This document shows, piece by piece, positions 1 through 64,000 of a stretch of DNA of 64,000 nt. The notes beneath the pieces are model-generated. The model did not search any database, was not told where the DNA came from, and saw nothing but the letters and a program-made list of their open reading frames with translations. Every line of letters starts with the position of its first letter. Positions within the stretch are counted from its first letter, which is position 1. Where the stretch lies: assembly GCA_035531375.1 (NCBI GenBank), contig DATKSZ010000014.1, forward strand, positions 23,031-87,030. The letters run 5' to 3'. A program made the position numbers and the translations under genes. This DNA is from Terriglobales bacterium. Lineage in GTDB: Bacteria; Acidobacteriota; Terriglobia; Terriglobales; SCQP01.

Positions 1-447
1 TCCGTAGAAGGCCCGCCGGTGGCTGTAGTCGGCCAGCAGGTGGGTGGGCCCGGCGGGTTGCCAGAGATAGGCCTGCCGCGCCGCCGGGGAGGGCGCGGCG
101 CCCCCGCGCCCGCGCCCGCTGGGCAGCGTCGCCGTGACCGCCGCCGGCGCCTCCGGCGCGCGCCCGCCACCCGGCTGCGCCTGCAAATGGTCGAGGCAGG
201 AGAGCGGATAGGCGGCCAGCGTCATCGCCTCCATCCGGTTGAGCGGCGGCGTCTGCGCCTCCGGCAGCGTTTGCAGAAAGGCCTGCACGCTGTGCGCCGC
301 CGGCGCGGCCAGCGGCGCTGGCGCCGCCGCCAACGGCGATGCCGCGCCCGCGGCCGCCGGCTGCGAACGGCAGCCGGCCAGCGCCAGCCCGGCCAGCGCG
401 GCGGCGAGCGCCAGGGAAGTCCGGCGGAGGCCAAGTCGCTGCTTCAT
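1..447 (-). CDS. Lipoprotein, DUF2891-like (5' part only; continues past the left edge of the window)
   Basis: Own translation of the minus strand from ATG at 447: MKQRLGLRRTSLALAAALAGLALAGCRSQ... This shows a signal peptide plus an LAGC lipobox. It continues ...AAYPLSCLDHLQ...LLADYSHRRAFYG and stays open to position 1. There is an ATGA start/stop overlap with the upstream MFS gene. It is absent from the ORF track because no stop lies inside the window. The family name is from memory of DUF2891 N-terminal motifs and is unverified. Confidence 0.45.
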   Translation of the reverse strand, partial: MKQRLGLRRTSLALAAALAGLALAGCRSQPAAAGAASPLAAAPAPLAAPAAHSVQAFLQTLPEAQTPPLNRMEAMTLAAYPLSCLDHLQAQPGGGRAPEAPAAVTATLPSGRGRGGAAPSPAARQAYLWQPAGPTHLLADYSHRRAFYG

Positions 448-1703
448 TCCAACTCCAGTCCGCGGGTTTCCGGCACCGCGAGCGCGCTGAGGGCGGCCAG
501 GGCGAAGGCAATGCCGCACAGGCCGAAGGCCCAGGCCAGACCATGGGTTTGGCCCAGGCGTCCAATCACGAGCGGAGCGAAGGCGCTCAGCCCGCGGGCG
601 AGGTTGTAGGAGACGCCCAGGGCAGTGGCCCGGATCGGGGTGGGAAACAGCTCGCTGCCCAGGATGCTCGAGCCGGTGAAAAAGCCCGTGCCGAAAAACG
701 CCACCAGCGAGGCCGCCAGCAGGATCGTCAGCGGCGCCCGCGCCCCGGCAAACCACGGGATCAGCAGCGCCGCCAGCGCCAGGTAGGCCACCAGCGTGCG
801 CTTCCGCCCCCAGCGGTCGGCAAACACCCCGAACAAGAGATACCCCGGCAGCATCCCGCCCAGGTTCAGCACGATCAGGAAACTGGTGCTGCCCAGCAGC
901 GCGAACCCCCGCCCCCCCTGCGCCACCGGCAACACCAGGTACGCCGGCAGCCAGGTGAACATCCCCCACCAGGCGAACATCCCGAAGGTGTTCATCGCCA
1001 GCAGCGCCAGCAGCCGCGGCGTGGCCCGCCGCCACAGCCCCGCCCGGTCGGGCGCGGCCTGCGCCTCCCGTTGCCGCTGGCGCCGCCACAGCTCGGGCTC
1101 GGGCACGCGGTGTTGGATCCACAGCGTCGCCAGCGCCGGCAGCACCCCCACGAAAAACACCCAGCGCCAGCCCGCGTGCGCCAGCACCAGCCCCGCCACC
1201 AGCGCCGCCAGGGCATAGCCGATGGCCCAACTGCTCTGCACGATCCCCAGCGCCCGCCCCCGCCACGCCGACGGCCACGTCTCCGCCACCAGCGTCGCCC
1301 CGGTGTTCCACTCCCCGCCCATGCCCAACCCCAGCAGGAAGCGCAGCGTCGCCAGCATGGTGATCGAGGTGGAGAAGCCGCAGGCGAAGGTGAACAGCGA
1401 GTAGGTCAGGATGCTGAGGCTGAGCATCCGCCGCCGCCCATAGCGGTCCGCCAGCAGCCCGAAGATCAGGCTGCCGATGGCGCTGGCGATCAGCGTCAGC
1501 GTGTTGAGCAGCCCGGCGGTGCCCTGGCTCATCCCAAAGGCGGTGATGAGGTGGGTGAGCACCAGCGAGTACAGCATCACGTCGAAGGCGTCCAGCATCC
1601 AGCCCATCCCGGCGGCCACCACGGTGCTCCGCTGGGCGGGGCTGGTGTCCCGCCACCGAAAGGGCGGAGCCGCGGTCGCCGGGTTGGAGCCGGTGGTGGT
1701 CAT
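444..1703 (-). CDS. MFS transporter
   Basis: Track ORF 444..1724. The start was moved to ATG 1703, because the track start is a TTG abutting the upstream stop. The protein is hydrophobic and multi-TM, with an MFS loop signature GLLADRYGRRRML and a second-half repeat. Confidence 0.85.
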   Translation of the reverse strand: MTTTGSNPATAAPPFRWRDTSPAQRSTVVAAGMGWMLDAFDVMLYSLVLTHLITAFGMSQGTAGLLNTLTLIASAIGSLIFGLLADRYGRRRMLSLSILTYSLFTFACGFSTSITMLATLRFLLGLGMGGEWNTGATLVAETWPSAWRGRALGIVQSSWAIGYALAALVAGLVLAHAGWRWVFFVGVLPALATLWIQHRVPEPELWRRQRQREAQAAPDRAGLWRRATPRLLALLAMNTFGMFAWWGMFTWLPAYLVLPVAQGGRGFALLGSTSFLIVLNLGGMLPGYLLFGVFADRWGRKRTLVAYLALAALLIPWFAGARAPLTILLAASLVAFFGTGFFTGSSILGSELFPTPIRATALGVSYNLARGLSAFAPLVIGRLGQTHGLAWAFGLCGIAFALAALSALAVPETRGLELE

Positions 1704-1724
1704 GGGAGCCAGCGCCAAGCGCAA

Positions 1725-4700
1725 CTATTTGCCATCGGGCGGCTTCGGCACCGGCGGTTCCGAGCTGGGCAGGATGGGCCGCGCGCGCACCACCGACCAG
1801 GTCACCCCCTGGGCGGTCTCGCGCTCGCTGCGGGTGATGCGCAGCTTGCCCTGCGCCAGATACTTCAAGTGCACCTCGTCGTAGGCCAGCCCGGCCGAGG
1901 CCACCAGCTTCATGTAGTCGCCGTGCGCGGTCTCGTCCGGCGCCTCGGTGTAGCCCTGGTCCCAGGTCACCGCCGCGTTGGCGCCCGGGCCCGCCATCCC
2001 GCCCCGCCCGGGCCCGGTGGCGCCCTTCAGCGGCATGTAGATGCGGATGCCCTCCACCAGCGGCTGCTGCATGTTGTCCGGCTGGAAGGCCTGGCCCCAG
2101 CGCTGGTAGCGCGCGTTCATGCGCTCCTCCAGCGGCAGCAGCCCCGGCACCTGGCGCTCGGCGTCCACGATGCGGTCGCGCAGCGCGTAGGTCACCGCCT
2201 CCGAGTGGGTGTCGGTGGTGGTGTCGCGCTGGTAGCCCAGGCTGGTGAACCAGCCCCGCGGGATCCACCAGGTGCGGCCGTTGTTGGCCCCGTCGCGGCT
2301 CTGCACCCAGGCGCTGTACTCGCTGAAGGGCTGCACCCACTCGTGCGAGGGATAGCCGTGCGGGTTCAGGAACGCGTCCGGATTCCACTGCTGCAGCAGC
2401 AGCCGGCGCGTGCGCGACTCGGGATACACCGGGTCCACGTCGGCCTGCCCGCTGGAGACGTCCGCCGCCAGCGCCCCGTGGTAGCCCAGGTGCAGCAGGT
2501 TGTCGGGCATGATCTTGGCCTCCATCACCGACAGCTTGGCCCCGTCCGGGTTGTCAATCGGATGCAGCACCACGTTCACCTGCTTCAGGTAGGCGCGCAC
2601 CGCCGGGTCGCTCACCAGCAGCTCCGCCAGCCGCTCCACGTGGCTGGTGCTCGAAACCTCGTTGGCGTGCTGGCGCGCCGAGTAGACGATGGCCGCCTTG
2701 AGCGTGGTCTGCTTCGCCCACGAGATCAGCTTCGACGGTGAGGGCAGCATGAGGTCGGCCACCCAGATCACCTGGCCCAGGTAGCTGCGCCCCATGGAGT
2801 AGACATTGACGCCGGGGTAGGTCGCCAGCCGCGCCAGGATGGCGGCGCTCTGGTTGGGCCCGATCGGCTCCCGCCACTGCACGAAGGGGCGCCCCTGCGG
2901 GTTGAGCGGGATGGGCGCGACCGTGGCGATCTGCGGCCGCGGATGCAGCGGCGGCGCCACCCGCCAGCTCGCCAGCACGCGCCGCTCGGGGGTGCGGAAG
3001 GGCACGCCCAGCGGCCGCGGCAGTTGCAGCTCGATCGCCATGCGCCCCAGGCCGGGGTAGGCCAGCTCGTCCGGATAGAGCCCGGCGGCGTGCATCGCCT
3101 CCAGCGCGCGCAGCTCCCCCTCCGCCTGCTCCACCGTGAACATGCTGCGCTCGAGCTGCTGCCGCCCCGCCAGCTTCTCCCACGCCGCCATGTCGTAGCG
3201 CTGCGCGTCGGCCGGCAGCAGCCAGAGGAGGTCCTCCACCCCGGCCGCGCCCGCCCGCACCCGCGCCCCGATCAGCCGCGGCTGGAACGCTCCCGCCAGC
3301 ACCGGCAGGTTGCGCAGCTTGCTGTGCGCATGCCCCTGCGCGTCGGTCCAGCTCAGCCGCACCAGCGGGTTGGGCGCCGCCTTGCCGTAGAACTCGATGT
3401 GCACCTCCCCGTCCTGGCCGTCCGCGGAGGGGTGCATCACCGGGATGATGCGGCCCACGTAGTTCTCCGGCCGCCCGTTTTTCAGGTCGCCCAGCGTGTC
3501 AATGAAGGTCTCGGTGGCGTAGAAGACGTCCTCCTGCAGCGCCTCGATCGAGGAAATCCGCTCCTTGTCCACCCCGATGTTGTAGTTCGGCTCGGAGAGG
3601 TGAAAGTCCATCTTCAGCGTGTCGAACGGCGGCACGTACTCCGGCCGCAAGTTGCCGTGCGCCTGCGCCATGATGAAGCGGTAGACGCGCGGCAGCGTCA
3701 CCGTCTGGTAGTGGTCCCAGAAGCGCTCGATGTCGGTCGGGATGCGCTGGTCCAGCACCACGCGGCCGCCCTGCGCCAGGCGCACCCAGCCCGTCTCCAC
3801 CTGCACGTCCTCGTAGGAGCGGATCACCCCGCTGTAGGGCTGCATCACCGCCGCCACGGTGAAGTGGCGCGCCAGCAGCAGGCGCCCGCCGGCGTCGTAG
3901 GCGCGCACCTCGTAGGTGGGGCTGGGCGGGTCGTTGGGTGGATCGGCCAGCGCGATCTGCTCCGCCGTCTCCACCGCGGGCGCGGTGTTGATCTCGCGCA
4001 GGTGGATGTCGGCGAGCGGAATTTTGAGCTGCTTCGCCAGCACCTCGTCCACCGGATAGAGCTCCTGCATCCAGCGCGCCGGCGAGTACATGTCGCGCAG
4101 CCCGGTGGCGTCCACGTCCTTGGCCGCCTCGATCTCCAGCCGCGCCACCGGCCGGCCCGCCAGCTCGGGCTCGATCTCGTCCTCCAGCCAGCTATAGCCC
4201 TGCTTGTAGGCGTCCAGCACCTCCACCCGCGTCTGCCCCGGGTCGGCGCCGGCCTGGGTGAGGATGTCGCGCAGTTGCGCCGCCAGCCGCTGCCGCTCCT
4301 GCGGCCCCTCGCTCACGCGGGCGATGAGCGTCGCCGGCTGGCCGCGCTCGAGTTTGGGCGCGGCGCCGCGCACGTCGTTGAGCAGCGTGGTGCCCTCCCA
4401 GGGAATGTGGATGTCCTCGGTGAACACCGGCTTGCCCTGGTGGAAGGGGAACTCGGGGTTGGAGTAATGCAGGTCGGGGTTGGAGGCGCAGCACTGCGTG
4501 CCGGCGCGCAGGCTGGCCGCCTCCACCGTCGCCGGAACATGCAACTCGTCCTGGATCTGGGTGCGCACGAATCCCGCCATCTTCGGGTCCACCAGGTCGG
4601 CATAGAGCTCGGCGTGGACATGGCTCACCGGCCCCGCTTGCGCCGCGATCTGCCCCAGCCAGCGGTGCAGGAAGAACAGCCCCGCCGCCGCCTGCCCCAC

Positions 4701-6122
4701 CCCCGAATGCAGCGAAAAGAACTGGTGCAGGTCGTAGCGGATATCCTCCAGCGAGGTGTGCTGCTTGCCCACCCGCCAGACATTGGGCAGGTGGTCGGCG
4801 GCCAGGTCGAGCGCGGCGGCGGCGCCGCGCTCGTCGCCGCGCACCAGCAGCGCCGCGTGCGCGCCGAAGGCGCGGTCCACCACGCGCAGCTCGCCCTCGC
4901 CCGGAGCCAGCGCGGGCGCGGCCTGGGCGGCGGCGGTGTCTTCGGCCTGCAGTTTCTTCTCCACCGCGCGCGCCAGCGGGCTGTCGCCCGCCACCACCGG
5001 CTGCTCGCTGATCCGGTCCAGGTGGGCGCTGGCAGCGGGCGAGGCCAGCGGCAGCGTCAGGGCGGTGGTCTCCAGCCCCATGCGCGCGGCCAGGTTGGCC
5101 ATCGCCACCCCGGCCGCCCCCGCCGGCACATACAGGTGCGAGGTCAGCGAGGCCGGCACCGGCACCCGCCCGCCCGCGCCGAAGAGGCCGTGGTTGGTGT
5201 ACAGCGTGGCCAAGTCGAGGCCAGCGGGCCCGGCCGCCGCCCCGCCGCCGGGCGCGCCGCGCCCGCCCGCCGCCCCGCTGCCCCCGGGCGCGGCTGCCCC
5301 GCCCGCACGGCCCGCTGCCCGGGCCGCCGGCGCGGGCGGCGCCGGAAAGGTCTGCGGGTGGAACGGCTTGGGGTTGGTCGCGGAGATCGCCGCCCCGCCC
5401 AGTACGAACAATTCATGCACGGCGGCGAGGTGCCCGCCGGCGAACGCCCGTCGCAGCTCGGCCGCCGTCACCGCTCCGCTCGCGCTGAGGTAGGCCTTGA
5501 CGATGCCGGGCTGGCCCGCTTGATAGTCCAGCCCCACCAAGTCGGCGTGGGCGGCGGGCGCGGCGGCATTGACGGCGGCGGCGATGGCGGCCAACTCGTC
5601 CCCGCCCCCCCCCACCTTCCACTGGTAAGGGGCGCGGGCGCTGAAGGCATCGGCCGCGGCGGTCAGTCCGGCCGCGTCGCCCAGCACCAGCAGGTTGTCG
5701 TTGCTGCCCGGCGCCAACTCCACCACCCGCCCCTCGCCTCGCGCCAGGCGGAACCCCCAGGTGCGGGCCGCCCCCGCCTCGGCCGCCGGCACCGCCCCGG
5801 CGCCCACATAGATCGCCGGACCCGCCGCCCCCGCCGGCGCCGCCACCACCAGCGGCGGCGTCAGCCCCAGCGTCCCGTAGGCCAGCCGCGCCGCCAAGTT
5901 GGCCGCCGCCGCGTTCTCGGCCGCGCTGGGCTGCGCCGGCACCACGATGTGGCCGCGGATGGTGTCCGCCAGCCCGTCGTGGTTGGTGTCCTGCAGCATC
6001 CAGCCGGTGGCGAACGCCCGGCTGAAAGCGTCCCCCGCCCCCGTCTTGGCGCGCCCCCGCGGCGCCTGCGCTCCTACCCCCACGATGGCGAACAACACGG
6101 CAATCAACCGGATGCGGCGCAT
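1725..6122 (-). CDS. Large secreted protein (1465 aa) with a C-terminal M14 zinc-carboxypeptidase-like domain
   Basis: Track ORF 1725..6677 trimmed to ATG 6122, which gives the signal peptide MRRIRLIAVLFAIVGVGAQA. The C-terminal region has M14-type motifs: YSARQHANEVSS (HxxE, nt 2658-2669), HPIDNPDG and NPHGYPSHEW. The N-terminal ~1000 aa have no motif I recognise. A Gly/Ala/Pro low-complexity linker lies at aa 259-301 (nt 5220-5348). Confidence 0.8.
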   Translation of the reverse strand: MRRIRLIAVLFAIVGVGAQAPRGRAKTGAGDAFSRAFATGWMLQDTNHDGLADTIRGHIVVPAQPSAAENAAAANLAARLAYGTLGLTPPLVVAAPAGAAGPAIYVGAGAVPAAEAGAARTWGFRLARGEGRVVELAPGSNDNLLVLGDAAGLTAAADAFSARAPYQWKVGGGGDELAAIAAAVNAAAPAAHADLVGLDYQAGQPGIVKAYLSASGAVTAAELRRAFAGGHLAAVHELFVLGGAAISATNPKPFHPQTFPAPPAPAARAAGRAGGAAAPGGSGAAGGRGAPGGGAAAGPAGLDLATLYTNHGLFGAGGRVPVPASLTSHLYVPAGAAGVAMANLAARMGLETTALTLPLASPAASAHLDRISEQPVVAGDSPLARAVEKKLQAEDTAAAQAAPALAPGEGELRVVDRAFGAHAALLVRGDERGAAAALDLAADHLPNVWRVGKQHTSLEDIRYDLHQFFSLHSGVGQAAAGLFFLHRWLGQIAAQAGPVSHVHAELYADLVDPKMAGFVRTQIQDELHVPATVEAASLRAGTQCCASNPDLHYSNPEFPFHQGKPVFTEDIHIPWEGTTLLNDVRGAAPKLERGQPATLIARVSEGPQERQRLAAQLRDILTQAGADPGQTRVEVLDAYKQGYSWLEDEIEPELAGRPVARLEIEAAKDVDATGLRDMYSPARWMQELYPVDEVLAKQLKIPLADIHLREINTAPAVETAEQIALADPPNDPPSPTYEVRAYDAGGRLLLARHFTVAAVMQPYSGVIRSYEDVQVETGWVRLAQGGRVVLDQRIPTDIERFWDHYQTVTLPRVYRFIMAQAHGNLRPEYVPPFDTLKMDFHLSEPNYNIGVDKERISSIEALQEDVFYATETFIDTLGDLKNGRPENYVGRIIPVMHPSADGQDGEVHIEFYGKAAPNPLVRLSWTDAQGHAHSKLRNLPVLAGAFQPRLIGARVRAGAAGVEDLLWLLPADAQRYDMAAWEKLAGRQQLERSMFTVEQAEGELRALEAMHAAGLYPDELAYPGLGRMAIELQLPRPLGVPFRTPERRVLASWRVAPPLHPRPQIATVAPIPLNPQGRPFVQWREPIGPNQSAAILARLATYPGVNVYSMGRSYLGQVIWVADLMLPSPSKLISWAKQTTLKAAIVYSARQHANEVSSTSHVERLAELLVSDPAVRAYLKQVNVVLHPIDNPDGAKLSVMEAKIMPDNLLHLGYHGALAADVSSGQADVDPVYPESRTRRLLLQQWNPDAFLNPHGYPSHEWVQPFSEYSAWVQSRDGANNGRTWWIPRGWFTSLGYQRDTTTDTHSEAVTYALRDRIVDAERQVPGLLPLEERMNARYQRWGQAFQPDNMQQPLVEGIRIYMPLKGATGPGRGGMAGPGANAAVTWDQGYTEAPDETAHGDYMKLVASAGLAYDEVHLKYLAQGKLRITRSERETAQGVTWSVVRARPILPSSEPPVPKPPDGK

Positions 6123-6205
6123 GCTGGCTCCCCTCTGACAATGGCCGCGCGGGCGGCTCGGCCGCCGCCCGCGCGGATGCACGGCTTCGGAGGAAGCAGA
6201 GTTCC

Positions 6206-9157
6206 TCAGAAAGTGAAGTGTACCGCCAATTCCGCCTGCTGCAGTGGCCCCGCCCCGGTCGCCTGGCCCCAACTGCTGGAACGGAGGTTGGTGTTGATGC
6301 CGCTGTAGTTGTAGGTGCCGGCCAGATTGAACACCTGGGCGATCACATCCAGCCGGCGGGTCTCGCCCAGATTGAAGGTGCGCGCGGCGCGCAAATCCAC
6401 CGTGTTCACCCGGCCGTTGGTGAGTATCGCGGCGTCCACCGGCGCCAGCCCCAGGCTGGCGCGGTAGGCGTTTACCGCGGTGTAATCCAGCCCCCGCTGC
6501 CCTTGGTCGCGCGTCGTCCCTGCCACATATTGCAGGCTGCCGTCGGCGTTGCGCGTAGTGGAGTACACGCTGAACGGCTCCGACGAGCGGAAGTCGAAGA
6601 TCGAGCCCAGCGTGATCCCCCACGGCGCCTGGTAGGAGCCGCTCGCCACCAGCGCGTTGCGCCGGTCTATGTTGCACGGCCCCCAGTCCTGGCCATAGTC
6701 GGCGTAGTTGGTCACCAGGCTCTGCGCCCCGTCGTCGGTGCAGCTCGACAGCGTGTAGGAGATCAGGAACTCGTAGCGGCTGCTGAAGCGCCTGTCCGCC
6801 CGGATGTAGAGCGCCTTGTACTTCGACTTCGACATGGGGGTGTGCTGCAGGATGCGGGCAAATTGCGGATAGGGCCGCACCCCGGCGCTATTGGGGTAGT
6901 TCAGGTCCACCACGCGGAAGTCGCGCAGGCTGAGCTCGTATACCCCGTCCACGTGGATGGAGAAGTTGGGCGAGATCTGGCGCGAGTAGCCGGCGTTGTA
7001 CTGCTCGGAATAGGGGTTCTGGAAGTTGGGCGCCAGCACCGTCACCGAGGGCAGCACCGTGGCCGCCGTCTGCCCGGCGGCGAAGGCGCTGGGATAGGAG
7101 GGGCAGGTGGCCTGTCCTGGCTTGGAGCAGGTCAGGCTGACCACGCTCTGCGCCAGATTGCGGTCCTCGGCGAAGTTCTGCAGCGTCTGGATGTTGCCGT
7201 AGTAGATGCCATAGCCCGCCCGCACCACGTTGCGCTGGTCGCCCCGGACGTTCCACGACAAGCCGATGCGCGGCGAGAAGTTGTGCGCGGCGCCGCGCTG
7301 GCTGGGATCGCCCAGGAAGGGGATGGGCTGGGGATAGGCGGCCGGGTTGATGTGTTCGTTGAAGCTGCCATACTCGCGGTCGTAGCGCAGTCCCATGCTG
7401 ACCGTGAGGTTGCGGATGCCGTTCCAGTCGTCGGTCACGAAATAGCTGGTCTGCGCCGTGGGCACCGAGGTCAGCACCGGCGGCACCGTCTGGGTGAACG
7501 CGGTCGGCCCGTAGGCCGGCGTCGCCCCCGCCCCCGGGTAGTAGAGGTTGGCCGCCGAAAAGCTGGCGTTGTTGGGCGCGTTCACCGGGCTCAGCGGCGA
7601 GCTGGGATCGGTGTTGAAGCTGAACGCCCCCTTGATCCCCACCGGCGCGTCGTCGGCGAAGGGAATGTGGGCCACGTCGAAGCCGTATTTGAGGTTGTGG
7701 GCGCCGTGGAAAATGCTGGCGGTGTCGGCGAACTCCCAGTGGCTCTCGATGCCGTCGTCGCCGTAGTCGCTGCCGAAGCTGAAGTCGGGAAACGACAGCG
7801 TGGTGGCGTAGGGGGTGAAGCGGCTGGCCGGATACTGCCCAATCTGCGTCCAGATGCCCTGCCCGCAGGCCTGCGGACATTGGCTCGGCCCCAGCAGGTA
7901 GGCGGCGCGGGCGTACTGGAAGCGGAAGTCGTTGACCAGGGTCGAGCTCAGCGCCCAGGTGTGTCCCACCACCAGCGAGCGCCGCGGCAGCAGGCCGTCG
8001 TAGCCGGCGTTGGGCGAGTTGGCCCCGCCGCAGCCCTGGCAGGTAAGCAGGTTCCACTCCTGCCCCCAGCGCACGAACAGCGTCTGGTCGCTGTTGATCT
8101 GGTAGTCGCCCCGCAGGGTGAGCAGGTCGTCGTGGCCGGGCTGCTTGTACACCCCCTCCCAGGCCCCGAAGATGGCCGGGTCGTTGGTGAACACCGTGTA
8201 GGAGCCTTGCGTCAGGGTGGACTCCCAGGCCCCGAAAAAGTGCAGCTTGTTCTTCAGGATGGGGCCGCCCAGGTCGCCCCCCAGTTGGTTGCGGTCGAGC
8301 GGCGCCTTGCCGGTGTGCTGCGCCTGCTCGGCGGCGATCTGGAAGCTGTTGTCCCGGTTGAGCGACTGGTTGCGCCAGTACTCGAAGAAATCGCCGTGCA
8401 GGTGGTTGGTCCCGCTCTTGGTGACCACGCTCACCGCCCCCCCCGCCGACATGCCTCCCTCGTCCGCCTTGAACTGCGAGCTGTACACCTTGAACTCCGC
8501 TACCGCCCCCTCGGGGAAGTTCTCGCGCGGCTCGCCCATCTCCGCCCAGTTGTTGTTCACCCCGTCCACGGTGAAGCTGTTGGAGTAGTAGTGGCTGCCG
8601 CCGCCGAGCTGCACGTTGTTGTAGAACGAGCGCGAGGCGTCCTGGGTCGTGCCCGGCATCAGCAGGCTGAGGTTGAGGTACTGGCGGTTGGCGATGGGGA
8701 GCTGGTCAATTTGGGTGGAGGTGATCACCCCGGCGACGTTGCTCTTGCTGGTGTCGATCGGCGGAGCCGTGCCGCTCACCTCCACCGTGGCCTGCTGGGC
8801 GGCAAGCTTGAGGGCGTCGTGCCGCTCCAGCACCGTGCCGATCTGCAGCACCAGCCCGGTGACCTCGGTCGTGGCGAAGCCGGTCTTGGCGTAGCGCAGC
8901 GTGTAGGTGCCCAGCGGCAGGTCGGGCAGCAGGTAGCGCCCGTCGGCGCCGGCCTGCACCGTGCGCGCCGCCCCGGTCTGGGTGTTGGTGGCCGTGACCG
9001 TGACCCCGGGCAGGGCCGCCCCGCTGGCGTCGGTGACCCCGCCCTGAATCTGGGCGGTGTCCTGGGCGGAGAGGGCCGAGGCGGCGGGCAGCAGGGCCAG
9101 CAGGGCGAAGCCGGCGGCCAGCGCCAGGCGGGAGGAGCAAAAGCGATGCAGCGTCAT
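6206..9157 (-). CDS. TonB-dependent receptor with N-terminal carboxypeptidase-regulatory-like domain
   Basis: 983-aa ORF with an ATG start. It has a signal peptide followed by QGGVTDASGAALPGVTVTATNTQTGAARTVQAGADGRYLLPDLPLGTYTL, a CarboxypepD_reg-type fold. A long beta-rich barrel follows and ends ...LAVHFTF with a terminal aromatic residue. Confidence 0.9.
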   Translation of the reverse strand: MTLHRFCSSRLALAAGFALLALLPAASALSAQDTAQIQGGVTDASGAALPGVTVTATNTQTGAARTVQAGADGRYLLPDLPLGTYTLRYAKTGFATTEVTGLVLQIGTVLERHDALKLAAQQATVEVSGTAPPIDTSKSNVAGVITSTQIDQLPIANRQYLNLSLLMPGTTQDASRSFYNNVQLGGGSHYYSNSFTVDGVNNNWAEMGEPRENFPEGAVAEFKVYSSQFKADEGGMSAGGAVSVVTKSGTNHLHGDFFEYWRNQSLNRDNSFQIAAEQAQHTGKAPLDRNQLGGDLGGPILKNKLHFFGAWESTLTQGSYTVFTNDPAIFGAWEGVYKQPGHDDLLTLRGDYQINSDQTLFVRWGQEWNLLTCQGCGGANSPNAGYDGLLPRRSLVVGHTWALSSTLVNDFRFQYARAAYLLGPSQCPQACGQGIWTQIGQYPASRFTPYATTLSFPDFSFGSDYGDDGIESHWEFADTASIFHGAHNLKYGFDVAHIPFADDAPVGIKGAFSFNTDPSSPLSPVNAPNNASFSAANLYYPGAGATPAYGPTAFTQTVPPVLTSVPTAQTSYFVTDDWNGIRNLTVSMGLRYDREYGSFNEHINPAAYPQPIPFLGDPSQRGAAHNFSPRIGLSWNVRGDQRNVVRAGYGIYYGNIQTLQNFAEDRNLAQSVVSLTCSKPGQATCPSYPSAFAAGQTAATVLPSVTVLAPNFQNPYSEQYNAGYSRQISPNFSIHVDGVYELSLRDFRVVDLNYPNSAGVRPYPQFARILQHTPMSKSKYKALYIRADRRFSSRYEFLISYTLSSCTDDGAQSLVTNYADYGQDWGPCNIDRRNALVASGSYQAPWGITLGSIFDFRSSEPFSVYSTTRNADGSLQYVAGTTRDQGQRGLDYTAVNAYRASLGLAPVDAAILTNGRVNTVDLRAARTFNLGETRRLDVIAQVFNLAGTYNYSGINTNLRSSSWGQATGAGPLQQAELAVHFTF

Positions 9158-9224
9158 ATGTTTTTTCGATCCTTGGGCGCACCCGACCGCCGCCCGCGCG
9201 CTCCCCGGCGGCGATTCGCGCCAA

Positions 9225-9253
9225 GGTATACTATGCTTTCTTCAATAAGTCAA
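9225..9253 (-). promoter_or_regulatory. Candidate sigma70-type promoter of the TonB-receptor operon (TTGACT-N17-TATACC)
   Basis: The minus strand reads TTGACT tattgaagaaagcatag TATACC. It lies ~60 nt upstream of ATG 9157. The -10 overlaps a GTATAC palindrome core (9226-9231). Confidence 0.4.
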
Positions 9254-9336
9254 TGGACTTTTTTCATGGTCGGCGGCGGCTCACCCCAAATTCGGGAGGA
9301 ACTGCCCTGCTTGCGGCTCCCCCCGGCGCCAGCCCC

Positions 9337-9366
9337 TTGACAGCCGCCGCGTGGACACCGTAGGCT
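9337..9366 (+). promoter_or_regulatory. Candidate sigma70-type promoter of gntR-hyuAB (TTGACA-N18-TAGGCT)
   Basis: A perfect -35 TTGACA lies at 9337-9342. After an 18-nt spacer, TAGGCT lies at 9361-9366, 50 nt upstream of ATG 9417. Confidence 0.4.
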
Positions 9367-9372
9367 GACTAT

Positions 9373-9382
9373 CGGTATACCG
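9373..9382. promoter_or_regulatory. Candidate GntR-family operator, perfect 10-bp palindrome CGGTATACCG
   Basis: The perfect palindrome lies immediately downstream of the predicted -10, at about the TSS position. It shares the GGTATAC core with a site at 9225-9231 on the divergent promoter. GntR/FadR-type operators are typically short GT...AC palindromes. Confidence 0.35.
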
Positions 9383-9416
9383 CGCGTATATCATGCGCGC
9401 CCCCGGAGCCTGTCGC

Positions 9417-10253
9417 ATGACCACCGCCGAGCGCCTCTACCGCAGCCTCAAGCAGGACATCACCACCTGCGCCCTGCGCCCCGGCCAGCCCTTCAGCGAG
9501 GCCGAAATCTGCCGCCGCTACAAGGCCAGCCGCACCCCGGCGCGCGAGGCCTGCCAGCACCTGCAGCGCGAGGGCCTGGTCACCATCGTCCCCTTCCGCG
9601 GCTACTTCGTCGCCCCCCTCACCCTGGCCGAATTCCACAACTTGCATGAGGTGCAGCTCATCGTGGACCCTGCCGCCGCCGGCCTGGCCGCCCTGCGCGC
9701 CCAGCCCGCCCAACTGAAGGCGATGGAACAGTGGGCCGAGTACGAATACCGCGTCGGCGTGCGCGCCAGCTACGTGACCTTCCTGCAGCGCAACTTCAAT
9801 CTGCACGTGGGCATCGCCCAGGCTTCCCACAACCAGCACTTGGTCGAGATCGCCACCACCGTCCAGACCCGGCTGATGCGCTTCTTCTACCTCATCATCG
9901 CCATGGACGCCTATGGCCCCCAACTGGTGCAGGAGCACGAGCAGATCGTGGCCGCCATCCGCGCCCGCCAGCCCGAGCAGGCGCGCCAGCGCGCTGCCGA
10001 GCACGTCACCCACACCATCCGCCGCAGCGCCGGGCTGTTCATGACCTCCACCGAAGCCCGGCTGGGCGAGCTCATCGCCGAGCCCGGCAGCCTGATGCCG
10101 GGCTTTGGCGGCGAGGCGCTGGCCGACGCCGCCGGAGTGCTGGCGCCGAGGGGCGAGCACGGCGACGCTGCCCGCTTCCACACCGCCCGCGAGCAGATCG
10201 AGGTGAATCCGGCCCTCACCGCCAAGGCAGGGCGCAGGAGGCAAGAAGCGTGA
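9417..10253 (+). CDS. GntR family (FadR/FCD-type) transcriptional regulator
   Basis: MTTAERLYRSLKQDITTCALRPGQPFSEAEICRRYKASRTPAREACQHLQREGLVTIVPFRGYFV is a winged-HTH GntR N-terminus, followed by a helical FCD-like C-terminus. ATG 9417 is preferred (GGAG lies 8 nt upstream) over the track start 9393. Confidence 0.85.
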   Translation: MTTAERLYRSLKQDITTCALRPGQPFSEAEICRRYKASRTPAREACQHLQREGLVTIVPFRGYFVAPLTLAEFHNLHEVQLIVDPAAAGLAALRAQPAQLKAMEQWAEYEYRVGVRASYVTFLQRNFNLHVGIAQASHNQHLVEIATTVQTRLMRFFYLIIAMDAYGPQLVQEHEQIVAAIRARQPEQARQRAAEHVTHTIRRSAGLFMTSTEARLGELIAEPGSLMPGFGGEALADAAGVLAPRGEHGDAARFHTAREQIEVNPALTAKAGRRRQEA

Positions 10254-12304
10254 GCAGACAGAACGGCCTGCCCCCCCGCCCCGGCGGCGGTCCGGCGCGG
10301 ATTGCGATTGACACCGGCGGCACCTTCACCGACTGCGTCTACCTCGCCGACGGCCGCCTGCAGGTGCTCAAGCTCTTCTCCACCCCGCAGGACGCCGGCC
10401 AGGCCATCCACCACGCCCTCGCCCAGATCGGCCCCGCCCCCGGCGCCGAGATCCGCCACGGCACCACGGTCGGCACCAACACCCTGCTGGAGCGCACCGG
10501 CGCCCGCGTCGCCTTCGTCACCACCGCCGGCTTCGAGGACACCATCGCCATCGGCCGCCAGGCCCGCCCCCGCCTCTATCAATGGTCCAACCCCGCCCCC
10601 ACCCCGCTCGCCCCCCCCGCCCTGCGCTTCGGCGTGGACGAGCGCACCCTCCCCGACGGCGCCATCCTCCGCCCCGCCTCCGCCGCCGGCCTGCGCGCCC
10701 TCTTCCAGCGCATGGCCGCCGCTCAGCCCGAGGCGGTTGCGGTCTCGCTGCTGTTCAGCTTCGCCAACCCCAAGAACGAGCGCGCCGTGGTGCGCGCCCT
10801 GGAGGAGCTGGGCGTGCCCGTCTCCGCCTCCCACCAGATCCTGCCCGAGTTTCGCGAGTACGAGCGCGGCGCCACCGTCCTCATCAACGCCTACCTCGCC
10901 CCCAAGATGGGCAGCTACCTCCTCCGCTTGCAGGCCCGCCTCGCCCAAGCCTATCCTGGCGCCCGCCTCCACGTCATGCAGTCCTCCGGCGGCATCGTCT
11001 CCGCCCCGGTGGCGGCGCGCGAGCCCGTGCGCACCATCCTTTCCGGCCCGGCCGGCGGCGTGGTCGGCGCCCACCGCCTTGCCCGCCTGGCCGGCTGCGA
11101 GCGCATCCTCACCTTCGACATGGGCGGCACCTCCACCGACGTCGCCCTAGTGGATGGCCACAGCCACGGCGGCCACCTGCGCACCACCAACGAGGCCCAG
11201 GTGATGGGCCTGCCGGTGGGCGTGCCCATGCTCGACATCCACACCGTCGGCGCCGGCGGCGGCTCGCTCGCCAGCTTCGACGGCGGCGGCGCCCTGCGCG
11301 TCGGCCCCGAGTCCGCCGGCGCCGAGCCCGGCCCCATCTGCTACGGGCGCGGCGAGCGCCCCACCGTCACCGACGCCAACCTGCTGCTCGGCCGCCTCGA
11401 CCCCGACGCCTTCCTCGGCGGCGGCCTGCGCCTGGACACCGAGCGCGCCCGCCGCCTCTTCGCCCGCGCCAAGGGCCCCCTCGCCAGCGTCGAGGTCTTC
11501 GCCGACGGCATCGTCCGCCTCGCCGAGGCCACCATGGAGAAGGCGCTGCGCATGATCTCGGTCGAGCGCGGCTTCGATCCGCGCGAATTCACCCTGGTCA
11601 GCTTCGGCGGCGCCGGCCCGCTCCACGCCTGCGCCCTCGCCGCCGGCCTGGAGATACCCCGCGTGCTGGTCCCGCAAATGCCGGGGGCGCTCTCCGCCCT
11701 CGGCATCCTCATGTCCGACATGGTCAAGGACTACTCCCGCACCGTGATGGAGCCAGTCCCCGCCGGCGGCCCGGCGGCGCCGCTGCGCGCCCGCCTCGAG
11801 GCCCACTTCCGCGCCCTCGAGGCCCGCGGCCGGCGCGAGATGCGCGCCGAGGGCCTGGACGGCGTCGGCCTGCGCTCGCTCGATCTGCGCTACGCCGGCC
11901 AGGGCTACGAACTCAACTTGGAGTGGGCCGCCGGCCACGACTTCGCCGACCGCTTTCACCAACTCCACCAGCGCCGCTACGGCTACGCCGACCCCCAGCG
12001 CCCGCTCGAAGTGGTCAATGCCCGCCTGCGCCTGGTCGCCGCCTCCGCTCCGCTCGCCTTTCCCCGCCTGCGCCTCCGCCCCGGCGACGCCCGCCACGCC
12101 CTCGCCGCCCAGCGCCGTGTCTGGTTCGACGGCCGCTTCCGCCGCGCTCCCGTCTACGCCCGCGAGCGCCTCCGCCCCGGCGACCGCTTCGCCGGCCCCG
12201 CCCTGGTCACCGAATACAGCGCCACCACCGTCGTCCCCCCGGGCTGGCGCACCCACGTGGACGCTTGGCAAAACCTGCACCTCGAAAGGACGGCGCGGCC
12301 ATGA
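10250..12304 (+). CDS. hyuA: Hydantoinase/oxoprolinase family, A subunit (HyuA-like)
   Basis: This is the in-frame part of track ORF 9731..12304. GTG 10250 overlaps the gntR stop (GTGA). ARIAIDTGGTFTDCVYL... and ...TFDMGGTSTDVALV are the two ATPase-fold phosphate motifs typical of HyuA/OplA. Confidence 0.9.
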   Translation: MSRQNGLPPRPGGGPARIAIDTGGTFTDCVYLADGRLQVLKLFSTPQDAGQAIHHALAQIGPAPGAEIRHGTTVGTNTLLERTGARVAFVTTAGFEDTIAIGRQARPRLYQWSNPAPTPLAPPALRFGVDERTLPDGAILRPASAAGLRALFQRMAAAQPEAVAVSLLFSFANPKNERAVVRALEELGVPVSASHQILPEFREYERGATVLINAYLAPKMGSYLLRLQARLAQAYPGARLHVMQSSGGIVSAPVAAREPVRTILSGPAGGVVGAHRLARLAGCERILTFDMGGTSTDVALVDGHSHGGHLRTTNEAQVMGLPVGVPMLDIHTVGAGGGSLASFDGGGALRVGPESAGAEPGPICYGRGERPTVTDANLLLGRLDPDAFLGGGLRLDTERARRLFARAKGPLASVEVFADGIVRLAEATMEKALRMISVERGFDPREFTLVSFGGAGPLHACALAAGLEIPRVLVPQMPGALSALGILMSDMVKDYSRTVMEPVPAGGPAAPLRARLEAHFRALEARGRREMRAEGLDGVGLRSLDLRYAGQGYELNLEWAAGHDFADRFHQLHQRRYGYADPQRPLEVVNARLRLVAASAPLAFPRLRLRPGDARHALAAQRRVWFDGRFRRAPVYARERLRPGDRFAGPALVTEYSATTVVPPGWRTHVDAWQNLHLERTARP

Positions 12305-13962
12305 CCCCGCCTCGCTCCCAGCCCGGACGAGCCCGCAAGCCTACCCCGGTGGACGCCATCGATCTCGCCATCTTTAAGAACGCCTTCCACGCCATCGCCG
12401 AGGAGATGGGGGCCACCCTCCGCCGCACCGCCTTCTCCCCCAATATCAAAGAGCGCCGCGACTACTCCAGCGCCCTGTTCGATGCCGCCGGCCAAGTCAT
12501 CGCCATGGGCGACGACATGCCGGTCCACCTCGGCTCCATGCCCATGTCGGTGGCCGCGGCGCTGCGCGCCCTCGCCCTCGCCCCCGGCGACGTCGCCATC
12601 CTCAACGACCCCTATGACGGCGGCACCCACCTGCCCGACATCACCCTGGTGGTGCCGGTGTTTGTGGGGCGCGAAACCCGGCCCGCCTTCTTCGTCGCCA
12701 ACCGCGCCCATCACGCCGACGTCGGCGGCACCTACCCCGGCTCCATGGGCCTGTGCCGCGAGATCTACCAGGAGGGCATCCGCATCCCGCCGCTCAAGCT
12801 GGTCCGCGCCGGCGAGCTCGACTGCGGCCTGCTCGCCCTCATCCTCAACAACGTGCGCACCCCGCGCGAGCGCGAGGGCGACCTGACTGCCCAGATCGGC
12901 GCCTGCCGCATCGGCGCCCAGCGCCTGCAGCAACTGGTGGCCAAGTACGGCCGCGCCCGCGTCGAACGCAACATGGCCGCCATGCTCGACCACTCCGAGC
13001 GCCTGATGCGCGCCGAGCTGCGCCGCATGCCCGCCGGCACTTTCCGCGCCGAGGATTTCCTCGACAGCGACGGCCTCAGCGCCGCCCCGGTGCGGCTGCG
13101 CGTGGCGGTCACGCTCGATCCGCGCCGCGCCCGCGCCGTGGTGGACTTCACCGGCAGCGATGCCCAGGTGGCCGGCAGCGTCAACGCCGTCGCCGCCATC
13201 ACCTATTCGGCGACCTTTTATATCTTCCGCTGCCTGCTGCCGGAAGAGGCCGCCCCCACCGCCGGCCTGATGCGCCCGGTCACCATGGTCATCCCGCCCG
13301 GCAGCGTGGTGGACGCGCGCCCGCCCGCCGCCGTCGCCGGCGGCAACGTCGAGTGCTCGCAGCGCATCGTGGACGTGCTGCTGCGCGCCTTCGCCCAGGT
13401 CCTCCCCGACCGCATCCCCGCCGCCAGCAGCGGCACCATGAACAACCTCACCATCGGCGGCCTCTACCCTCCGGGCGACGCCCGCGCCGGCCAGCCCTAC
13501 GCCTATTACGAGACCTGTGGCGGCGGCATGGGCGCCGCCCCCGGCGCCGACGGCCTCTCCGGCGTCCACACCCACATGAGCAACACCCTCAATACTCCGG
13601 TCGAGGCGCTGGAGTATGCCTACCCCTTCCGCGTCCTCCGCTACGCCTACCGCGCCGGCTCCGGCGGCGACGGCCGCCACCGCGGCGGCGACGGCTTGGT
13701 GCGCGAGCTCGAGCTGCTCGCCCCGGCGCAGGTGACCCTGCTCGCCGATCGCCGCCGCTTCGCCCCCTACGGCCTCGCCGGCGGCGCCGACGGCGCCCGC
13801 GGCCGCACCCTGCTGTTCGAGCCCGGCGCCCAAGGCGCCCTCAGCGAGCGCGAACTCCCCGGCAAGTGCAACCTCTTCGTCGCCCAGGGCGCGCGCCTGC
13901 GCCTGGAGAGTCCCGGCGGCGGCGGCTGGGGTCCGCCTTCCGCCCGCAAGCCCCGTTCCTAG
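12301..13962 (+). CDS. hyuB: Hydantoinase B/oxoprolinase family, B subunit (HyuB-like)
   Basis: ATG 12301 overlaps the hyuA stop (ATGA). DAIDLAIFKNAFHAIAEEMGATLRRTAFSPNIKERRDYSSALFD and DPYDGGTHLPDITLV are characteristic HyuB motifs. Confidence 0.9.
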   Translation: MTPPRSQPGRARKPTPVDAIDLAIFKNAFHAIAEEMGATLRRTAFSPNIKERRDYSSALFDAAGQVIAMGDDMPVHLGSMPMSVAAALRALALAPGDVAILNDPYDGGTHLPDITLVVPVFVGRETRPAFFVANRAHHADVGGTYPGSMGLCREIYQEGIRIPPLKLVRAGELDCGLLALILNNVRTPREREGDLTAQIGACRIGAQRLQQLVAKYGRARVERNMAAMLDHSERLMRAELRRMPAGTFRAEDFLDSDGLSAAPVRLRVAVTLDPRRARAVVDFTGSDAQVAGSVNAVAAITYSATFYIFRCLLPEEAAPTAGLMRPVTMVIPPGSVVDARPPAAVAGGNVECSQRIVDVLLRAFAQVLPDRIPAASSGTMNNLTIGGLYPPGDARAGQPYAYYETCGGGMGAAPGADGLSGVHTHMSNTLNTPVEALEYAYPFRVLRYAYRAGSGGDGRHRGGDGLVRELELLAPAQVTLLADRRRFAPYGLAGGADGARGRTLLFEPGAQGALSERELPGKCNLFVAQGARLRLESPGGGGWGPPSARKPRS

Positions 13963-14414
13963 GCCCAATCCTTGTGCAGCAGCAGCCCGTCCAGCGCGGC
14001 GTGGTAGTAGCGCGGCAGCCGCCGCACCACCCCGTACCCGAGCCGCTCGTAGAAGCGCTGCGCCGCCTGGTTGTTGACCGCCACCTCCAGCCGCATCCCC
14101 CGCGCCCCCTGCTCCCGGTAAAACTTCTCCGCCGCCCGCATCAGCGCCTGCCCCACCCCCTCGCGCCGGTGCTCGGGCGCGACATCCACCGTGATCACAT
14201 GCCCGCGCCCGTGGTGGTGCAGTGTCAGGATAAAGCCCAGCAGCGCGCCCTCCCGCTCGAGCGCCACATGGAACCCGCGCGCCGCCGCCGCCAGGATCTC
14301 CTTGATCTCGGCCTTCGAATAGGCGATCCCGGGCACAAAGCAGCGCTGGTCCAGCACGAACAGCGCCTCGGCGTCGGCCAGGTTCAACGAACGCAACTTG
14401 GGCGAAGCAGCCAC
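13959..14414 (-). CDS. GNAT family N-acetyltransferase (RimI-like)
   Basis: VDVAPEHRREGVGQALMRAAEKFYREQGARGMRLEVAVNNQAAQRFYERLGY contains the acetyl-CoA binding motif (R-x-x-G-x-G). The start is uncertain: GTG 14414 is chosen, and the maximal ORF runs to 14468. The gene is convergent with hyuB. Confidence 0.8.
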   Translation of the reverse strand: MAASPKLRSLNLADAEALFVLDQRCFVPGIAYSKAEIKEILAAAARGFHVALEREGALLGFILTLHHHGRGHVITVDVAPEHRREGVGQALMRAAEKFYREQGARGMRLEVAVNNQAAQRFYERLGYGVVRRLPRYYHAALDGLLLHKDWA

Positions 14415-14440
14415 CCTTCCATAGTAGCCAGTGCCCACCC

Positions 14441-14668
14441 CTAGCGCCGCAGCGCCGCCAGCACCCACCCGGCGATATGGCCCGCCATCAGCCCAAACAG
14501 CCCGGCGGCGGCCACCGCCCCGCCGGCGTGCCGCTGCAGTTGCCGCCCTGGCGCCAACTCCTGCAACTCTCCCCGCAGCCGCTGCTGCAGCGCCCCGGCG
14601 GCCTGTGCCAGCGCGCTCCGCTCCCGCTGCAGCCGCCGTTCGAGTTCAGGCAACGTTGGGGTGGCCAT
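14441..14668 (-). CDS. Hypothetical small tail-anchored membrane protein (75 aa)
   Basis: MATPTLPELERRLQRERSALAQAAGALQQRLRGELQELAPGRQLQRHAGGAVAAAGLFGLMAGHIAGWVLAALRR has a coiled-coil-like N-terminus and one C-terminal TM. Third-position GC in this frame is high by eye. No family was recognised. Confidence 0.3.
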   Translation of the reverse strand: MATPTLPELERRLQRERSALAQAAGALQQRLRGELQELAPGRQLQRHAGGAVAAAGLFGLMAGHIAGWVLAALRR

Positions 14669-14993
14669 CGCCTGCTCTTCGTTCCTGCCGCGCCCGTTTC
14701 GCCCGCCGGCCCCGCTGCCATCCCGAGGCCAAGCCCAGCAGCAAGCCCGCGCCCGCCGCCAGCGCCATCCGTTGCCCCACCTTCCGCAATTGCGGCGCGG
14801 GCGCGCACGCCGCGCCCCGCCCCGCGCCCCAGGCTTGCGCCCCAGACCGCGCGCGATAGGCCCACCGTCCCGCCCGCCGCCCCCAGCGCTCCAGCGCCGT
14901 CTCCCGGCTGGGCCCCGGCGACGGCGCGGGCATCGGGATGGGCTGGGGCGAAGGCATACCGGCACGCATCTCTGCCTTGCCAGATGCCGTCAC
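14646..14993 (-). CDS. Hypothetical small protein with one TM (start uncertain)
   Basis: The ORF ends ...QLRKVGQRMALAAGAGLLLGLASGWQRGRRAKRARQERRAGDGHPNVA, a TM followed by a basic tail. Third-position GC is high. It overlaps the next small ORF by 23 nt. In-frame starts are at 14993 (GTG) and at 14969, 14957 and 14933 (ATG). Confidence 0.2.
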   Translation of the reverse strand: MTASGKAEMRAGMPSPQPIPMPAPSPGPSRETALERWGRRAGRWAYRARSGAQAWGAGRGAACAPAPQLRKVGQRMALAAGAGLLLGLASGWQRGRRAKRARQERRAGDGHPNVA

Positions 14994-15021
14994 GCCCCTG
15001 CTTGTTGGCTGTCCCGCAGTT

Positions 15022-15624
15022 CTAGGCAGCCGCTTGGTGGTAGCGCCGCGCCGACGTAAACGCGTAGTGGATACCCGACACCAAGACCAGCACCGTCACC
15101 GCCAACCACCCGAACTCCTCGATGCCCTGCACCACCGGGTTGCGCAGCCAAGCCTGCAGCAGCGCCGCCCCCACGGTCGCCAACTCCGCCGTAGTGGAGG
15201 CCTTCCCCCACCAAGTGGGACGGAAGTCGCGGAAGCCTCTCCCGAAATACAGCACCGCCGCCGTCGTCAGGATGCAGCCGTCGCGGGTAAAGACCAAAAT
15301 GGTCAGCGCCCAAGGCAACTCGCCCGCCAACGCCAGCGCGATGAACAGCGCCGCCACCAGCGACTTGTCCGCCAGCGGGTCGAGGTAGCTGCCCAGCGCC
15401 GAGCGCTGGTTGAAGTTGCGCGCCAGCCAGCCGTCTACCCCGTCACTGGCGGCGGCGGCGAAAAACACTCCGAAGCCCCAGGCGAACTGCCGGTCCACCA
15501 CCAGCACCACCAGTAGCGGCACCGCCAACAGGCGCAACTCGGTGATCAGGTTGGCAGGGTAGCACCAAGCGGGCCAAGCCGGTTTGGCAGAGGCGAACGA
15601 CGACACGCCTTCATTATGAAGCAC
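15022..15624 (-). CDS. pgsA: CDP-alcohol phosphatidyltransferase (CDP-diacylglycerol--glycerol-3-phosphate 3-phosphatidyltransferase-like)
   Basis: The signature D-G-x2-A-R-x8-G-x3-D-x3-D is present as SDGVDGWLARNFNQRSALGSYLDPLADK. The protein is a multi-TM of 200 aa with a GTG start. Confidence 0.85.
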   Translation of the reverse strand: MLHNEGVSSFASAKPAWPAWCYPANLITELRLLAVPLLVVLVVDRQFAWGFGVFFAAAASDGVDGWLARNFNQRSALGSYLDPLADKSLVAALFIALALAGELPWALTILVFTRDGCILTTAAVLYFGRGFRDFRPTWWGKASTTAELATVGAALLQAWLRNPVVQGIEEFGWLAVTVLVLVSGIHYAFTSARRYHQAAA

Positions 15625-15640
15625 GCCCCCCCGCCTGCTC

Positions 15641-16957
15641 CTAATGTCCGCCCACTGGCGCCGAGGCCGGCGCCGCCGCCGCTGCCGCTGCCGGCTGCAG
15701 CCGCTCCAATTCCGGCAGGTATTCGGCCCGCAGCGCCTGGAATTGCGGCATCAGTTTGCGCCCCACCGGCGCCGCCGGCGGCAGTTTCTTGCGCACCACC
15801 TCGAAGTTCTCGAAGTCGCCGTCGTGCTCGATGCGGAAATCCAAGTGCGGGCCCGTCGCCAGCCCCGTCATCCCCACCAACCCGATGCGCTGCCCCTGGG
15901 CCACGCGCTGGCCCACATGCACCAGAATGCGCGACAGGTGCAGGTACAGGGTCTGGTAGCCGCCCGCGTGCCGAATCTGCACCATGTTCCCGTCGCCGCC
16001 GTAGCGCCCGGCCCGCATCACCACGCCCGCTCCGATCGTCTGCACCGGCGTGCCCGTCGGCGCCGCAAAGTCAATGCCCAAATGGGGCAGATACCGCTTC
16101 AAAATGGGATGGAAGCGGTGATAGCTGAACCCGCTGGAGATGCGCGCCGCGAATTTGAGCGGCGAGCGCAGGAACTCGCGCTTCAGCGGCCGCCCGTTGG
16201 GTTGATAGTAGGCCAGCATCCCCAGGTCGTCGTGGAAGCGCAGCGCCTCGTAGGCGGTGCCGTCGTTGACGTACTCGGCCGCCACGATCTGCCCATAGCC
16301 GGCAAATTTCCCGTCCTCGTAGCGCTTCTCCACCAGCACCCGGAAGACGTCGCCGGGCCGCGTGTCGGTGTAGAAGTCCAAGTCCCAGCCAAAGATATCG
16401 GCGATGGCCACCGCCAGCGGGTCGTGCTCGCCCGCATCCTCCACCGCCTCGAACAGCGAGGATTGCACGCTGCCGCTCACCCCCACCAGCCGGATCTGAA
16501 AGGGGATGGTCTGGATGGAGGCGGTCCAAGCGCCGCCGCCGCCGGGATCAGCCGCGGCCGCGCTGGCGGCGGCCCGCAGCCATAGCCGATGGCTGTCATC
16601 AATCCGGTAGCTCAGCGCCTGCGGCATCCCGGCGGCGTTGCGCACCAGCACCATCGCCTTGCCCGCCTGGATGTGCCCCAGGTTGAACACCGGCCGCGCA
16701 TCCCGCACCCAGGTGGCAATCAGGCCCGCCCCCAAATGAAAGGGCGCCAGCGCGCCGACGAAGGTGCTGCCCCGGGCAATCACCGTCCGCTCTTGCGTGG
16801 TCGCCGGCCTCACCGCCGCCGCCGCTGGGGCCGCCGCTGGGGCCGCCGCTGGGCGCGTCTTCGCCACCGCATGCCCGTGCCACATCCACAGCGCAACCGC
16901 GGAGGCGAATACCACCAGCGCGCCCAACGGGATCATGCGGCGGGGTGCGGAAGCCAT
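15641..16957 (-). CDS. M23 family (LytM-type) metallopeptidase
   Basis: HLGIDFAAPTGTPVQTIGAGVV...QTLYLHLSRILVHVGQRVAQGQRIGLVGMTGLATGPHLDFRI shows the HxxxD and HxH zinc motifs. The N-terminal TM/signal is MIPLGALVVFASAVALWMW. Confidence 0.9.
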   Translation of the reverse strand: MASAPRRMIPLGALVVFASAVALWMWHGHAVAKTRPAAAPAAAPAAAAVRPATTQERTVIARGSTFVGALAPFHLGAGLIATWVRDARPVFNLGHIQAGKAMVLVRNAAGMPQALSYRIDDSHRLWLRAAASAAAADPGGGGAWTASIQTIPFQIRLVGVSGSVQSSLFEAVEDAGEHDPLAVAIADIFGWDLDFYTDTRPGDVFRVLVEKRYEDGKFAGYGQIVAAEYVNDGTAYEALRFHDDLGMLAYYQPNGRPLKREFLRSPLKFAARISSGFSYHRFHPILKRYLPHLGIDFAAPTGTPVQTIGAGVVMRAGRYGGDGNMVQIRHAGGYQTLYLHLSRILVHVGQRVAQGQRIGLVGMTGLATGPHLDFRIEHDGDFENFEVVRKKLPPAAPVGRKLMPQFQALRAEYLPELERLQPAAAAAAAPASAPVGGH

Positions 16958-17005
16958 CTTGGGTTTCGATTGTAACGGAACGATCGCCGCCCGCGTCGCT
17001 TGAAT

Positions 17006-17143
17006 TCAAGCCCGGGGACGCATTTTATGCTCAATGCCGCGCAAAATCAGACGCAAGGCCAAAAACCCTGCCCCCGTGGTCGCTGACATGGCCACCAGCA
17101 GCAGCGCCAAATCTAACAATCGGCTTAACAACAGCGCCAGCAT
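17006..17143 (-). CDS. Possible micro-ORF, 45-aa hydrophobic peptide
   Basis: MLALLLSRLLDLALLLVAMSATTGAGFLALRLILRGIEHKMRPRA. AAGGAAG lies a few nt upstream of the ATG, and the ORF sits 49 nt upstream of the M23 gene on the same strand. Its third-position GC is lower than in neighbouring genes, so it may be spurious. Confidence 0.2.
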   Translation of the reverse strand: MLALLLSRLLDLALLLVAMSATTGAGFLALRLILRGIEHKMRPRA

Positions 17144-17309
17144 GTTCTTCCTTTTGCAATCCTGGTGCCAAAATCCGCCCCGCTCCCGCCCGCCCTCCAC
17201 CACCGCCCTCGGACGCCGCCCGAAGTCCGCTATAATGGGCACTGATTTTGCAAATTCCCGCCTGGCAGCCCCCCCCACAGGGGTTCCGTTCGGTGTGAAC
17301 AGACTACCC

Positions 17310-19157
17310 ATGATGAATTGTGCCTTGCACAGGCGCCGCATCCCCACCGCCATCTGGGCGACCCTGCTGGGCGCCTTGGCGATGCTGGCCGCGGGCTGCA
17401 ACACCTACTACATCCCCCCGCCGCCCGTGTCCATCTTCATCAACAGCTACTCCAGCTCGTTGGTGATCAGTACCCTCGACAGCAGCGGCCAACTGGTGCC
17501 CTCCACCTTGCAATTGCAGGCGGCGGTGAGCAATAGCCCCGACACCGGCATCATCTACTCCGTCGGCCAATTGGGCAACTACATCGTGGGAGGCAACAAC
17601 CTCTGGGGCTACGTGGACAACAACGGCGTCTACACCGCCCCCACCGTCATCCCCACCCCCAACCTGGTCACCATCCAGGCCACCGCCCACGCCGACCCCA
17701 CCCAAAAGGCCACCACCACCATCGCCCTGCTCAACCCCACCGCCTCCGCCGTCAGCGTCGCGCCCAGCGTGGTCACCGCCGGCCAAAGCGTGACCTTGGA
17801 TATCGTGGGCCAGTATTTCGCCCCCGGCGCCACCGTCAATCTCAGCGGCGCCCAGATCGGCGCGGTGCAATACCTTAGCAGCTACGAGCTCAAGGTGCCG
17901 GCCCAGATCCAATCCCCCGGCCTGCTCTCGCTCAGCGTGGTCAACCCCGACCCCTTTGGCAGCACCAACTCCATCGTCCTCCGCAGCCTGCCCTCCAGCC
18001 CCGCCTCCTCCGGCGCCGTGGCGGTGGTGATTGGCCCGGCCGGCAATGACAGCAGCGGCAACCCCATCATCGCCACCAAGGCCTACATCCCCGAGCCGGG
18101 CAGCCTGGCCGTGGTCAACCTGGACGCCAACAAGCAGATCGCCTCTGTGCCCCTGCCCACCGGCTACACCGCCAGCTTAGCGGCTGCCGATCCCGCCGAA
18201 AACGAGGTGATCGTGGCCAGCGCCGCCAGCAATCTGCTGCAGGTGGTGGACGCCGACCACGAACAGGTGGCGCGTTCCCTCCCCGCCCCGGTAGTGGGCA
18301 CCACCACGGTGGATGGCGCCCCCTGCGGCATCTGCGCCATGGTTGTGGACAGCGCCCGCCACCGTGCCATCCTCGACACCGCCTCCGGCTACTTCGCCCT
18401 CAACCTCGACGACGGCACCTCCACCGCGCCCTTGGCCGCCCCCGCCGCCGCCACCTTCGCCTACGATCCCGCCACCCAGCGCATTTACGCGCCCTTCAAC
18501 AACAGCAACGGCAGCGGCATGAACGTCCTGGACCTGCTGGCGGGCACCGTGACCACAGTCACCCCCGGCAATGGCGAGATCTTTGGCACCGGCACCGACT
18601 CGGCCACGCTCGACCCCGCCACCGCCCTGGTGACGGTGGGCGACAACACCTCCGGCAATTTCCTCGCCCTCAATTTCAACAACGCCACCAACTCCCCCGG
18701 CGCCCTCCAGGCGCCCGCCACCCCCTTCGCCATCAGCGCCGGCTGCGCCGGCGCCTGGGACGCCATGGATCTGGATTTCACCAACCACGTGGGCTGGTTC
18801 GGCAACCTCGGCGGTTGCGTCGGCGTCGCCACCCTGCCCCCGGGCGCCGGCAGCGGCCCCCCCGGCCGCCCCAGCCTGATCGAGTGGGCGCAAGTGCCCG
18901 CCGCCCCCGACGGCCTGCCTTGGGCCAACACTCCCTTGGGCTCGCCCCACACCATCGCCGTCTACACCGGTCCCGACGGCCGCGCCTACGGCTTGGCCGT
19001 GCGCGCCGACTCCAGCTTCCTGCTCAAGATGGATCTGGCCCTCATGCAGGCCGCCTCCCCGGTGGTCGGCGGCGCCGACGCCAATCAGGTGGACCCCACC
19101 CAGGTCACCGTCAATACCCAGACGGTCTCCGCCGTCACCTTCATCCCCCTGCACTGA
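17310..19157 (+). CDS. Lipoprotein with Ig-like (IPT/TIG-type) repeats and a beta-propeller-like C-terminal region
   Basis: Track ORF 17034..19157 trimmed to ATG 17310: MMNCALHRRRIPTAIWATLLGALAMLAAGCNTYY, with an LAAGC lipobox. The segment VSVAPSVVTAGQSVTLDIVGQYFAPGATVNLSG...LSLSVVNPDPFGSTNSIVL is IPT/TIG-like. The repetitive beta-strand-rich remainder is unassigned. Confidence 0.8.
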   Translation: MMNCALHRRRIPTAIWATLLGALAMLAAGCNTYYIPPPPVSIFINSYSSSLVISTLDSSGQLVPSTLQLQAAVSNSPDTGIIYSVGQLGNYIVGGNNLWGYVDNNGVYTAPTVIPTPNLVTIQATAHADPTQKATTTIALLNPTASAVSVAPSVVTAGQSVTLDIVGQYFAPGATVNLSGAQIGAVQYLSSYELKVPAQIQSPGLLSLSVVNPDPFGSTNSIVLRSLPSSPASSGAVAVVIGPAGNDSSGNPIIATKAYIPEPGSLAVVNLDANKQIASVPLPTGYTASLAAADPAENEVIVASAASNLLQVVDADHEQVARSLPAPVVGTTTVDGAPCGICAMVVDSARHRAILDTASGYFALNLDDGTSTAPLAAPAAATFAYDPATQRIYAPFNNSNGSGMNVLDLLAGTVTTVTPGNGEIFGTGTDSATLDPATALVTVGDNTSGNFLALNFNNATNSPGALQAPATPFAISAGCAGAWDAMDLDFTNHVGWFGNLGGCVGVATLPPGAGSGPPGRPSLIEWAQVPAAPDGLPWANTPLGSPHTIAVYTGPDGRAYGLAVRADSSFLLKMDLALMQAASPVVGGADANQVDPTQVTVNTQTVSAVTFIPLH

Positions 19158-19169
19158 TCCCGCCCGGCC

Positions 19170-20090
19170 TCAGCCCAGCCGCACCGGCGTGGTGGCCATC
19201 AGGTAGAACGACGCCGCCACCACCGCGATCATCGCCCACCGGATCAGCCCCCAGGTGCGGATCTGCTGCTCGGTCAGCGGCGGATCGTCGCCCACCACCA
19301 TCCCCAGCCCAAACCCGCTGGCCAGCCCGCCCAGGTGGGCGAAGATGTCTATGCCTGGCATGAAACTCATCGCCACCGCAAATACCGCCCAGCTCACCGC
19401 CATGCCGCGCAATTGCTGTCCGGCGGCGGTGTGGCTGCGCCGCACCCCGTAGGCGATCATCAGGCCCAGTAGCCCAAAGATGGCCCCGCTGGCTCCCAGG
19501 CTGGCGTTGCCGAAGTAGCCCGACACCACATAGCCGAAGATCCCGGTCAGCATGTAGAGGGTGAAGAACTTGGCTCCGCCGTACAGCGACTCCACCATCG
19601 GGCCGATTTGGTACAGCGCGAACATGTTGAGGCCAATGTGCAGCAGGCCCCCGTGCAGAAAGCAGGCGGTCACCCAGCGCCAATACTGGTGCGTCGCCAG
19701 TTCATAGCTCAACGGCAGGCTCATGCCCAGCCGCACCGTCGCCGCCATGCTGGGGCCCGACATCAAGTGGGCCAGCATCGAGGTGCCCCCCGCCGCGTAC
19801 TCGACCACGAACATCACCAAGTTGGCCAGGATCAGCACCCCGGTCACCGGCACCTCGCCGGGCAGGGCGCGCCGCACCAGCTTGCCCGTCGGCCCGGTGC
19901 CAAACACCTTCAGCCGCTGCCCGCAATAGGGACAGGTGGCCTTCCCCCGCGGCACCAGCGCCCGGCACGAGGGGCACATCTTCTGCTCGGTGGTCAGCGC
20001 CTGCTCGGTCTGGCGCGCTCCCGCCTTCCACCCCTCCCAGCGGTTGCGTAGCTGGTTCAGCTTGAACCGCCATTTCGGCGACAGGGGCAT
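19170..20090 (-). CDS. Rhomboid family intramembrane serine protease with N-terminal zinc-ribbon
   Basis: CPSCRALVPRGKATCPYCGQ is a CxxC...CxxC ribbon. The rhomboid motifs are FLHGGLLHIGLNMFALY, the catalytic GASGAIFGLLG and FAHLGGLASG. Confidence 0.85.
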   Translation of the reverse strand: MPLSPKWRFKLNQLRNRWEGWKAGARQTEQALTTEQKMCPSCRALVPRGKATCPYCGQRLKVFGTGPTGKLVRRALPGEVPVTGVLILANLVMFVVEYAAGGTSMLAHLMSGPSMAATVRLGMSLPLSYELATHQYWRWVTACFLHGGLLHIGLNMFALYQIGPMVESLYGGAKFFTLYMLTGIFGYVVSGYFGNASLGASGAIFGLLGLMIAYGVRRSHTAAGQQLRGMAVSWAVFAVAMSFMPGIDIFAHLGGLASGFGLGMVVGDDPPLTEQQIRTWGLIRWAMIAVVAASFYLMATTPVRLG

Positions 20091-20095
20091 GCTGG

Positions 20096-20629
20096 CTAGG
20101 CCACCCGCTCGATGCGCACCTGCTGCAGCACTACCGGCGTCTTGGGCCGGTCGTGGGCATCCCGCGGCGTGTTGGCGATCTTTTCCACCACGTCGTAGCC
20201 CTCCACCACCTGCCCAAACACCGAGTGCTTGCGGTCCAGCCAGGTGGTCGGCGCCACCGTCACGAAAAACTGCGAGCCATTGGTCCCCGGCCCGGCGTTG
20301 GCCATGGACAGCATCCCCGGCTGCGCGTGGTTCAGCTTGGGGTGGAACTCGTCGGCGAAGCGGTAGCCCGGTCCCCCCGTGCCCGTGCCCAGGGGGTCGC
20401 CCCCCTGGATCATGAAGTCGGGAATCACCCGGTGGAAGACCAAGCCGTCATAGAACGGCCGCTTCGCCTTGGCCCCGGTCTTGGGGTCGGTGAACTCCTT
20501 GCTGCCCTCGGCCAGGCCGGTGAAGTTGGCCACCGTGTTGGGCGCCTCCTGTTCGAACAGGAGGGCACGGAAGTCCCCCAGGGAAGTGGAGAAATGGGCG
20601 TACAGGCCGGGCGCGGCGGGCGTGGGCAT
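20096..20629 (-). CDS. ppiB: Peptidyl-prolyl cis-trans isomerase, cyclophilin type
   Basis: [31 protein letters not shown]...[16 protein letters not shown] is the canonical cyclophilin core. Confidence 0.95.
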
Positions 20630-20685
20630 CGGCAGAGCGTCCTTTCACAATGGCTAGATGGTAGTCTAGCATTCGGATTCTGACT

Positions 20686-21624
20686 ATGCCGACTCGCAAC
20701 GTCGTGATTTTGGGCTCCGGCTGCGCCGGGCTCACCGCCGCCATCTACTGCGCCCGCGCCGGCCTGCAGCCGCTGGTGATCGAGGGCCGCGAGGCTGGCG
20801 GCCAGCTCAGCCTCACCACCCTGGTGGAAAACTTCCCCGGCTTCCCCGTCGGCATCCAGGGCCCGCAACTGATCGAGAACATGCGCGAGCAGGCCGCCGC
20901 CTTTGGCGCCGAGTTCGCCTCCGGCGACGTGGTCGCCGCCCAGCTCGGCCAGCGCCCCTTTGCCCTGCAACTGGACGACGCCGGCGCCGAGCCGCTCCGC
21001 ACCCATACCCTCATCATCGCCTCCGGCGCCCGCGCCCGTTGGCTCGACCTGCCCTCCGAGCAGGCCCTCATCGGCCACGGCGTCTCCAGTTGCGCCACCT
21101 GCGACGGCTTCTTCTTCCGCGGCAAGGACATCATCGTCGTCGGCGGCGGCGACTCCGCCATGGAGGAGGCCCTCTTCCTCACCCGCTTCGCCGCCTCCGT
21201 CACCATCGTCCACCGCCGCGCCGAATTCCGCGCCTCCAAGATCATGCTCGACCGCGCCCGCGGGCACGAGAAAATCCGCTGGATCCCCAACGCCCGCATC
21301 ACCGAGGTGCTCGACCTCGCCAAGAAAGAAGTCACCGCCGTCAAGCTCGAGTCCACCGACGGCGCCGCCCAGCGCTGGGAAATGCCCATCGCCGCCGTCT
21401 TCCTCGGCATCGGCCATGTGCCCAACACCCAGCCCTTCCGCGGCCAACTCGCCACCGACCCCGACGGCTACCTCGTCACCCGCGACTACGTGCACACCCA
21501 AATCGAGGGCGTCTACGCCTGCGGCGACGTGCAGGACCGCCGCTACCGCCAGGCCATCACCGCCGCCGGCACCGGCTGCATGGCCGCCATCGAGGTCGAG
21601 CGCTTCCTCGCCGAAGCCCACTGA
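20686..21624 (+). CDS. trxB: Thioredoxin-disulfide reductase
   Basis: VVILGSGCAGLTAAIY is the FAD GxGxxG motif. The redox-active CATCDGFFF and the NADPH motif VVGGGDSAMEEA are both present. Confidence 0.95.
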   Translation: MPTRNVVILGSGCAGLTAAIYCARAGLQPLVIEGREAGGQLSLTTLVENFPGFPVGIQGPQLIENMREQAAAFGAEFASGDVVAAQLGQRPFALQLDDAGAEPLRTHTLIIASGARARWLDLPSEQALIGHGVSSCATCDGFFFRGKDIIVVGGGDSAMEEALFLTRFAASVTIVHRRAEFRASKIMLDRARGHEKIRWIPNARITEVLDLAKKEVTAVKLESTDGAAQRWEMPIAAVFLGIGHVPNTQPFRGQLATDPDGYLVTRDYVHTQIEGVYACGDVQDRRYRQAITAAGTGCMAAIEVERFLAEAH

Positions 21625-21688
21625 GCCCGCCTCCGCCGCCCCGCCGGCGCAGCCTTTTGCCGCCGGGTAGGCTACCATAGCCTCTGGA

Positions 21689-22765
21689 ATGGATTATCGG
21701 GCACGACAATTGGCGCTGCGCGCGCGCCTAGCCAGCGCCGGGCTGGACGGGCTGCTGGTCGCCCACCTGCCCAACATCCGCTACCTCACCGGCTTCAGCG
21801 GCTCCAACGCCCTGCTGCTGCTCGAGCTCGGCCGCGCCACCCTTTACACCGACGGCCGCTACCGCCAGCAGGCCGCCCAGGAGGTCGCGCAGGCGCGGGT
21901 CGCCATCCCCCCCCAGGGCAACCTCTGGAAGGCGGCCGCCACCCAAGCCGCCAAGCTCCGCCGCCTGGGCTACGAGGACGACCGCGTCACCGTGGCCCAG
22001 CGCGCCCGTTTCCTCGCCGCTTGGCCGGGCAAGGCCGCCGCCCTCCGCCCCGCCAGCGGCTGGACCGAAGCTCTGCGCCTGCTCAAGCAGCCGCCCGAGG
22101 TCGCCGCCCTCCGCCGCGCCGTCGCTCTGGCCGCCTCCGTCTTTGCCCCCACCGTCGCCGCCATCCAGCCCGGCATGACCGAAACCGCCCTCGCCGGCCA
22201 ATTGGAGTTTGGCCTGCGCCAGGCCGGCGGCGAGGGCTTGGCCTTCGACACCATCATCGCCTCCGGCCCGCGCGGCGCCCACGTCCACGGCCGCCCCTCC
22301 GCCGCCCGCCTCCCCCGCCGCGGCTTCGTGGTCATGGACTACGGCGTCAAGCTCGGCGGATACCTCAGCGACATGACCCGCACCGTCCACCTCGGCCGCC
22401 CCAGTGTCCGCGCCCGCGCCGTCTACCACGCCGTGCGCGAGGCCCAGGCCGCCGCCCTCGCCGCCGTGCGCCCCGGCGTGCCCGCCTCCGCCGTCGACGC
22501 CGCCGCCCGCCACAGCCTCCGCCGCGCCGGCTTCGGCGCCTATTTCCCCCATTCCACCGGCCATGGCGTAGGCTTGGAGATACACGAGGCCCCGCGGCTG
22601 GCCGCCACCTCGTCCGATTTGCTGGCCGCCGGCCAGGTCATCACCCTGGAGCCAGGGGTGTATATTCCGGGCTGGGGCGGCGTGCGCATCGAGGACATGG
22701 TCCTGGTCACCGCCGGCGGCGCCGAAGTGCTCACCCCCACCCCCAAGGACTTGCTCTCCCTCTAG
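21689..22765 (+). CDS. M24 family Xaa-Pro aminopeptidase
   Basis: The creatinase-like N-terminus reads LPNIRYLTGFSGSN. The pita-bread metal ligands are VMDYGVKLGGYLSDMTRT, HSTGHGVGLEIHE and GVRIEDMVLVT. Confidence 0.9.
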   Translation: MDYRARQLALRARLASAGLDGLLVAHLPNIRYLTGFSGSNALLLLELGRATLYTDGRYRQQAAQEVAQARVAIPPQGNLWKAAATQAAKLRRLGYEDDRVTVAQRARFLAAWPGKAAALRPASGWTEALRLLKQPPEVAALRRAVALAASVFAPTVAAIQPGMTETALAGQLEFGLRQAGGEGLAFDTIIASGPRGAHVHGRPSAARLPRRGFVVMDYGVKLGGYLSDMTRTVHLGRPSVRARAVYHAVREAQAAALAAVRPGVPASAVDAAARHSLRRAGFGAYFPHSTGHGVGLEIHEAPRLAATSSDLLAAGQVITLEPGVYIPGWGGVRIEDMVLVTAGGAEVLTPTPKDLLSL

Positions 22766-22780
22766 CCGCACTACCCTCCC

Positions 22781-23263
<483 letters not shown>

Positions 23264-23269
23264 CCCTCC

Positions 23270-24667
<1,398 letters not shown>

Positions 24668-24675
24668 GCGCCGGC

Positions 24676-25365
24676 ATGAAGCTGCCGGCCCTCTACCCCA
24701 TCCTGGACGCCGAGATGGCCGCCGCCCGCGGCCACGATCTCCTCGCCTGCGCCCGCGGCTTCGCCTCCCTCGGCCTGGCGGTGCAGCAGTTGCGCGCCAA
24801 GACCCTCCCCGGCGGCGAGTTCTTGCGCCTCGCCGAGCGCCTCCGCGCCGTTGTCCCCTGCCTCATCGTCAACGACCGCCTCGACGTCGCCCTCGCCGCC
24901 CGCGCCGACGGCGTCCACCTCGGCCAGGACGACCTGCCCGCCGCCGCCGCCCAATCCCTAGCCCCCCCCCACTGGGTGCGTGGCCTCTCCACCCACAACC
25001 TCGAACAGGCCCGCCTCGCCGCCGCCAACCACCCCGGCTACCTGGCCCTCGGCCCGATCTTTTCCACCACCAGCAAGCTGAAACCAGACCCCGTGGTCGG
25101 CCTCCAAACCCTCAGCGCCCTGCGCCAAACCTACCGCGGGCCGCTGGCGGCGATTGGCGGCATTCGGTTGGACAACTGCGAAAGCGTGTGGCGCGCCGGC
25201 GCCGATGCCGTGGCAGTCATCTCCGCTCTCTGGACGGCCGAACAGCCGGTCGAGGCGGCGCGCCAGTTCCTGCTTGCCTTCGCCCAAGTTTCCTGCCACA
25301 GTACCCAGAAAAGTCCCGAGAAAAATCCCGCCCTTCGGCCGGGTACCCCCGATCCGCTTGCCTGA
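24676..25365 (+). CDS. thiE: Thiamine-phosphate synthase
   Basis: LYPILD...VQQLRAK...LIVNDRLDVALAARADGVHLGQDDL...LGPIFSTTSK...IGGI is the TMP-TENI fold signature. The coding sequence contains a C9 homopolymer at 24962-24970. Confidence 0.85.
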   Translation: MKLPALYPILDAEMAAARGHDLLACARGFASLGLAVQQLRAKTLPGGEFLRLAERLRAVVPCLIVNDRLDVALAARADGVHLGQDDLPAAAAQSLAPPHWVRGLSTHNLEQARLAAANHPGYLALGPIFSTTSKLKPDPVVGLQTLSALRQTYRGPLAAIGGIRLDNCESVWRAGADAVAVISALWTAEQPVEAARQFLLAFAQVSCHSTQKSPEKNPALRPGTPDPLA

Positions 25366-25372
25366 TCCCCCC

Positions 25373-26869
25373 ATGGCCACCAACAGCGCCACCTCCAAGG
25401 CCGCCCACGACACCGACGGCGTCAAGGCCCTCGGCCTGACCAGCGCCACCACCATCGTGATGGGCATCATGATCGGCTCGGGCATCTTCGTGGTCTCGCC
25501 CCAAATTGGCCGCCAAGTCGGCTCCCCCGCCCTGCTCATGCTGGTCTGGGCCATCACCGGCTTCATGACCATGGCCGGCGCGCTCTGCTACGGCGAGCTC
25601 GCCGCCGCCATGCCCCAGGCCGGCGGCCAATACGTCTACCTGCGCGAGGCCCTCGGCCCCCTGTTCGGCTTCCTCTATGGCTGGACCTCGTTCGTGGTGA
25701 TCCAAACCGGCACCATTGCCGCCGTCTGCATGGCCTTCGCCAAATACCTGGGCGTGCTCTACCCCAATGCCGTCTCGGAAACCCACTGGCTCTTCCACTT
25801 CGGCCACTTGGGCCCGGTGCAGTTGGGCCTCAATACCGAAGAGCTGGTCGCCATCCTGGTGATCGTCTTCCTCACTTGGCTCAACAGCCGCGGCGTGCGC
25901 GCCGGCGCCTGGGTGCAGAACGTCTTCACCTTCGCCAAAATCGCCGCCTTGGTCGGGCTGATCCTGCTGGGCTTGGTCTTCGCCCGCAACTCCGCCGTCA
26001 TGGCCGCCAACTTCAGCCACTTCTGGAGCCAGTTCTTCGCCGGCTTCTGGAGCCGCGGCAGCTTCAACCTGAGTGGCGCGGCCACCGGCGGCGCCATGGT
26101 GTCCACCGCCGCCATCGTGGTGGTGTTCGCCGCCATGGTGGGCTCGCTCTTCTCCTCCGACTCCTGGAACAACGTCACCTTCACCGCCGGCGAGGTGGTC
26201 AACCCCCGCCGCAACCTGCCCTTGTCGCTGGCGCTGGGCACCATGAGCGTCACCGCCATCTACCTGCTGGCCAACTTGGCCTACCTGGCGGTGCTGCCCT
26301 TCAACGCCATCGCCCACGCCCCCGAGGATCGCGTCGCCTCGGCCATGCTGGCCGTGATCTATGGCCACACCGGGGCGGTGCTGATCGCGGTGGCCATTCT
26401 GGTCTCCACCTTTGGCTGCACCAACGGCCTGATCCTCGCCGGGGCGCGCATTTACTACGCCATGGCCAAGGACGGGCTGTTCTTCAAGCGCGTCGCCCAT
26501 CTCAACCGCAACCAGGTCCCCGGCCGCGGCTTGTGGGTCCAGGGCCTGTGGGCCTGCCTGCTCTGCCTCTCCGGCAAGTACAACGACCTGCTGAACTACG
26601 TCATGTTCGCGGTGTTTTTGTTCTATATTTTGACCATCGCCGGGTTGTTCATCCTGCGGGTGAAGCAGCCCCGGCTGCCCCGCCCCTACAAGGTGATCGC
26701 CTACCCGGTGCTGCCGGCTGTCTATATCGCGCTGGCCATCTTTTTTGACGTGGTGGTGCTGTGGGTCTTCCCGCAGTATGCTGGCAGCGGACTGTTGCTG
26801 GTGCTGTTGGGGGTGCCGGTCTTCTACGTCTGGCGCATGCTGGGCAAGGGCAATCCGGCCCAGGCCTAG
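25373..26869 (+). CDS. APC superfamily amino acid permease
   Basis: Track ORF 25154..26869 trimmed to ATG 25373. LGLTSATTIVMGIMIGSGIFVVSPQI and a ~12-TM profile are consistent with the family. Confidence 0.9.
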   Translation: MATNSATSKAAHDTDGVKALGLTSATTIVMGIMIGSGIFVVSPQIGRQVGSPALLMLVWAITGFMTMAGALCYGELAAAMPQAGGQYVYLREALGPLFGFLYGWTSFVVIQTGTIAAVCMAFAKYLGVLYPNAVSETHWLFHFGHLGPVQLGLNTEELVAILVIVFLTWLNSRGVRAGAWVQNVFTFAKIAALVGLILLGLVFARNSAVMAANFSHFWSQFFAGFWSRGSFNLSGAATGGAMVSTAAIVVVFAAMVGSLFSSDSWNNVTFTAGEVVNPRRNLPLSLALGTMSVTAIYLLANLAYLAVLPFNAIAHAPEDRVASAMLAVIYGHTGAVLIAVAILVSTFGCTNGLILAGARIYYAMAKDGLFFKRVAHLNRNQVPGRGLWVQGLWACLLCLSGKYNDLLNYVMFAVFLFYILTIAGLFILRVKQPRLPRPYKVIAYPVLPAVYIALAIFFDVVVLWVFPQYAGSGLLLVLLGVPVFYVWRMLGKGNPAQA

Positions 26870-26885
26870 CTTTTAAGGAGACGCT

Positions 26886-28433
26886 ATGAGCATGAATCTG
26901 TTTGCGCGCAAAGACCTGCGGGCGATGCTTTCCGAGACCGAGGGCGAGCAGGGCGGCCTGAAACGCGCCCTCGGCCCCCTCAATCTGGTCACCCTGGGCA
27001 TCGGCGCCATCATCGGCACCGGCATCTTCGTGCTCACCGGCACGGTGGCCGCCACCGCCGCCGGTCCGGCGGTGGTGATCTCGTTTATCATCGCCGCCAT
27101 CGCCTCCGCCTTCGCCGGCCTCTGCTACGCCGAGTTCTCCGCCCTCATCCCCATCGCCGGCAGCGCCTACAGCTACGGCTACACCACCCTGGGCGAGATC
27201 GTCGCCTGGATCATCGGCTGGGCCCTCATCCTGGAGTACGCCTTCGGCGCCGCCACCGTCGCCGTCGGCTGGAGCGGCTACATCTCCAGCCTGCTGCAGA
27301 ATTTCGGCCTCTACCTGCCCGCGCAGATGACCGCCGCCCCCGGCACCCGCTTCGCCTTGTACCAGGGCCACTGGACCGCCGCCGCCAGCCTCACCGCCGC
27401 CCAGCTCGCCGGCGTCACCCAGTACATGACCGCCCACTTCAATCTGATGGCCTTCCTCGGCATCCTGGCCGTCACCGCCATCCTCGTCATCGGCGTGCAG
27501 GAATCGGCCAACGTCAACACCGCCATTGTCATCCTCAAGGTCTCGGTGCTGCTGGTCTTCATCGGCCTGGGCGTGGACTTCCTCTTCCTCGCCGGCCACA
27601 TGGCCGTCGCCAAGGCCAACTGGCATCCCTTCATCCCCCCCAACACCGGCCACTTCGGCGAGTTCGGCTGGTCCGGCATCCTGCGCGGCGCCGGCATCAT
27701 CTTCTTCGCCTACATCGGCTTCGACGCCGTCTCCACCGCCGCCCAGGAGGCCAAAAACCCCGCCAAGGACATGCCCGTCGGCATCCTCGGCTCGCTGGTG
27801 ATCTGCACCGTCCTCTATATCATCGTGGCCGGCATCACCACCGGCCTCAAGTCCTACACCGCCCTCAACGTCGCTGAGCCCATCGCCTTGGCGGTGGACG
27901 TCACCGGCGTCACCTGGGGCAGCATCCTGGTCAAGATCGGCGCCATCGGCGGCCTCTCCTCCACCATGCTGGTCATGCTGCTGGGCCAGTCCCGCATCTT
28001 CTTCACCATGTCCCACGACGGGCTGTTGTGGAAGTGGGCCAGCAAGGTCCATCCCAAGTTCAAGACCCCCTACATCTCCAGCATCCTGGTGGGCTCGGCG
28101 GTGGCCATCCTGGCCGCCGCCCTGCCCATCGCCACCCTCGCCGAGCTCACCAGCATCGGCACCCTGTTCGCCTTCACCATCGTCTGCGCCGGCGTCTGGA
28201 TCCTGCGCCGCCGCGACCCCGAGCTCAAGCGCCCCTTCAAGACTCCCTGGGTGCCGTTTGTTCCCATCATGGGCATGGTCGTCTCCCTCGCCCTGATGCT
28301 CTCGCTGCACCTGCTCACTTGGGAGGTCTTCCTGATCTGGCTGGCGATCGGGCTGGTGGTCTACTTCACCTACAGCCGCAACCACAGCCGCGTGCAGTTG
28401 GCGCTGCGCAAGGCCACCGGCGTCGGCCGCTAG
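26886..28433 (+). CDS. Amino acid permease (cationic amino acid transporter-like, APC superfamily)
   Basis: LKRALGPLNLVTLGIGAIIGTGIFVLTG is the typical CAT/YfnA-type N-terminus. The protein has a 14-TM-like profile, and GGAG lies upstream of the ATG. Confidence 0.9.
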   Translation: MSMNLFARKDLRAMLSETEGEQGGLKRALGPLNLVTLGIGAIIGTGIFVLTGTVAATAAGPAVVISFIIAAIASAFAGLCYAEFSALIPIAGSAYSYGYTTLGEIVAWIIGWALILEYAFGAATVAVGWSGYISSLLQNFGLYLPAQMTAAPGTRFALYQGHWTAAASLTAAQLAGVTQYMTAHFNLMAFLGILAVTAILVIGVQESANVNTAIVILKVSVLLVFIGLGVDFLFLAGHMAVAKANWHPFIPPNTGHFGEFGWSGILRGAGIIFFAYIGFDAVSTAAQEAKNPAKDMPVGILGSLVICTVLYIIVAGITTGLKSYTALNVAEPIALAVDVTGVTWGSILVKIGAIGGLSSTMLVMLLGQSRIFFTMSHDGLLWKWASKVHPKFKTPYISSILVGSAVAILAAALPIATLAELTSIGTLFAFTIVCAGVWILRRRDPELKRPFKTPWVPFVPIMGMVVSLALMLSLHLLTWEVFLIWLAIGLVVYFTYSRNHSRVQLALRKATGVGR

Positions 28434-28564
28434 CGCCAATCCTGCCTTCTCGCCCGCCGGCGACCCTGCGCCGTGCCCCTTCCACCCTGGGCACGCCCCG
28501 GCTGCCGCGCGCTGGCCGCCGCCCGCGTCCGCTCCGCTCCCAATGCTAGGCTAGAGGCAGCGCC

Positions 28565-30676
28565 ATGCCGACGACGGAGAACCAAACGGGCCCGCCCCAG
28601 GCCACCGCCGCCCATGCCCGGGCGCGCACGGCGCGCCTGCTGGCCCAACTGCGCCGCTCCACCCTCGCCAAAATTACCCTCGCCATCGGCGCCCTCTGGC
28701 TGCTGGCCGCGCTTCCCCTGCTGCTGGGGCAGCCCCCCTGGCCTTGGTTCGGCTTCTTCCGTGTCGCCTTCACCATCGCCGTGTTCCTGCTGCTCGTCCG
28801 CCTGGTGCACCTGCTCGCCATCGAGACCCTCTGGCTGCTGCGCAACCGCCTCATCCTCGCCTATGTCTTCATGGGCGTGGTCCCGGTGCTGCTCATCGCC
28901 GGCATGCTGGCCATCGGCACCTACATGTTCTACGGCCAGTACGCCGCCTACCTGCTGGTCAGCGAACTCAACGACCACACCAAAAACGTGGGCGCGGTCA
29001 ACACCCTCACCGTGCGCGAGCTCGAGCGCCACCCCAACCGCGCCAATGACGGTCCCGGGCTGAGCGACTACTACGCCAGCTACTATTTCCCCCGCGGCTT
29101 CGGCGGCGTCCACTCCTACTTCTACGACGCCCACGGCGTGCCCGAAAACCCCGCCTCCGGCCGCTTCGGCCCCCTCAGCGGCTGGCTGAGCGGCAACTTC
29201 CTCGGCCTCATCGCCCGCCCCAACGGCTACTCCATCGCCAGCTTCGGCATCGCCCGGGCCGCCGAGCCCGAGCGCATCCTCACCCTCTATCCCCTCGGCG
29301 CCCGCAATCTCAACACCCTGGCCGCGCCCCTGGGCCAGATCTCGCTGGGCGCCTCCGGCTTCATCAACCTGGAGGGCTCCGCCAGCGCCCTCCCCGCCGC
29401 TCCCACCCCGCCCGCCCCGCTGCTGGCCAGCACTCTGCCCCTCCGCCCCCGCGGCAGCGTCTTCGACATCCGCATCACCGCCTGGGCCTTCATCCCCGTC
29501 ACCGACTGGCAGACCGGCAAGCAGCGCAACGTCATCGCCACCATCACCACCCGCCCCTCGCTGCTCAACGACAAGCTCTTCGCCAGCTTCCAGAGCGGCC
29601 CCAACCCCTCCCTCGCCTCCGACTGGCCCCTGCTGCTGCTGGGCTTGATCGCCGTCGGCTTCCTCATCATCGAGTTCTTCTCCCTGGTGGCCGGCATCCG
29701 CCTCACCCGCACCATCACCGGCGCCGTCAACGACCTCTACATCGGCACCGAGCACATCAACCGCGGCGAGTTCGGCCACCGCATCCCGGTGCGCACCCGC
29801 GACCAGTTGGCCGCCCTCGAGATCAGCTTCAACAACATGTCCGCCTCCATCCAGCGCCTGCTGGAGGAGCAGCGCCAGAAGCAGCGCCTGGAGAGCGAGC
29901 TCAGCATCGCCCACGAGGTCCAGACCCAGCTCTTTCCCCGCATCCCGCCGGTGGTGGCCGGCCTCGAGATCCAGGGCCGCTGCCTCCCCGCCCGGGTGGT
30001 GAGCGGCGACTACTACGACTTCCTGCAGTTGAGCCCCTCCCGCGTCAGCCTGGCCCTGGGCGACATCAGCGGCAAAGGCATCTCCGCCGCCCTGCTCATG
30101 GCCACCATCGTCTCCGCCGTGCGCGCCTACCAGCCCGGCGCCGCCGACCGCGTGGTCGGCGTCGCCGCTGGCCAGGCCGCCCCCTCCCGCCCCGCCCCCG
30201 CCGAGGACGAGGCCGATCCCGCCCGCCTGCTCGAGCGCCTCAACCGCCAGCTCTTCCACTCCACCCCGCCGGAAAAGTACGCCACCCTCTTCTATGCCGT
30301 CTACGACGGCGAGCGCCGCGAGCTGCGCTACACCAACGCCGGCCACCTGCCCCCGGTCATCCTCGGCGCCTCCGGCCGCCGCCGCCTCGACCGCGGCGGC
30401 ATGGTCATCGGCCTCTTCGAAAACGTCGCCTTCGAGGAGGCCGTCGTCCGCCTCGAGCCCGGCGACCTGCTCGCCGCCTGGAGCGACGGCATCACCGAGC
30501 CCGAAAACGAATATGGCGTCGAGTTCGGCGAACCCCGCCTGCTGCAGTTGCTCGAGGCCAACCGCCACCGCCCCCTCGCCGACATCGTCGCCGCCATCCT
30601 CGACGGCGTCCACGATTGGAGCGGCGCCGAAGAGCAGGCCGACGACATCACCCTCCTGCTCGCCCGCGTGACCTAG
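28565..30676 (+). CDS. Membrane-bound PP2C/SpoIIE family protein phosphatase with HAMP-like linker
   Basis: N-terminal TM segments are followed by a large extracytoplasmic loop, a second TM and a HAMP-like helix. The SpoIIE motifs are AHEVQTQLFP, VSGDYYDF, GDISGKGISAALLMA and DDITLLLARV. Confidence 0.85.
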   Translation: MPTTENQTGPPQATAAHARARTARLLAQLRRSTLAKITLAIGALWLLAALPLLLGQPPWPWFGFFRVAFTIAVFLLLVRLVHLLAIETLWLLRNRLILAYVFMGVVPVLLIAGMLAIGTYMFYGQYAAYLLVSELNDHTKNVGAVNTLTVRELERHPNRANDGPGLSDYYASYYFPRGFGGVHSYFYDAHGVPENPASGRFGPLSGWLSGNFLGLIARPNGYSIASFGIARAAEPERILTLYPLGARNLNTLAAPLGQISLGASGFINLEGSASALPAAPTPPAPLLASTLPLRPRGSVFDIRITAWAFIPVTDWQTGKQRNVIATITTRPSLLNDKLFASFQSGPNPSLASDWPLLLLGLIAVGFLIIEFFSLVAGIRLTRTITGAVNDLYIGTEHINRGEFGHRIPVRTRDQLAALEISFNNMSASIQRLLEEQRQKQRLESELSIAHEVQTQLFPRIPPVVAGLEIQGRCLPARVVSGDYYDFLQLSPSRVSLALGDISGKGISAALLMATIVSAVRAYQPGAADRVVGVAAGQAAPSRPAPAEDEADPARLLERLNRQLFHSTPPEKYATLFYAVYDGERRELRYTNAGHLPPVILGASGRRRLDRGGMVIGLFENVAFEEAVVRLEPGDLLAAWSDGITEPENEYGVEFGEPRLLQLLEANRHRPLADIVAAILDGVHDWSGAEEQADDITLLLARVT

Positions 30677-30703
30677 TCTAGCCCCGCAGGCCGCTGCCGC
30701 GCC

Positions 30704-31036
30704 CTACAGCCTCCCCCAGAACGCGAACGCCACCGCCCCCAGGATGCACACCAGCGACCCCAGGTAGTTCCAGCGCAGGTCCTCGCCCAGGTAGAGCCAG
30801 GCGAACACCACGAACACGCTGAGCGTGATGATCTCCTGGATGATCTTGAGCTGGTAGGCGGTGAACTCGCCGTAGCCGATGCGGTTGGCCGGCACCTGGA
30901 ACATGTACTCGAAAAAGGCGATGCCCCAACTGATGAGCACCACCTTCCACAGCGGCACCTGGCGGAACTTGAGGTGGCCGTACCAGGCGATGGTCATGAA
31001 GGTGTTGGAGACGATCAGCAGCAGCACGGTGCGCAT
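30704..31036 (-). CDS. DMT-superfamily small membrane protein (DUF486-like)
   Basis: This is the C-terminal part of track ORF 30704..31621, starting at ATG 31036: MRTVLLLIVSNTFMTIAWYGHLKF...FEYMFQVPANRIGY...QLKIIQEIITL. It is 110 aa with 4 TM. Family recognition is from memory. Confidence 0.75.
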   Translation of the reverse strand: MRTVLLLIVSNTFMTIAWYGHLKFRQVPLWKVVLISWGIAFFEYMFQVPANRIGYGEFTAYQLKIIQEIITLSVFVVFAWLYLGEDLRWNYLGSLVCILGAVAFAFWGRL

Positions 31037-31044
31037 ACGGAATT

Positions 31045-31806
31045 CTAGCCGCGCCGGTGCTGGCCGCGGTAGAACCCGTCCAGCCCGGGCGGCGAGCGGG
31101 TGAGCGCCCCCAGCCGCCGCATCCGCTCCAGCGCCAGCTCCACCCAGCGCAGCGCAAAGGCCTCGCCCACCAGCCCCGGCCGGCAATACAGCATCGCCGA
31201 CTCGCCCTCGAACGGCAGCGCCACGATGCGCCAGCCCGGGTCCCCCACCGCCGCCTCCGCCAGCGCCGCCCACTGCTTCGGCCGCAGGTAGAGCCGCGTG
31301 AGCCGGTCGCGCCGCCCCCACTCCGTCTGCCGCTGCGCCGCGGCGATGTTGCTGACAAAGGCCGCCCGCCGCGCCACCCGCCCGATCGCCGCCAGCGCCG
31401 CCCGCGCCGGCTCCGCCTCCAGGTATTGCAGCACCCCGTTGCACCACACCAGGTCGAAGCTGCCGGCGCCAAACGGCGGACGGGCGCAATCCGCCCGCAC
31501 CGTCCACTCCCCGCCCCCCGCCCGCGCCGCCCAGCCCACCGCGTAGCTGCTGGCGTCCACCCCCACCACCCGCACCCCCAGGTCCTGGCGCGCATAGGCC
31601 GCCAAGGCGCCCTTGCCGCAACCCAGGTCCAGCACGCTCTCCGCCTCCGCCAGCTCGATCAGGCTCGAGAGCTGCGCCTCGACGATGGCAAAGTAGTCGG
31701 GGTAGTAGCCGTACCCCCGCACCTCGTCCCCGCCCTTGAGCCCCGGCGGAAAGTCCGGATCCTCGAAGTAGCGCTCCTCGAAGTGGCGCTCCTCGAAACC
31801 GCTCAC
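31045..31806 (-). CDS. Class I SAM-dependent methyltransferase
   Basis: VLDLGCGKGALAAY is SAM motif I, followed by VVGVDASS and FDLVWCNGVLQYLE. The GTG start overlaps the stop of the upstream small ORF (GTGA). The N-terminus contains a 15-bp tandem repeat encoding EERHFEERYFE. Confidence 0.8.
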   Translation of the reverse strand: MSGFEERHFEERYFEDPDFPPGLKGGDEVRGYGYYPDYFAIVEAQLSSLIELAEAESVLDLGCGKGALAAYARQDLGVRVVGVDASSYAVGWAARAGGGEWTVRADCARPPFGAGSFDLVWCNGVLQYLEAEPARAALAAIGRVARRAAFVSNIAAAQRQTEWGRRDRLTRLYLRPKQWAALAEAAVGDPGWRIVALPFEGESAMLYCRPGLVGEAFALRWVELALERMRRLGALTRSPPGLDGFYRGQHRRG

Positions 31807-31997
31807 TCCCGCGCCCCGCGGTCGCCCCGCGGTTCCGACTCCGGATGCTTGGCCAGGTCGAACTTGTGCTTCGCCTGGGGGCGGTGCCGCCGGTCCGAGA
31901 CCAGCGAGGTCGGCGGCACCGGCCCCACCTGCACCCGCGCCATCTCCTTCGCCAGCTTCACCGCCGTGAGCTTGCCCGGTTTGGTTTTCTTGGCCAT
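31803..31997 (-). CDS. Hypothetical small basic protein (64 aa)
   Basis: MAKKTKPGKLTAVKLAKEMARVQVGPVPPTSLVSDRRHRPQAKHKFDLAKHPESEPRGDRGARE. GGGGAAGG lies directly upstream of the ATG. Third-position GC is high, and the ORF is translationally coupled to the methyltransferase. Confidence 0.45.
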   Translation of the reverse strand: MAKKTKPGKLTAVKLAKEMARVQVGPVPPTSLVSDRRHRPQAKHKFDLAKHPESEPRGDRGARE

Positions 31998-32121
31998 CCT
32001 TCCCCTATTGTATTCCCGCCGCCGCTGTGGGCCGGCACCTGACCCGGCCGCCCTGCCTGACCCCAGGGGCGTCGGTGCGCTAAGATGGCTGGGAAGTGTC
32101 CAACTCTCGAGGGACTCTGGC

Positions 32122-32640
32122 ATGAAAACCTACCCACTCGCCTTGGCGGCGGGCCTGCTCGCCGCCGCCAGCCTGCTGCCGGCGCAGGCGCCGACGGCGT
32201 CTGCCAAGCTGGTCGCCGCCCAGGACGCGGCCCGCGCCAACACCGCCTTCCAGGCCCGCCATTACCTCGCCACCGCCGCCATCGCCCATGCCATGGGCGC
32301 GCCCCTGGGCCCGCTCACCGATGCCCACGGCCGTGCCCTGCCCGCCAACCTCGCCGCCGCCAACCTCGCCGCCGACGCCGGCAAATCCTACCGCGAGGTC
32401 TCCCCCGACCAAGCCCAGATACTCGCCAATCAGGGCATCCTGGTGATCGTCGCCTGGGCCAACCCCGCCGGCAACGGCCACCTCGCCACCGTCCGCCCCG
32501 AGGGCATTGGCGGCGACCCCATCCACCCCGCCAGCCGTGAGCCCATCATCAACAACGTCGGCGTGGACGTCGCCATCGAGGGCGTCAACTGGGCCTTCCG
32601 CAAGGGCGATACCCTGCACTACTACACCCCCGCCGGGTAG
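32122..32640 (+). CDS. Secreted hypothetical protein (172 aa)
   Basis: Track ORF 31057..32640 trimmed to ATG 32122. The signal peptide is MKTYPLALAAGLLAAASLLPAQA. The mature part has no Cys and no motif I recognise. Confidence 0.65.
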   Translation: MKTYPLALAAGLLAAASLLPAQAPTASAKLVAAQDAARANTAFQARHYLATAAIAHAMGAPLGPLTDAHGRALPANLAAANLAADAGKSYREVSPDQAQILANQGILVIVAWANPAGNGHLATVRPEGIGGDPIHPASREPIINNVGVDVAIEGVNWAFRKGDTLHYYTPAG

Positions 32641-32644
32641 CCGC

Positions 32645-33436
32645 CTACAGCGCACCCTTGTAGAAGCCGCCGTCCACCAGCAGGCTCTGCCCGGTGATAT
32701 AGCTGGCGCGCTCGGAGGCGAGGTAGACGACCGCGTCGGCGAACTCCTGCGGCGTGGCCAGCCGCCGCAGCGCGGTGTTGCGGCTCCAGTTCTCGTAGGC
32801 GGCCTCGCGCGGCACCCCGTCGGCCAGCGCCTTCACCTGCGCCAGCTCGTTCAGCCGCTCGGTCAGGGTGTAGCCCGGGCACACGTTGTTCACCAGAATC
32901 CCGTAGGGGCCATACTCGTTCGCCAGCGTGCGCACCAGCCCCGGCACCGCGCCCCGCACCGTGTTCGACAGCACCAGCCCGTCAATCGGCTGCTTCACCG
33001 CCACCGAGCTGATCATCAGGAAGCGCCCCCAGCCGGCGCGCTGCATGTGCGGCAGCACGTGCTTGGCGAAACAAACGTGGCTCAGCAGGTTGAGGTTGAC
33101 CGCCGCCTGCCACTCCTCGATCGTGGTGGTGGCGAAAGGCTTGGCCGGCGGCCCGCCCGCGTTGGTGACGCAGACATCGAGCCGTCCGAACTCGGCCGCC
33201 GCGCCCTCCACGAACGCGGCCACGGCGCCGGGATCGGTGACATCCAGCGCCCGCGTCCACACCCGCACCCCGTGCTGCTGGCGGATGGCCGCGGCCACCG
33301 CCTCGATGCGCTCCGGGCTGCGCGAGCACAGCGCCAAGTGCGCCCCCTCGGCCGCCAAGCCCTCGGCCACCGCCCGCCCCAGTCCCGCGCTGGAGGCGGC
33401 CACCATCGCCACCCGATCTTTCAGTCCCATATTCAT
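32645..33436 (-). CDS. SDR family oxidoreductase
   Basis: A variant TGxxxGxG motif is present ([23 protein letters not shown]). NAGG is present. The S...V..P..G.. catalytic region is an atypical SDR. The start overlaps the leuD stop (ATGA). Confidence 0.85.
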
Positions 33437-33978
33437 GGACGCACCTCATAGGCAAGGATTTCGGCCTCGTGGCGCAGCGTCAGCGCGATGTCGTCCAGCC
33501 CCTCCACCAGGCACTGCTTGCGGAACGGGTCCATCTCGAAGCCGATCGCCGCTCCCGCCCCCCGCACCTGCTGCCCCGGCAGATCCACCGTCAGCTCCTC
33601 CGCCTGGAACAGCGGCCGCAGCGTCGGCTCCGCCACCCGCACCGGCAGCAACCCGTTCTGGCAGCAGTTGTTGTAGAAAATGTCGCCAAACGAGGGAGCA
33701 ATCACGCAGCGGATGCCGTAGTCCAGCAGCGCCCAGGGAGCGTGCTCGCGCGAACTGCCGCAGCCAAAGTTCTCCCCCGCCACCAGGATGCTGGCGCCCT
33801 GGTATTGCGGCTGGTTGAGCACAAAGCCGGGGTCCTGGCGCCAGGCGTAAAACAGCCCCCGCCCCAGCCCGGCGCGCCCGGTGGTCAGCAGAAACTGCTT
33901 GGGAATGATCTGGTCGGTGTCCACGTGGGCGCGGTCCAGCGGCAGCACGCGGCCGGTGAGTACGGTGAAGGGTTTCAT
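33433..33978 (-). CDS. leuD: 3-isopropylmalate dehydratase small subunit
   Basis: [30 protein letters not shown]...[17 protein letters not shown]...[11 protein letters not shown] is canonical LeuD. There is an ATGA overlap with leuC. Confidence 0.9.
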
Positions 33979-35393
33979 ATCCACTCCCGAATGTCGGTGA
34001 AGTGCCCGGCCACCGCCGCGGCCGCAGCCATGGCCGGGCTGACCAGATGGGTGCGCCCGCCCGCCCCCTGCCGCCCCTCGAAATTGCGGTTGCTGGTCGA
34101 GGCGCAGCGCTCCCCCGGGCGCAGGATATCGGGGTTCATCCCCAGGCACATGCTGCAGCCGGGCTGCCGCCACTCGAATCCCGCCTCCCGGAAGATGCGG
34201 TCCAGGCCGCGCGCCTCCGCCGCCCGCAGCACCGGCACCGAGCCCGGCACCACCATGGCGCGCACCCCCGCCGCCACCCGCCGCCCCCGCACCACCGCCG
34301 CCGCCCGCTCCAGGTCCTCCAGCCGCGCGTTGGTGCAGGAGCCGATGAACACCCGGTCCACCGCGATCTCGCGCATGGGCGTGCCCGGCTTCAGGTCCAT
34401 GTAGGCCAGCGCCCGCGCCGCCGCCTGCCGCTCGCCCGCGTCCGCCATCGCCGCCGGGTCCGGCACCGCGCCGCTGATCGGCGCCACCATCCCTGGGCTG
34501 GTGCCCCACGTCACCTGGGGCGCGATCTCGCCCGCCTCGAAGCGCAGCTCCCGGTCGAAGCTGGCGCCCGGGTCGCTGGCCAGCCCCCGCCACCCCGCCG
34601 CCGCCTGCTCCAAGGCCTCCCCCTGCGGCGCGAACGGCCGCCCGCGCAAATACTCGATCGTCACCTCGTCCGGCGCCACCATCCCCGCCCGCGCCCCCGC
34701 CTCGATCGACATGTTGCACACCGTCATCCGCTCTTCCATCGACAGCGCCCGGATGGTGCTGCCGGCGTACTCGATCACGTGCCCGGTGGCACCCGCCGTG
34801 CCGATCCGCCCAATCACGTGCAGGATCAGATCCTTGGCCGTCGCCCCCGCCCCCAACTCCCCCTCCACCACCAGCCGCAGCGTGCGCGGCCGCCGCTGCC
34901 ACAGGCATTGCGTGGCGAATACGTGCTCCACCTCGCTGGTGCCGATGCCAAACGCCAGCGCCCCCACCGCCCCGTGCGTCGAGGTGTGGCTGTCGCCGCA
35001 CACGATCACCATCCCCGGCTGCGATAGCCCCTGCTCCGGCGCAATCACGTGCACAATCCCCTGCTCCGGGCTCTCCAGGTCGTAGAGCCGCACCCCGTGC
35101 TCGCGGCAGTTCTCCGCCAGCGCCGCCAGTTGCGCCGCCGCCTCCTGGTCCAGGATGGCGAACGGCCGCGGATCGGTGGGCACGTCGTGGTCCATGGTGG
35201 CGAAGGTCTTGTCCGGCCGCCGCAGCCGCCGCCCGGCGGCGCGCAGCCCGGCGAAGGCCTGCGGCGAGGTCACCTCGTGGATCAGGTGCAGGTCCACGTA
35301 GAGCAGGCTCGGCTGCCCCGGCGGCTGGCAGACGACGTGGCGCTCCCAGATCTTGTCAAACAGGGTTTGCGGCGGGTGGGTCGGGTGGGGCAT
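33975..35393 (-). CDS. leuC: 3-isopropylmalate dehydratase large subunit
   Basis: Track ORF trimmed to ATG 35393: [21 protein letters not shown]...[15 protein letters not shown]. The aconitase Fe-S ligand motifs are VCGDSHT, GSCTN and CSMCLGMN. Confidence 0.95.
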
Positions 35394-35397
35394 GGCG

Positions 35398-37254
35398 TTA
35401 GCGCGGCGCGAGCGGCTGCAGCAGCTCGTCCAGGTAGTCCGGCCGGCTGGGGTCGCGCACCAGCCGCGGTGCCTTCGGTCCCCCATGGTAGTCCACCAGG
35501 CAGGTCTTGTAGTAGTCGTCGTTTTCCACCAGCAGCTCGATCGGCTTGCGGCTGCTCGGGCTGGCGATCACCGCGTCGTCCAGCAGCGCCCGGGTGTACA
35601 GCCGTCCGTTGACCCCTAGGATCCGCATCCCCGGCGCGATGCCCGCCTGGAACGCCGGCCCGTTCATGATCGCGTCCGCCACCTCGCCGTCCGAGCCCAC
35701 GCTCAGGCCCAGCGAGTACAGCAGGTCCCCGGCGCCGCGGCTGTCGCTGCCCGCCAGCTCATAGCGCCAGCCGCTGGCCTCGATCCCGCCCAAAGGGGGC
35801 GTGGGCGAGGTGGAGTTGAGCCGCTGTTGGAAAAACCCCGCCCAATCGTAGGGCACCACCTGGTTGAGCGCCGCCACCAGGTCGTCGAAGGTGTAGGTCT
35901 TGAGCTCCGGCCCGTTGTTGGGCCCGCCGTAGAAGAGATGGAAGAAGTCCTCCATGGACTTCGCCCCGTGGCTCTGGTCGTGGATGATGGTGGCCACCTC
36001 CAGCCACAGCAGGCTGCCCTCTTCGTAGTAATCCGTCCCGCGCCGCCAGTTCCACCACCCATAGCGGCCGTCCTCGAACATCCCTGGCACCGCCACCGCC
36101 GTGTCCAGCAGCGGACGCCACGTCCGTCCCGGCCGCCCCGGTCCCAGCTCCGCCGCCGTGTCCGCCAAGAAGCGCCGGTACTCGCCGTCCGTCCACAGCC
36201 CGCTGCGCGCCGCCTCGAAGTTGCCCAAAAAGTCCGTCAGCCCCTCGTAGACCCACAGCAGATCGTCCCGCATCGGCGCCTGGTAGGGGGCCGAGGCCAA
36301 GTCCGCCGGCCGCCGGAACTTGCCGTTCCAGGAGTGGATGAACTCGTGCGGCAGCAACTCCCCCACCATGTAGGCGGCCTCCGGCCCCAGCATCGTCCGC
36401 TCTGGCAGCCGGCTGTCGTCGCTCTCGTGGTGCTCCAGCCCAAAGTGCGCCACGTGGTCGCTCAGCGTCAGCAGGAAGTGATAGTCGCGGTAGTGGCGCG
36501 CGCCGAACAGCTTCCCCGTCTCCGCCACCAGGTTGATCATCCCTTGCCGCACCTGCGGCGGCACCTCCAGCGCCTGCGGGCTGTCCGCCACGATGTCGAG
36601 CTCATGGTGGATGGGCTCCCCCGGCGGGGTGATGTCCATCGCCCGGTAATACTCCCCCGCGATCACCGGCGAGTCCACCAGCCGCGTCAGGCTGGTGGTC
36701 TGGAAGGTCACCTCCGCGCCCGCGGCGTGCTCCACCGGCAGCGCCGTGCCATAGTTCCACTCCGGCGGCAGCTTCAGCCGCACCGCCACCTGGATCTGGT
36801 GCGCCGGCGTGTCCGCCGGGTAGAGCAGGTTCTGGTTCCAGTTGATGTCCACCAGCTTGGCGGTGGCCGAGCTGCCGGCGGTGAAGTTGCCCGAGGAAGC
36901 CTCCAGAAAATCAAAGGCGACCTCGAGCTGGCTCACCCCCGGCGGAATGTCGAGATGGAAGGTGAAGACGTCGCCCAGGTCGCGCGTCCAGGGGATGACC
37001 TTGCCGTTGCCGGTGAACACCAGCCCGGTGACGTTGCCGATGGGCCCGTCCGGCTCGTGCTCGCCCGGGATCCATTTGGGGTAGAGCAGCGTCAGCGGCC
37101 CGGGGTGCACCGCCATCACCATGTGGGTGTAGATCACCTTCTGCGGCGCCTGCGAGGCGTCCACCGTCAGCGCGATCGGCGCCTGCGCCCGGGCGGCCGC
37201 GGCCAGCAACACAACGCCCAGGACCGGCATCAGCAAGCGGCGGGGAAGGGGCAT
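35398..37254 (-). CDS. M61 family glycyl aminopeptidase with C-terminal PDZ-like domain
   Basis: A signal peptide is present. The [14 protein letters not shown] motif is the HExxH of M61. The C-terminal segment [35 protein letters not shown] is PDZ-like. Its stop lies only 4 nt upstream of the leuC start. Confidence 0.9.
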
Positions 37255-37310
37255 GGCGAACCTCCAGGCACGAATCCATATAATCGCATGAGGCTTGCCC
37301 CGGGATCAAA

Positions 37311-38342
37311 GTGGGAGTGGAAGCCCAGTTCGCGCATTGGCTGCCGGCCCTGCTCACCGCCGCGCTGGTGCTGGCGGCGCTGGGGGCGGGGCAGTGGGCC
37401 CTCGCCCGCTGGCTGCGCCCCTGGGCCTCCGGGCGGGCACTGGCCGCCCTCCTCCGCCGCACCCTGCGGGCAGTGGCAGTGCTGTTGCTGGCCCTGCTGG
37501 CCCTGCGCGGCAGCGGCCTGGGCGTGCCCCGCCTCACTTGGCCCCTGCTGGCCGGCTGGCTCCTCGGCCCCGGCCTCCGCATCCTCTTCATCTTCCTCGG
37601 CGCCTTCCTGCTGGCGCGCGCCGCCGACTTCTTCATCGCCCACCTGCAGCAGGCGCTGGCGGCCCCCGCCGCCGCCCCGCACGACGCCGCCGAGCGCCGC
37701 AAGCGCATTGACACCTTGGGCCGCCTGCTGCGCGGCCTCGCCACCCTGGTGCTCTTCGGCATCGCCACCCTGATGGCGCTGCGCGAGCTCCACATGGACA
37801 TCACCCCCATCCTCACCGGCGCCGGCGTGGCCGGCGTCGCCCTCGGCTTTGGCGCCCAGACGCTGGTCAAAGACCTCATCGCCGGCGTCTTCCTCATCCT
37901 CGAAAACCAAATCCGCGTCGGCGACATCATCACCATCAACGGCAAGACCGGCCTGGTCGAGTCCCTGCGCCTGCGCATCCTGGTGCTGCGCGGCGCCGAC
38001 GGCGCCGTCTACATCTTCCACAATGGCGCCATCAGCGAGTACGCCAACTTGACCAAGGACTTCGCCTACGCCGTGCTCGACGTGGGCGTGGCCCCGCAGC
38101 AGGATCTGGGCCGGGTGACGGCGCTGCTACAAGCCGTAGGCGACAGCCTCGTCCGCGACCCCGCCTTCGCCGCCAAGATCCTCGCCCCGGCCGAGATCCT
38201 GGGCGTGGAGTCGCTGGGCCCGACCTCCGTCGGCCTCCGCCTGCGCATCCGCACCGCCCCCATGGAGCAGTGGGCGGTGGACCGCGAGCTCCGCCGCCGG
38301 GTGCAGGAGCAGTTCGCCGCCGCCAAGATCGCCCTCGCCTAA
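37311..38342 (+). CDS. Mechanosensitive ion channel, MscS family
   Basis: The TM3-beta domain signature is GAQTLVKDLIAGVFLILENQIRVGDIITINGKTGLVESLRLRILVLRGADGAVYIFHNG. The start is GTG, and TATAAT lies at 37279-37284 upstream. Confidence 0.85.
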   Translation: MGVEAQFAHWLPALLTAALVLAALGAGQWALARWLRPWASGRALAALLRRTLRAVAVLLLALLALRGSGLGVPRLTWPLLAGWLLGPGLRILFIFLGAFLLARAADFFIAHLQQALAAPAAAPHDAAERRKRIDTLGRLLRGLATLVLFGIATLMALRELHMDITPILTGAGVAGVALGFGAQTLVKDLIAGVFLILENQIRVGDIITINGKTGLVESLRLRILVLRGADGAVYIFHNGAISEYANLTKDFAYAVLDVGVAPQQDLGRVTALLQAVGDSLVRDPAFAAKILAPAEILGVESLGPTSVGLRLRIRTAPMEQWAVDRELRRRVQEQFAAAKIALA

Positions 38343-38380
38343 GCCCTGGAGTGCGCCGCCGGCCGGCGCCGTTCTCGCGC

Positions 38381-38968
38381 CTAGCCCCCCACCGTCTTCA
38401 TGCAGAAGGCGAAAAGTTGGTCGAAGCCCGCCCCGGGATGGGCTTGCAGCGCGCGCTGCGCCGCCTTCTGCGCCAGCGCCGGGGGGTAGCCCAAGTTCAC
38501 CAGCGCGCTCACCACGTCCTCGGCCGCGGGCGTGCCCGCCGCCGCCCCCGCCTCCTCGCCCGCCCCCGCCGGCATCTTGTCGCGCAGCTCGACCACCAGC
38601 CGCTCCGCCGTCTTCTTCCCCACCCCCGGAATCGAGCTCAGCCGCGCCAAGTCGCCCGCCCGCAGCGCCGCCCCCAGCGCCTCCGGCGACAGCCCCGACA
38701 AGATCGCCAGCCCCAGCTTTGGCCCCACCCCGTTCACCGTGATCAGCTTCTCGAACAGCAGCTTCTCGCCCGCGGTGGCGAAGCCAAAGAGCTGGATGGC
38801 GTCGTCGCGCACCTGGGTGTGGACGTGCAGCGCCACCGCCGCCCCTGTCTCCGGCAGTTGCGTGTAGGTCCCCACCGGCACCTGCAGCTCGTAGCCCACC
38901 CCGTGCACGTCCAGCACGATGCGCGCCGGATGGCGGTGCCGCAGCATCCCGCTGAGGTAGGCAATCAC
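38381..38968 (-). CDS. ruvA: Holliday junction branch migration complex subunit RuvA
   Basis: GTG 38968 gives (M)IAYLSGMLRH...VLDVHGVGYELQVP. The HhH motifs are LITVNGVGPKLGLAILS and LSSIPGVGKKTAERLVVEL. There is a GTGA overlap with mqnA. Confidence 0.9.
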   Translation of the reverse strand: MIAYLSGMLRHRHPARIVLDVHGVGYELQVPVGTYTQLPETGAAVALHVHTQVRDDAIQLFGFATAGEKLLFEKLITVNGVGPKLGLAILSGLSPEALGAALRAGDLARLSSIPGVGKKTAERLVVELRDKMPAGAGEEAGAAAGTPAAEDVVSALVNLGYPPALAQKAAQRALQAHPGAGFDQLFAFCMKTVGG

Positions 38969-39804
38969 CGCCGCGCCTCCTCGCCCGCCCGCACCAGGGG
39001 CGGCGGCTCCGGCGCCGCCACCAGCCCGTCCGCCGCCGCCAGCGCAAAGAAACGCCGCAGCCCCTCCTGGTGCGCCGCGGTCAGGTGGTAGGCGACGTTT
39101 TCCGCCAGGTAGCGCCGCACTTCCTCCGGCGCCAGCCGCAGCCGCGGCGCCCACGCCGCCACCAGCGCCTCGCGCTGCTCCAGCCCCTGCTCCAGCGCCT
39201 GCTCCAGCCGCTGCGGCAGCCACTCCCGGTTGGCCTCGAAGGCCTCCGCCCGAATGCCCCACAGCGCGAACACAAACGGCAGCCCGGTCCAGGCCTGCCA
39301 CTCCCGCGCCAGGTCGTAGACCCGCAGGCCTGCCGCCTCCGCCTCCCCGCTCACCCGCAGCCGCAGCGCCGGATCCCCGATCAGCAGCACCGCGTCCGCC
39401 TCCGCCAGTCCCCGCCGCCAATCCGCATCTCCCGGCTGCACCGCAAACTCTGCCCCAAACCGGCGCCGCAGCAGGATCTGCACCAGCGCCGCCGAGGTGC
39501 GCGAGGCCCGGTCCAGCCCCAGCCTCCGCACCTCCGCCGCCGGCCGCCGGCTCACCAGCAGGATGCTCCGCACCTCCGCTCCCGCCTCCGCCCGCGCCGC
39601 CACTCCCAGCCCCTCCAGCCCCACCAGCCCCCCCACCCGCGCCAGCTCGATCACCGGAATTACTCCCAGTTCGGCGCTCCCCTCCCGCAGCGCGTCCGCG
39701 CAGGCCGAGGGCAGCGTGTAGGCCAGGCGAAAGCGCGCGTCCCCCTCCAGCCCCCACATCAGGGGCGCGGCGTTGAGAAACTCGATGGCGGCGATGCGCA
39801 GCAT
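38965..39804 (-). CDS. mqnA: Chorismate dehydratase (futalosine pathway) MqnA-like
   Basis: Track ORF trimmed to ATG 39804: MLRIAAIEFLNAAPLMWGL...LPSACADALREGSAELGVIPVIE...LLIGDPAL...PFVFALW. This is the periplasmic-binding-fold VitK2 biosynthesis family, recognised from memory. Confidence 0.75.
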   Translation of the reverse strand: MLRIAAIEFLNAAPLMWGLEGDARFRLAYTLPSACADALREGSAELGVIPVIELARVGGLVGLEGLGVAARAEAGAEVRSILLVSRRPAAEVRRLGLDRASRTSAALVQILLRRRFGAEFAVQPGDADWRRGLAEADAVLLIGDPALRLRVSGEAEAAGLRVYDLAREWQAWTGLPFVFALWGIRAEAFEANREWLPQRLEQALEQGLEQREALVAAWAPRLRLAPEEVRRYLAENVAYHLTAAHQEGLRRFFALAAADGLVAAPEPPPLVRAGEEARR

Positions 39805-39899
39805 CCGGGTAGGCGCGGCGGGTCCGGTCCAGTATAAATGGAAACGTCGGCGCCCCCGCCCGCGTCCGGTACAATCAGGCAGGAGGATAGACACTCAGC

Positions 39900-40553
39900 A
39901 TGGGCAAACGAGCGATCCAGCAGTGGTGCGCGGGGTTGGCGCTGGGACTGGCGATGGCCGCCGCGGCGGCGGCGCAGGTGAATCCACCCGTCGCCCCCAA
40001 TATCCCGCCCCCCGGCGCCACCCCCCCGTCCCCCTTCGGTGGCAACTCCGAAATCTTTGTCGGCGGCGGCTTCACCTTCCCCAAGGCCACCACCGCCAAC
40101 GCCAATCCCGTCGCCACCACCAACGTGGCCAGCCTCGACTTCGGCTACCTCTACCACGTCACCGACAACAGCGCCTTCGAGCTGCACGTGGGCTTCTGGC
40201 GCCCCGTGCAGGTCTACCAAACCACCACCAGCGTTCAGGCGCGCGACAACGAGATCACCTTCAACTACGTCTGGACCTACCCCACCGACGGCTTCATCCG
40301 CCCCTTCTTCCTGGGCGGCGTCGGCGTCATCCGCTATTCCCCCAGCGGCGCCAACAACCCTCCGCAAGCCGCCAGCCAGCAGCGCGCCGTCGTGGTCTAC
40401 GGCGGCGGCCTCGACTTCCGCCTCAGCCATTCCTGGAGCATCCGCGCCGAGTACCGCGGCCTGCTCTACCGCGTGCCCGATTTCACCCTGATCAGCATCA
40501 GCAAGTGGAACCACACCCCGGCCCCCGACATCGGCCTGGTGTATCACTTCTGA
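39900..40553 (+). CDS. Outer-membrane beta-barrel protein (small OMP)
   Basis: The signal peptide is LALGLAMAAAAAAQV. Alternating beta-strand patterns follow, ending in the C-terminal GLVYHF with a terminal Phe. Confidence 0.75.
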   Translation: MGKRAIQQWCAGLALGLAMAAAAAAQVNPPVAPNIPPPGATPPSPFGGNSEIFVGGGFTFPKATTANANPVATTNVASLDFGYLYHVTDNSAFELHVGFWRPVQVYQTTTSVQARDNEITFNYVWTYPTDGFIRPFFLGGVGVIRYSPSGANNPPQAASQQRAVVVYGGGLDFRLSHSWSIRAEYRGLLYRVPDFTLISISKWNHTPAPDIGLVYHF

Positions 40554-40632
40554 GACGGCTCTGAGACGGCCCGCTCCGCCGGCGCGCCCGCGCTGGCCGC
40601 GCCGGGCGCCGCTCCGGCCGCCGCCGCCGCCT

Positions 40633-42165
40633 TCAGTGCACGATGCGCCCGGATGAACCGGGGCTGGCGGCCATCCCGCCCCCCGCCCGCATCCCGCCCA
40701 GGCTGGGCGCCGGCCCCGCCTCCGGCCCGGAGAAGCCCCCGACCCGGCCCGCGCCGCCCATGGACATCACCCGCGCCCCCATGCCGACCTGCGGCGCCGC
40801 GCCCGGGCGGCTGAAGCCGACCACCCCGGTGCCCATCACCCCGCCCACGCGCCCCGCGCCGGCGCGGTAAACACCCGCGCTGCGGAACCCCAGCCGCGAG
40901 GACTGGATCCCCCCGCTGGGCGGCCGCAGCTCTGTCCGCGCGCTCGCCACCGGCGGCGGCCCCAGCCGTCCGCCCGCGGCCGGGCCCACCGGCAAGAAGC
41001 GCTGCCCCGGCATCCGCGGCCCTCCCCGCTTCAGCCCCGTCGCCGCGCTCGGCGCCACCACCGCCAACGCCCCGCCGCCGCTGCCCATGTTGTAGTAGTT
41101 GCTGCCGTACCCCTGCGCATCCAGGTAGCCCAGGGAATAGCCGCCTGGATAGGCACAGCCCTCGAAGGGGTCGGTCAAGCTCTGGCCGGCGAAGATATAC
41201 GCCACCCCGCAGTCGGTGTTCAGCACCATGGCCGGCATCGCCAACATGCCCCAGTTGCTACCCAGGCTGCCGTCCGGCTGCACGCTGCCCTGCAGCACGC
41301 TGTTGGTCTGGCCCACGTCGCTGGCGCTGGCGGCCACGCTGGCGTCGGCCACCACCGCCTGCGCCGGCAGATACCAACCCTGCGCCTGGCTCCAGCACCA
41401 GCCCCGATAGTCGCCGCTGTTCGCCGTCCAGGGGCAGCCCCGCGTCCCCACATAGCTCAACCCGGTGCCGGTGTAGGTGGGCATGGGCGGCGCCGCCGCC
41501 CCCCAATTGACATAAGTGCTCAGGCTGCCGGGTTCCACCCCATGGTGCAGCGCCGCCTCGTAGTAGGCGTCCCGCGTCCGGCTCCAGCGCGTCCAGGGAT
41601 CGGCCGCGCCGGCATAGGTGGCGCGCAGCGTCGGCGCCAGCTCCGCCTGCTGGTTCTTCTTCAGCGCCAGCTCTTGCGCCCCCTCCCGCACCCGCGCCCT
41701 GCCCGCCAAAACCGTCACCGCCGCCGCATCCGCGCGCAGGCTGGCGTCGCCCTCTGCCACCACGCTGGCGCCCGGCGGCAGCAGCAGTTGGAAGCGCTGG
41801 CCATCCTCCTTGCGCAGCGTGGCAAACGCCGTGCCCGCCTGCACCTGCGCCGTGGTGACAAACACCCCTTGGTCGCTCAGCGCCAGGGTCGGAAACGATA
41901 GTTGCGAGTTGGGAATCAGCCGCAGCGTCGAGCCGTGCTCCAACTCGATCTCAGCCCGCCCCGAGCCCAGCGTCCGCACCCGCTCGCCCGCCACCACCGG
42001 CCCGTCCAACAGCGCCGGATGCCACTGGTGCTCGCCCGACAGTTGCACCTCGACTGCGCCGGTCACCAGGCTGAAGCGAACAAAGCGAATATTGCTGTCC
42101 GCCCAGGCACCGCTGGTCAGTGCCAATGCGATCAGCGCCAGCCAAAGCTTGTGCCAGCTCTGCAT
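40633..42165 (-). CDS. FecR-domain protein with Gly/Arg/Met-rich C-terminal tail
   Basis: ATG 42165 gives MQSWHKLWLALIALALTSGAWA, a signal peptide. The FecR-like beta-sandwich segment reads GERVRTLGSGRAEIELEHGSTLRLIPNSQLSF. The low-complexity tail has AGRVGG repeated. Confidence 0.7.
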   Translation of the reverse strand: MQSWHKLWLALIALALTSGAWADSNIRFVRFSLVTGAVEVQLSGEHQWHPALLDGPVVAGERVRTLGSGRAEIELEHGSTLRLIPNSQLSFPTLALSDQGVFVTTAQVQAGTAFATLRKEDGQRFQLLLPPGASVVAEGDASLRADAAAVTVLAGRARVREGAQELALKKNQQAELAPTLRATYAGAADPWTRWSRTRDAYYEAALHHGVEPGSLSTYVNWGAAAPPMPTYTGTGLSYVGTRGCPWTANSGDYRGWCWSQAQGWYLPAQAVVADASVAASASDVGQTNSVLQGSVQPDGSLGSNWGMLAMPAMVLNTDCGVAYIFAGQSLTDPFEGCAYPGGYSLGYLDAQGYGSNYYNMGSGGGALAVVAPSAATGLKRGGPRMPGQRFLPVGPAAGGRLGPPPVASARTELRPPSGGIQSSRLGFRSAGVYRAGAGRVGGVMGTGVVGFSRPGAAPQVGMGARVMSMGGAGRVGGFSGPEAGPAPSLGGMRAGGGMAASPGSSGRIVH

Positions 42166-42262
42166 GGGCCCTCCACTAGCACCAGTGTGCGCCGAATCCA
42201 CGTCGTGTCAAGCCACCCCCGCCCCCGCTCTGGCGGCAAGGTGGAAAGGGTTAAAATAGCCT

Positions 42263-43054
42263 ATGCAGAGACCGATCCTCGCCTGCGCGCTGGCCTTGGC
42301 CGCCGCCTCCCTGCTCTCCACCGCCGCCGCGGCGCAGCAGCCCCAGCCCGTCCCCGAGGTCTATCTCTTCAAAAACCCCCAGCCCGCCCCCGTGCTCGAG
42401 GCCACCACCCTCAACGGCCAGCACATCAGCTTGGCGGCGCTGCGCGGCAAGGTGGTGCTGCTCAATTTCTGGGCCACCTGGTGCGGCCCCTGCCGCCAGG
42501 AGATTCCCGAGTTCGAGCAGCTCCAGCGCAAGTACGCCGGCAAGCTGCAAGTCGTCGGCCTCTCGGTGGATGAGTTGCCCCCGGCTGCGGTGGCCAAGGT
42601 CGCCGCCAAGATGGGCATCAACTACCCCGTCGCCCTGGCCACCAGCGCCGTGGAGAAGCGCTTTGGCGACTTGTCCACCATCCCTGTCACCTGGGTGATT
42701 GACCGCAATGGCCAAGTGGACCAGAAAAACCACGGCGCCAACCCCTACGCGGTCTTTGACACCGAGGTGCGCGCCCTGCTCGGCCTGCCCACCCAGATCA
42801 AGGTGGCCCGCATTGACCAGCTCTCGCCCAACGGCAAGGTGGGCACCATTGATATTCCCGGCCTCGCCGCCGATCTGCGCGCCCTCACCCCGGCGCAGCG
42901 CCAGGAGGCCCTCGCCAAGCTCAATTCGCAGGCCTGCACCTGCGGCTGCGACTGGTCGCTCGCCACCTGCCGCGTGCAAGACCCCTCCTGCGGCTTCAGC
43001 CTCCCGCAGGCGCGCAAGCTCATCGCCGCCATCAAGGCCGGCGCCAAGCCCTAG
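42263..43054 (+). CDS. TlpA/ResA-like periplasmic thiol:disulfide oxidoreductase with extra Cys-rich C-terminal domain
   Basis: A signal peptide is present. The thioredoxin motif is LLNFWATWCGPCRQEIPEF. The C-terminal ~80 aa contain CTCGCDWSLATCRVQDPSC. Confidence 0.85.
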   Translation: MQRPILACALALAAASLLSTAAAAQQPQPVPEVYLFKNPQPAPVLEATTLNGQHISLAALRGKVVLLNFWATWCGPCRQEIPEFEQLQRKYAGKLQVVGLSVDELPPAAVAKVAAKMGINYPVALATSAVEKRFGDLSTIPVTWVIDRNGQVDQKNHGANPYAVFDTEVRALLGLPTQIKVARIDQLSPNGKVGTIDIPGLAADLRALTPAQRQEALAKLNSQACTCGCDWSLATCRVQDPSCGFSLPQARKLIAAIKAGAKP

Positions 43055-43082
43055 CGCGGCGCCCCGCGCACGGTTTCGCCCG

Positions 43083-43328
43083 CTAGGTGGTCTCCGGGTG
43101 CGGCGGCGGCAGCAGTTCGTCCAGCGTCTGGTTCAGCGCCTCGTCGGTCAGCTCCCCCAGCCCCTCGTAGGGATTGAACGCGTAGTCAATCTCGTTGTTC
43201 GAACTCGGCAGCCCGGAGGCCTTCTCCTGCTTGCGCACGGAACGGCGTTCCACCTTCTCGCGCTGCCTCTCCTGGCGCGCCTTTTCCTTTTGCCTCTTCT
43301 GGAATGTCGGACCTGAACGACCCGCCAT
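43083..43328 (-). CDS. Hypothetical small charged protein (81 aa)
   Basis: MAGRSGPTFQKRQKEKARQERQREKVERRSVRKQEKASGL...NPYEGLGELTDEALNQTLDELLPPP. GGGAGG lies 6 nt upstream of the ATG. Third-position GC is high. The composition is far more protein-like than that of the antisense ORF 43195..43380. Confidence 0.5.
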   Translation of the reverse strand: MAGRSGPTFQKRQKEKARQERQREKVERRSVRKQEKASGLPSSNNEIDYAFNPYEGLGELTDEALNQTLDELLPPPHPETT

Positions 43329-43388
43329 GGGGGACCTCCCGGGTGTGAAGGATGAACGCCAGTGGCGCTTCTGCCTCTAGTGTAACAG

Positions 43389-43413
43389 CTACCGTCCGCC
43401 GACGGTAGTTTTT
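43389..43413 (+). terminator. Intrinsic-terminator-like hairpin (orphan)
   Basis: CTACCGTC-cgcc-GACGGTAG is a perfect 8-bp stem with a 4-nt loop, followed by TTTTT. No plus-strand gene ends nearby: the nearest stop is at 43054, 335 nt upstream. Confidence 0.45.
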
Positions 43414-43511
43414 GCCCCGCGCCGCCCCCGCCCCACACTTTCGCCAAGCCCAGCGCGGGCGCGCGTTCTGGCACGCCACTTGCAGGTTCTTGGGCAAAGG
43501 CAGTTTTTCTC

Positions 43512-44054
43512 GTGTTGCGCTTGATTCGGAATCATCCCTTGGCCGGCTTGGTGCTGGCACTCAGCTTGGAAGCTTGGTTGGCAGTGCCGGGCGAGGCCAT
43601 GATCGCCCTCGCCGCCTCCACCCTGCTCAGCGAATGCCTGGTCGAGGCCTACGGCCTGCTTCGCCTCGCCCTCGGCGGCGTCGCCGGCATGCTGGTCAAC
43701 GACCTGGTCCTGTTCGGCCTCAGCCGCGCCGGCCGCGGCGTGCTCCTCCACTGGATCGGCCGCCATCCCCTCCACTTCCACCTCTCCTCCGAGCTGGTCC
43801 TGGGCGCCAAGTTCCTCCCCCCGCTGCGCAGCGCCGCTTATGTCGTCTACGGCCTGCAAGGCGCCCCCTTCTCCCGCTTCCTCGCCGTCTCGCTCCTCTC
43901 CAGCCTGCTCTGGGTCGTGCTCTATCTCGCCCTCGGCTTCAGCTTCCGCGGCCACATCCGCCAGTGGATGCAGCGCGCCGAGCGCCGCCGCGGCTGGATG
44001 ACCGCCGCCGAAATCGCACTCACCCTCGCCGTGGTGGTGGCCATTTGGCTCTAG
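43512..44054 (+). CDS. DedA/VTT-domain family membrane protein
   Basis: The start is GTG. ...LSRAGRGVL...LGAKFLPPLRSAAYVVYGLQGAPFSRFLAVSLLSSLLW resembles the DedA core (F/R-F-x-P-x-x-R ... G). Confidence 0.7.
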   Translation: MLRLIRNHPLAGLVLALSLEAWLAVPGEAMIALAASTLLSECLVEAYGLLRLALGGVAGMLVNDLVLFGLSRAGRGVLLHWIGRHPLHFHLSSELVLGAKFLPPLRSAAYVVYGLQGAPFSRFLAVSLLSSLLWVVLYLALGFSFRGHIRQWMQRAERRRGWMTAAEIALTLAVVVAIWL

Positions 44055-44149
44055 CCCGCCTCCGGCCTTTCCATGCAAATGTAACAGCGCAATGATGGAT
44101 CTCGTATTGGGCAATGGGCTGGCCCTCCGCCAGCCGTCAGGGAGGTCAC

Positions 44150-44548
44150 ATGATGAAGAGTTCCCGCATTCTCATCGGCTCCGCCGTTTTGGCGCTGGGC
44201 ACGATGCTGGCCTGGGGGGCGAGCCCGGCGACCTCGGCCCAACCCGCAACCGCAACCATGGCCCGCCAGGGCCGCCAAATGCGCAGCCCGGCCGAGATGG
44301 CCAAGATGATGACCGACCGCATTGACAAGGCCGTCACCCTCAACGACGACCAAAAAGCCAAGATCGAGGCCATCTACGAGAAGGCCTTCACCGACATGGC
44401 CGCCAACCGCGCCAGCGGCGACATGTCCAAGAACCGCGAGGTCATGGGCCAAGCCACCAAGGACGCCCAGGCGCTCTGCACCCCCGACCAAGTCGCCAAG
44501 TGGCCCGCCATGGGCCGCGGCCGCCGCGGCGGCGGCGGCGGCCTCTAG
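44150..44548 (+). CDS. Periplasmic Spy/CpxP-like (LTxxQ-type) protein
   Basis: ATG 44150 has GGAGG 4 nt upstream. The signal peptide is MMKSSRILIGSAVLALGTMLAWG. Helical repeats include LNDDQKAKIEAIY and CTPDQVAKW. The tail is Gly/Arg-rich. Confidence 0.55.
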   Translation: MMKSSRILIGSAVLALGTMLAWGASPATSAQPATATMARQGRQMRSPAEMAKMMTDRIDKAVTLNDDQKAKIEAIYEKAFTDMAANRASGDMSKNREVMGQATKDAQALCTPDQVAKWPAMGRGRRGGGGGL

Positions 44549-44572
44549 GCCGCTGGCGCAGCTCTGGTTTCT

Positions 44573-44604
44573 GCGGGCTCCGGTCCTCCGGAGCCCGCTT
44601 TTTT
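44573..44604 (+). terminator. Rho-independent terminator
   Basis: GCGGGCTCCGG-tcct-CCGGAGCCCGC is a perfect 11-bp stem followed by TTTTTT, 25 nt after the stop at 44548. Confidence 0.8.
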
Positions 44605-44645
44605 GGCATCTTGCCAACCGCCGCCGCTTATTGCCTAATCAGAGC

Positions 44646-46037
44646 ATGCAAATCAGCTTCCACGGCGCCGCCGGTGCGGTCACCGGCTCCTGCCACCTGC
44701 TCCAAGCCGCCGGCCGCCGCATCCTGGTTGATTGCGGCATGTATCAGGGCAGCCGTTCGCTGCGCGACGAAAACGCCGAGGAGTTCGGCTTTGATCCCGC
44801 CGCCGTGGATCTGGTGCTGCTCACCCATGCCCACCTCGACCACTGCGGCCGCATCCCGCTGCTGGTCAAGCGCGGCTTCCGCGGCCGCGTCCTCACCACC
44901 GCCGCCACCCGCGACCTGGCCGAACTGGTGCTGCTCGACTCCGCCGGCCTGCAGCAGGAGGAACTCCGCCACCACCCCAACGGCGCCGCCACGCCCCTCT
45001 ACGACCGCAACGACGTCCAACTCGCCATGGCGCGCTGCGACGGCCGCATGGCCTACGCCGCCTCCGCCGACCTCTTCCCCGGCATCCGCGCCACCTTCCA
45101 CGACGCCGGCCACATCCTCGGCTCCGCCTGGATCCTGCTCGAGCTGGAAGAGTCCGGCCAGCGCCGCCGCGTCATCTTCAGCGGCGATCTCGGCAACCAC
45201 GACAAGCCCATCCTCAACCCCCCCGAGGGCGCCCTCGCCGCCGACGACATCGTCATGGAGTCCACCTACGGCAACCGCAACCACTGCTGCCAAGCCGACT
45301 CCATCAAGGAATTCCAGCAGGTGGTGGCGCAAACCCTGGCCCGCGGCGGCAACATCGTTATCCCCACCTTCGCCCTGGAGCGCGCCCAGGATCTGCTCTT
45401 CTACCTGCGCGACATGGTCAAGCAGAAGCTCATCGCCCCCGCCACCCCGGTCTACCTCGACTCCCCCATGGCCATCTCCGCCACCGAGATCTTCCGCCGC
45501 CACCGCGAGGACTATAATCCCGTGGCGGCGGCCATGATCGCCGCCGGCGACGATCCCTTCGCCCTGCCCAACCTGCACTATACCCGCACCACCCAAGACT
45601 CCATGGCCATCAACCAGGTCCATGGCGCGGTCATCATGGCCGGCTCCGGCATGGCCGCCGGCGGACGCGTCCTCCACCACCTCCGCCACAACCTCGACGA
45701 CGCCCGCAACAGCGTGGTCTTCGTCGGCTACGCCGCCCTCGGCACCCCCGCCCGCGCCATCATTGACGGCGCCAAGACGGTCAAGATGTTTGGCGAGCCG
45801 GTCGCCGTGCGCGCCCAGATCGCCACCATCGGCGGCTTCTCCGCCCACGCCGACCACGACGACCTGCTGCGCTGGGTGCAGGCCGGCGGCAAGCCCGGCC
45901 GCGTCTTCCTGGTCCACGGCGAAGACGTCGCCGCCACCGTGCTGGCCCGCGACCTGGGCGCCCTGGGCATCCCCGTGGTCCATCCCGCCCTGCACCAGAC
46001 CGTGGACCTCAACGCCGCCCAGCCCGCCGCCGTCTGA
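44646..46037 (+). CDS. MBL-fold metallo-hydrolase of the beta-CASP RNA-processing type
   Basis: Track ORF trimmed to ATG 44646: MQISFHGAAGAVTGSCHLL...ILVDCGMYQG...LLTHAHLDHCGRIPLL (HxHxDH). The C-terminus reads FSAHADHDDLLRW..VFLVHGE, which is beta-CASP motif C plus the RNA-specificity domain. Confidence 0.85.
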   Translation: MQISFHGAAGAVTGSCHLLQAAGRRILVDCGMYQGSRSLRDENAEEFGFDPAAVDLVLLTHAHLDHCGRIPLLVKRGFRGRVLTTAATRDLAELVLLDSAGLQQEELRHHPNGAATPLYDRNDVQLAMARCDGRMAYAASADLFPGIRATFHDAGHILGSAWILLELEESGQRRRVIFSGDLGNHDKPILNPPEGALAADDIVMESTYGNRNHCCQADSIKEFQQVVAQTLARGGNIVIPTFALERAQDLLFYLRDMVKQKLIAPATPVYLDSPMAISATEIFRRHREDYNPVAAAMIAAGDDPFALPNLHYTRTTQDSMAINQVHGAVIMAGSGMAAGGRVLHHLRHNLDDARNSVVFVGYAALGTPARAIIDGAKTVKMFGEPVAVRAQIATIGGFSAHADHDDLLRWVQAGGKPGRVFLVHGEDVAATVLARDLGALGIPVVHPALHQTVDLNAAQPAAV

Positions 46038-46054
46038 GCCGCATCTCAACCTGG

Positions 46055-46798
46055 GTGGACGCCCCCGTCAGCCTCGAACAGGCCTGGAGCGCCGCGCCCC
46101 CGCCCGCCCCCGCCCTCCGCCCCGAAACGCTGGCCCGGTTGCCGCCCAGCGCCCGGCTCTATCTGGCGCACGCCCTGCCGCCCGGCGCGCCACTGCCGCG
46201 CGCCGCGCGCCTGCGCAGCCACGGCGCGATCAAGCTCAAGCACTGGTGGCCCTTCACCGCCGAGCAGGTCATCGTCTGGGGCCGCGGCTTCCTCTGGCAC
46301 GCCGCGGTGCGGATGTACGGCCTGCCCGTCCGCGGCGGCGACTGGCTCTGGGACGGCGCCGGCGGCATGCGCTGGCGCTGGCTCGGCCTGCTGCCGCTGG
46401 TCAACGCTGCCGGCCCCGACCTTGCCCGCTCCGCCGCCGGCCGCCTCCACCTCGAGTCGCTCTGGCTGCCCTCGGCCTTGGCCAGCGATGCGGTGCAATG
46501 GACCGAACCCGCGCCCGGCCAGCTCCGCGCCCGCCTCGCCGCCCACGGCGAGGCCACCGAGCTCGCCTTCGCCCTCGCCCCCAACGGGGGCTTGCGCTCG
46601 GTCATCGCCCCGCGCTGGGGCAACCCCGGCGGCGGACCTTTCGCCTATCTCCCCTTCGGCGCCCTGGTCGAGGCCGAGGCCTGCTTCGACGGCTTCACCC
46701 TCCCCAGCCGCCTCCGCGCCGGCTGGCACTGCGGCACCGACCGCTTCGCCCAGGGCGAGTTCTTCCGCGTCACCCTCGACGCCGCCCGGTTCCGCTGA
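46055..46798 (+). CDS. Conserved-looking hypothetical protein (247 aa)
   Basis: The start is GTG. The composition is Trp/Arg-rich but protein-like (…WWPFTAEQVIVWGRGFLWHAAVRMYGLPVRGGDWL…GEFFRVTLDAARFR). I cannot name a motif with confidence. Confidence 0.6.
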   Translation: MDAPVSLEQAWSAAPPPAPALRPETLARLPPSARLYLAHALPPGAPLPRAARLRSHGAIKLKHWWPFTAEQVIVWGRGFLWHAAVRMYGLPVRGGDWLWDGAGGMRWRWLGLLPLVNAAGPDLARSAAGRLHLESLWLPSALASDAVQWTEPAPGQLRARLAAHGEATELAFALAPNGGLRSVIAPRWGNPGGGPFAYLPFGALVEAEACFDGFTLPSRLRAGWHCGTDRFAQGEFFRVTLDAARFR

Positions 46799-46806
46799 GC
46801 GACCGC

Positions 46807-47391
46807 CTAGAGCGTGGTGATCTCTTTTTCCTTGGCCCCGGCGATCTGCTCCAGCTTGGCCAACTCGGCGTCGGTCAGCTTCTGGATGTCGTCGTGCGCC
46901 CGCCGCTCCTCGTCCTCGCTGATCTCCTTGGCCGCCTTGATCTTCTTCACCGCGTCGTTGCCGTCGCGGCGGATGTTGCGCAACCCGGTGCGGTGCTCCT
47001 CCAGCACGCGGTGCAGCACCTTCACCAGGTCCTGCCGCCGCTCCGCCGTCAGCGGCGGCACCGGAATGCGGATCAGCTTGCCGTCGTTGCCCGGGTTGAG
47101 CCCCAAGTCGGCGGCCCGGATCGCCTTCTCAATGCCCGGCAGCGCGCTGGCGTCGAACGGCTGCACCGTGATCAACTGCGGATCGGGCGCGTGCACGGTG
47201 GCCACCTGGTTGAGCGGCATCTCGGTGCCATAGTACTCCACCCGCACCGCGTCGAGCAGGTGCACCGAGGCCCGCCCGGTGCGGATGCCCGCCAGCGCGT
47301 CGCGAAAGTCGCTGGCGGTTTTCTCCATGCGGGCAAGCAGTTGCTGGAAGACGGGACGCAGGGCGGGGACCGAGGCGGAACTGGGGTTCAT
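46807..47391 (-). CDS. frr: Ribosome recycling factor
   Basis: …[38 protein letters not shown]…[26 protein letters not shown]… is canonical Frr. There is an ATGA overlap with pyrH. Confidence 0.95.
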
Positions 47392-48143
47392 GAGGCGGCT
47401 CCGAGCGGTGGCTCCGGGCGGGCGGCGGGGGCGGCTCCGATGCGCGAGCCGATGGGCTCGCCCTGGGCGACGCGGACGATGTTGCCGGGCTGCAGCAGGC
47501 TGAACACAATCACCGGCAGGTGGTTCTCCTGGCAGAGCGAGACGGCGGAAATATCCATCACGCGCAGGTTGCGCTGGATGAACTCCTCGTAGCTGATCGC
47601 GGCAAAGCGCTGGGCCTGGGCCACCAGGCGCGGGTCGGCGTCGTAGATGCCGTCCACCTTGGTGCCCTTCAGGATCGCCTCGGCGCGGATCTCCATCGCC
47701 CGCAGCGCCGCCGCCGTGTCGGTGGAAAAGTAGGGGCTGCCGGTGCCGCCCACAAAAATCACGCACCGCCCCTTCTCCAAGTGGCGCAGCGCCCGCCGCC
47801 GGATGAAGGGCTCCGCCACCTGGTCCATGCGCAGCGCGCTCATCACCCGCGTGCTCAGCCCCCGGCTCTCCAGCGCGTCCTGCATGGCGATGCCGTTGAT
47901 CACCGTGGCCAGCATGCCCATGTGGTCGGCCGCCACCCGGTCCATGTTCTGCGCCTGCAGCTTCACCCCGCGGAAGAAGTTCCCTCCGCCCAGCACCAGC
48001 GCCACCTGCACCCCCGCCCCCGCCAGCGTGACGATCTCGTCCGCGATCCCCGCCATCCGCCCCGGGTCAATGCCCAACTGCTGCTCGCCGGCAAGGGCCT
48101 CGCCCGAGAGCTTGAGCAGCACGCGCTGGAAGGCGGAGGGCAT
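47388..48143 (-). CDS. pyrH: UMP kinase
   Basis: [16 protein letters not shown]...[13 protein letters not shown]...[19 protein letters not shown] is canonical PyrH. Confidence 0.95.
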
Positions 48144-48167
48144 GGGCCAGGGTGGTAACGCTTCTCC

Positions 48168-48782
48168 TTAGGCCGTGGGGGTGTCGTCGCCCACCTTGAA
48201 CCGGGCGTAGCGCCTCACCTGGATATTCTCGCCGAACTTGGCCACCTTGGCGGCCACCAGCTCGCCCACCGTCATCTTGTCGTCCTTGATGAAGTGCTGC
48301 TCCAAAAGGCAGTGCTCCTCGAAGTACTTGCCCAGCCGGCCCTCCACGATCTTTTCCAGCACCGCCGCCGGCTTGCCCGCCGCCGTCGCCTGCGCCTGCT
48401 CCAGCAGCGTGGCGCGCTCGGCCGCCACCACCTCCGCCGGCACCGCCGCGCGCGACACATAGCGCGGCCCGGTGGCGGCGATGTGCATCGCCAAGTCGTG
48501 CACCAGTTGCTGGAACTCCTCCGTGCGCGCCACGAAGTCGCTCTCGCAAGCCACCTCCAGCAGCACTCCCAGCTTCCCGCCGGCGTGGATGTAGGTCCCC
48601 ACCGATCCCTCGGCGGCCGCCCGGCTGGCCTTCTTGGCCGCCGCGGCGATGCCTTGCCGCAGCAACACCACCTCGGCCTGGGCCATGTCGCCGTTGGCCT
48701 CGGCCAGGGCGCGCTTGCAGTCCATCATCGGAGCGCCGGTGCGCTCGCGCAGGGTCTTGACGTGGGCAGCGGTGATTTCCAT
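48168..48782 (-). CDS. tsf: Translation elongation factor Ts
   Basis: MEITAAHVKTLRERTGAPMMDCKRALAEANGDM is the UBA-like N-terminus. ...GKLGVLLEVACESDFVARTEEF follows. Confidence 0.95.
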   Translation of the reverse strand: MEITAAHVKTLRERTGAPMMDCKRALAEANGDMAQAEVVLLRQGIAAAAKKASRAAAEGSVGTYIHAGGKLGVLLEVACESDFVARTEEFQQLVHDLAMHIAATGPRYVSRAAVPAEVVAAERATLLEQAQATAAGKPAAVLEKIVEGRLGKYFEEHCLLEQHFIKDDKMTVGELVAAKVAKFGENIQVRRYARFKVGDDTPTA

Positions 48783-48827
48783 AGTCGTCGGTTGCCAATC
48801 CCGGCGGGGCGGTCGCCCCGGCCGGCA

Positions 48828-49706
48828 TTAAAGCGCGGGCGCGGATTGCTGCGGCGGCTCGGCCTCGCCACCGTCGTGGCCCGGCCCCTTGCGCAGCTCG
48901 GGCTCTTCCCAGCCCGCCGCCAGCGAGCCGTCCAGCGCCGCCAGATCGGGGGCCGGCTCCTCGCCGCCCTCTTCCCCCGCCCCCTCGGGCGCTGCCGCCG
49001 CTCCGCCCTGCCCGCCCGAGGCCTGCAGGTGCCGCCCCTCGGCGCAGGCGTCGGCGATGCGCGAGGTGAACAGCCGAATCGCGCGCAGCGCGTCGTCGTT
49101 GCCCGGAATCACGTGGTCCACCTCCGACGGATCGCAGTTGGTGTCCACCACGGCGACCACCGGTATCCCCAGCTTGCGCGCCTCCGCCACCGCGATCTGC
49201 TCCTTGTTGGAGTCAATCACGAAGATCACGTCCGGCAGCCCCGGCATGTCCTTGATCCCGGCCAGGTTGGAGTGCAGGTGCTTGCGCTCCCGCTCCAGCT
49301 TGATCACTTCCTTCTTCGGCAACTGCTCGTAGCGCCCGTCGGTCGCCATCTCGTCCAGTTCCTTCAGCCGCTTGATGGACTTCTGGATCGTGACCCAGTT
49401 GGTCAGCAGGCCCCCCAGCCAGCGCTGGTTGACATAGAACATCCCCGCCCGGGTGGCCTCTTCGGCGATGGCGTCCTGCGCCTGCCGCTTGGTGCCCACG
49501 AACAGCACCGTCTTGCCCTGGGCGCACTGCTCCTGCACGAAGCGCGACGCGTCCTTGAACATCTTCAGCGTCTTCTGCAGGTCGACGATGTAAATGCCGT
49601 TGCGCTCCCCGAAGATATATTCCTTCATCTTCGGGTTCCAGCGTTTGGTTTGGTGCCCGAAGTGTACCCCCGCCTCGAGCAGCTCTTTCATGCTAATGGA
49701 TGCCAA
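48828..49706 (-). CDS. rpsB: 30S ribosomal protein S2 (with acidic/Gly-rich C-terminal extension)
   Basis: [43 protein letters not shown] is present. TTG 49706 is preferred because GGAGGAGG lies 4 nt upstream. The in-frame ATG at 49691 is the alternative. Confidence 0.95.
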
Positions 49707-49773
49707 GCAACCTCCTCCCAAAGTTTGCAACCGCTGCGGCCAGCCTGCCCGCCGCGGTTTTCTTCCCAGCGCC

Positions 49774-50169
49774 TTAGCGCTTGGAGAATTGGAAGCGCTT
49801 GCGCGCCCCCTTCTGGCCGTACTTCTTCCGTTCCTTCATGCGCGAGTCGCGCGTCAACAGCCCCGCCGCCCGCAGCTTGGCGCGCAGCCCCGGATCCACC
49901 GCCAGCAGCGCCCGCGCAATGCCCAGCGACACCGCCCCGCTCTGGCTCGACACCCCGCCCCCGTGCACGTTGGCCAGCACGTCGAACTGCTCCGCCATCT
50001 CCACCGCCACCAGCGGCCGGTTGGCCAGGATCTCGCGCGTGGGCGTGCCAAAGTAGGCCGCGAAGGGTTTGCCGTTGATCTTGCGTTGGCCGCTGCCCGG
50101 GCGCAGGATCACCCGCGCCACCGAACTCTTGCGCCGGCCGGTTGCCTGAATCTGTGAAGTCTCTGCCAT
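49774..50169 (-). CDS. rpsI: 30S ribosomal protein S9
   Basis: [19 protein letters not shown]...[19 protein letters not shown]...[25 protein letters not shown]. Confidence 0.95.
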
Positions 50170-50187
50170 GGTGGTGATCTCGTCTCC

Positions 50188-50640
50188 CTACGCGCCCGCC
50201 GCGCGGCTCCGGGTCAGCCGCACCGCCTGCGGCTGCTGCGCCGCATGCGGATGCTCCGCCCCGCCGTACACCTTGAGCTTCGCGCCCAAGTGCTTGCCCA
50301 GCTTGGTCTTCGGCAGCATCCCCTCCACCGCCTCCCGCACCACCTGCTCCGGGTGCTTGCCCATCCGGTCGCGCAGCGTGCGCGACTTCAGCCCCCCCGG
50401 CGTGCCGGTGAAGTGGTGGTACTCCTTCTGCTCCAGCTTCTGCCCCGTCACCTTCACCTTGGCGGCGTTGATGATGACCACGTGCTCGCCCGTGTCCATG
50501 AAGGGGGTGAAGTGCGCGCTCGCCTTGCCCCGCAGGAGCTGCGCCACGCGCGCGGCCAGCCGCCCCAGCACCTCGTCGGTGGCGTCCACCAGGTACCACT
50601 GGGGGGTGACGGTCTTGCTGCTTGGAAAATACGTGCTCAT
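50188..50640 (-). CDS. rplM: 50S ribosomal protein L13
   Basis: WYLVDATDEVLGRLAARVAQLLRGK...VVIINAAKVKVTG.K...K.Y..H. Confidence 0.95.
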   Translation of the reverse strand: MSTYFPSSKTVTPQWYLVDATDEVLGRLAARVAQLLRGKASAHFTPFMDTGEHVVIINAAKVKVTGQKLEQKEYHHFTGTPGGLKSRTLRDRMGKHPEQVVREAVEGMLPKTKLGKHLGAKLKVYGGAEHPHAAQQPQAVRLTRSRAAGA

Positions 50641-50780
50641 GCCAATTTGCTCCCACCCGCCTCAAACTGTTGTCCAACCGAGGGTTCCCACGCGGATGTC
50701 CACAATGATGCGGACCCCCGGCTCGAGGCTTCTCCAAACTACACCATGAGGAGGAGGAACGACGGGCAGGACAAGCTAAA

Positions 50781-50809
50781 ACGATAGTGGAAACCCCGCC
50801 AAATGTCAA
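50781..50809 (-). promoter_or_regulatory. Candidate sigma70-type promoter of rplM-rpsI (TTGACA-N17-TATCGT)
   Basis: The minus strand reads TTGACA tttggcggggtttccac TATCGT, with a consensus -35 and a 17-nt spacer. It lies ~135 nt upstream of the rplM ATG. Confidence 0.45.
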
Positions 50810-51459
50810 CCTGGACCCGCTCGCCTCACATGGTGGGCCACCGCCGGCGGCAGGTTCCACCCCACCCGCGTCTCCTGGTGCGGATTTTGGCGCAGAAACG
50901 CCTCCACTACTTCCCCCACCGCCCGCAGCCGCGCCCGCTCCCCCGCGTCCCGGATCCAGGCACACTTCAGATCCCGTATATAGAGGTACTCGAAATACGA
51001 CAACACCCCTCCCGGCCGCAGGTGCCCCAGCAACAACCCCAGCCAGGCCTCGACCTGCTCCGGAGCAAAGTTGTTCAGCGGCAACCCCGAAACGATGAAG
51101 TCGAACTCCGCCCCCGCCGGCAACTCGGCAATGCTGGCAAAATGCAGCCCGCAGCCAATGCCGCGCCCCTCCGCCTCGGCGCGGCAAGCCTCCAAAAAGG
51201 GCCGAAAGGCGGGGTTGATCTCGTACACCTCCAGCCCATCCCCCGCCCCCAATTGGTCCAGAATCGCCCGGGTGAACACCCCCGTCCCCGCCCCCACCTC
51301 CAGCACCCGCAGCCCCCCCGCCGGCGCCAGCGCCAGCGGCGTGGTGATCGCCCGCGCCAGCGCCGCCCCGCTCGGCGCAATCGCCCCGGTGGTGTGGAAG
51401 TGCTCGCGAAACTGCGTGTAGAACAGCCGATAGCCCCGCCAAGCCGAGGCCGCCCGCAT
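50806..51459 (-). CDS. Class I SAM-dependent methyltransferase
   Basis: VLEVGAGTGVFTRAIL is SAM motif I, followed by EVYEINP and FIVSGLPLNNF. ATG 51459 is preferred because GGGAG lies 5 nt upstream. The track start is 51534. Confidence 0.7.
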   Translation of the reverse strand: MRAASAWRGYRLFYTQFREHFHTTGAIAPSGAALARAITTPLALAPAGGLRVLEVGAGTGVFTRAILDQLGAGDGLEVYEINPAFRPFLEACRAEAEGRGIGCGLHFASIAELPAGAEFDFIVSGLPLNNFAPEQVEAWLGLLLGHLRPGGVLSYFEYLYIRDLKCAWIRDAGERARLRAVGEVVEAFLRQNPHQETRVGWNLPPAVAHHVRRAGPG

Positions 51460-51527
51460 GGTGGCTCCCATCACGCCCAGTATAGCCACCCTCTCGTGCC
51501 CTTCCGCCCGCGGGCTACAATCACCCC

Positions 51528-52400
51528 ATGCCACGGACCCCAGGCCTGCTCCTCTGCCTGCTCGCCCTGCTGGCCGCGCCCCGCGGCCGCGCCCAATCCC
51601 TCGACACCGCCGCCATCAACCACGCCATGGCAACCTCCGGCGCCTGGGTCGAGGGCGTTTATCTGATCACCCTGCCCCGCCCCGACCTCCGCGTCCGCGT
51701 GGGCGATCTCCACCTGGCCCCGGGACAGCTCGACTCGCTGGTCACCTTCACCGGCTCGCGCGGCCAGGCCGCCGTCATGGGCGATCTCTGCCTGCGCCTC
51801 AACGAAATCACCCCGGTGATCGCCCGCCTGCGCGCCCACGGCCTCGACGTCACCGGCGTGCACAACCATTTCCTCAACGAGGCCCCGCGCCTGATGTTTG
51901 TCCACTTCACCGGCCACGGCGCCGAAACCGCCCTCGCCCGCGCCGTCATGGACGCCTACGCCGCCACCGCCACCCCGGCTTTTCTCCGCCACCGACCCCG
52001 GCCCGCCGCGCCCGCCGCCGTCGCCCCCGCCTGGGTGGCCGCGGTCGAGCGCGCGCTCGGCCGCCACGGCGCCTGGGGCGAGGGCCTGCTCGACGTTGAC
52101 ATCGCCCACGCCGACCAGCCCACGCTGCCGGATTACTGGAAGTCAACGGCGCTCCTGTTCCAATCCGCCGGCGCCGGCCAGGTCGCCGCCACCGGCGACC
52201 TCGCCGTCGCCGCCGCCGAGGTCAACCCCGTCCTCTCCGCCCTCACCGCCCACGGCTTCCAGATCCTCGCCCTGCACAACCACATGCTCAACGAGCGTCC
52301 CCGCCTGTTCTTCATCCACTTCTGGAAGGTGGCGCCTCCGCTCCAGCTCTGCGCCGGCCTGCAAGCCGCCCTAGCCGCCGTGCACTCCCGCCTGCCCTGA
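51528..52400 (+). CDS. Secreted DUF1259 (LppY/LpqO-like) protein, two tandem domains
   Basis: The signal peptide is LLLCLLALLAAPRGRAQS. The internal duplication is marked by GVHNHFLNEAPRLMFVHFTGHG and ALHNHMLNERPRLFFIHFWKV. The family name is from memory. Confidence 0.7.
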   Translation: MPRTPGLLLCLLALLAAPRGRAQSLDTAAINHAMATSGAWVEGVYLITLPRPDLRVRVGDLHLAPGQLDSLVTFTGSRGQAAVMGDLCLRLNEITPVIARLRAHGLDVTGVHNHFLNEAPRLMFVHFTGHGAETALARAVMDAYAATATPAFLRHRPRPAAPAAVAPAWVAAVERALGRHGAWGEGLLDVDIAHADQPTLPDYWKSTALLFQSAGAGQVAATGDLAVAAAEVNPVLSALTAHGFQILALHNHMLNERPRLFFIHFWKVAPPLQLCAGLQAALAAVHSRLP

Positions 52401-52411
52401 CGCGCCCGCGC

Positions 52412-53179
52412 TCAGCGGGCGGTGTAGCCGCCGTCAATCACCAGCTCGGAGCCGGTGATGAACTTGGCCTCGTCGGAGGCGAGGTAGACCACCCCGTAGG
52501 CGATGTCGTCGGGCTCGCCCATGCGGCCGATGGGGTGGAGGGCCGCCACCGCCGCCCGTCCGGCCTCCAGATCCCCGCGGCCGCTCAGGAAGCCCTCCAC
52601 CATCGGGGTCCAGATGAAGCCCGGGTGCACCGAGTTGACGCGAATGCCGTCGCGGGCGTACAGCAGCGCGTCGGTCTTGCTCATCAGCCGGATCGCGCCC
52701 TTGGAGGCGTGGTAGGGCGGCGCATCGGGCGCCCCCACCAGCCCGTAGATCGATGACAGATTGATGATGCTGCCCCCGCCCGCCCGCTGCAGGTGCGGGA
52801 TGGCGTGCTTGCTGCAGAAGAACGCCCCCTTGACGTTGACCGCCTGCACCGCGTCCCACTCTGCCTCGCTGAGCTCGTGGGTGGGCTTGTTGGCGCCGGC
52901 GATGCCGGCGTTGTTGACCAGCACGTGGAGCGCGCCGAAGTGCCGGGCCGCGTCGGCGACCGCGTCGCGCACCTCGCCCTCGCGCGTCACATCCGCGTGC
53001 CAATACCGCACCGGGAAGCCGCGGCCCGCCATTTGCTCCGCCAGCGCCTGGCCGGCGGCATCTTGGATGTCAAAGCAGGCCACCGCCGCGCCCGCCTCGG
53101 CCATGCGCAGCACGCACGCCGCGCCAATGCCCATGGACCCGCCGGTGACGATCGCGACTTTGCCCTGCAGCCGTCCCAT
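52412..53179 (-). CDS. SDR family oxidoreductase (classical)
   Basis: GKVAIVTGGSMGIGAA is the TGxxxGxG motif. NNAG is present, and the catalytic SSIYGLVG...YHASKGA (YxxxK) follows. Confidence 0.9.
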   Translation of the reverse strand: MGRLQGKVAIVTGGSMGIGAACVLRMAEAGAAVACFDIQDAAGQALAEQMAGRGFPVRYWHADVTREGEVRDAVADAARHFGALHVLVNNAGIAGANKPTHELSEAEWDAVQAVNVKGAFFCSKHAIPHLQRAGGGSIINLSSIYGLVGAPDAPPYHASKGAIRLMSKTDALLYARDGIRVNSVHPGFIWTPMVEGFLSGRGDLEAGRAAVAALHPIGRMGEPDDIAYGVVYLASDEAKFITGSELVIDGGYTAR

Positions 53180-53215
53180 GGCCCTTCAGCGGCTTGGATG
53201 CCGATCGGAGAAGCT

Positions 53216-53291
53216 TGGTAGCGCCAGCGGGATTCGAACCCGCGATCTTCGCCTTGAGAGGGCGACGTCCTAACCGCTAGACGATGGCGCC
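53216..53291 (-). tRNA. tRNA-Glu (anticodon CUC)
   Basis: The minus strand reads GGCGCCA TC GTC TAGCGGTTAG GAC G TCGCC CT-CTC-AA GGCGA AGATC GCGGG TTCGAAT CCCGC TGGCGCT A CCA. This folds by hand into a 76-nt cloverleaf with a 3-bp D stem typical of tRNA-Glu, a GTTCGAATC T-loop and an encoded CCA. Position 1:72 is a G:U pair. Confidence 0.9.
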
Positions 53292-53387
53292 ACGGCCACG
53301 AACCTGTTCGCCAAAAGGCGCTGCTGGCTCACACAGGTTCAGCTTCCACTGTAGCAAGCGCGGCGGTGGCTGGCAACCCGGAGCCGC

Positions 53388-53897
53388 CTACCGCCGCCCG
53401 GCGGCGCCGTAATGCTTCGCCAAGTAGCCGCGCACGTTGGTTGGCGCGGGCCCCAGCGCGCCTGCGGCGCGCGTCCCGCTTGTGCTCGCGCCGACTTGGG
53501 GGCCCGTGGCCCCAAGTCGGCGCTGCGCTTCGCTGGGGCCGCGCCGCATTTGTTTCCCGGGGGCGCAGACGCGCCACTGGCGCGTCTGCCCCTGCGGAAT
53601 TTCGCAACCTTTCGCGCCGATTTTGCCGGCAGGCAAAGCGGCGCGACCCCCGCGAGCGGCCAGTTCCCGCGGCGAGGCTTCCAGCCCGTTGTCCTGCATC
53701 TCGTCGAGCGTGTCCCGCCACTGGGCCAGCGTTTGCCGGGTTGCGACCACCCGCGCCAAGCCATGGCAATCCGAGCACAGCCGCACCGTGGCGGCCTTGC
53801 CCGCGCCCGCCGGCGATGGCCGGATCCGGCGGCAGCGCCGGCGCGACCGCCCGCCCAAGGCGGCGGCGAAGCCGCCGCGGGCGCGGACGCGGCGCAT
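53388..53897 (-). CDS. Small CxxCH-motif ORF (cytochrome c-like) carrying a ~220-bp palindromic repeat in frame; possibly a pseudogene
   Basis: The 169-aa ORF starts 4 nt after the upstream methyltransferase stop. ...AATVRLCSDCHGLARVVATRQTLAQWRDTLDEMQDNGLEASPRELAA is followed by a ~72-aa repeat-encoded insert, then NVRGYLAKHYGAAGRR. The two flanks together resemble a single small haem-binding domain (CxxCH...W...M...YLAK..G). No convincing signal peptide is visible, which argues for decay or a wrong start. Confidence 0.3.
   Translation of the reverse strand: MRRVRARGGFAAALGGRSRRRCRRIRPSPAGAGKAATVRLCSDCHGLARVVATRQTLAQWRDTLDEMQDNGLEASPRELAARGGRAALPAGKIGAKGCEIPQGQTRQWRVCAPGKQMRRGPSEAQRRLGATGPQVGASTSGTRAAGALGPAPTNVRGYLAKHYGAAGRR
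53439..53661. repeat. Multi-hairpin GC-rich repeat element, copy A (223 bp)
   Basis: It aligns by eye along its whole length with 63581-63858, in the same orientation. It contains at least four stem-loops: 53456-53472, 53488-53523, 53559-53592 and 53613-53645. Confidence 0.75.
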
Positions 53898-53900
53898 GGC

Positions 53901-56038
<2,138 letters not shown>

Positions 56039-56088
56039 CTAAAGCGTACACTCCATGGTATTTCCTTCCCCTCCCGCGCACCCCCCCC

Positions 56089-58830
56089 ATGCCCGCCAAC
56101 CGCGATGTCGGACCCTTCGAGGTGATCGAGCCCTTGGGCGCCGGCGGCATGGGCGAGGTCTTCAAGGCCCGCGACCGCCGCCTCAACCGCCTGGTGGCGT
56201 TGAAGTTTTTGCCCGAGGCCGCCACCCCCGCCGCCCGCGAACGCTTCCAGCGCGAGGCCACCGCCATCGCCGCCCTCAACCATCCCCACATCTGCACCCT
56301 CTTCGAGATCGGCGACGACCACGGTCGGCCCTACCTGGTGCTCGAGCTGCTCGAGGGCGAGACCTTGCGCGCCCGGCTCGCCCGCGGCCCGCTGTCGCCG
56401 GAGCAGTTGCTCGACTGGGCGGTGCAGATCGCCGACGCCCTCGACGCCGCCCACCGCCGCGGCATCCTCCACCGCGACCTCAAGCCCGACAACATCTGGG
56501 TCTCCCCCGGCGGTCATCTCAAGGTGCTCGACTTCGGCCTCGCCCGCCTCGAAGCCCCCGATCCCTCCGACGCCGCCGGCGCCACCCTCACCGACGGCCG
56601 CACCCTCACCTCGCCCGGCATGACCCTCGGCACCATCCCCTACATGTCGCCCGAGCAGGCCCGCGGCGAAACCCTCGACCCCCGCTCCGACCTGTTCAGC
56701 TTCGGCTCGGTCTTCTACGAGATGGCCTGCGGACGCCGCGCCTTCCCCGCCAGCGGTGCCGCCGACTCCATCGCCGCCATCCTCAAGGAGCAGCCCCCCC
56801 GCCTCGGACAACTCCGCCCCGAATTGCCCCTCAAATTCGACGAGGTCGCCAGCCGCTGCCTGGAGAAAGACCCCGATCTGCGCTACCAGTCTGCCGCCGA
56901 CTTGCGCAGCGACTTGAAGCGCCTCAAGCGCGAGAGCGGCACGCTCACCCCAGCCCCCGCCTCCGACCCCAGCGCGCCCGCCACGGTCGCCCTGCCCGCG
57001 CCCCCGCCCCGCCCCAGCGCCGCCCCCCTCTCCTCCGACGCCCAAGTGCTGGGCGGCCTGGTCCGCCGCCACTGGCGCTGGCCCGCGCTGGCCGCCCTGG
57101 CGCTCGTCGCCGCCGCCCTGGCCTGGTGGCGCTTCGCCCCCCGGCCCCCGGCCGCGCCCATCAACCTGACCTTCCGCCAGCTCACCTTCACCGGCCACGT
57201 GCTCGACGCCGCCATCTCCCCCGACGGCAAGTTCCTCGCCCACGTGGACCTCAACCCCGGCGGCACCTCCCTCCACCTGCTCTCCATCGCCAGCGGCAGT
57301 GACGTGCAAATCGTCCCTCCCGGCGACGGTTGTTGCGCCGCCCCCACCTTCTCCCCCGACGGCAGCGCCGTCTACTTCCAGGCCAACGATCGCCTGGAGG
57401 CGGTCCCGGTGCTCGGCGGCGCGGTGCGCCCCATCGCCAGCCACGTCTGCAGCGGCGCCGGCTTCTCCCCCGACGGCAGCCAGATCGCCTACCTCACCGC
57501 GCCCACCGCAACCAGCCAACTCATCCTCGCCCGCCCCGATGGTGCGCAGCCGCGCGTGCTGCATGAAACTGCGCCCGGTGTTGGCTACCTGTCCACTTGC
57601 TGGGGCTCTCCCGGAGCGCTTGTCCATCCCCCCGCCTGGTCGCCCGACGGCCGCCTTCTCGCCGTGGCCAAATTCGGCAATGGCGTCGGCACCCACGTCG
57701 AGACCGTCAACACCGCCGACGGCCACGTCGCCGATGATCTCGCCCCCGACCTCAACTTTGGCGGGGCCGACCTGAACTGGCTGCCCGATGGCAGCGGCCT
57801 GGTCCTCACCGCCGCCATGCCCGCCTCGGCGGTCCCCCAAGCCTGGCTGCTGCCCTATCCCAGCGGTCCGGCCAAGGCGCTCACCAACGACCTGCAGGGC
57901 TACTCCAGCGCCAGCCTCTCCGCCCAGGGCGATCTCGTCCTCCTCCACAACGCTCCCCAATACTCCATCTGGGCACAAGCCTCCCCCCAGGCCGAACTGC
58001 GCCAGTTGCCCGGCGGCGGCTCCAACCAGGATGGTTTCAACGGCCTTGCCTGGACGCCCCAAGACGCTCTGGTCACCACCCGCACCTTCGGCGGCAAGGT
58101 GCAACTCTGGTCGGACAACGCCGACGGCACCGCCGCCCATCCCCTGCTGCCCGACGCGCCCTCGAGTCTCAGCGGTCCGGTGGTGGCGCCGAACGGACAG
58201 ATCCTCTTTTCCGCCGGCACCAAAGCCAATGATGTCTGGCGCGTCAATGCCGACGGCACCGGCCTCATCCGCTTCCAGCCCGCCGGCCCGGCCAGCCAAA
58301 ACTCACTGCCCACCCTGGTGGACGGCGGCCAAGCCGTGGTCTACCTGCACCTCCTGGGCAACCGTCAAACCCTTTGGCAGGCGCCACTCGGCGGCGGCCC
58401 CGCCCACCAGATTTGGTCCGGCAACGTCTTTGTGGACGGCAACCCCGCCTCCCCCGACGGCAACCGCCTCTTCGCCGAAACCATGGGTCCCGGCCAGTCC
58501 CACGTCGCCGCCATCATCCAACTCGACGGTGGTCAAGCCCAAGTCCATACCATCGCCCTCGACCACGCCACCATGCAGGGGCCCTACAATTGGACCCCCG
58601 ACGGCCGCGCCATCACCTACATCGTCAACCACGGCACCACCGACAACCTCTGGGCCTTTCCCCTCGACGGCCGCAAGCCCTACCCCCTCACCCACTTCAC
58701 CGACCTGCGCATCGCCGCCTACGCCTTCTCCCACGACGGCCGCCTCGCCCTCAGCCGCGGCAGCCCCAACACCGACGCCGTCCTCGCCACCGGCCTCGCC
58801 CCGGCGAACTCCGCCAGCCATGCCCACTAA
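56089..58830 (+). CDS. Ser/Thr protein kinase with TM segment and C-terminal TolB-like beta-propeller repeats
   Basis: ATG 56089. The Hanks motifs are LGAGGMGEVFKA, VALKFL, HRDLKPDN, DFGLA and MSPEQ. After a Pro-rich linker and one TM (WPALAALALVAAALAWW), repeated SPDG-type propeller blades follow. Confidence 0.9.
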   Translation: MPANRDVGPFEVIEPLGAGGMGEVFKARDRRLNRLVALKFLPEAATPAARERFQREATAIAALNHPHICTLFEIGDDHGRPYLVLELLEGETLRARLARGPLSPEQLLDWAVQIADALDAAHRRGILHRDLKPDNIWVSPGGHLKVLDFGLARLEAPDPSDAAGATLTDGRTLTSPGMTLGTIPYMSPEQARGETLDPRSDLFSFGSVFYEMACGRRAFPASGAADSIAAILKEQPPRLGQLRPELPLKFDEVASRCLEKDPDLRYQSAADLRSDLKRLKRESGTLTPAPASDPSAPATVALPAPPPRPSAAPLSSDAQVLGGLVRRHWRWPALAALALVAAALAWWRFAPRPPAAPINLTFRQLTFTGHVLDAAISPDGKFLAHVDLNPGGTSLHLLSIASGSDVQIVPPGDGCCAAPTFSPDGSAVYFQANDRLEAVPVLGGAVRPIASHVCSGAGFSPDGSQIAYLTAPTATSQLILARPDGAQPRVLHETAPGVGYLSTCWGSPGALVHPPAWSPDGRLLAVAKFGNGVGTHVETVNTADGHVADDLAPDLNFGGADLNWLPDGSGLVLTAAMPASAVPQAWLLPYPSGPAKALTNDLQGYSSASLSAQGDLVLLHNAPQYSIWAQASPQAELRQLPGGGSNQDGFNGLAWTPQDALVTTRTFGGKVQLWSDNADGTAAHPLLPDAPSSLSGPVVAPNGQILFSAGTKANDVWRVNADGTGLIRFQPAGPASQNSLPTLVDGGQAVVYLHLLGNRQTLWQAPLGGGPAHQIWSGNVFVDGNPASPDGNRLFAETMGPGQSHVAAIIQLDGGQAQVHTIALDHATMQGPYNWTPDGRAITYIVNHGTTDNLWAFPLDGRKPYPLTHFTDLRIAAYAFSHDGRLALSRGSPNTDAVLATGLAPANSASHAH

Positions 58831-61576
58831 CCGCGACATCGGCCCCTTCGAGGTGCTGGAAAAGCTGGGCGCCGGCGGCATGGGCGTGGTCTTCCAGGCC
58901 CGCGACCGCCGCCTCAATCGCCTGGTGGCGCTCAAGCTCCTGCCCGAGGCCTCCAGCGACGCCGCCCGCGAGCGCTTTCAGCGCGAGGCCCTCGCCATCG
59001 CCGCCCTCAACCATCCCAACATCTGCACTTTGTACGAGGCCGGCGAGCACGCCGGCCAGCCCTACCTGGTGATGGAGCTGCTCGAGGGCGAAACCCTCCA
59101 CGACCGCCTCCGCCGCGGCCCCGTGCCCCTGCCCCAGCTCGTGCAATGGGGCGCGGAGATCGCCGACGCCCTGCAGGCCGCCCACGCCAAGGGCATCCTC
59201 CACCGCGACCTCAAGCCCGGCAACATCTTCATCACCCAGCGCGGCAGCGCCAAGGTGCTCGACTTCGGCCTGGCGCAGTTCGCCCTGGCCGGCGCCGCCG
59301 AGGCCGACGCCGCCACCCTCGCCGGCACCGCCCCCGGCGCCGCCGCCGGCAAGCAGCCGCTCACCACCCCCGGGGCCACCCTCGGCACCGCCGCCTACAT
59401 GTCGCCCGAGCAGGCCCGCGGCGAATTGCTCGACGCCCGCAGCGACCTCTTCAGCCTGGGCGTGGTGCTCTACGAGATGGCCGGCGGCCAGCCGCCCTTT
59501 CAAGGCCGCACCTCCGCCGATCTTTCCGCCGCCATCCTCATGCGCATCCCGCCGCCGCCCAGCTCGCTGCGCCCCGAGATCCCGCCCCGGCTCGACGACA
59601 TCATCGCCCAGTGCCTGGAGAAAGACCCCGATCTGCGCTTCCAGTCCGCCGCCGAGCTGCGCGTCGGCCTCCGCCGGCTGCTGGGAACCTCCTCCTCGGG
59701 TGCCCCCTCGTCCAGCCCCAACGTTCTCTCCACCCCCGGCCTGCCACCGCCCTCCACGCCCGCGCCCGCCTCCGCCACCGCGGTCGCCCCCGCGCCCCGC
59801 CCCCGCTGGGCCCTGCCCGCCGCCGCCTTCGTGGTGCTCGCGCTGGCCGCGCTGGCCTGGTGGCGTTGGCAGCCCCGCCCCGCCCCGCCGCCAGCCGCCG
59901 CGGCCAACCTCAGCTTCCGCCCCCTGACCTTCAGCGGGCAGGTGCAAGACGCCGCCATCTCTCCCGACGGCAAGTTCCTCGCCCACGTGGATGCCTCCCC
60001 GCAAGGCACCTCCCTCCATCTGCTCTCGGTCGCCAACGGTAGCGACGTCGAGATCATGCCCCCCGCCCCCGGCTGCTGCCAATCGCCTTCGTTCTCCCCC
60101 GACGGCAGCACCGTCTATTTTGTCGAGGACAAGACCCTGAAAGCCATTCCTGTGCTCGGCGGCGCGGTGCGCACCATCGCCAATGAAGTCTGCAGCGGCG
60201 CCGGCGTCTCCCCCGACGGCAAGCAGATCGCCTACCTGGCGGCCCGGCCCGCCGGCGACGAGCTGACCGTCGCGCTCGCCGATGGCTCCCAGGCCCACGT
60301 GCGCAGCGATCCCAGCCCCTCCGGCTACGACAGCCGCTGCTGGATCAACGGCCCCCTGTATCCCGACACCCCCGCCTGGTCCCCCGACGGCCGCTGGATC
60401 GCGGTCGAGCGCAGCGGCGCCGGCACCGACGTCACCGACCACGTCGTGCTGGTCGGCGCCGCCGACGGCCGCCTCCAGGAGCTGGGCCCCGACCTCCCCC
60501 GGTCCGCCTCCGACTTGGCCTGGCGGCCCGATGGCCGCGGCGTGCTGGTCACCGACTCCATCCCCAGCACCTCGCCCTCGCAGATTCGCGAGATCGCCTA
60601 CCCCGGCGGCCAACTCCTACAACTGACCCACGACCTCCAGGGCTTTGACCGCGTCACCATCGCCTCCCAGGCTGGCGGCGCCATAGCGCTGGTTCACAGC
60701 AACCCGCAGTACTCCGTCTGGCGCCAGGCCATCCCCGGCGGTGCCTTCGAGCCGTTGCCCGGCGGTGGCGCCGACCAAGATGGATTTTTCGGCTTGGCCT
60801 GGACACCCCAAGGCCAGCTCGTCAGCGTGCGCTTCCCCGCCGGTCAAAGCCAACTCTGGCTGGAGGGCGCCGGCCCGCCCCAACCCATCCCGGTCGGCAA
60901 CCTCCCCACCTTTTTCATGGACCCCAACGTCTCTCCCAGCGGGCAAATTGTTTTTCAGGGCCTCAACCCTGCCGGAACCTGGAACATCTGGCGCGTGGAC
61001 CTGCAAGGGACCGGCCTGGCCAATCTCACCCCCGGCCTCAACGCCATCAACCCGGTCCTGGTGGAGGGCGGCAAATCGGTGGCCTTTCTGAACATGTACG
61101 CCGCCGGCAACGCCTCCCATCAGCGCCTCTGGATCGTGCCGCTGGCGGGCGGAGCCCCCCGCAAGACCTCGCCGATCGAGCTCTATACCAATTTCGGGCT
61201 TCCCCTGCCCGACCCAGAACGCGTCTTGGCGCCCGCCATGGTGCCCAACAGCAGCGTCGGCGACGTGGTCGAGATTAGCCTCAACGGCGCCGCGCCCATC
61301 GTCGTGAAGCCGCGCGAGTCCCGCGGCAGCTTCGCCGCCCCCTACGCCACCACCCCCGACGGGCGCGCCCTCGCCGGGGTCATCACCGATGGCAATACCG
61401 GCAACATCTGGGCCGCTCCGCTCGACGGCGGCCCGCTCTACGCCATCACCCATTTCACCGACCTCACGATCGCCGCCTACGCCTTCTCCCGCGACGGCCG
61501 CCTGGCCGTCAGCCGCGGCTCCCAGAACAGCGACGCCGTGGTCGCCACCGGCCTCGCCCCCGCTGGGCATCGGTAA
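58820..61576 (+). CDS. Ser/Thr protein kinase with TM segment and C-terminal TolB-like beta-propeller repeats (paralog of the upstream gene)
   Basis: ATG 58820 overlaps the upstream gene by 11 nt. The architecture is the same and the termini are near-identical: [39 protein letters not shown] versus [39 protein letters not shown], and [23 protein letters not shown] versus FTDLRIAAYAFSHDGRLALSRGS. Confidence 0.9.
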
Positions 61577-61604
61577 TCGCCGCCGCTCGCGGTATCATGC
61601 TGCC

Positions 61605-63566
61605 ATGGCGGACACGCTCCCGGCCCTCTTTCCCCCCTCCCCCGCGTTTTCCGCCCGCGCCCACGTCTCTAGCCGCGCCGCCTACGATGAACTCCGCCAG
61701 CGCGCCCTCGCCGACCCCCAAGCCTTCTGGAGCGAAAAGGCCCGCGCCGAGCTCCACTGGTTCCAGCCCTTCCACACCGCCCTCGACTGGCAGCCTCCCT
61801 TCGCCCAGTGGTTCGTCGGCGGCAAGATCAACGCCAGCTACAACTGCCTCGACCGCCACCTCGAGGGCTGGCGCCGCAACAAGGCCGCCCTCATCTGGGA
61901 GGGCGAGAACTTCGAGCAGCGCATCCTCACCTACCAGGACCTCCATCGCCGCGTCTCCAAGCTCGCCAACGCCCTGAAACGGCTGGGCTACACCGCCGGC
62001 GACCGGGCCATCATTTATTTGCCCATGATCCCCGAGGCCGCCGTCGCCATGCTGGCCTGCGCCCGTCTCGGCATCATCCACTCCGTCGTCTTCGCCGGCT
62101 TCTCCTCCGAAGCCCTGCGCACCCGCATGGACGACCTCGAGGCCCAACTGGTCATCACCGCCGACGGCGGCCGCCGCCGCGGCCGCGAGGTCCCGCTCAA
62201 GCAGAACGTGGACGCCGCCCTGGAACACTGCCCCGGCGTGCGCCACGCCCTCGTCTACCGCCATCTCGGCAGCGCCGTCGCCATGCGCCCCGGCCGCGAC
62301 CTCGACTGGACCGAACTGCTGCGCGGCGAGAGCGAAACCTGCCCCGCCACCCCGCTCGACAGCGAGCATCCCCTCTTCGTGCTCTACACCAGCGGCACCA
62401 CCGGCAAGCCCAAGGGCGTGGTCCACTCCACCGCCGGCTACCTGCTCCAGGTGCAGGCCACCATGCGCTGGGTCTTCGACCTGCGCGACGAGGACGTCTA
62501 CTGGTGCACCGCCGACATCGGCTGGGTCACCGGACACAGCTACATCATCTACGGCCCGCTCGCCGCCGGCGCCACCACCCTCATGTACGAGGGCGCCCCC
62601 GACTGGCCCGAGCCCGACCGCTTCTGGCGCCTGATCGCCAAGCACCGCGTCAACCTCTTCTACACCTCGCCCACCGCCATCCGCAGCTTCATCCGCCACG
62701 GCGACGCCTTCCCCGCCCGCCACGACCTTTCGAGCTTGCGGCTGCTGGGTTCGGTGGGCGAGCCCATCAACCCCTCCGCCTGGCGCTGGTACCACGAGGT
62801 GATCGGCAACGGCCGCTGCCCCATCGTGGACACCTGGTGGCAGACCGAGACCGGCAGCATCCTGCTCTCCCCCGTCCCCGGCGCGGTGGCCACCAAGCCC
62901 GGCTCCGCCACCCTGCCCCTGCCCGGCATTGACCCCGAAATCGTGGACCTCCAGGGCCAGCCCGTCCCCACCGGCCAGCAGGGCTACCTCATCTTGCGCA
63001 CCCCCTGGCCCTCGATGCTGCGCGGCCTCTACCGCGACCCCGAGCGCTACCAGGAGAGCTACTGGTCGCGCTACCCCGGCGCCTATTTCACCGGCGACGC
63101 CGCCCACCGCGACGCCGACGGCTACTACTGGATCCTCGGCCGCGTGGACGACGTCATCAACGTCAGCGGCCACCGCATGAGCACCATGGAGGTCGAGTCG
63201 GTGATGGTGCGCCACCCCGCCGTCGCCGAGGCCGCCGCCGTCGGCCGCCCCGACCAGCTCAAGGGCCAGGCCCTGGTCGTCTTTTGCACCCTCAAGGGCG
63301 CCGCCGCCCCCAGCGCCGAGCTCGAGGCCGAATTGCGCCAGTGGGTCGCCACCGAGATCGGCGCCTTCGCCCGCCCCGACGAGGTCCGCCTGGTCGAGGG
63401 CCTGCCCAAGACCCGCAGCGGCAAGATCATGCGCCGCCTGCTGCGCGAGCTGGTCGCCACCGCCCAGGTCCTGGGCGACACCACCACGCTCGAGGACTAC
63501 TCCGTCCTGCTCAACCTCAGCGGCGAGGGCAAGGACGAAGAAGAGCTGCTCGGCAAAGACGGCTAG
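61605..63566 (+). CDS. acs: Acetyl-CoA synthetase (AMP-forming)
   Basis: Track ORF trimmed to ATG 61605. [51 protein letters not shown] and [12 protein letters not shown] are all present. Confidence 0.95.
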
Positions 63567-63580
63567 ACTACAGGCCATCG

Positions 63581-63858
63581 GGTGGTGGGCGCGGGCCCCT
63601 GCGCGGCTGCGCCGCGCGTCCCGCTTGTGCTCACGCCGGCTTGGGGGCCCCGCGGCCCCAAGCCGGCGCTGCGCTGCTTCACTGCCCGGGGGGGCCGCGC
63701 CGATTCGCTTCCCGGGGGCGCAGACGCGCCCCGGGCGCGTCTGCCCCTGCGGAATTACGACCCCCCCAGAGCCCGAGGCGGGCTCTGGGGGCCCCGGTTC
63801 GCAGCCTTTCGCGCCGATTTTGCCAGCAGGCAAAGCGGCGCGACCCCCGCGATCGGCC
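63581..63858. repeat. Multi-hairpin GC-rich repeat element, copy B (278 bp, with one extra hairpin module)
   Basis: This is the same element as 53439-53661, lying intergenic 15 nt after the acs stop. An extra perfect 13-bp-stem hairpin lies at 63763-63791 (CCCCCAGAGCCCG-agg-CGGGCTCTGGGGG). Confidence 0.75.
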
Positions 63859-64000
63859 GGAGGCTGCAGCAAAGGCACGCGCCGCTCCAAGCCGTTGAGC
63901 CCCTCGGCCTAAAGCAGCACGTTGGCGTCGAGGGCGACCCTCACCGCTCGTGCATCTCGTCCCGGCTCTACTCGCAGCGCAGCGCCGCCAGCGGGTCCAC

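Follow-up and report, generated by a model that had tools for sequence, protein, structure and literature searches.

What are the two look-alike, GC-rich chains of hairpins that lie about ten kilobases apart in this stretch of Terriglobales DNA (64,000 nucleotides, hereafter the window), and what keeps their stems paired where their sequences differ? By sequence reading, the two copies have the same orientation. Copy A (53437..53655, plus strand) is 219 nt or 73 codons long and runs from TTGGTTGGCGCGGG to ACCCCCGCGA; its junctions are exact from an empty-site orthologue (L121), and it matches the covariance model of the family at 109.8 bits. Copy B (63582..63852, plus strand) is 271 nt long, with a covariance-model match of 69 bits over 63582-63701, and compared with copy A it contains two additional segments of 10 nt and 42 nt, the longer of which is itself a hairpin. 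It starts 15 nt past the stop codon of an acetyl-CoA synthetase (acs) gene, identified by Pfam, and lies between convergent genes. The first-pass annotation had placed the copies at 53439-53661 and 63581-63858; both are real, and their limits are corrected to those given here by comparison of filled and empty sites. The nhmmer E-values for the two copies were 1e-69 and 3e-86, and their RNA folding z-scores against dinucleotide shuffles were -6.8 and -5.5. The resemblance of the two stretches is not due to chance. Neither nhmmer nor the covariance model detected a third copy in the window. The neighbouring genes encode an SDR protein, tRNA-Glu, a methyltransferase, ThiC, Ser/Thr kinases and acetyl-CoA synthetase, in agreement with the initial observation that no transposase is nearby.

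Each copy is built as a series of hairpins (all coordinates on the plus strand). In copy A, a long-range helix, P1, is predicted by RNAalifold from 37 copies to pair the 5’ strand GGCGCGGGCCCCAGC (53443..53457) with the 3’ strand GCTGGGGCCGCGCC (53532..53545), and the same alignment shows covariation from A-U to U-A at columns 19/99. The two main P1 helices together have 12 pairs, and 8 of these show double changes across 125 distinct copies. This helix around hairpins 1 and 2 (53443-53457/53532-53545), like the location of copy A in coding sequence, had not been seen by the earlier reader.

The local hairpins were recognized by sequence reading, and the stem differences first described between the two copies are present as claimed. 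Hairpin 1 (53456..53472), which begins 20 nt inside the left end, is GCGCGCC-TGC-GGCGCGC in copy A and GCGCGGC-TGC-GCCGCGC in copy B, and in the 125-copy set one of its pairs is C-G in 64 copies and G-C in 48. Hairpin 2 (GCGCCGACTTGGGGGCC...GGCCCCAAGTCGGCGC, 53488..53523) has a hypervariable loop and carries the swap of A53494/T53517 for G63639/C63663; in the same set, double changes are seen at 9 of the 14 pairs of this hairpin, and at one of them A-U (52 copies) alternates with G-C (49) and G-U (7). Hairpin 3 (GGGGGC-GCAGACGCGCC-ACT-GGCGCGTCTGC-CCC, 53559..53593) is an optional module whose stem, CAGACGCGCC/GGCGCGTCTG, is the same in both copies around different loops (ACT and CCG), and which occurs as a compensated variant, GCAGAAGCGCC/GGCGCTTCTGC, in 4 copies. 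The commonest class of the family, 201 nt long, has the mini-hairpin GGGCG-GGC-CGCCC in its place. The 3’ subterminal hairpin (CGCGCCG-AT-TTTGCC-GGCA-GGCAAA-G-CGGCGCG, 53613..53645) also has the same stem in A and B, with loops GGCA and AGCA; it ends 10 nt from the right end, and the 10-nt tail ACCCCCGCGA fills that distance. Its apparent invariance is partly an ascertainment bias, because related loci were retrieved with the 3’ hairpin motif. Finally, an optional 42-nt module, CCCCCCAGAGCCCG-AGG-CGGGCTCTGGGGG (63756..63797), is found in copy B only of the two window copies; 49 other copies have it too, and its stem occurs there in several compensated versions.

The element is not a two-copy oddity, and the proposal of a REP-, BIME- or MITE-type repeat was right in its dispersed-family part. 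We fetched related loci with the 3’ hairpin motif, so copy number, 3’-hairpin conservation and taxonomic spread are biased, and we identified modules by regular expressions and the covariance model, single-sequence nhmmer being too insensitive for modules. With this approach, ~0.85-0.94 Mb of related contigs yielded at least 140 distinct complete copies, and 845 kb gave at least 138 covariance-model matches. There are at least 153 paired copies, at least 145 of them with distinct flanks, ranging in length from 84 to 342 nt, and the density is about one copy per 5-7 kb in contigs that were retrieved via the repeat itself. Among the matches listed in a genome scan there was one true contig, L001, labelled as a Streptosporangiaceae MAG, which is probably mis-binned because a JGI metagenome contig (L036) has the same arrangement. 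Another match, L002, is likely due to chance (54% GC, no nhmmer match). A full-length copy gave no BLAST match in plasmid and phage collections, and a scan of viral contigs found none.

All complete forms share the fixed ends 5’-WTGGTKGGCGCGGG ... GCGGCGCGACCCCCGCGA-3’, between which up to seven hairpin modules are gained or lost. The consensus of the left end is WTGGTK-GGCGCGGGCCCC..., and the right end is the 3’ hairpin followed by ACCCCCGCGA. As an alignment of five copies and the full set of at least 145 show, modules between the ends are lost or swapped, and the 89-nt left unit is amplified into tandem arrays. The tetranucleotide GTAG is confined to the loops of two optional modules in the at least 145 copies. 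Decayed copies with truncations, or with internal deletions between short direct repeats, also occur, and two copies at different loci differ from each other by only 2 nt.

The first-pass annotation took the paired stem changes as evidence of selection on the fold and proposed a covariation check on a larger alignment. Double changes are found at 23 of the 40 pairs in our alignment of 125 distinct copies, a level reached by 0 of 500 shuffles, and controls in which the pairing was slid gave at most 17 cells against 172 observed. Overall, 96.7% of the cells are paired, and singleton variants occur in stems at one-third of their frequency in unpaired columns (p = 6e-5). Thus paired maintenance is borne out, whereas calling it the signature of selection on the fold was an overstatement: the pattern fits either selection on the copies that act as sources for propagation or correction of one arm against the other at the DNA level, neither of which implies a function at individual loci.

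We conclude, with a probability of roughly 0.6, that this is a non-coding, non-autonomous, high-copy mobile DNA repeat family of Terriglobales (Acidobacteriota), whose hairpins would be needed for propagation and which probably moves as single-stranded DNA with the help of an enzyme acting in trans. The family is new, but of a familiar selfish kind of bacterial DNA, and it is not a new RNA gene. We hypothesize that the hairpins are retained since propagation requires them: only source copies with pairing stems would be copied, so that subfamilies would come to differ by compensatory substitutions even as individual insertions decay. The element would probably move as hairpin-folded single-stranded DNA exposed at the replication fork, and a putative hairpin-recognizing nuclease or transposase, perhaps of the HUH type as in IS200/IS605, RAYT or IS91-like systems, may act on it in trans.

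The paired substitutions could instead have arisen without selection, by template switching or gene conversion between the arms of quasi-palindromes, which would convert a mismatch into a fresh perfect pair; we regard this as unlikely. Most double changes do fall in local hairpins, hypervariable loops contrast with clean stems, and single mismatches of the G·U and A·C types occur in near-equal, strand-symmetric numbers (45 vs 48), all of which would fit such arm correction. However, the long-range helix also covaries, being A-U in 56 copies and U-A in 26 at one pair and showing further double changes, and this is harder to obtain by local template switching because other hairpins lie between its strands, which are ~80 nt from each other. 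Furthermore, the three differences that define subfamilies are compensated pairs, all three.

We also searched for a mobilizing enzyme. In ~1 Mb examined we found no autonomous copy, that is, no gene bracketed by both ends, and no left and right end paired 0.6-4 kb apart. A Pfam search of 67 ORFs beside orphan ends revealed no mobilizing enzyme, the matches being housekeeping genes and one IS66 transposase. With Y1-transposase queries, phmmer identified one RAYT-like Y1_Tnp gene (L001:2128-2706, Pfam E = 7e-10). We rejected this gene as the partner: it is flanked by a separate 47-nt GTAG-type REP family and shows no REPtron arrangement with the element described here. A bolder version of the mobile-element reading would make this family an unrecognized class of replication-coupled, hairpin-guided single-stranded DNA element, which would have its own enzyme (not RAYT, IS200/IS605 or IS91), use the multi-hairpin scaffold and long-range helix as a recognition platform and routinely remodel proteins in frame in Acidobacteriota. 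We consider this an outside chance.

The orientation of the copies bears on whether DNA or RNA is the maintained form. Adjacent copies on contigs have the same orientation in 83 cases and different orientations in 12, and 72 of 78 copies agree in orientation with the other copies of their locus. This orientation does not follow gene direction (1029 co-directional vs 1031 anti-directional coding windows) and is tied to a gene-independent excess of G over C, in 38 of 51 metagenome loci (p = 7e-5). Both window copies are on the C-rich strand, opposite to the majority trend of the metagenome loci. Together, the mismatch symmetry and the orientation pattern support maintenance at the level of DNA rather than RNA.

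That the copies are structured RNAs selected locus by locus, for example as 3’-UTR stabilizers, terminators, or small-RNA or guide-RNA genes, is therefore doubtful in our view, even with strong predicted folds, covariation and stems that are poorer in private variants than loops. The placement of the copies has some appeal for such a role: the left neighbouring gene is co-directional more than twice as often as not (62 vs 26), and where that gene is co-directional, 48 of 61 copies begin within 90 nt after its stop codon. However, ~30% of copies run antisense to the gene upstream, and the locus-wide orientation ignores gene direction. RNA-level selection would also be expected to leave more G·U than A·C mismatches, and there is no such excess. 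Truncated, internally deleted and tandem forms are frequent, copies occur within coding sequences in both orientations, and presence or absence is polymorphic between near-identical strains. Rfam provides no named family. The check suggested at the outset, which included the Acido-1 and Acido-Lenti-1 motifs, was made with Rfam 15, which should include both; its sole gathering-level match in the window was the tRNA-Glu, and permissive scans of copies A and B and one full-length copy gave sub-threshold noise of 19 bits or less.

The copies are clean insertions, and the host gene of copy A holds one of them. Copy A is an in-frame insertion of 73 codons into a small CxxCH (c-type-cytochrome-like) gene on the minus strand (53388..53897), supported by its translation and coding periodicity, and the ORF stays open. 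It encodes 169 aa with copy A, compared to 117 aa in the uninterrupted orthologue P0003, which reads ...SPRELAAVRGYLAKYYG across the insertion point. Its Pfam cytochrome matches are weak and sub-threshold. The filled window site aligns with the empty L121 site without duplication.

In general, the copies lie mostly just past gene ends: besides the 48 of 61 already mentioned, 24 of 44 on the convergent side are within 90 nt of a stop codon. Some are found inside genes, which tolerate in-frame copies such as copy A. Seven of the 8 stringently intragenic copies are in frame, which is not significant given that 55% of family lengths are multiples of 3; out-of-frame copies in broken genes also occur. 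Intragenic inserts include one of 234 nt (L050) and one of 243 nt (L110). The interrupted ORF of L050/L100, the second in-frame example, is unannotated and without a Pfam domain. In addition, 33 neighbouring ORFs run into an element. We also considered whether the element is itself protein-coding and rejected this, since module indels do not consistently keep to multiples of 3, genes hold it in both orientations, and its apparent homologues are only ORFs through other copies.

Junction-anchored local alignment of filled and empty sites gave seven comparisons, L121 and six others, one of which has 99% identical flanks (L050 vs L100). All show precise insertion with a 0-bp target-site duplication. 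The element starts with WTGG and is followed on the right by NNgG, with G at +4 in 94% of copies, so that the 4 bases 3’ of both junctions are alike with one or two positions constrained. Over 143 copies there is no mutual information between the columns of the two flanks, which show neither duplication nor pairing. The insertion preference is thus 5’ of NNGG, a weak flank rule with one strongly conserved base.

Precise insertion without duplication and strand-biased orientation would also be compatible with an RNA intermediate inserted by target-primed reverse transcription, with the bottom strand as the RNA sense. This would explain why truncated copies tend to retain the same end: ~40 copies have the left end only and ~10 the right end only, despite the use of the right end for retrieval. 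Nevertheless, we find this very improbable, as we found no match to ribozymes, group II introns or retron RNAs and no reverse transcriptase among the ORFs near orphan ends, the size (200-340 nt) and ends are unlike those of group II introns, and the element is without a tail or primer-like feature. Least credible of all is a classical MITE derived from a DDE-transposase insertion sequence, with terminal inverted repeats and target-site duplications, for which the small, non-coding, high-copy and highly base-paired nature of the element and the presence of IS21 and IS66 transposases in the same metagenome population could be cited, against the missing duplication in all seven comparisons, consensus ends that are not inverted copies of each other (TTGGTGGGCGCGGGCCCC matches the reverse complement of TCGCGGGGGTCGCGCCGC at 11 of 18 positions, at ~80% GC) and a strong strand bias that DDE MITEs usually do not have. 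Of the four labels offered at first (REP, BIME, MITE and structured ncRNA), only that of a REP/BIME-like mosaic repeat fits, and those of a strict MITE and an ncRNA gene do not.

Widespread in the genomes of this soil Terriglobales lineage, the family has practical consequences. Gene callers already yield false or chimeric proteins by reading through the elements, and the family breaks or extends real genes, as in the window, where the CxxCH gene has gained 73 residues. Its more than 120 distinct copies, with their clear subfamilies and compensated stems, and its empty sites also make it a natural experiment on how a multi-hairpin fold is retained in a mobile element. If a dedicated enzyme were found, duplication-free insertion combined with the weak NNGG target rule would be mechanistically interesting. 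To our knowledge, elements of the BOX, BIME or RPE type have been little described in high-GC Acidobacteriota, to which this family extends that type of repeat.

How does the family relate to known systems? Elements of the IS200/IS605 family have no terminal inverted repeats, make no target-site duplication, carry subterminal hairpins and use 4-5-nt targets. Like their palindrome-associated derivatives, the present element is without inverted repeats or duplication and has subterminal hairpins at both ends. The strand asymmetry to which its orientation is tied may be replication-like. In contrast, no cognate tnpA or tnpB with the present ends was found in ~1 Mb, a single flank base is strongly conserved instead of a 4-5-nt target, and the multi-hairpin mosaic and tandem unit arrays are atypical of that family.

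REP and BIME sequences are high-copy palindromic units that lie mostly outside genes and downstream of them, with some intragenic copies, form mosaic clusters and insert without duplication; for REPs and REPINs, mobilization of a single-stranded hairpin by an HUH tyrosine transposase (RAYT) has been proposed (Di Nocera et al. 2013, PMC3733652). The present family is similarly mosaic, predominantly extragenic and downstream of genes, with some intragenic copies and no duplication. However, REP units are 20-40 nt long with a terminal GTAG or CGTC, whereas the present element strings different hairpins together in a set order over 200-340 nt and bears no such tag, and the 47-nt GTAG-type REP and RAYT-like gene of the same population belong to a separate family. 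Rickettsia palindromic elements (RPE) interrupt protein-coding genes in frame and leave them open, and they end in CGTC (PMC3733652). Copy A, which adds 73 codons in frame, and the other in-frame intragenic copies resemble them in this respect; the host and base composition are unrelated, there is no CGTC end, most copies are intergenic and out-of-frame copies are found in broken genes.

Finally, the BOX elements of Streptococcus pneumoniae and S. suis are composite repeats of the form boxA-boxB(n)-boxC that are regarded as parasitic and non-autonomous (Croucher et al. 2011, PMC3049150). Their ends are reported to be inverted repeats resembling ISSpn2 (PMC3049150), unlike the ends described here, and their amplified module is central, whereas ours is the left terminal unit. 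The strong uniformity of orientation along the chromosome is a further difference, there is no apparent sequence relationship, and the ~80% GC of the present elements sets them apart in composition, making homology unlikely. The likeness lies in the design: both families combine fixed 5’ and 3’ terminal modules with an internal set that varies in kind or number, tandem module expansion and tight stem-loops, and in both the two strands are open, such that gene callers annotate ORFs through the elements, which overlap the extreme 3’ ends of genes and occasionally disrupt them (PMC3049150).

We find both of the look-alike stretches of stem-loops described by the first-pass annotation, in the same order and orientation, at window positions 53437-53655 (+) (copy A, 219 nt) and 63582-63852 (+) (copy B, 271 nt). 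The C:G to G:C swap it had reported in hairpin 1 and the paired swap in hairpin 2 (A53494/T53517 in copy A versus G63639/C63663 in copy B) are present in the sequence, and hairpin 3 and the 3' hairpin are indeed the same in both copies, with unlike loops. Copy B is longer by two segments of 10 nt and 42 nt, the latter a hairpin in its own right. The two copies are the sole matches in the window to a two-copy nhmmer profile (E = 1e-69 and 3e-86), both fold far more strongly than dinucleotide shuffles (z = -6.8 and -5.5), and comparison with Rfam gave no matching family, whether at the gathering threshold or with E relaxed to 10. Convergent genes flank copy B, which begins 15 nt past the acetyl-CoA synthetase stop codon. 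Copy A interrupts a small CxxCH gene of the minus strand without breaking its reading frame; the assignment of this gene as a cytochrome is weak. The window also holds thiC (54554-55948 (-), radical SAM ThiC, E = 5e-187), upstream of which (55949-56150) no TPP riboswitch was detected even at E up to 1, and two neighbouring paralogous Ser/Thr kinase genes with PD40/Tricorn-like repeats (56026-61576 (+)), visible as a direct-repeat ladder with a spacing of ~2743-2758 nt and 70-83% identity. An 86-nt tRNA-Asn called by ARAGORN at 314-399 (-) falls below threshold with the Rfam tRNA model and is probably a spurious call in a GC-rich stretch.

Copies A and B belong to a high-copy, modular, non-coding repeat, and the dispersed family suspected from them proved to be large. 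A search pattern from the 3' hairpin found at least 3 further copies on a genome-collection contig (L001) and at least 117 matching stretches in metagenome contigs, almost all of them belonging to three sister JGI samples. The 0.94 Mb of fetched sequence, mainly from three related samples in which the same regions recur from different strains, holds at least 153 complete copies (a left-end motif paired with a right-end motif), and at least 145 of these differ in their flanks. A covariance model built on the left 110 nt gave at least 138 hits in 845 kb, its only hits in the window being copies A and B. Between a constant left end (5'-WTGGTK GGCGCGGGCCCCnGCGCGsC...) and a constant right end (...CGCGCCGATTTTGCCnnnnGGCAAAGCGGCGCG ACCCCCGCGA-3'), hairpin modules are present or absent by copy. 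The most frequent length class is 201 nt and copy A is of a 219-nt class; full-length copies carry seven hairpins and measure up to 336-342 nt, and the smallest, 47-84 nt, are the fused ends alone. Short direct repeats such as GCGCCGATT bound the internal deletions. The left unit (89-98 nt, hairpins 1 and 2) can be repeated head-to-tail, with up to 8 units followed by one right end in L057 and further arrays in L027, L033 and L026. At ~5400-5769 (-) of another locus, L017, the left tip of a copy is intact and its right half is present, but ~50 nt of unrelated AT-richer sequence stands in place of the internal modules.

The exact ends were given by an empty site. The one true homologue of the copy-A ORF, a public predicted protein of 117 aa (P0003), reads ...SPRELAAVRGYLAKYYG at the point of 73 extra residues in the window protein, and its contig, L121, is an empty site for copy A. 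The filled site (GGCCGC|TCGCGG...CCAACCAA|CGTGCG) and the empty one (GGCCGC|CGTGCG) have unambiguous junctions with zero duplication, and thus define copy A as TTGGTTGG...CCCCCGCGA. Joining the flanks of each copy and searching the loci yielded six additional empty sites, their junctions equally clean; the target-site duplication that the first-pass annotation proposed to look for is absent from all seven filled/empty sites. The presence/absence polymorphism is recent: the flanks of L050 and L100 are 99% identical, so insertion or excision there was recent. One pair of copies abuts as ...CGCGA|TTGGTG.... In flank logos the right flank begins NNgG (G at +4 in 135 of 143 copies), resembling WTGG, the first four bases of the element, and the left flank has C at -2 in 51% of copies and nothing else; mutual information between the two flanks was not found. 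Insertion is precise, and the left and right ends are not inverted copies of one another.

With respect to genes, a co-directional left gene (n = 61 copies) stops 0-90 nt before the element in 48 and runs into it in 13; for a convergent right gene (n = 44 copies) the corresponding counts are 24 and 20. Seven of the eight stringently intragenic copies (same frame on both flanks and an open ORF across the joined flanks) have a length that is a multiple of 3, an in-frame tendency that is no more than suggestive, given that 55% of copies overall have such lengths. Out-of-frame copies are present in a gene split over three frames. The GT9 heptosyltransferase-like gene of L039 (2113-3610 (-)), split over three reading frames, is probably a pseudogene; in L039 and L110, two populations, this gene carries an element of 220 nt versus a different one of 243 nt ~75 nt away. 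Public gene calls (P0002, P0004-P0010) pass through elements on the bottom strand with the common peptide RGGRAALPAGKIGAKGCEIPQG..., and such read-through creates spurious or chimeric 'hypothetical proteins'.

The stems are maintained by paired changes across the family, as had been proposed from the two copies. Within the 201-nt class 99.0% of cells are paired and two-sided changes occur in four pairs (39 cells), which 0 of 500 shuffles match and slid controls approach with at most 2. Three of these four pairs separate two subfamilies, so that six substitutions are three exact pairs. Among 125 distinct left domains, whose alignment was fitted to a covariance model and is biased towards structure, double changes fall in 23 of 40 pairs (172 cells); none of 500 shuffles equalled the 23 pairs, and slid controls did not exceed 14 pairs or 17 cells. 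Optional modules add compensated stem variants, private variants per column are threefold rarer in stems than elsewhere (p = 6e-5), and, in keeping with the earlier claim that loops vary, the hairpin 2 loop is hypervariable. Pure arm-to-arm correction, by which one arm of a hairpin is matched to the other, is a rival explanation of such changes; one subfamily-separating pair belongs to a long-range helix, predicted by RNAalifold from 37 copies of the 201-nt class, in which GGCGCGGGCCCCAGC pairs with GCTGGGGCCGCGCC ~80 nt downstream, around hairpins 1 and 2. We hypothesize that the hairpins are required for propagation, which would place selection on source copies.

The fold could also serve an RNA-level function, but the mismatches and the orientation of copies point to the DNA level. 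Single mismatches are strand-symmetric, however, with 45 of the G·U type, tolerable in top-strand RNA, versus 48 of the A·C type, tolerable on the bottom strand only (p = 0.84). Neighbouring copies share orientation in 83 cases and oppose in 12, and 72 of 78 copies point the same way as the others at their locus. At loci of uniform orientation, 1029 coding windows are co-directional versus 1031 anti-directional (gene strand and frame were called from GC3 periodicity, not curated annotation), and the G-rich strand coincides with the top strand of the element at 38 of 51 loci (p = 7e-5, coding-strand effect removed). Orientation is thus linked to chromosome strand, not genes, and follows a chromosome-scale property rather than transcription, most simply the direction of replication. 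The window is exceptional: both copies lie on its + strand, although this is the strongly C-rich one. From 8 kb onward the GC skew of this strand is uniformly negative (-0.13 to -0.22) and far exceeds the coding-strand effect of related loci (-0.037).

We suggest that the element is handled as folded single-stranded DNA at the replication fork, and that a candidate hairpin-recognising enzyme of HUH type would process it in trans. About 40 copies have only the canonical left end, followed by variable internal stop points, versus ~10 with only the right end, despite retrieval of the loci by the 3' hairpin motif, which biases both the right-end count and the invariance of that hairpin. This excess would fit a rolling-circle-like process beginning at the left end; on the other strand it would fit reverse transcription from a 3' end, as in a retro-element. 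No gene bracketed by both element ends was found in the sequence examined, and ORFs adjoining orphan ends are housekeeping genes and one IS66 transposase. Y1-transposase queries gave a single match, confirmed by Pfam (Y1_Tnp, E = 7e-10), a RAYT-like Y1 (HUH tyrosine) transposase gene at L001:2128-2706 (+), also present in L036, which adjoins three multi-hairpin copies in these two contigs. At its 3' end this gene overlaps a GTAG-type REP, and the ORF extends into one of the multi-hairpin elements; just upstream lies the end of an IS21-type istB gene. The repeat flanking the transposase gene is a different family, a GTAG-tagged REP of 47 nt that forms tandem arrays itself. The REP literature (PMC3733652) leads one to expect just this pairing of a RAYT gene with a GTAG-type REP. 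The hairpin unit of this second, unrelated family (~47 nt, GTAG tag, GTAGGGCTGGGTTCGCACAGCCAAGATTGGCTGTGCCACCGTGGCCAG) occurs singly or in arrays with periods of 47 nt and 78 nt (L001:2662-2691 and 2940-2969; L093:9221-9600; L092:2582-2900 and 6764-6925), and one multi-hairpin element in L001 is bracketed by two of its copies.

Of the rival explanations (RNA-level function, classical MITE, arm-to-arm correction and retro-element), the classical MITE alone is excluded outright. The REP, BIME or MITE-type label of the first-pass annotation stands in part: clean insertion and a proposed hairpin mechanism are shared with REP/BIME and with IS200/IS605 derivatives, but the defining tests of both GTAG/CGTC REPs and DDE MITEs failed. 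Because it fails these tests and has no Rfam match, we file the repeat as a new family of an already known type. In-frame gene insertion is shared with RPEs. The closest analogue by build and genomic behaviour is pneumococcal BOX, which likewise combines terminal modules with a variable set of internal ones, has ORFs on either strand and overlaps the 3' ends of genes (PMC3049150).

Follow-up and report, generated by a model that had tools for sequence, protein, structure and literature searches.

A hairpin repeat interrupts a small cytochrome c gene, probably a recent pseudogene, in a Terriglobales bacterium

The 64,000-nucleotide stretch of Terriglobales DNA analyzed here (the window) contains a small gene for a periplasmic lipoprotein cytochrome c into which a non-autonomous mobile repeat has inserted, and the gene is now most likely a recent pseudogene. 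The repeat entered the gene at one exact point with an insertion whose length is a multiple of three, and three small deletions have also stripped the gene of its lipobox and signal peptide. Two copies of the repeat are present in the window, copy A within the gene and copy B about 10 kb away, and a search with the family profile found no further copies or fragments in the 64 kb. The gene, its parts and the two repeat copies are as follows.

53388..53897, minus strand: interrupted gene for a small monohaem c-type cytochrome (P0001, ORF of 169 residues), probably a recent pseudogene (ORF list, ortholog and family)
53656..53813, minus strand: first part of the haem domain (AGAGKAATVRLCSDCHG...SPRELAA), with CxxCH, W and M intact (alignments)
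53388..53436, minus strand: second part of the haem domain, consisting of the remaining C-terminal helix (VRGYLAKHYGAAGRR) and the stop codon (DNA alignment, ortholog model)
53814..53897, minus strand: degenerate 5' end, shortened by three deletions against the ortholog (8, 47 and 8 nt; DNA alignment, homologs)
53437..53655, plus strand: repeat copy A, a 219-nt insertion made up of a 201-nt core and an 18-nt extension of the central hairpin (filled/empty alignment)
63582..63852, plus strand: repeat copy B, 271 nt long and intergenic, beginning 16 nt past the stop codon that closes an acetyl-CoA synthetase-like gene (alignment, profile)

Results

Insertion site of copy A

The original prediction, made from the window alone, described a small CxxCH ORF at 53388..53897 with a repeat in frame inside it, and the ORF (169 residues, minus strand) and its quoted sequence were confirmed in the ORF list. 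A protein database search with the joined flanking halves returned P0001 itself and a 117-residue protein, P0002, which is contiguous across the insertion site (...SPRELAAVRGYLAKYYG). P0002 is encoded on a 1.26-kb ENA contig (L002) that has the same gene order as the window: methyltransferase (its 3' end on L002), cytochrome, tRNA-Glu and short-chain dehydrogenase (SDR). An ortholog of the flanking halves without the insert therefore exists, and it bears out the claim that removing the repeat would join two halves of one compact haem domain.

DNA alignment of the window with this syntenic empty contig places the insertion point between ...GAACTGGCCGC and CGTGCGCGGCTAC. The insertion is exactly 219 nt, or 73 codons, and splits a host codon after its second base; the alignment leaves no freedom to move its boundaries, and the target is free of duplicated bases. 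On the minus strand, copy A contributes 73 extra codons to P0001. The anticipated reading of about 72 repeat-encoded residues followed by NVRGYLAKHYG was right to the residue in this alignment, and the insert length, measured against the empty site, is indeed a multiple of three. Copy A matches the family profile with an nhmmer E value of 3.6e-54 and is 96% identical to the family consensus.

High-copy repeats of 200–300 nt are a classic source of misassembly, and an assembler could in principle have placed a collapsed or chimeric repeat into the gene. We consider this very improbable, since the identical 169-residue product is found on 4–5 contigs of NCBI, JGI and ENA assemblies, some of them longer than 1 Mb, both copies A and B are reproduced on an independent ENA contig (L003), and comparison with the empty site shows junctions that are exact to the base.

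The haem-domain family

With P0002 as the query, a full HMMER search recovered 1,744 homologs at E <= 1e-3, in many of which a unit of ~65 residues is repeated two to six times. In 18 aligned, mostly single-domain members, C62, C65, H66, W81, M88, G92, Y106 and L107 are invariant, and P0001 keeps every one of these residues (CxxCH, W, M, G and YL), with CSDCH at residues 41–45 as its CxxCH motif. P0001 is the only one of the 18 aligned sequences with an insertion at the copy A position, which is absent from all 16 of the other aligned homologs.

Searched against the PDB, the family profile matched 1jmx_A (1.5e-10), 1jju_A (2.1e-10) and 2blf_B (8.4e-7), plus other c-type cytochromes. The match to 1jmx_A and 1jju_A covers the dihaem region of quinohaemoprotein amine dehydrogenase (QH-AmDH), and 2blf_B is SorB. 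The top Foldseek matches of the P0002 AlphaFold model are the same proteins, with an rmsd of 2.0 Å over 68 columns for 1jju_A. The single sequence scores 14.3 bits against PF09098, under the gathering cut-off of 25.2 bits. The host-gene domain has the same CxxCH...R..W...M...G...YL pattern as the haem domains of the QH-AmDH alpha subunit (PF09098; 1jju, 1jmx) and SorB (2blf_B), from which it differs in being a stand-alone lipoprotein of ~65 residues. Judged by its sequence, it is a c-type cytochrome domain related to those of QH-AmDH alpha and SorB, and hence PF09098-related, and it is predicted to bind haem. The resemblance noted from the CxxCH...W...M...YL spacing is thus backed by 1,744 homologs and by profile matches to solved c-type cytochromes.

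The C-terminal helix and divergence from the ortholog

The AlphaFold model of P0002 has a mean pLDDT of 84, with values of 92–97 over the domain. Residues 97–111 of the model form one C-terminal helix (pLDDT about 97), and the insertion point lies between residues 102 and 103, inside this helix and not in a loop. In the corresponding model of P0001, the insert (residues 82–154) is predicted as disordered, with a pLDDT of 38–54. The fold is still assembled around the looped-out insert, as is expected anyway of an alignment-driven model.

The first part of the haem domain is 96% identical to L002 at the nucleotide level, with 6 nucleotide differences in the first 53 codons, 4 of them synonymous and 2 non-synonymous; the flanking methyltransferase and SDR genes have DNA identities of 85% and 88%. 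The haem domain also has fewer synonymous differences than the flanking genes. Recombination, strong constraint or chance may possibly explain why the domain is more conserved than its flanks. The differences between the window gene and L002 (6 codons) are too few for dN/dS to separate the readings. The haem domain has diverged little from the ortholog, and the lesions are therefore likely to be recent, since many more changes would be expected of a gene that had been neutral since the lineages split. By the same token there is no substitution signature of decay, so that recent loss is indistinguishable from continued constraint at this level. Inactivation of the cytochrome gene is inferred to be recent, which fits the 96% identity of the insert to the family consensus.

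Loss of the export signal

The ortholog P0002 starts with MRRLRARCGFVAVLSLVAAGC, or more fully MRRLRARCGFVAVLSLVAAGCGP..., which by inspection is a lipoprotein-type signal peptide, and many homologs carry a signal peptide or a lipobox. P0001, which starts with MRRVRARGGFAAALGGRSRRRCRR, has neither by inspection and comparison with the homologs. DNA alignment with the ortholog places the breakpoints of the three deletions (8, 47 and 8 nt) near 53856/55, 53842/41 and 53815/14. They take out the hydrophobic core and the lipobox Cys, and between them the sequence has slipped out of frame, giving RRCRRIRPS where the ortholog has PPDPAI. A longer N-terminus is excluded because an in-frame TGA lies two codons upstream of the ATG. 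What had been described as a weak N-terminal signal peptide favoring decay is accordingly a signal destroyed by deletion.

During cytochrome c maturation, haem is attached to CxxCH only after export. Any product of the window gene would be cytoplasmic, haem-free and probably unfolded, because export precedes haem attachment and the C-terminal helix is split.

It is unlikely that the insertion is instead tolerated in the manner of a Rickettsia palindromic element (RPE), with the cytochrome made and working and the 73 repeat-encoded residues looped out at its surface. The insert length divisible by three, the stop-free frame, the retention of all invariant family residues and the 96% identity of the domain to the ortholog with few non-synonymous changes would fit such a protein, as would an AF2 model in which the fold is preserved and the insert forms a disordered loop. 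Against it, the export signal and lipobox are destroyed although CxxCH haem attachment needs export, the insert sits in the middle of a helix, and an open frame is expected from base composition, as described below. The original prediction had left tolerated RPE-like insertion and recent inactivation side by side; the lost signal and the split helix favor decay, and tolerance loses ground for this protein.

The open frame through the insert

G+C content is 70.6% in the window and 74% in the insert, and a 219-nt frame taken at random from the window is open about 52% of the time. The statement that the reading frame stays open is true of copy A, without going beyond what chance provides. The cytochrome ORF is still open because the element is a multiple of three long and stop codons are rare at 70–76% G+C. 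All six frames of the 201-nt consensus are free of stop codons. This was considered as a sign of selection and rejected, since 22% of dinucleotide-preserving (first-order Markov) simulations of the element are likewise stop-free in all six frames. With a core that is a multiple of three long, almost any insertion keeps the host ORF open, regardless of the fate of the protein.

The repeat family

A 20-mer taken from the repeat matched at least 118 metagenome contig stretches, nearly all of the matches listed coming from three related JGI samples (Ga0307372 to Ga0307374), and at least 147 distinct full copies were extracted from related metagenome contigs. Element length ranges from 201 to 340 nt, the modal length being 201 nt (33 of the 147 copies listed). 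Both ends are conserved: copies start with [A/T]TGGT[G/T]GGCGCGGGCCCC and finish with GGCGCGACCCCCGCGA, so that the element reads TCGCGGGGG... at one end and ...CCCACCAA at the other. Longer forms consist of the core with optional hairpin modules of +18, +33, +42, +32 and +14 nt at fixed positions, copy A being the core with the 18-nt extension of the central hairpin alone. Copy B differs from copy A by extra modules of 10 and 42 nt and by 1-nt indels.

Folding is far above that of shuffled sequences on either strand (z about −7). Across 42 aligned copies, three stems have compensatory two-sided changes (AU/UA 26:12, CG/GC 27:14 and AU/GC 25:12); predicted stems near both element ends are conserved, and the covariation is in internal stems. 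The two subterminal hairpins are not obviously alike. Neither repeat copy has an Rfam match at E <= 1 over 52900..64000, where only a tRNA was returned, and the region gave no blastn match to a plasmid collection and no match to viral contigs. The repeat is apparently an undescribed high-copy mosaic hairpin repeat.

Lengths are a multiple of three in 85 of the 147 copies, and the modes at 201, 219, 234, 243 and 276 nt all are. As a sign of selection, this bias of the modules is not convincing: the +42, +33 and +18 modules are multiples of three but the +32 and +14 modules are not, and the copies are not independent of one another.

The initial ~90 nt of the repeat are also found by themselves, repeated head to tail in arrays of, for example, 8 units of 93 nt or 8 of about 89 nt. 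Such arrays lie on L021 (minus strand, about 4345–5090), L052 (minus strand, about 1694–2460) and L025 (5735–6030). The units are nearly identical within each array, and the array on L052 terminates in a complete element.

Copies between genes

The contexts of the copies are 35 convergent, 47 tandem and 17 divergent gene pairs, with convergent pairs over-represented, and intergenic copies often lie within 60 nt of a stop codon. These observations bear on the idea that the dead gene is incidental and that copy A is kept for a role at the nucleic acid level, like that of REP or BIME sequences, as a terminator, as mRNA-stabilizing hairpins or as a protein-binding site, acting here between the methyltransferase operon and tRNA-Glu. 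The strong conserved hairpins with covariation would suit such a role, as would the enrichment of copies at gene 3' ends, many of them 0–60 nt after a stop codon, and the start of copy B 16 nt after one. However, orientation relative to the upstream gene is unbiased (58 same, 59 opposite), no Rfam family matches, and covariation is equally expected of single-stranded DNA hairpins recognized by a transposase. The 3' enrichment may just mark places where insertion is harmless, and no function is linked to copy A in particular. For copy A we regard this explanation as quite improbable; for the repeat family as a whole, a role as terminator or stabilizer is possible by analogy.

Copies inside genes

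Copies were called genic by a GC3-based frame test applied to the 147 copies listed, about 12 of which (about 8%) lie in genes. Once the element is taken out, translations of the flanks match Pfam domains that run across the junction. Three genic copies contain stop codons and one shifts the frame. The identified hosts are listed here with the length and state of the insert.

L044:3721-3921: UvrC (RNase H domain), 201 nt, open
L116:938-1138: AcrB family, 201 nt, open
L087: ImuB-like (IMS family), 276 nt, open
L041: maltokinase-like, 222 nt, open
L054: DDE transposase, 201 nt, open
L031: chorismate-binding enzyme, 219 nt, with a stop codon
L052: hybrid histidine kinase, a 220-nt copy that shifts the frame and a 201-nt copy with stops

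By their sequences, the insertions in the chorismate-binding enzyme and the histidine kinase clearly appear to break their hosts. The in-frame open copies inside uvrC and the acrB-, imuB- and maltokinase-like genes speak for tolerance, as does the enrichment of lengths divisible by three among genic copies (11 of 12, against 74 of the 135 others; Fisher p = 0.011). Set against this are the low genic fraction among the copies listed, compared with 19 of 44 genic copies for RPE-1, and the age of the genic copies, which are not older than intergenic ones and, if anything, lie slightly nearer the consensus. The family behaves as an extragenic mosaic repeat, of which genic insertions are a minority and partly destructive.

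The genic copies also bear on whether the repeat could be a mobile peptide cassette, coding in its own right. Four of them (window, L041, L044 and L091) share one reading frame, RGGRAALPAGKIGAKGCE...GALGPAPT. Other genic copies use other frames and the other strand, module indels shift the frame in copy B and in many others, and more than 90% of the copies listed lie outside genes; the encoded peptide is of low complexity and predicted to be disordered. A search with the peptide gave three short unannotated matches and is of limited value, having missed P0001 too. A peptide cassette is hardly credible on these grounds. The original prediction had already argued from the frame shift in copy B, which was traced to its extra modules and 1-nt indels, that the element is not a coding module, and the different frames and strands used in other hosts extend that argument. 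For the window gene, a recent pseudogene carrying the insertion remains the preferred reading.

Insertion target and mode of movement

A second filled/empty pair, L046:1314-1547 and L096:3659-3778, gives an insertion of exactly 234 nt (78 codons), again with no target duplication. This insertion apparently lies within a coding region (...EDILLQKLLWYRLGGE...). Downstream of the element on the plus strand, the base at +4 is G in 140 of the 147 copies listed, with a weak GCGG consensus and no strict tetranucleotide. Copy A is inserted just 5' of such an NNNG motif on the plus strand of the window. The empty sites of the two pairs carry GCGG and GCTG, and since both carry the flank motif it is part of the target. 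No terminal inverted repeats were detected, the local alignment of the two ends being no better than 32% of shuffles, and target-site duplication is absent from both filled/empty pairs.

Exact, duplication-free insertion, asymmetric ends, subterminal hairpins and a short adjacent target together form the signature of IS200/IS605- or REP-type elements, which move by a single-strand mechanism (PMC6006769). Movement of the repeat would resemble such hairpin-guided, single-strand transposition; by analogy, we put this forward as a conjecture. In Acidobacteria, class 3 Y1 enzymes are associated with about 600 hairpin repeats (PMC6006769). In about 0.9 Mb of DNA flanking the repeat, 948 ORFs were available. 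Among these ORFs, phmmer with an IS200 TnpA query found no match, a regular expression for the HUH...Y motif found none, and all-against-all clustering found no multi-copy transposase ORF.

Discussion

Relationship to known repeats

RPEs are short, palindromic, non-autonomous repeats that lie in frame within genes and add tens of residues to the protein (PMC10969869). The repeat described here is likewise palindromic, hairpin-forming, non-autonomous and sometimes in frame inside protein genes. It differs from RPEs in being longer (201–340 nt) and a mosaic of optional hairpin modules, and in belonging to an unrelated, free-living host of about 70% G+C; it probably has no sequence relationship to them, and no Rfam family matched it. 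About 8% of copies are genic here, with several disrupting their hosts, and the insert in the cytochrome lies in a helix of a protein that also lacks an export signal. As a description the RPE analogy is sound, since further copies are in frame in uvrC, acrB and imuB-like genes. As first drawn for copy A, the comparison is a fair one for the family; it does not amount to membership, and the tolerance it implied is unsupported for the cytochrome.

Closer parallels are found with REP/BIME sequences, REPINs (RAYT/TnpA(REP)) and IS200/IS605-derived elements, which have the same high copy number, extragenic preference for 3' ends, mosaic hairpin modules, duplication-free insertion and asymmetric ends without inverted repeats, and a short target beside one end that the flank motif here may parallel. 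REPs are 21–65 nt long with a GT[AG]G head, whereas the unit here is about 200 nt, and the target has one near-invariant position (G at +4) in place of the tetranucleotide of IS200/IS605 and REP elements. Classical MITEs (Correia/NEMIS, ERIC, Chunjie, Nezha) share the small size, multiple copies, structure and lack of coding capacity, and now and then become fused in frame to host ORFs (PMC10969869). Their defining features are terminal inverted repeats and target-site duplications, however, and neither was found for this repeat.

Host lineage and neighboring genes

A GTDB scan with a 22-mer of the repeat returned a single contig, DATKRG010000082.1 (L001), labelled as a Streptosporangiaceae MAG; the source genome of the window was not among the matches. 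L001 has copies at 2719–2918 and about 4690–4960, and shares two 100% identical ORFs with a Ga0307372 contig (L034). From their sequences, neighboring loci encode what look like ADOP-type permeases and BNR/sortilin-like proteins, in our reading characteristic of Acidobacteria. Either the bin label or the placement of L001 may be wrong.

Two further observations concern other parts of the window. At 55969..61573 on the plus strand lie two adjacent paralogous genes of about 915 residues each, both for a Ser/Thr kinase joined to beta-propeller repeats of the PD40/Tricorn-like kind; their protein sequences are about 51% identical, and DNA blocks 2.7 kb apart with 70–83% identity account for direct-repeat families D2–D4, D6, D10 and D14. 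At 314..399 on the minus strand, ARAGORN alone calls an 86-nt tRNA-Asn(GTT), a length unusual for tRNA-Asn, in a very GC-rich stretch with several low-complexity repeat matches.

Implications

For annotation, the label that suits the ORF at 53388..53897 is disrupted cytochrome c gene rather than hypothetical protein. The repeat family is worth masking or annotating, because gene callers read straight through it at 70% G+C. The window provides a base-exact record of one insertion event, with filled and empty sites, and about 150 further copies, including in-frame ones in conserved genes, offer data on how the repeat moves and how often proteins survive it. The element family, more than the cytochrome ORF, merits follow-up. 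A more speculative interpretation, which we rate as doubtful, is that the repeat is a selfish element that, like RPEs, is compatible with ORFs, and that it is spread in a free-living, GC-rich and probably acidobacterial lineage by a REPtron-like class 3 Y1 HUH enzyme. A core and several modules that are multiples of three long, with few stop codons, would then allow it to persist inside working genes such as uvrC, acrB, imuB and possibly the cytochrome gene. If this is true, "selfish DNA inside proteins" would extend beyond Rickettsia and would be tied to single-strand transposition.

Follow-up and report, generated by a model that had tools for sequence, protein, structure and literature searches.

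A mosaic, hairpin-built repeat family with REP/BIME-like features in an uncultured Terriglobales population

The repeat found downstream of acs in the window (the whole 64-kb stretch of DNA that was analysed, with ~70% G+C), referred to here as copy B, and its relative, copy A, are both members of a large family of repeats from an uncultured Terriglobales (Acidobacteriota) population of ~70% G+C. Copy B is probably a high-copy, non-autonomous repeat built of hairpins, the acidobacterial counterpart of REP, BIME and REPIN sequences, which is moved as single-stranded DNA by a REP-associated tyrosine transposase (RAYT) of the Y1 HUH type. We read the family as a REP/BIME-like non-autonomous element on the grounds of an exact empty site, sharp element ends, an NNGG motif at the insertion point and a RAYT gene that abuts one of the copies. 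The parts of both copies and the neighbouring genes are collected in Table 1.

Table 1 Features of the two repeat copies and of the genes around them, in window positions
Feature	Position	Strand	Basis
Small CxxCH ORF (cytochrome-c-like; lipoprotein-type in relative), split in frame by copy A, 73 codons	53388..53897	-	Product minus 53437-53655 aligns to P0125 with no gap where copy A was removed
Copy A, 219 nt, H1-H2-linker-H3L-H4, no X	53437..53655	+	Empty site in L189 gives the exact ends
acs, acetyl-CoA synthetase, 653 aa, upstream of copy B	61602..63566	+	Pfam ACAS_N, AMP-binding, AMP-binding_C
Copy B, mosaic repeat, 271 nt, H1-H2-long linker-H3L-X-H4	63582..63852	+	Alignment to copy A, module mapping, family 5' and 3' boundary profiles anchored on the copy A empty site
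5' end (GTGG-TGGGCGCGGGCCCC) and hairpin region H1	63582..63637	+	5' consensus WTGG-T[G/T]GGCGCGGGCCCC kept in 81 copies, upstream sequence not; folding
Hairpin H2, 13-bp perfect arms 63634-63646 / 63656-63668	63634..63668	+	Inverted-repeat search
Linker, long allele, +10 nt vs copy A	63669..63708	+	A/B alignment; allele also in L097, L137, L143, L158
Hairpin H3, long form, arms 63712-63731 / 63733-63752	63709..63754	+	Module mapping, inverted-repeat search; two pairs changed on both sides across copies; short or absent in other copies
X cassette, 42 nt, TACGAC-CCCCCAGAGCCCG-AGG-CGGGCTCTGGGGG-CCCCGG, stem-loop 63763-63791	63756..63797	+	Absent in copy A; same junction in ~26 other copies; four stem pairs compensatory
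Hairpin H4 and 3' end (...GCAAAGCGGCGCGACCCCCGCGA)	63805..63852	+	Module mapping, inverted repeat; 3' end kept in at least 72 copies
3' flank TCGG, instance of the NNGG target motif, outside the element	63853..63856	+	G at fourth base after ...GCGA in 72/72, at third in 62%; bases pre-exist in the empty site
Convergent MacB/FtsX-type permease, 3' end; 863 aa, runs off the window	63968..64000	-	Stop codon at ~63968, gene table of contig L001

The window holds two copies, and besides copy A, located near 53.4-53.7 kb on the same strand, no further relatives of the copy B region were detected within the 64 kb. The original prediction was that copy B, relative to copy A, carries an additional hairpin of roughly 50 nt between the third and fourth stem-loops. 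Its placement was correct, and the stem, CCCCCAGAGCCCG-agg-CGGGCTCTGGGGG, is perfect as described, with 13-nt arms that are 100% complementary and spaced by 3 nt (an equivalent inverted repeat appeared in none of 100 shuffles); the added unit, X, measures 42 nt and not ~50. The linker, described at 63670-63705 as more diverged, does differ from that of copy A and is longer, but it is not private to copy B and represents a second linker allele (GCTGCTTCACTGCC...) which is common to other copies (examples in Table 1). Otherwise, copies A and B are near-identical module for module in the pairwise alignment. Their H2 stems differ by a compensatory A-T to G-C change, and GGGTTGG/CCAACCC variants of this stem occur in other genomes. 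Folding compared with dinucleotide shuffles gave z = -5.0 for copy B and -7.2 for copy A. As copy B, including the X hairpin, was recovered with the same sequence in three separate assemblies, it is not an assembly artefact. The 13th pair of the X stem (C63763-G63791) is private to copy B; among 13 aligned X-bearing copies, 11 others of the X1 type have A/A at this position and a 12-bp stem.

An 18-mer from the last hairpin was scanned over GTDB genomes and returned mostly chance matches, the true copies being those of three Terriglobales MAGs (JBOGKQ01, JBOGKK01 and DATKRG01) and of contig L061, which is labelled Streptosporangiaceae, has 70% G+C and carries one copy with an H1 100% identical to that of copy A. 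In the JGI metagenomes, a 36-nt degenerate H1 pattern identified at least 118 family loci; most of those listed come from the sample series Ga0307372-4, which also holds the acs locus (L003). Module mapping with blastn-short gave ~200 arrays among the matches listed, counted over contigs and not per genome. No presence/absence polymorphism was found among overlapping sampled contigs, all 31 of 31 orthologous locus pairs being equal in length; thus there is no direct sign of recent movement.

The exact boundaries of the element came from copy A, which is flanked by a methyltransferase gene and a tRNA-Glu gene, both on the minus strand, and is housed in an ORF of 169 codons that is accepted by gene callers. 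A gene for an SDR protein lies ~400 nt from this copy. When copy A is removed from the ORF, a 96-aa protein is obtained, and the one relative that it has in the database, P0125 of another assembly (117 aa), is 66% identical (E = 2e-46). At the protein junction the sequence without copy A reads ...DNGLEASPRELA followed by AVRGYLAKYYG, against ...ELA followed by NVRGYLAKHYG in P0125. On L189, the contig of P0125, the 12 nt found on each side of copy A directly abut, GCCGCGCACG being immediately followed by GCGGCCAGTTC, with flank identities of 53/60 and 58/60; at the filled site the same two sequences enclose the element (GCCGCGCACG, then TTGGTTGG...CCCCCGCGA, then GCGGCCAGTTC). Thus, copy A is an insert of exactly 219 nt, in frame, in which the WTGG is owned by the element and the NNGG is a pre-existing target. 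No target-site duplication was present in this one filled/empty pair. A second empty site was sought at the acs-permease spacer by a protein search with the Acs C-terminus, and the matches, at most 70% identical and on short fragments, included no usable syntenic relative. The boundary rule derived from the empty site of copy A places copy B at 63582-63852, with TCGG as its target.

Across the family, the termini are sharp and run from WTGG-TKGGCGCGGGCCCC at the 5' end to CCCCCGCGA at the 3' end. The 5' side is kept up to WTGG-T[G/T]GGCGCG and not further (81 copies), and the base mix of the head that precedes the first stem is GT[G 51% / T 43% / A 6%]G, giving a 5' end of WTGG-T[G/T/A]GGCGCG. 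On the 3' side, ...CCCCCGCGA is followed by NNGG in 72 copies, with G at position 4 in 72/72 and at position 3 in 62%. Flank and element therefore meet as flank followed by the WTGGTKGGCGCG-hairpin at the 5' junction and as ...CCCCCGCGA followed by NNGG at the 3' junction. Where copies are joined head to tail, GCGA is followed by TTGG-TGGGCGCG, such that the next copy's own TTGG is the target. Insertion is directly 5' of NNGG and without duplication, the motif being taken from 72 copies and its pre-existence from one empty site. Subterminal hairpins are present at both ends, namely H1 at 4-6 nt from the 5' end, and H4 together with a CGCG-ACCCC-CGCG stem at the 3' end.

The view of the repeat as a modular mosaic comparable to BIMEs was borne out by the catalogue of module combinations, which contains optional and independently varying units. 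The module order is fixed (H1-H2-linker-H3-(X)-H4), and ~100 distinct module strings were counted among the matches listed; the commonest of these were H1-H2-LK-H3S-H4 (25) and H1-H2-LK-H3L-H4 (13, the copy A type), and others had X, missed H3 or formed (H1-H2)n arrays. The element is roughly 75-80% G+C and 140-340 nt long, and the 89 single full-length copies fall into length classes of ~140 nt (no H3), 195 nt (short H3), 215 nt (long H3), and 237 and 260 nt (the latter two forms plus X). Its hairpins measure 34 nt (H2), 42 nt (X), ~38 nt (H4) and 32 nt, the last being an optional hairpin (AGCCGCCCCGCTGTAACGGCGCGGGGCGGCAT) within the 3' arm of H1 that was found in 13 copies. H1-H2 units also form head-to-tail arrays, in which the period is ~97 nt and the number of H1 units reaches about nine (L148). 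The linker, which exists as two alleles in the family, is complementary to the 5' end (11 nt, 91%) and to the 3' end (21 nt, 86%). The inverted repeats suggest a 16-nt REP-like motif that occurs three times in forward-reverse-forward arrangement, but a search for it at 3 mismatches did no better than chance in such G+C-rich DNA (45 matches vs 40 expected).

X sits at a single junction, between GGAAT and TTCGC, in about a quarter of the copies. Its consensus, TACGACC[A/C]CCCC-stem-loop-stem-GGGG[A/G]CCCCGG (42 nt), was found at exactly this junction in ~26 other, mostly distinct copies. Among the matches listed, 101 distinct copies spanned H3 to H4, of which 51 had the short H3 and 29 the long H3 without X, 14 had the long H3 with X (one of them with two X units) and 7 the short H3 with X. 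Five further copies beyond these 21 X-bearing ones carried a variant-stem X at the standard junction, a different stem type stood at the standard site in L104 and L107, and an X-X tandem was identified in L137. X is therefore a unit that can be gained or lost, and the possibility raised at the outset, that the extra hairpin is a one-off insertion, is excluded by the 21/101 copies with X at the same junction and by the five variants. All four combinations of X and H3 form are present with no association (Fisher p = 0.52), and on the flanking backbone the distance among X-bearing copies is not significantly smaller (mean 0.067 vs 0.087, p = 0.23, 74 copies).

The inner stem of X is the most variable part of the element and keeps its complementarity, with variants such as GAGCCCG/CGGGCTC, GAACCCG/CGGGTTC, GGACCCG/CGGGTCC, AAGCCGC/GCGGCTT and AAAGCCG/CGGCTTT. 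In the alignment of 13 copies, four X pairs and two H3 pairs were changed on both sides, and 93.5% of cells were paired, vs 29-51% when the partners were slid; for the covariation of the three hairpins, neither any of 500 shuffles nor any slid control reached the observed value. X-like hairpins were also detected in the linker of copies from other MAGs, in L006 (as two tandem units) and L020, and one was found alone (L049). To the question whether the X hairpin occurs on its own elsewhere, the 1.37 Mb of family-bearing loci gave one solo instance, in another Terriglobales MAG. Of the 28 X-like hairpins found there, the other 27 lie within elements; 26 of the 28 share the element orientation, and the pattern search over the 1.37 Mb revealed no solo X hairpin in the source population. 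X is, on this count, a facultative module and not a generally dispersed repeat. In L143, the X hairpin is deleted between the flanking ACCCC repeats.

The candidate transposase was identified on L061, where an ORF at ~2190-2690 (+) has a copy of the repeat on the opposite strand within ~30 nt of its 3' end, and the two intergenic spacers that follow, one behind a HAD hydrolase gene and the other behind a PIN/Phd pair, contain a further copy each. The ORF reached 89.5 bits (cut-off 80) with NCBIfam NF047646 REP_Tyr_transpos (equivalog) and 39 bits with Pfam Y1_Tnp PF01797; with the IS200 TnpA model it scored 33.8 bits, below the cut-off of 55. In the PDB it is most similar to E. coli TnpA-REP (4er8); the HUH motif is present as HVH, and its WQDESYD corresponds to WQPRFWE of 4er8 in the alignment. 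Its database relatives, named RayT by JGI and NCBI, do not exceed 55% identity. The RAYT reading frame stays open through the adjacent copy, to 358 codons. The same locus was found again in the JGI sample series at 99.9% identity (L120). No other RAYT was detected in the 1.37 Mb of family-bearing DNA or in the window, using an HMM that was built from 61 sequences, namely 60 RAYT homologues and the L061 protein. The tie between L061 and the window genome is at the community level only, and apart from copies A and B its modules are absent from the window. On the 5' side of the RAYT gene, the end of an IS21 (IstB) lies ~12 nt upstream of the start codon, so that flanking by the repeat on both sides is not visible and a copy is seen at the 3' side only. 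Small palindromes adjoin or overlap the 3' ends of two homologous RAYTs (54-55% identical), one of which (L188) has a similar palindrome upstream as well; being at most 55% identical and having different small palindromes, these homologues provide no test of cognate pairing with the present family.

Arrays at the same locus mostly point the same way, with a single orientation in 32 of the 38 loci that have several. The orientation is correlated with G/C skew both within plus-strand and within minus-strand genes (Mann-Whitney p = 0.001 and 0.0015, respectively), with no difference in gene-strand fraction; the window's two copies run opposite to the skew trend. Such co-orientation and skew may reflect replication-coupled, strand-specific insertion, which would give this pattern. 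In the orientation chosen here the target lies 3' of the element, as a mirror image of IS608. An analogy with the target geometry of IS608 would make the bottom strand the active one, but the skew data point the other way. We propose that a Y1 HUH RAYT mobilises the folded single-stranded element, and that the cassettes and H1-H2 units would be reshuffled among copies by recombination, gene conversion, the same enzyme or slippage. The pairing of the stems may be kept because the enzyme needs the fold, or perhaps the arms of the palindromes correct each other.

Other explanations of X and of the family as a whole were weighed against this. X could be a tiny, self-mobile REP-like unit that repeatedly inserted in the larger element, as a nested parasite and not a shuffled module. 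Its CCACCCC...GGGG(A/G)CCCCGG clamps are constant around differing inner stems at the H3/H4 junction, in the linker and alone, and the second stem type at the standard site, the tandem and the independence from H3 form and backbone would fit such mobility; but nearly all X-like hairpins are confined to elements in the element orientation, the insertion boundaries of the main type are all identical, as inheritance and recombination predict, and neither an enzyme nor a target motif is assignable to X, and we find this reading unlikely. It is rather unlikely, too, that X and the H1-internal hairpin are exchangeable cassettes cut and pasted at fixed hairpin feet, that is, nested mini-elements site-specific for a carrier mobilised by the RAYT, with the hypervariability of the stems arising from a dedicated process and not from drift and selection. 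As for the family itself, its size of 140-340 nt, its high copy number and intergenic placement could be those of a conventional MITE that descends from an insertion sequence with a DDE transposase, such as the IS4/IS5 and IS21 types whose genes are found nearby (a DDE_Tnp_1 gene ~5 kb downstream of copy B in L001, and the IS21 IstB gene beside the RAYT in L061). A MITE defined by terminal inverted repeats and target-site duplication is rejected on the exact empty site, which has no duplication; long terminal inverted repeats are missing too, the ends sharing only a short G+C-rich similarity, and the DDE genes have no adjacent copy, which leaves this origin highly improbable.

The position of copy B raised the question of a role in the acs transcript. 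It had been noted to lie 15 nt past the acs stop codon (63566) with convergent genes on either side, and the family-defined boundaries, which put its start at 63582, confirm this; the acs-permease spacer measures 401 nt. The absence of a U-tract after it was equally upheld, as no terminator-like hairpin with a T-run exists on either strand in 63400-64000, and the reading as an intrinsic (Rho-independent) terminator was rejected for this reason. The element might still be primarily an RNA device, acting as a terminator without U-tract, as a block to 3' exonucleases that stabilises mRNA or as a small-RNA family, with X tuning its function past acs. Its very stable folds (z = -5 and -7), the stem pairing kept by compensatory changes and the sense placement of copy B next to acs would agree with this, and an aid to Rho-dependent termination is among the effects reported for REPs (PMC2817692). 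Gene context was derived from a crude GC3-based gene caller that recovers the known window genes, and among the matches listed, the 81 arrays with both neighbours within 600 nt comprised 22 convergent, 21 divergent, 18 co-directional sense and 20 co-directional antisense cases, so that divergent neighbours are as frequent as convergent ones and sense as frequent as antisense. None of 103 arrays among the matches listed was within a called coding segment; placement is predominantly extragenic, with the exception of copy A, which is antisense within the coding sequence of a small ORF. At gathering thresholds, Rfam 15 covariance models matched only tRNA-Glu over the window, and in 63400-64000 they matched nothing even at E <= 1. 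RNAalifold of the whole element in 36 copies returned inconsistent structures with a better energy on the complementary strand (-121 vs -98), and no strand-specific RNA structure can be argued from it. The orientation, unbiased with respect to neighbouring genes, gives no sign of selection for a transcript-level role, and sharp insertion boundaries with a target motif are properties of DNA. An RNA device is thus quite improbable, and we do not favour terminator or mRNA stabiliser as the selected role. At acs, the element is most likely a neutral passenger, with nothing to indicate more than that; an effect on acs 3'-end formation or mRNA stability, if any, would be a by-product, by analogy with what was reported for REPs.

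The REP/BIME-like reading can be set beside several known systems. The BOX elements of Streptococcus pneumoniae (boxA-boxB(n)-boxC) are modular, intergenic and of strong predicted structure, with a variable number of internal modules. The present family is likewise a modular interspersed repeat with a variable internal module, and differs in that BOX elements have a low-G+C Gram-positive host, no known RAYT link and unrelated sequences. REPINs have a length of about 100 nt, and the motifs of IS608/ISDra2 are TTAC/TCAA. With IS200/IS605 elements (IS608, ISDra2) and their miniature derivatives (PMC6006769), the family shares the lack of target duplication, the subterminal hairpins, an orientation tied to strand composition and insertion beside a short motif resembling the element's own terminal tetranucleotide; unlike them, its target is mirror-imaged (on the 3' side), its nearby transposase scores as RAYT and not as IS200 TnpA, and there is no tnpB. 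The in-frame, 73-codon insertion of copy A that left its ORF open recalls the Rickettsia palindromic elements as they are mentioned in PMC3733652, but a coding insertion is a single case in this family, as the extragenic placement of its arrays shows.

The closest likeness is to the REP/BIME sequences of enterobacteria, Pseudomonas, Stenotrophomonas and Xanthomonas and their RAYT/REPtron systems, for which RAYTs, REPs, BIMEs and the GT[AG]G head have been described (PMC2817692). Both consist of G+C-rich imperfect palindromes, mostly extragenic and, for this family, probably high in copy number, that are arranged in mosaics; in both, a basic module is amplified in tandem and complementary changes keep the stems paired. 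The head beside the first stem, GT[G/T/A]G in this family, resembles GT[A/G]G, and a RAYT gene passing the REP_Tyr_transpos model has a copy located at its 3' end or overlapping with it. PMC3733652 accepts GTGG and degenerate heads as REP variants and does not list GTTG. The family differs in its unit, a fixed order of four or five different hairpins over 140-340 nt, whereas a REP is one unit of 20-40 nt found in doublets or clusters of alternating orientation; its host is an acidobacterium, and its RAYT is, as seen, flanked on one side. Mobilisation by RAYTs has been proposed for REP, BIME and REPIN alike (PMC2817692, PMC3116915). The REPINs of Pseudomonas fluorescens SBW25 resemble the family in that they are non-autonomous, exceed a single REP in length, form long foldbacks and are proposed to depend on a single-copy RAYT for their movement (PMC3116915, PMC3337134); a REPIN, however, consists of two inverted REPs and a short spacer, whereas in this family the termini lack a clear inverted relationship and enclose a long, structured interior that varies by cassette.

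In acidobacteria, RAYT-like genes flanked by repeated elements have been described before, and the TIRYT genes and TIRtrons, including a repeated family in Koribacter versatilis, belong to the same phylum (PMC3733652). As described there, they too combine a RAYT-like Y1 transposase with flanking repeats that exceed classical REPs in length and of which some are self-complementary and multicopy. Visual inspection of the X cassette did not reveal the GGGGWSAS motif given for several TIRtron repeats; the present family appears to have a much higher copy number, and a mosaic or cassette structure is not part of the TIRtron description in PMC3733652.

The kind of element is an ordinary one (REP/BIME type), here in a new lineage, and such repeats are little described in this phylum, the REP/BIME/REPIN-RAYT systems having been worked out almost entirely in Proteobacteria. 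Foldbacks of this type are prone to ORF miscalls, as with the 169-aa 'gene' at 53388-53897 and the 358-codon RAYT frame in L061, and they will fragment the assembly of MAGs from soil acidobacteria. Recombination among copies can be followed by internal markers, namely X, the hairpin inside H1, the two forms of H3 and the H1-H2 arrays. With an exact empty site, an NNGG target, no duplication and an adjacent RAYT, the family offers a clean natural substrate for testing RAYT-driven movement of repeats.

Within the window, copy A of the mosaic REP-like hairpin repeat lies inside a small gene with a CxxCH motif, contributing 73 codons to the called ORF with the frame kept. A 117-aa database relative of this ORF, P0125, has a signal peptide of the lipoprotein type, which is missing from the product in the window, where the alignment leaves a 21-residue gap. 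Because of this absence, the gene may already be in decay.

The optional cassette X, a 42-nt hairpin unit between H3 and H4, has lost its hairpin in one copy of metagenome locus L143 (~3850-3900). The flanks of the cassette (TACGACCACCCC-GG) are retained there, and the hairpin was apparently deleted between the ACCCC repeats on its two sides. The sole solo X-like hairpin was detected in L049 (1100-1230, minus strand), in a spacer without backbone modules, and it adjoins another perfect 10-bp hairpin, GGAACTCCGC-GCA-GCGGAGTTCC. A second small hairpin type is also nested in the repeat; its loops are of the CTGTA(G/A)C type, some of them including GTAG, and its stems are G+C-rich. Within H1 its site is constant, GCTTGTG|GCTCGCGCC, and in one case it is nested within H2.

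Contig L061, which carries a gene for a REP-associated tyrosine transposase (RAYT) and three repeat copies, was binned as 'Streptosporangiaceae bacterium'. It is probably mis-binned, since its sequence is 99.9% identical to a contig of the sample series containing the Terriglobales acs locus and bears the Terriglobales repeat. An IS21-type element is inserted upstream of the RAYT gene, ~12 nt from its start codon, and this insertion may have separated RAYT from its promoter and from the upstream repeat.

Most long direct repeats of the window stem from two tandem paralogous Ser/Thr kinase genes (70–83% DNA identity), with both C-terminal parts being of the PD40/Tricorn type (beta-propeller-like). 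Since the Rfam tRNA model scored below its gathering threshold at the ARAGORN tRNA-Asn call, where the sequence is very rich in G+C, this call is probably a false positive.

Features located in the window and in other contigs
Feature	Location	Strand	Details
CxxCH (cytochrome-c-like) gene	window 53388-53897	-	169-aa ORF; interrupted in frame by copy A (53437-53655)
Ser/Thr kinase, first	window 56026-58830	+	913 aa
Ser/Thr kinase, second	window 58818-61576	+	918 aa
tRNA-Asn call	window 314-399	-	86 nt; ARAGORN
IS21-type element	L061 1254-2200; same locus in L120		IstB; terminal repeats ending ...TTGACA
H1-H2 arrays	L148 3839-4671; L124 1855-2438; L143 3842-4393; L102 about 11054-11281		head-to-tail
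Second nested hairpin type	L061 4850-4925; L045 3090-3120; 13 metagenome copies (e.g. L107 4300-4335)		

Among the family-bearing metagenome loci (L069-L186), kilobase-spaced copies of one contig share a single orientation in 32 of 38 loci, and copy orientation is also correlated with the G/C skew of the strand, irrespective of gene strand; copies A and B of the window have the minority orientation. The head-to-tail H1-H2 arrays, with a period of 88–98 nt and a maximum of about nine H1 units, finish with an ordinary H3-H4 tail and recall the tandem amplification of BIME-2.
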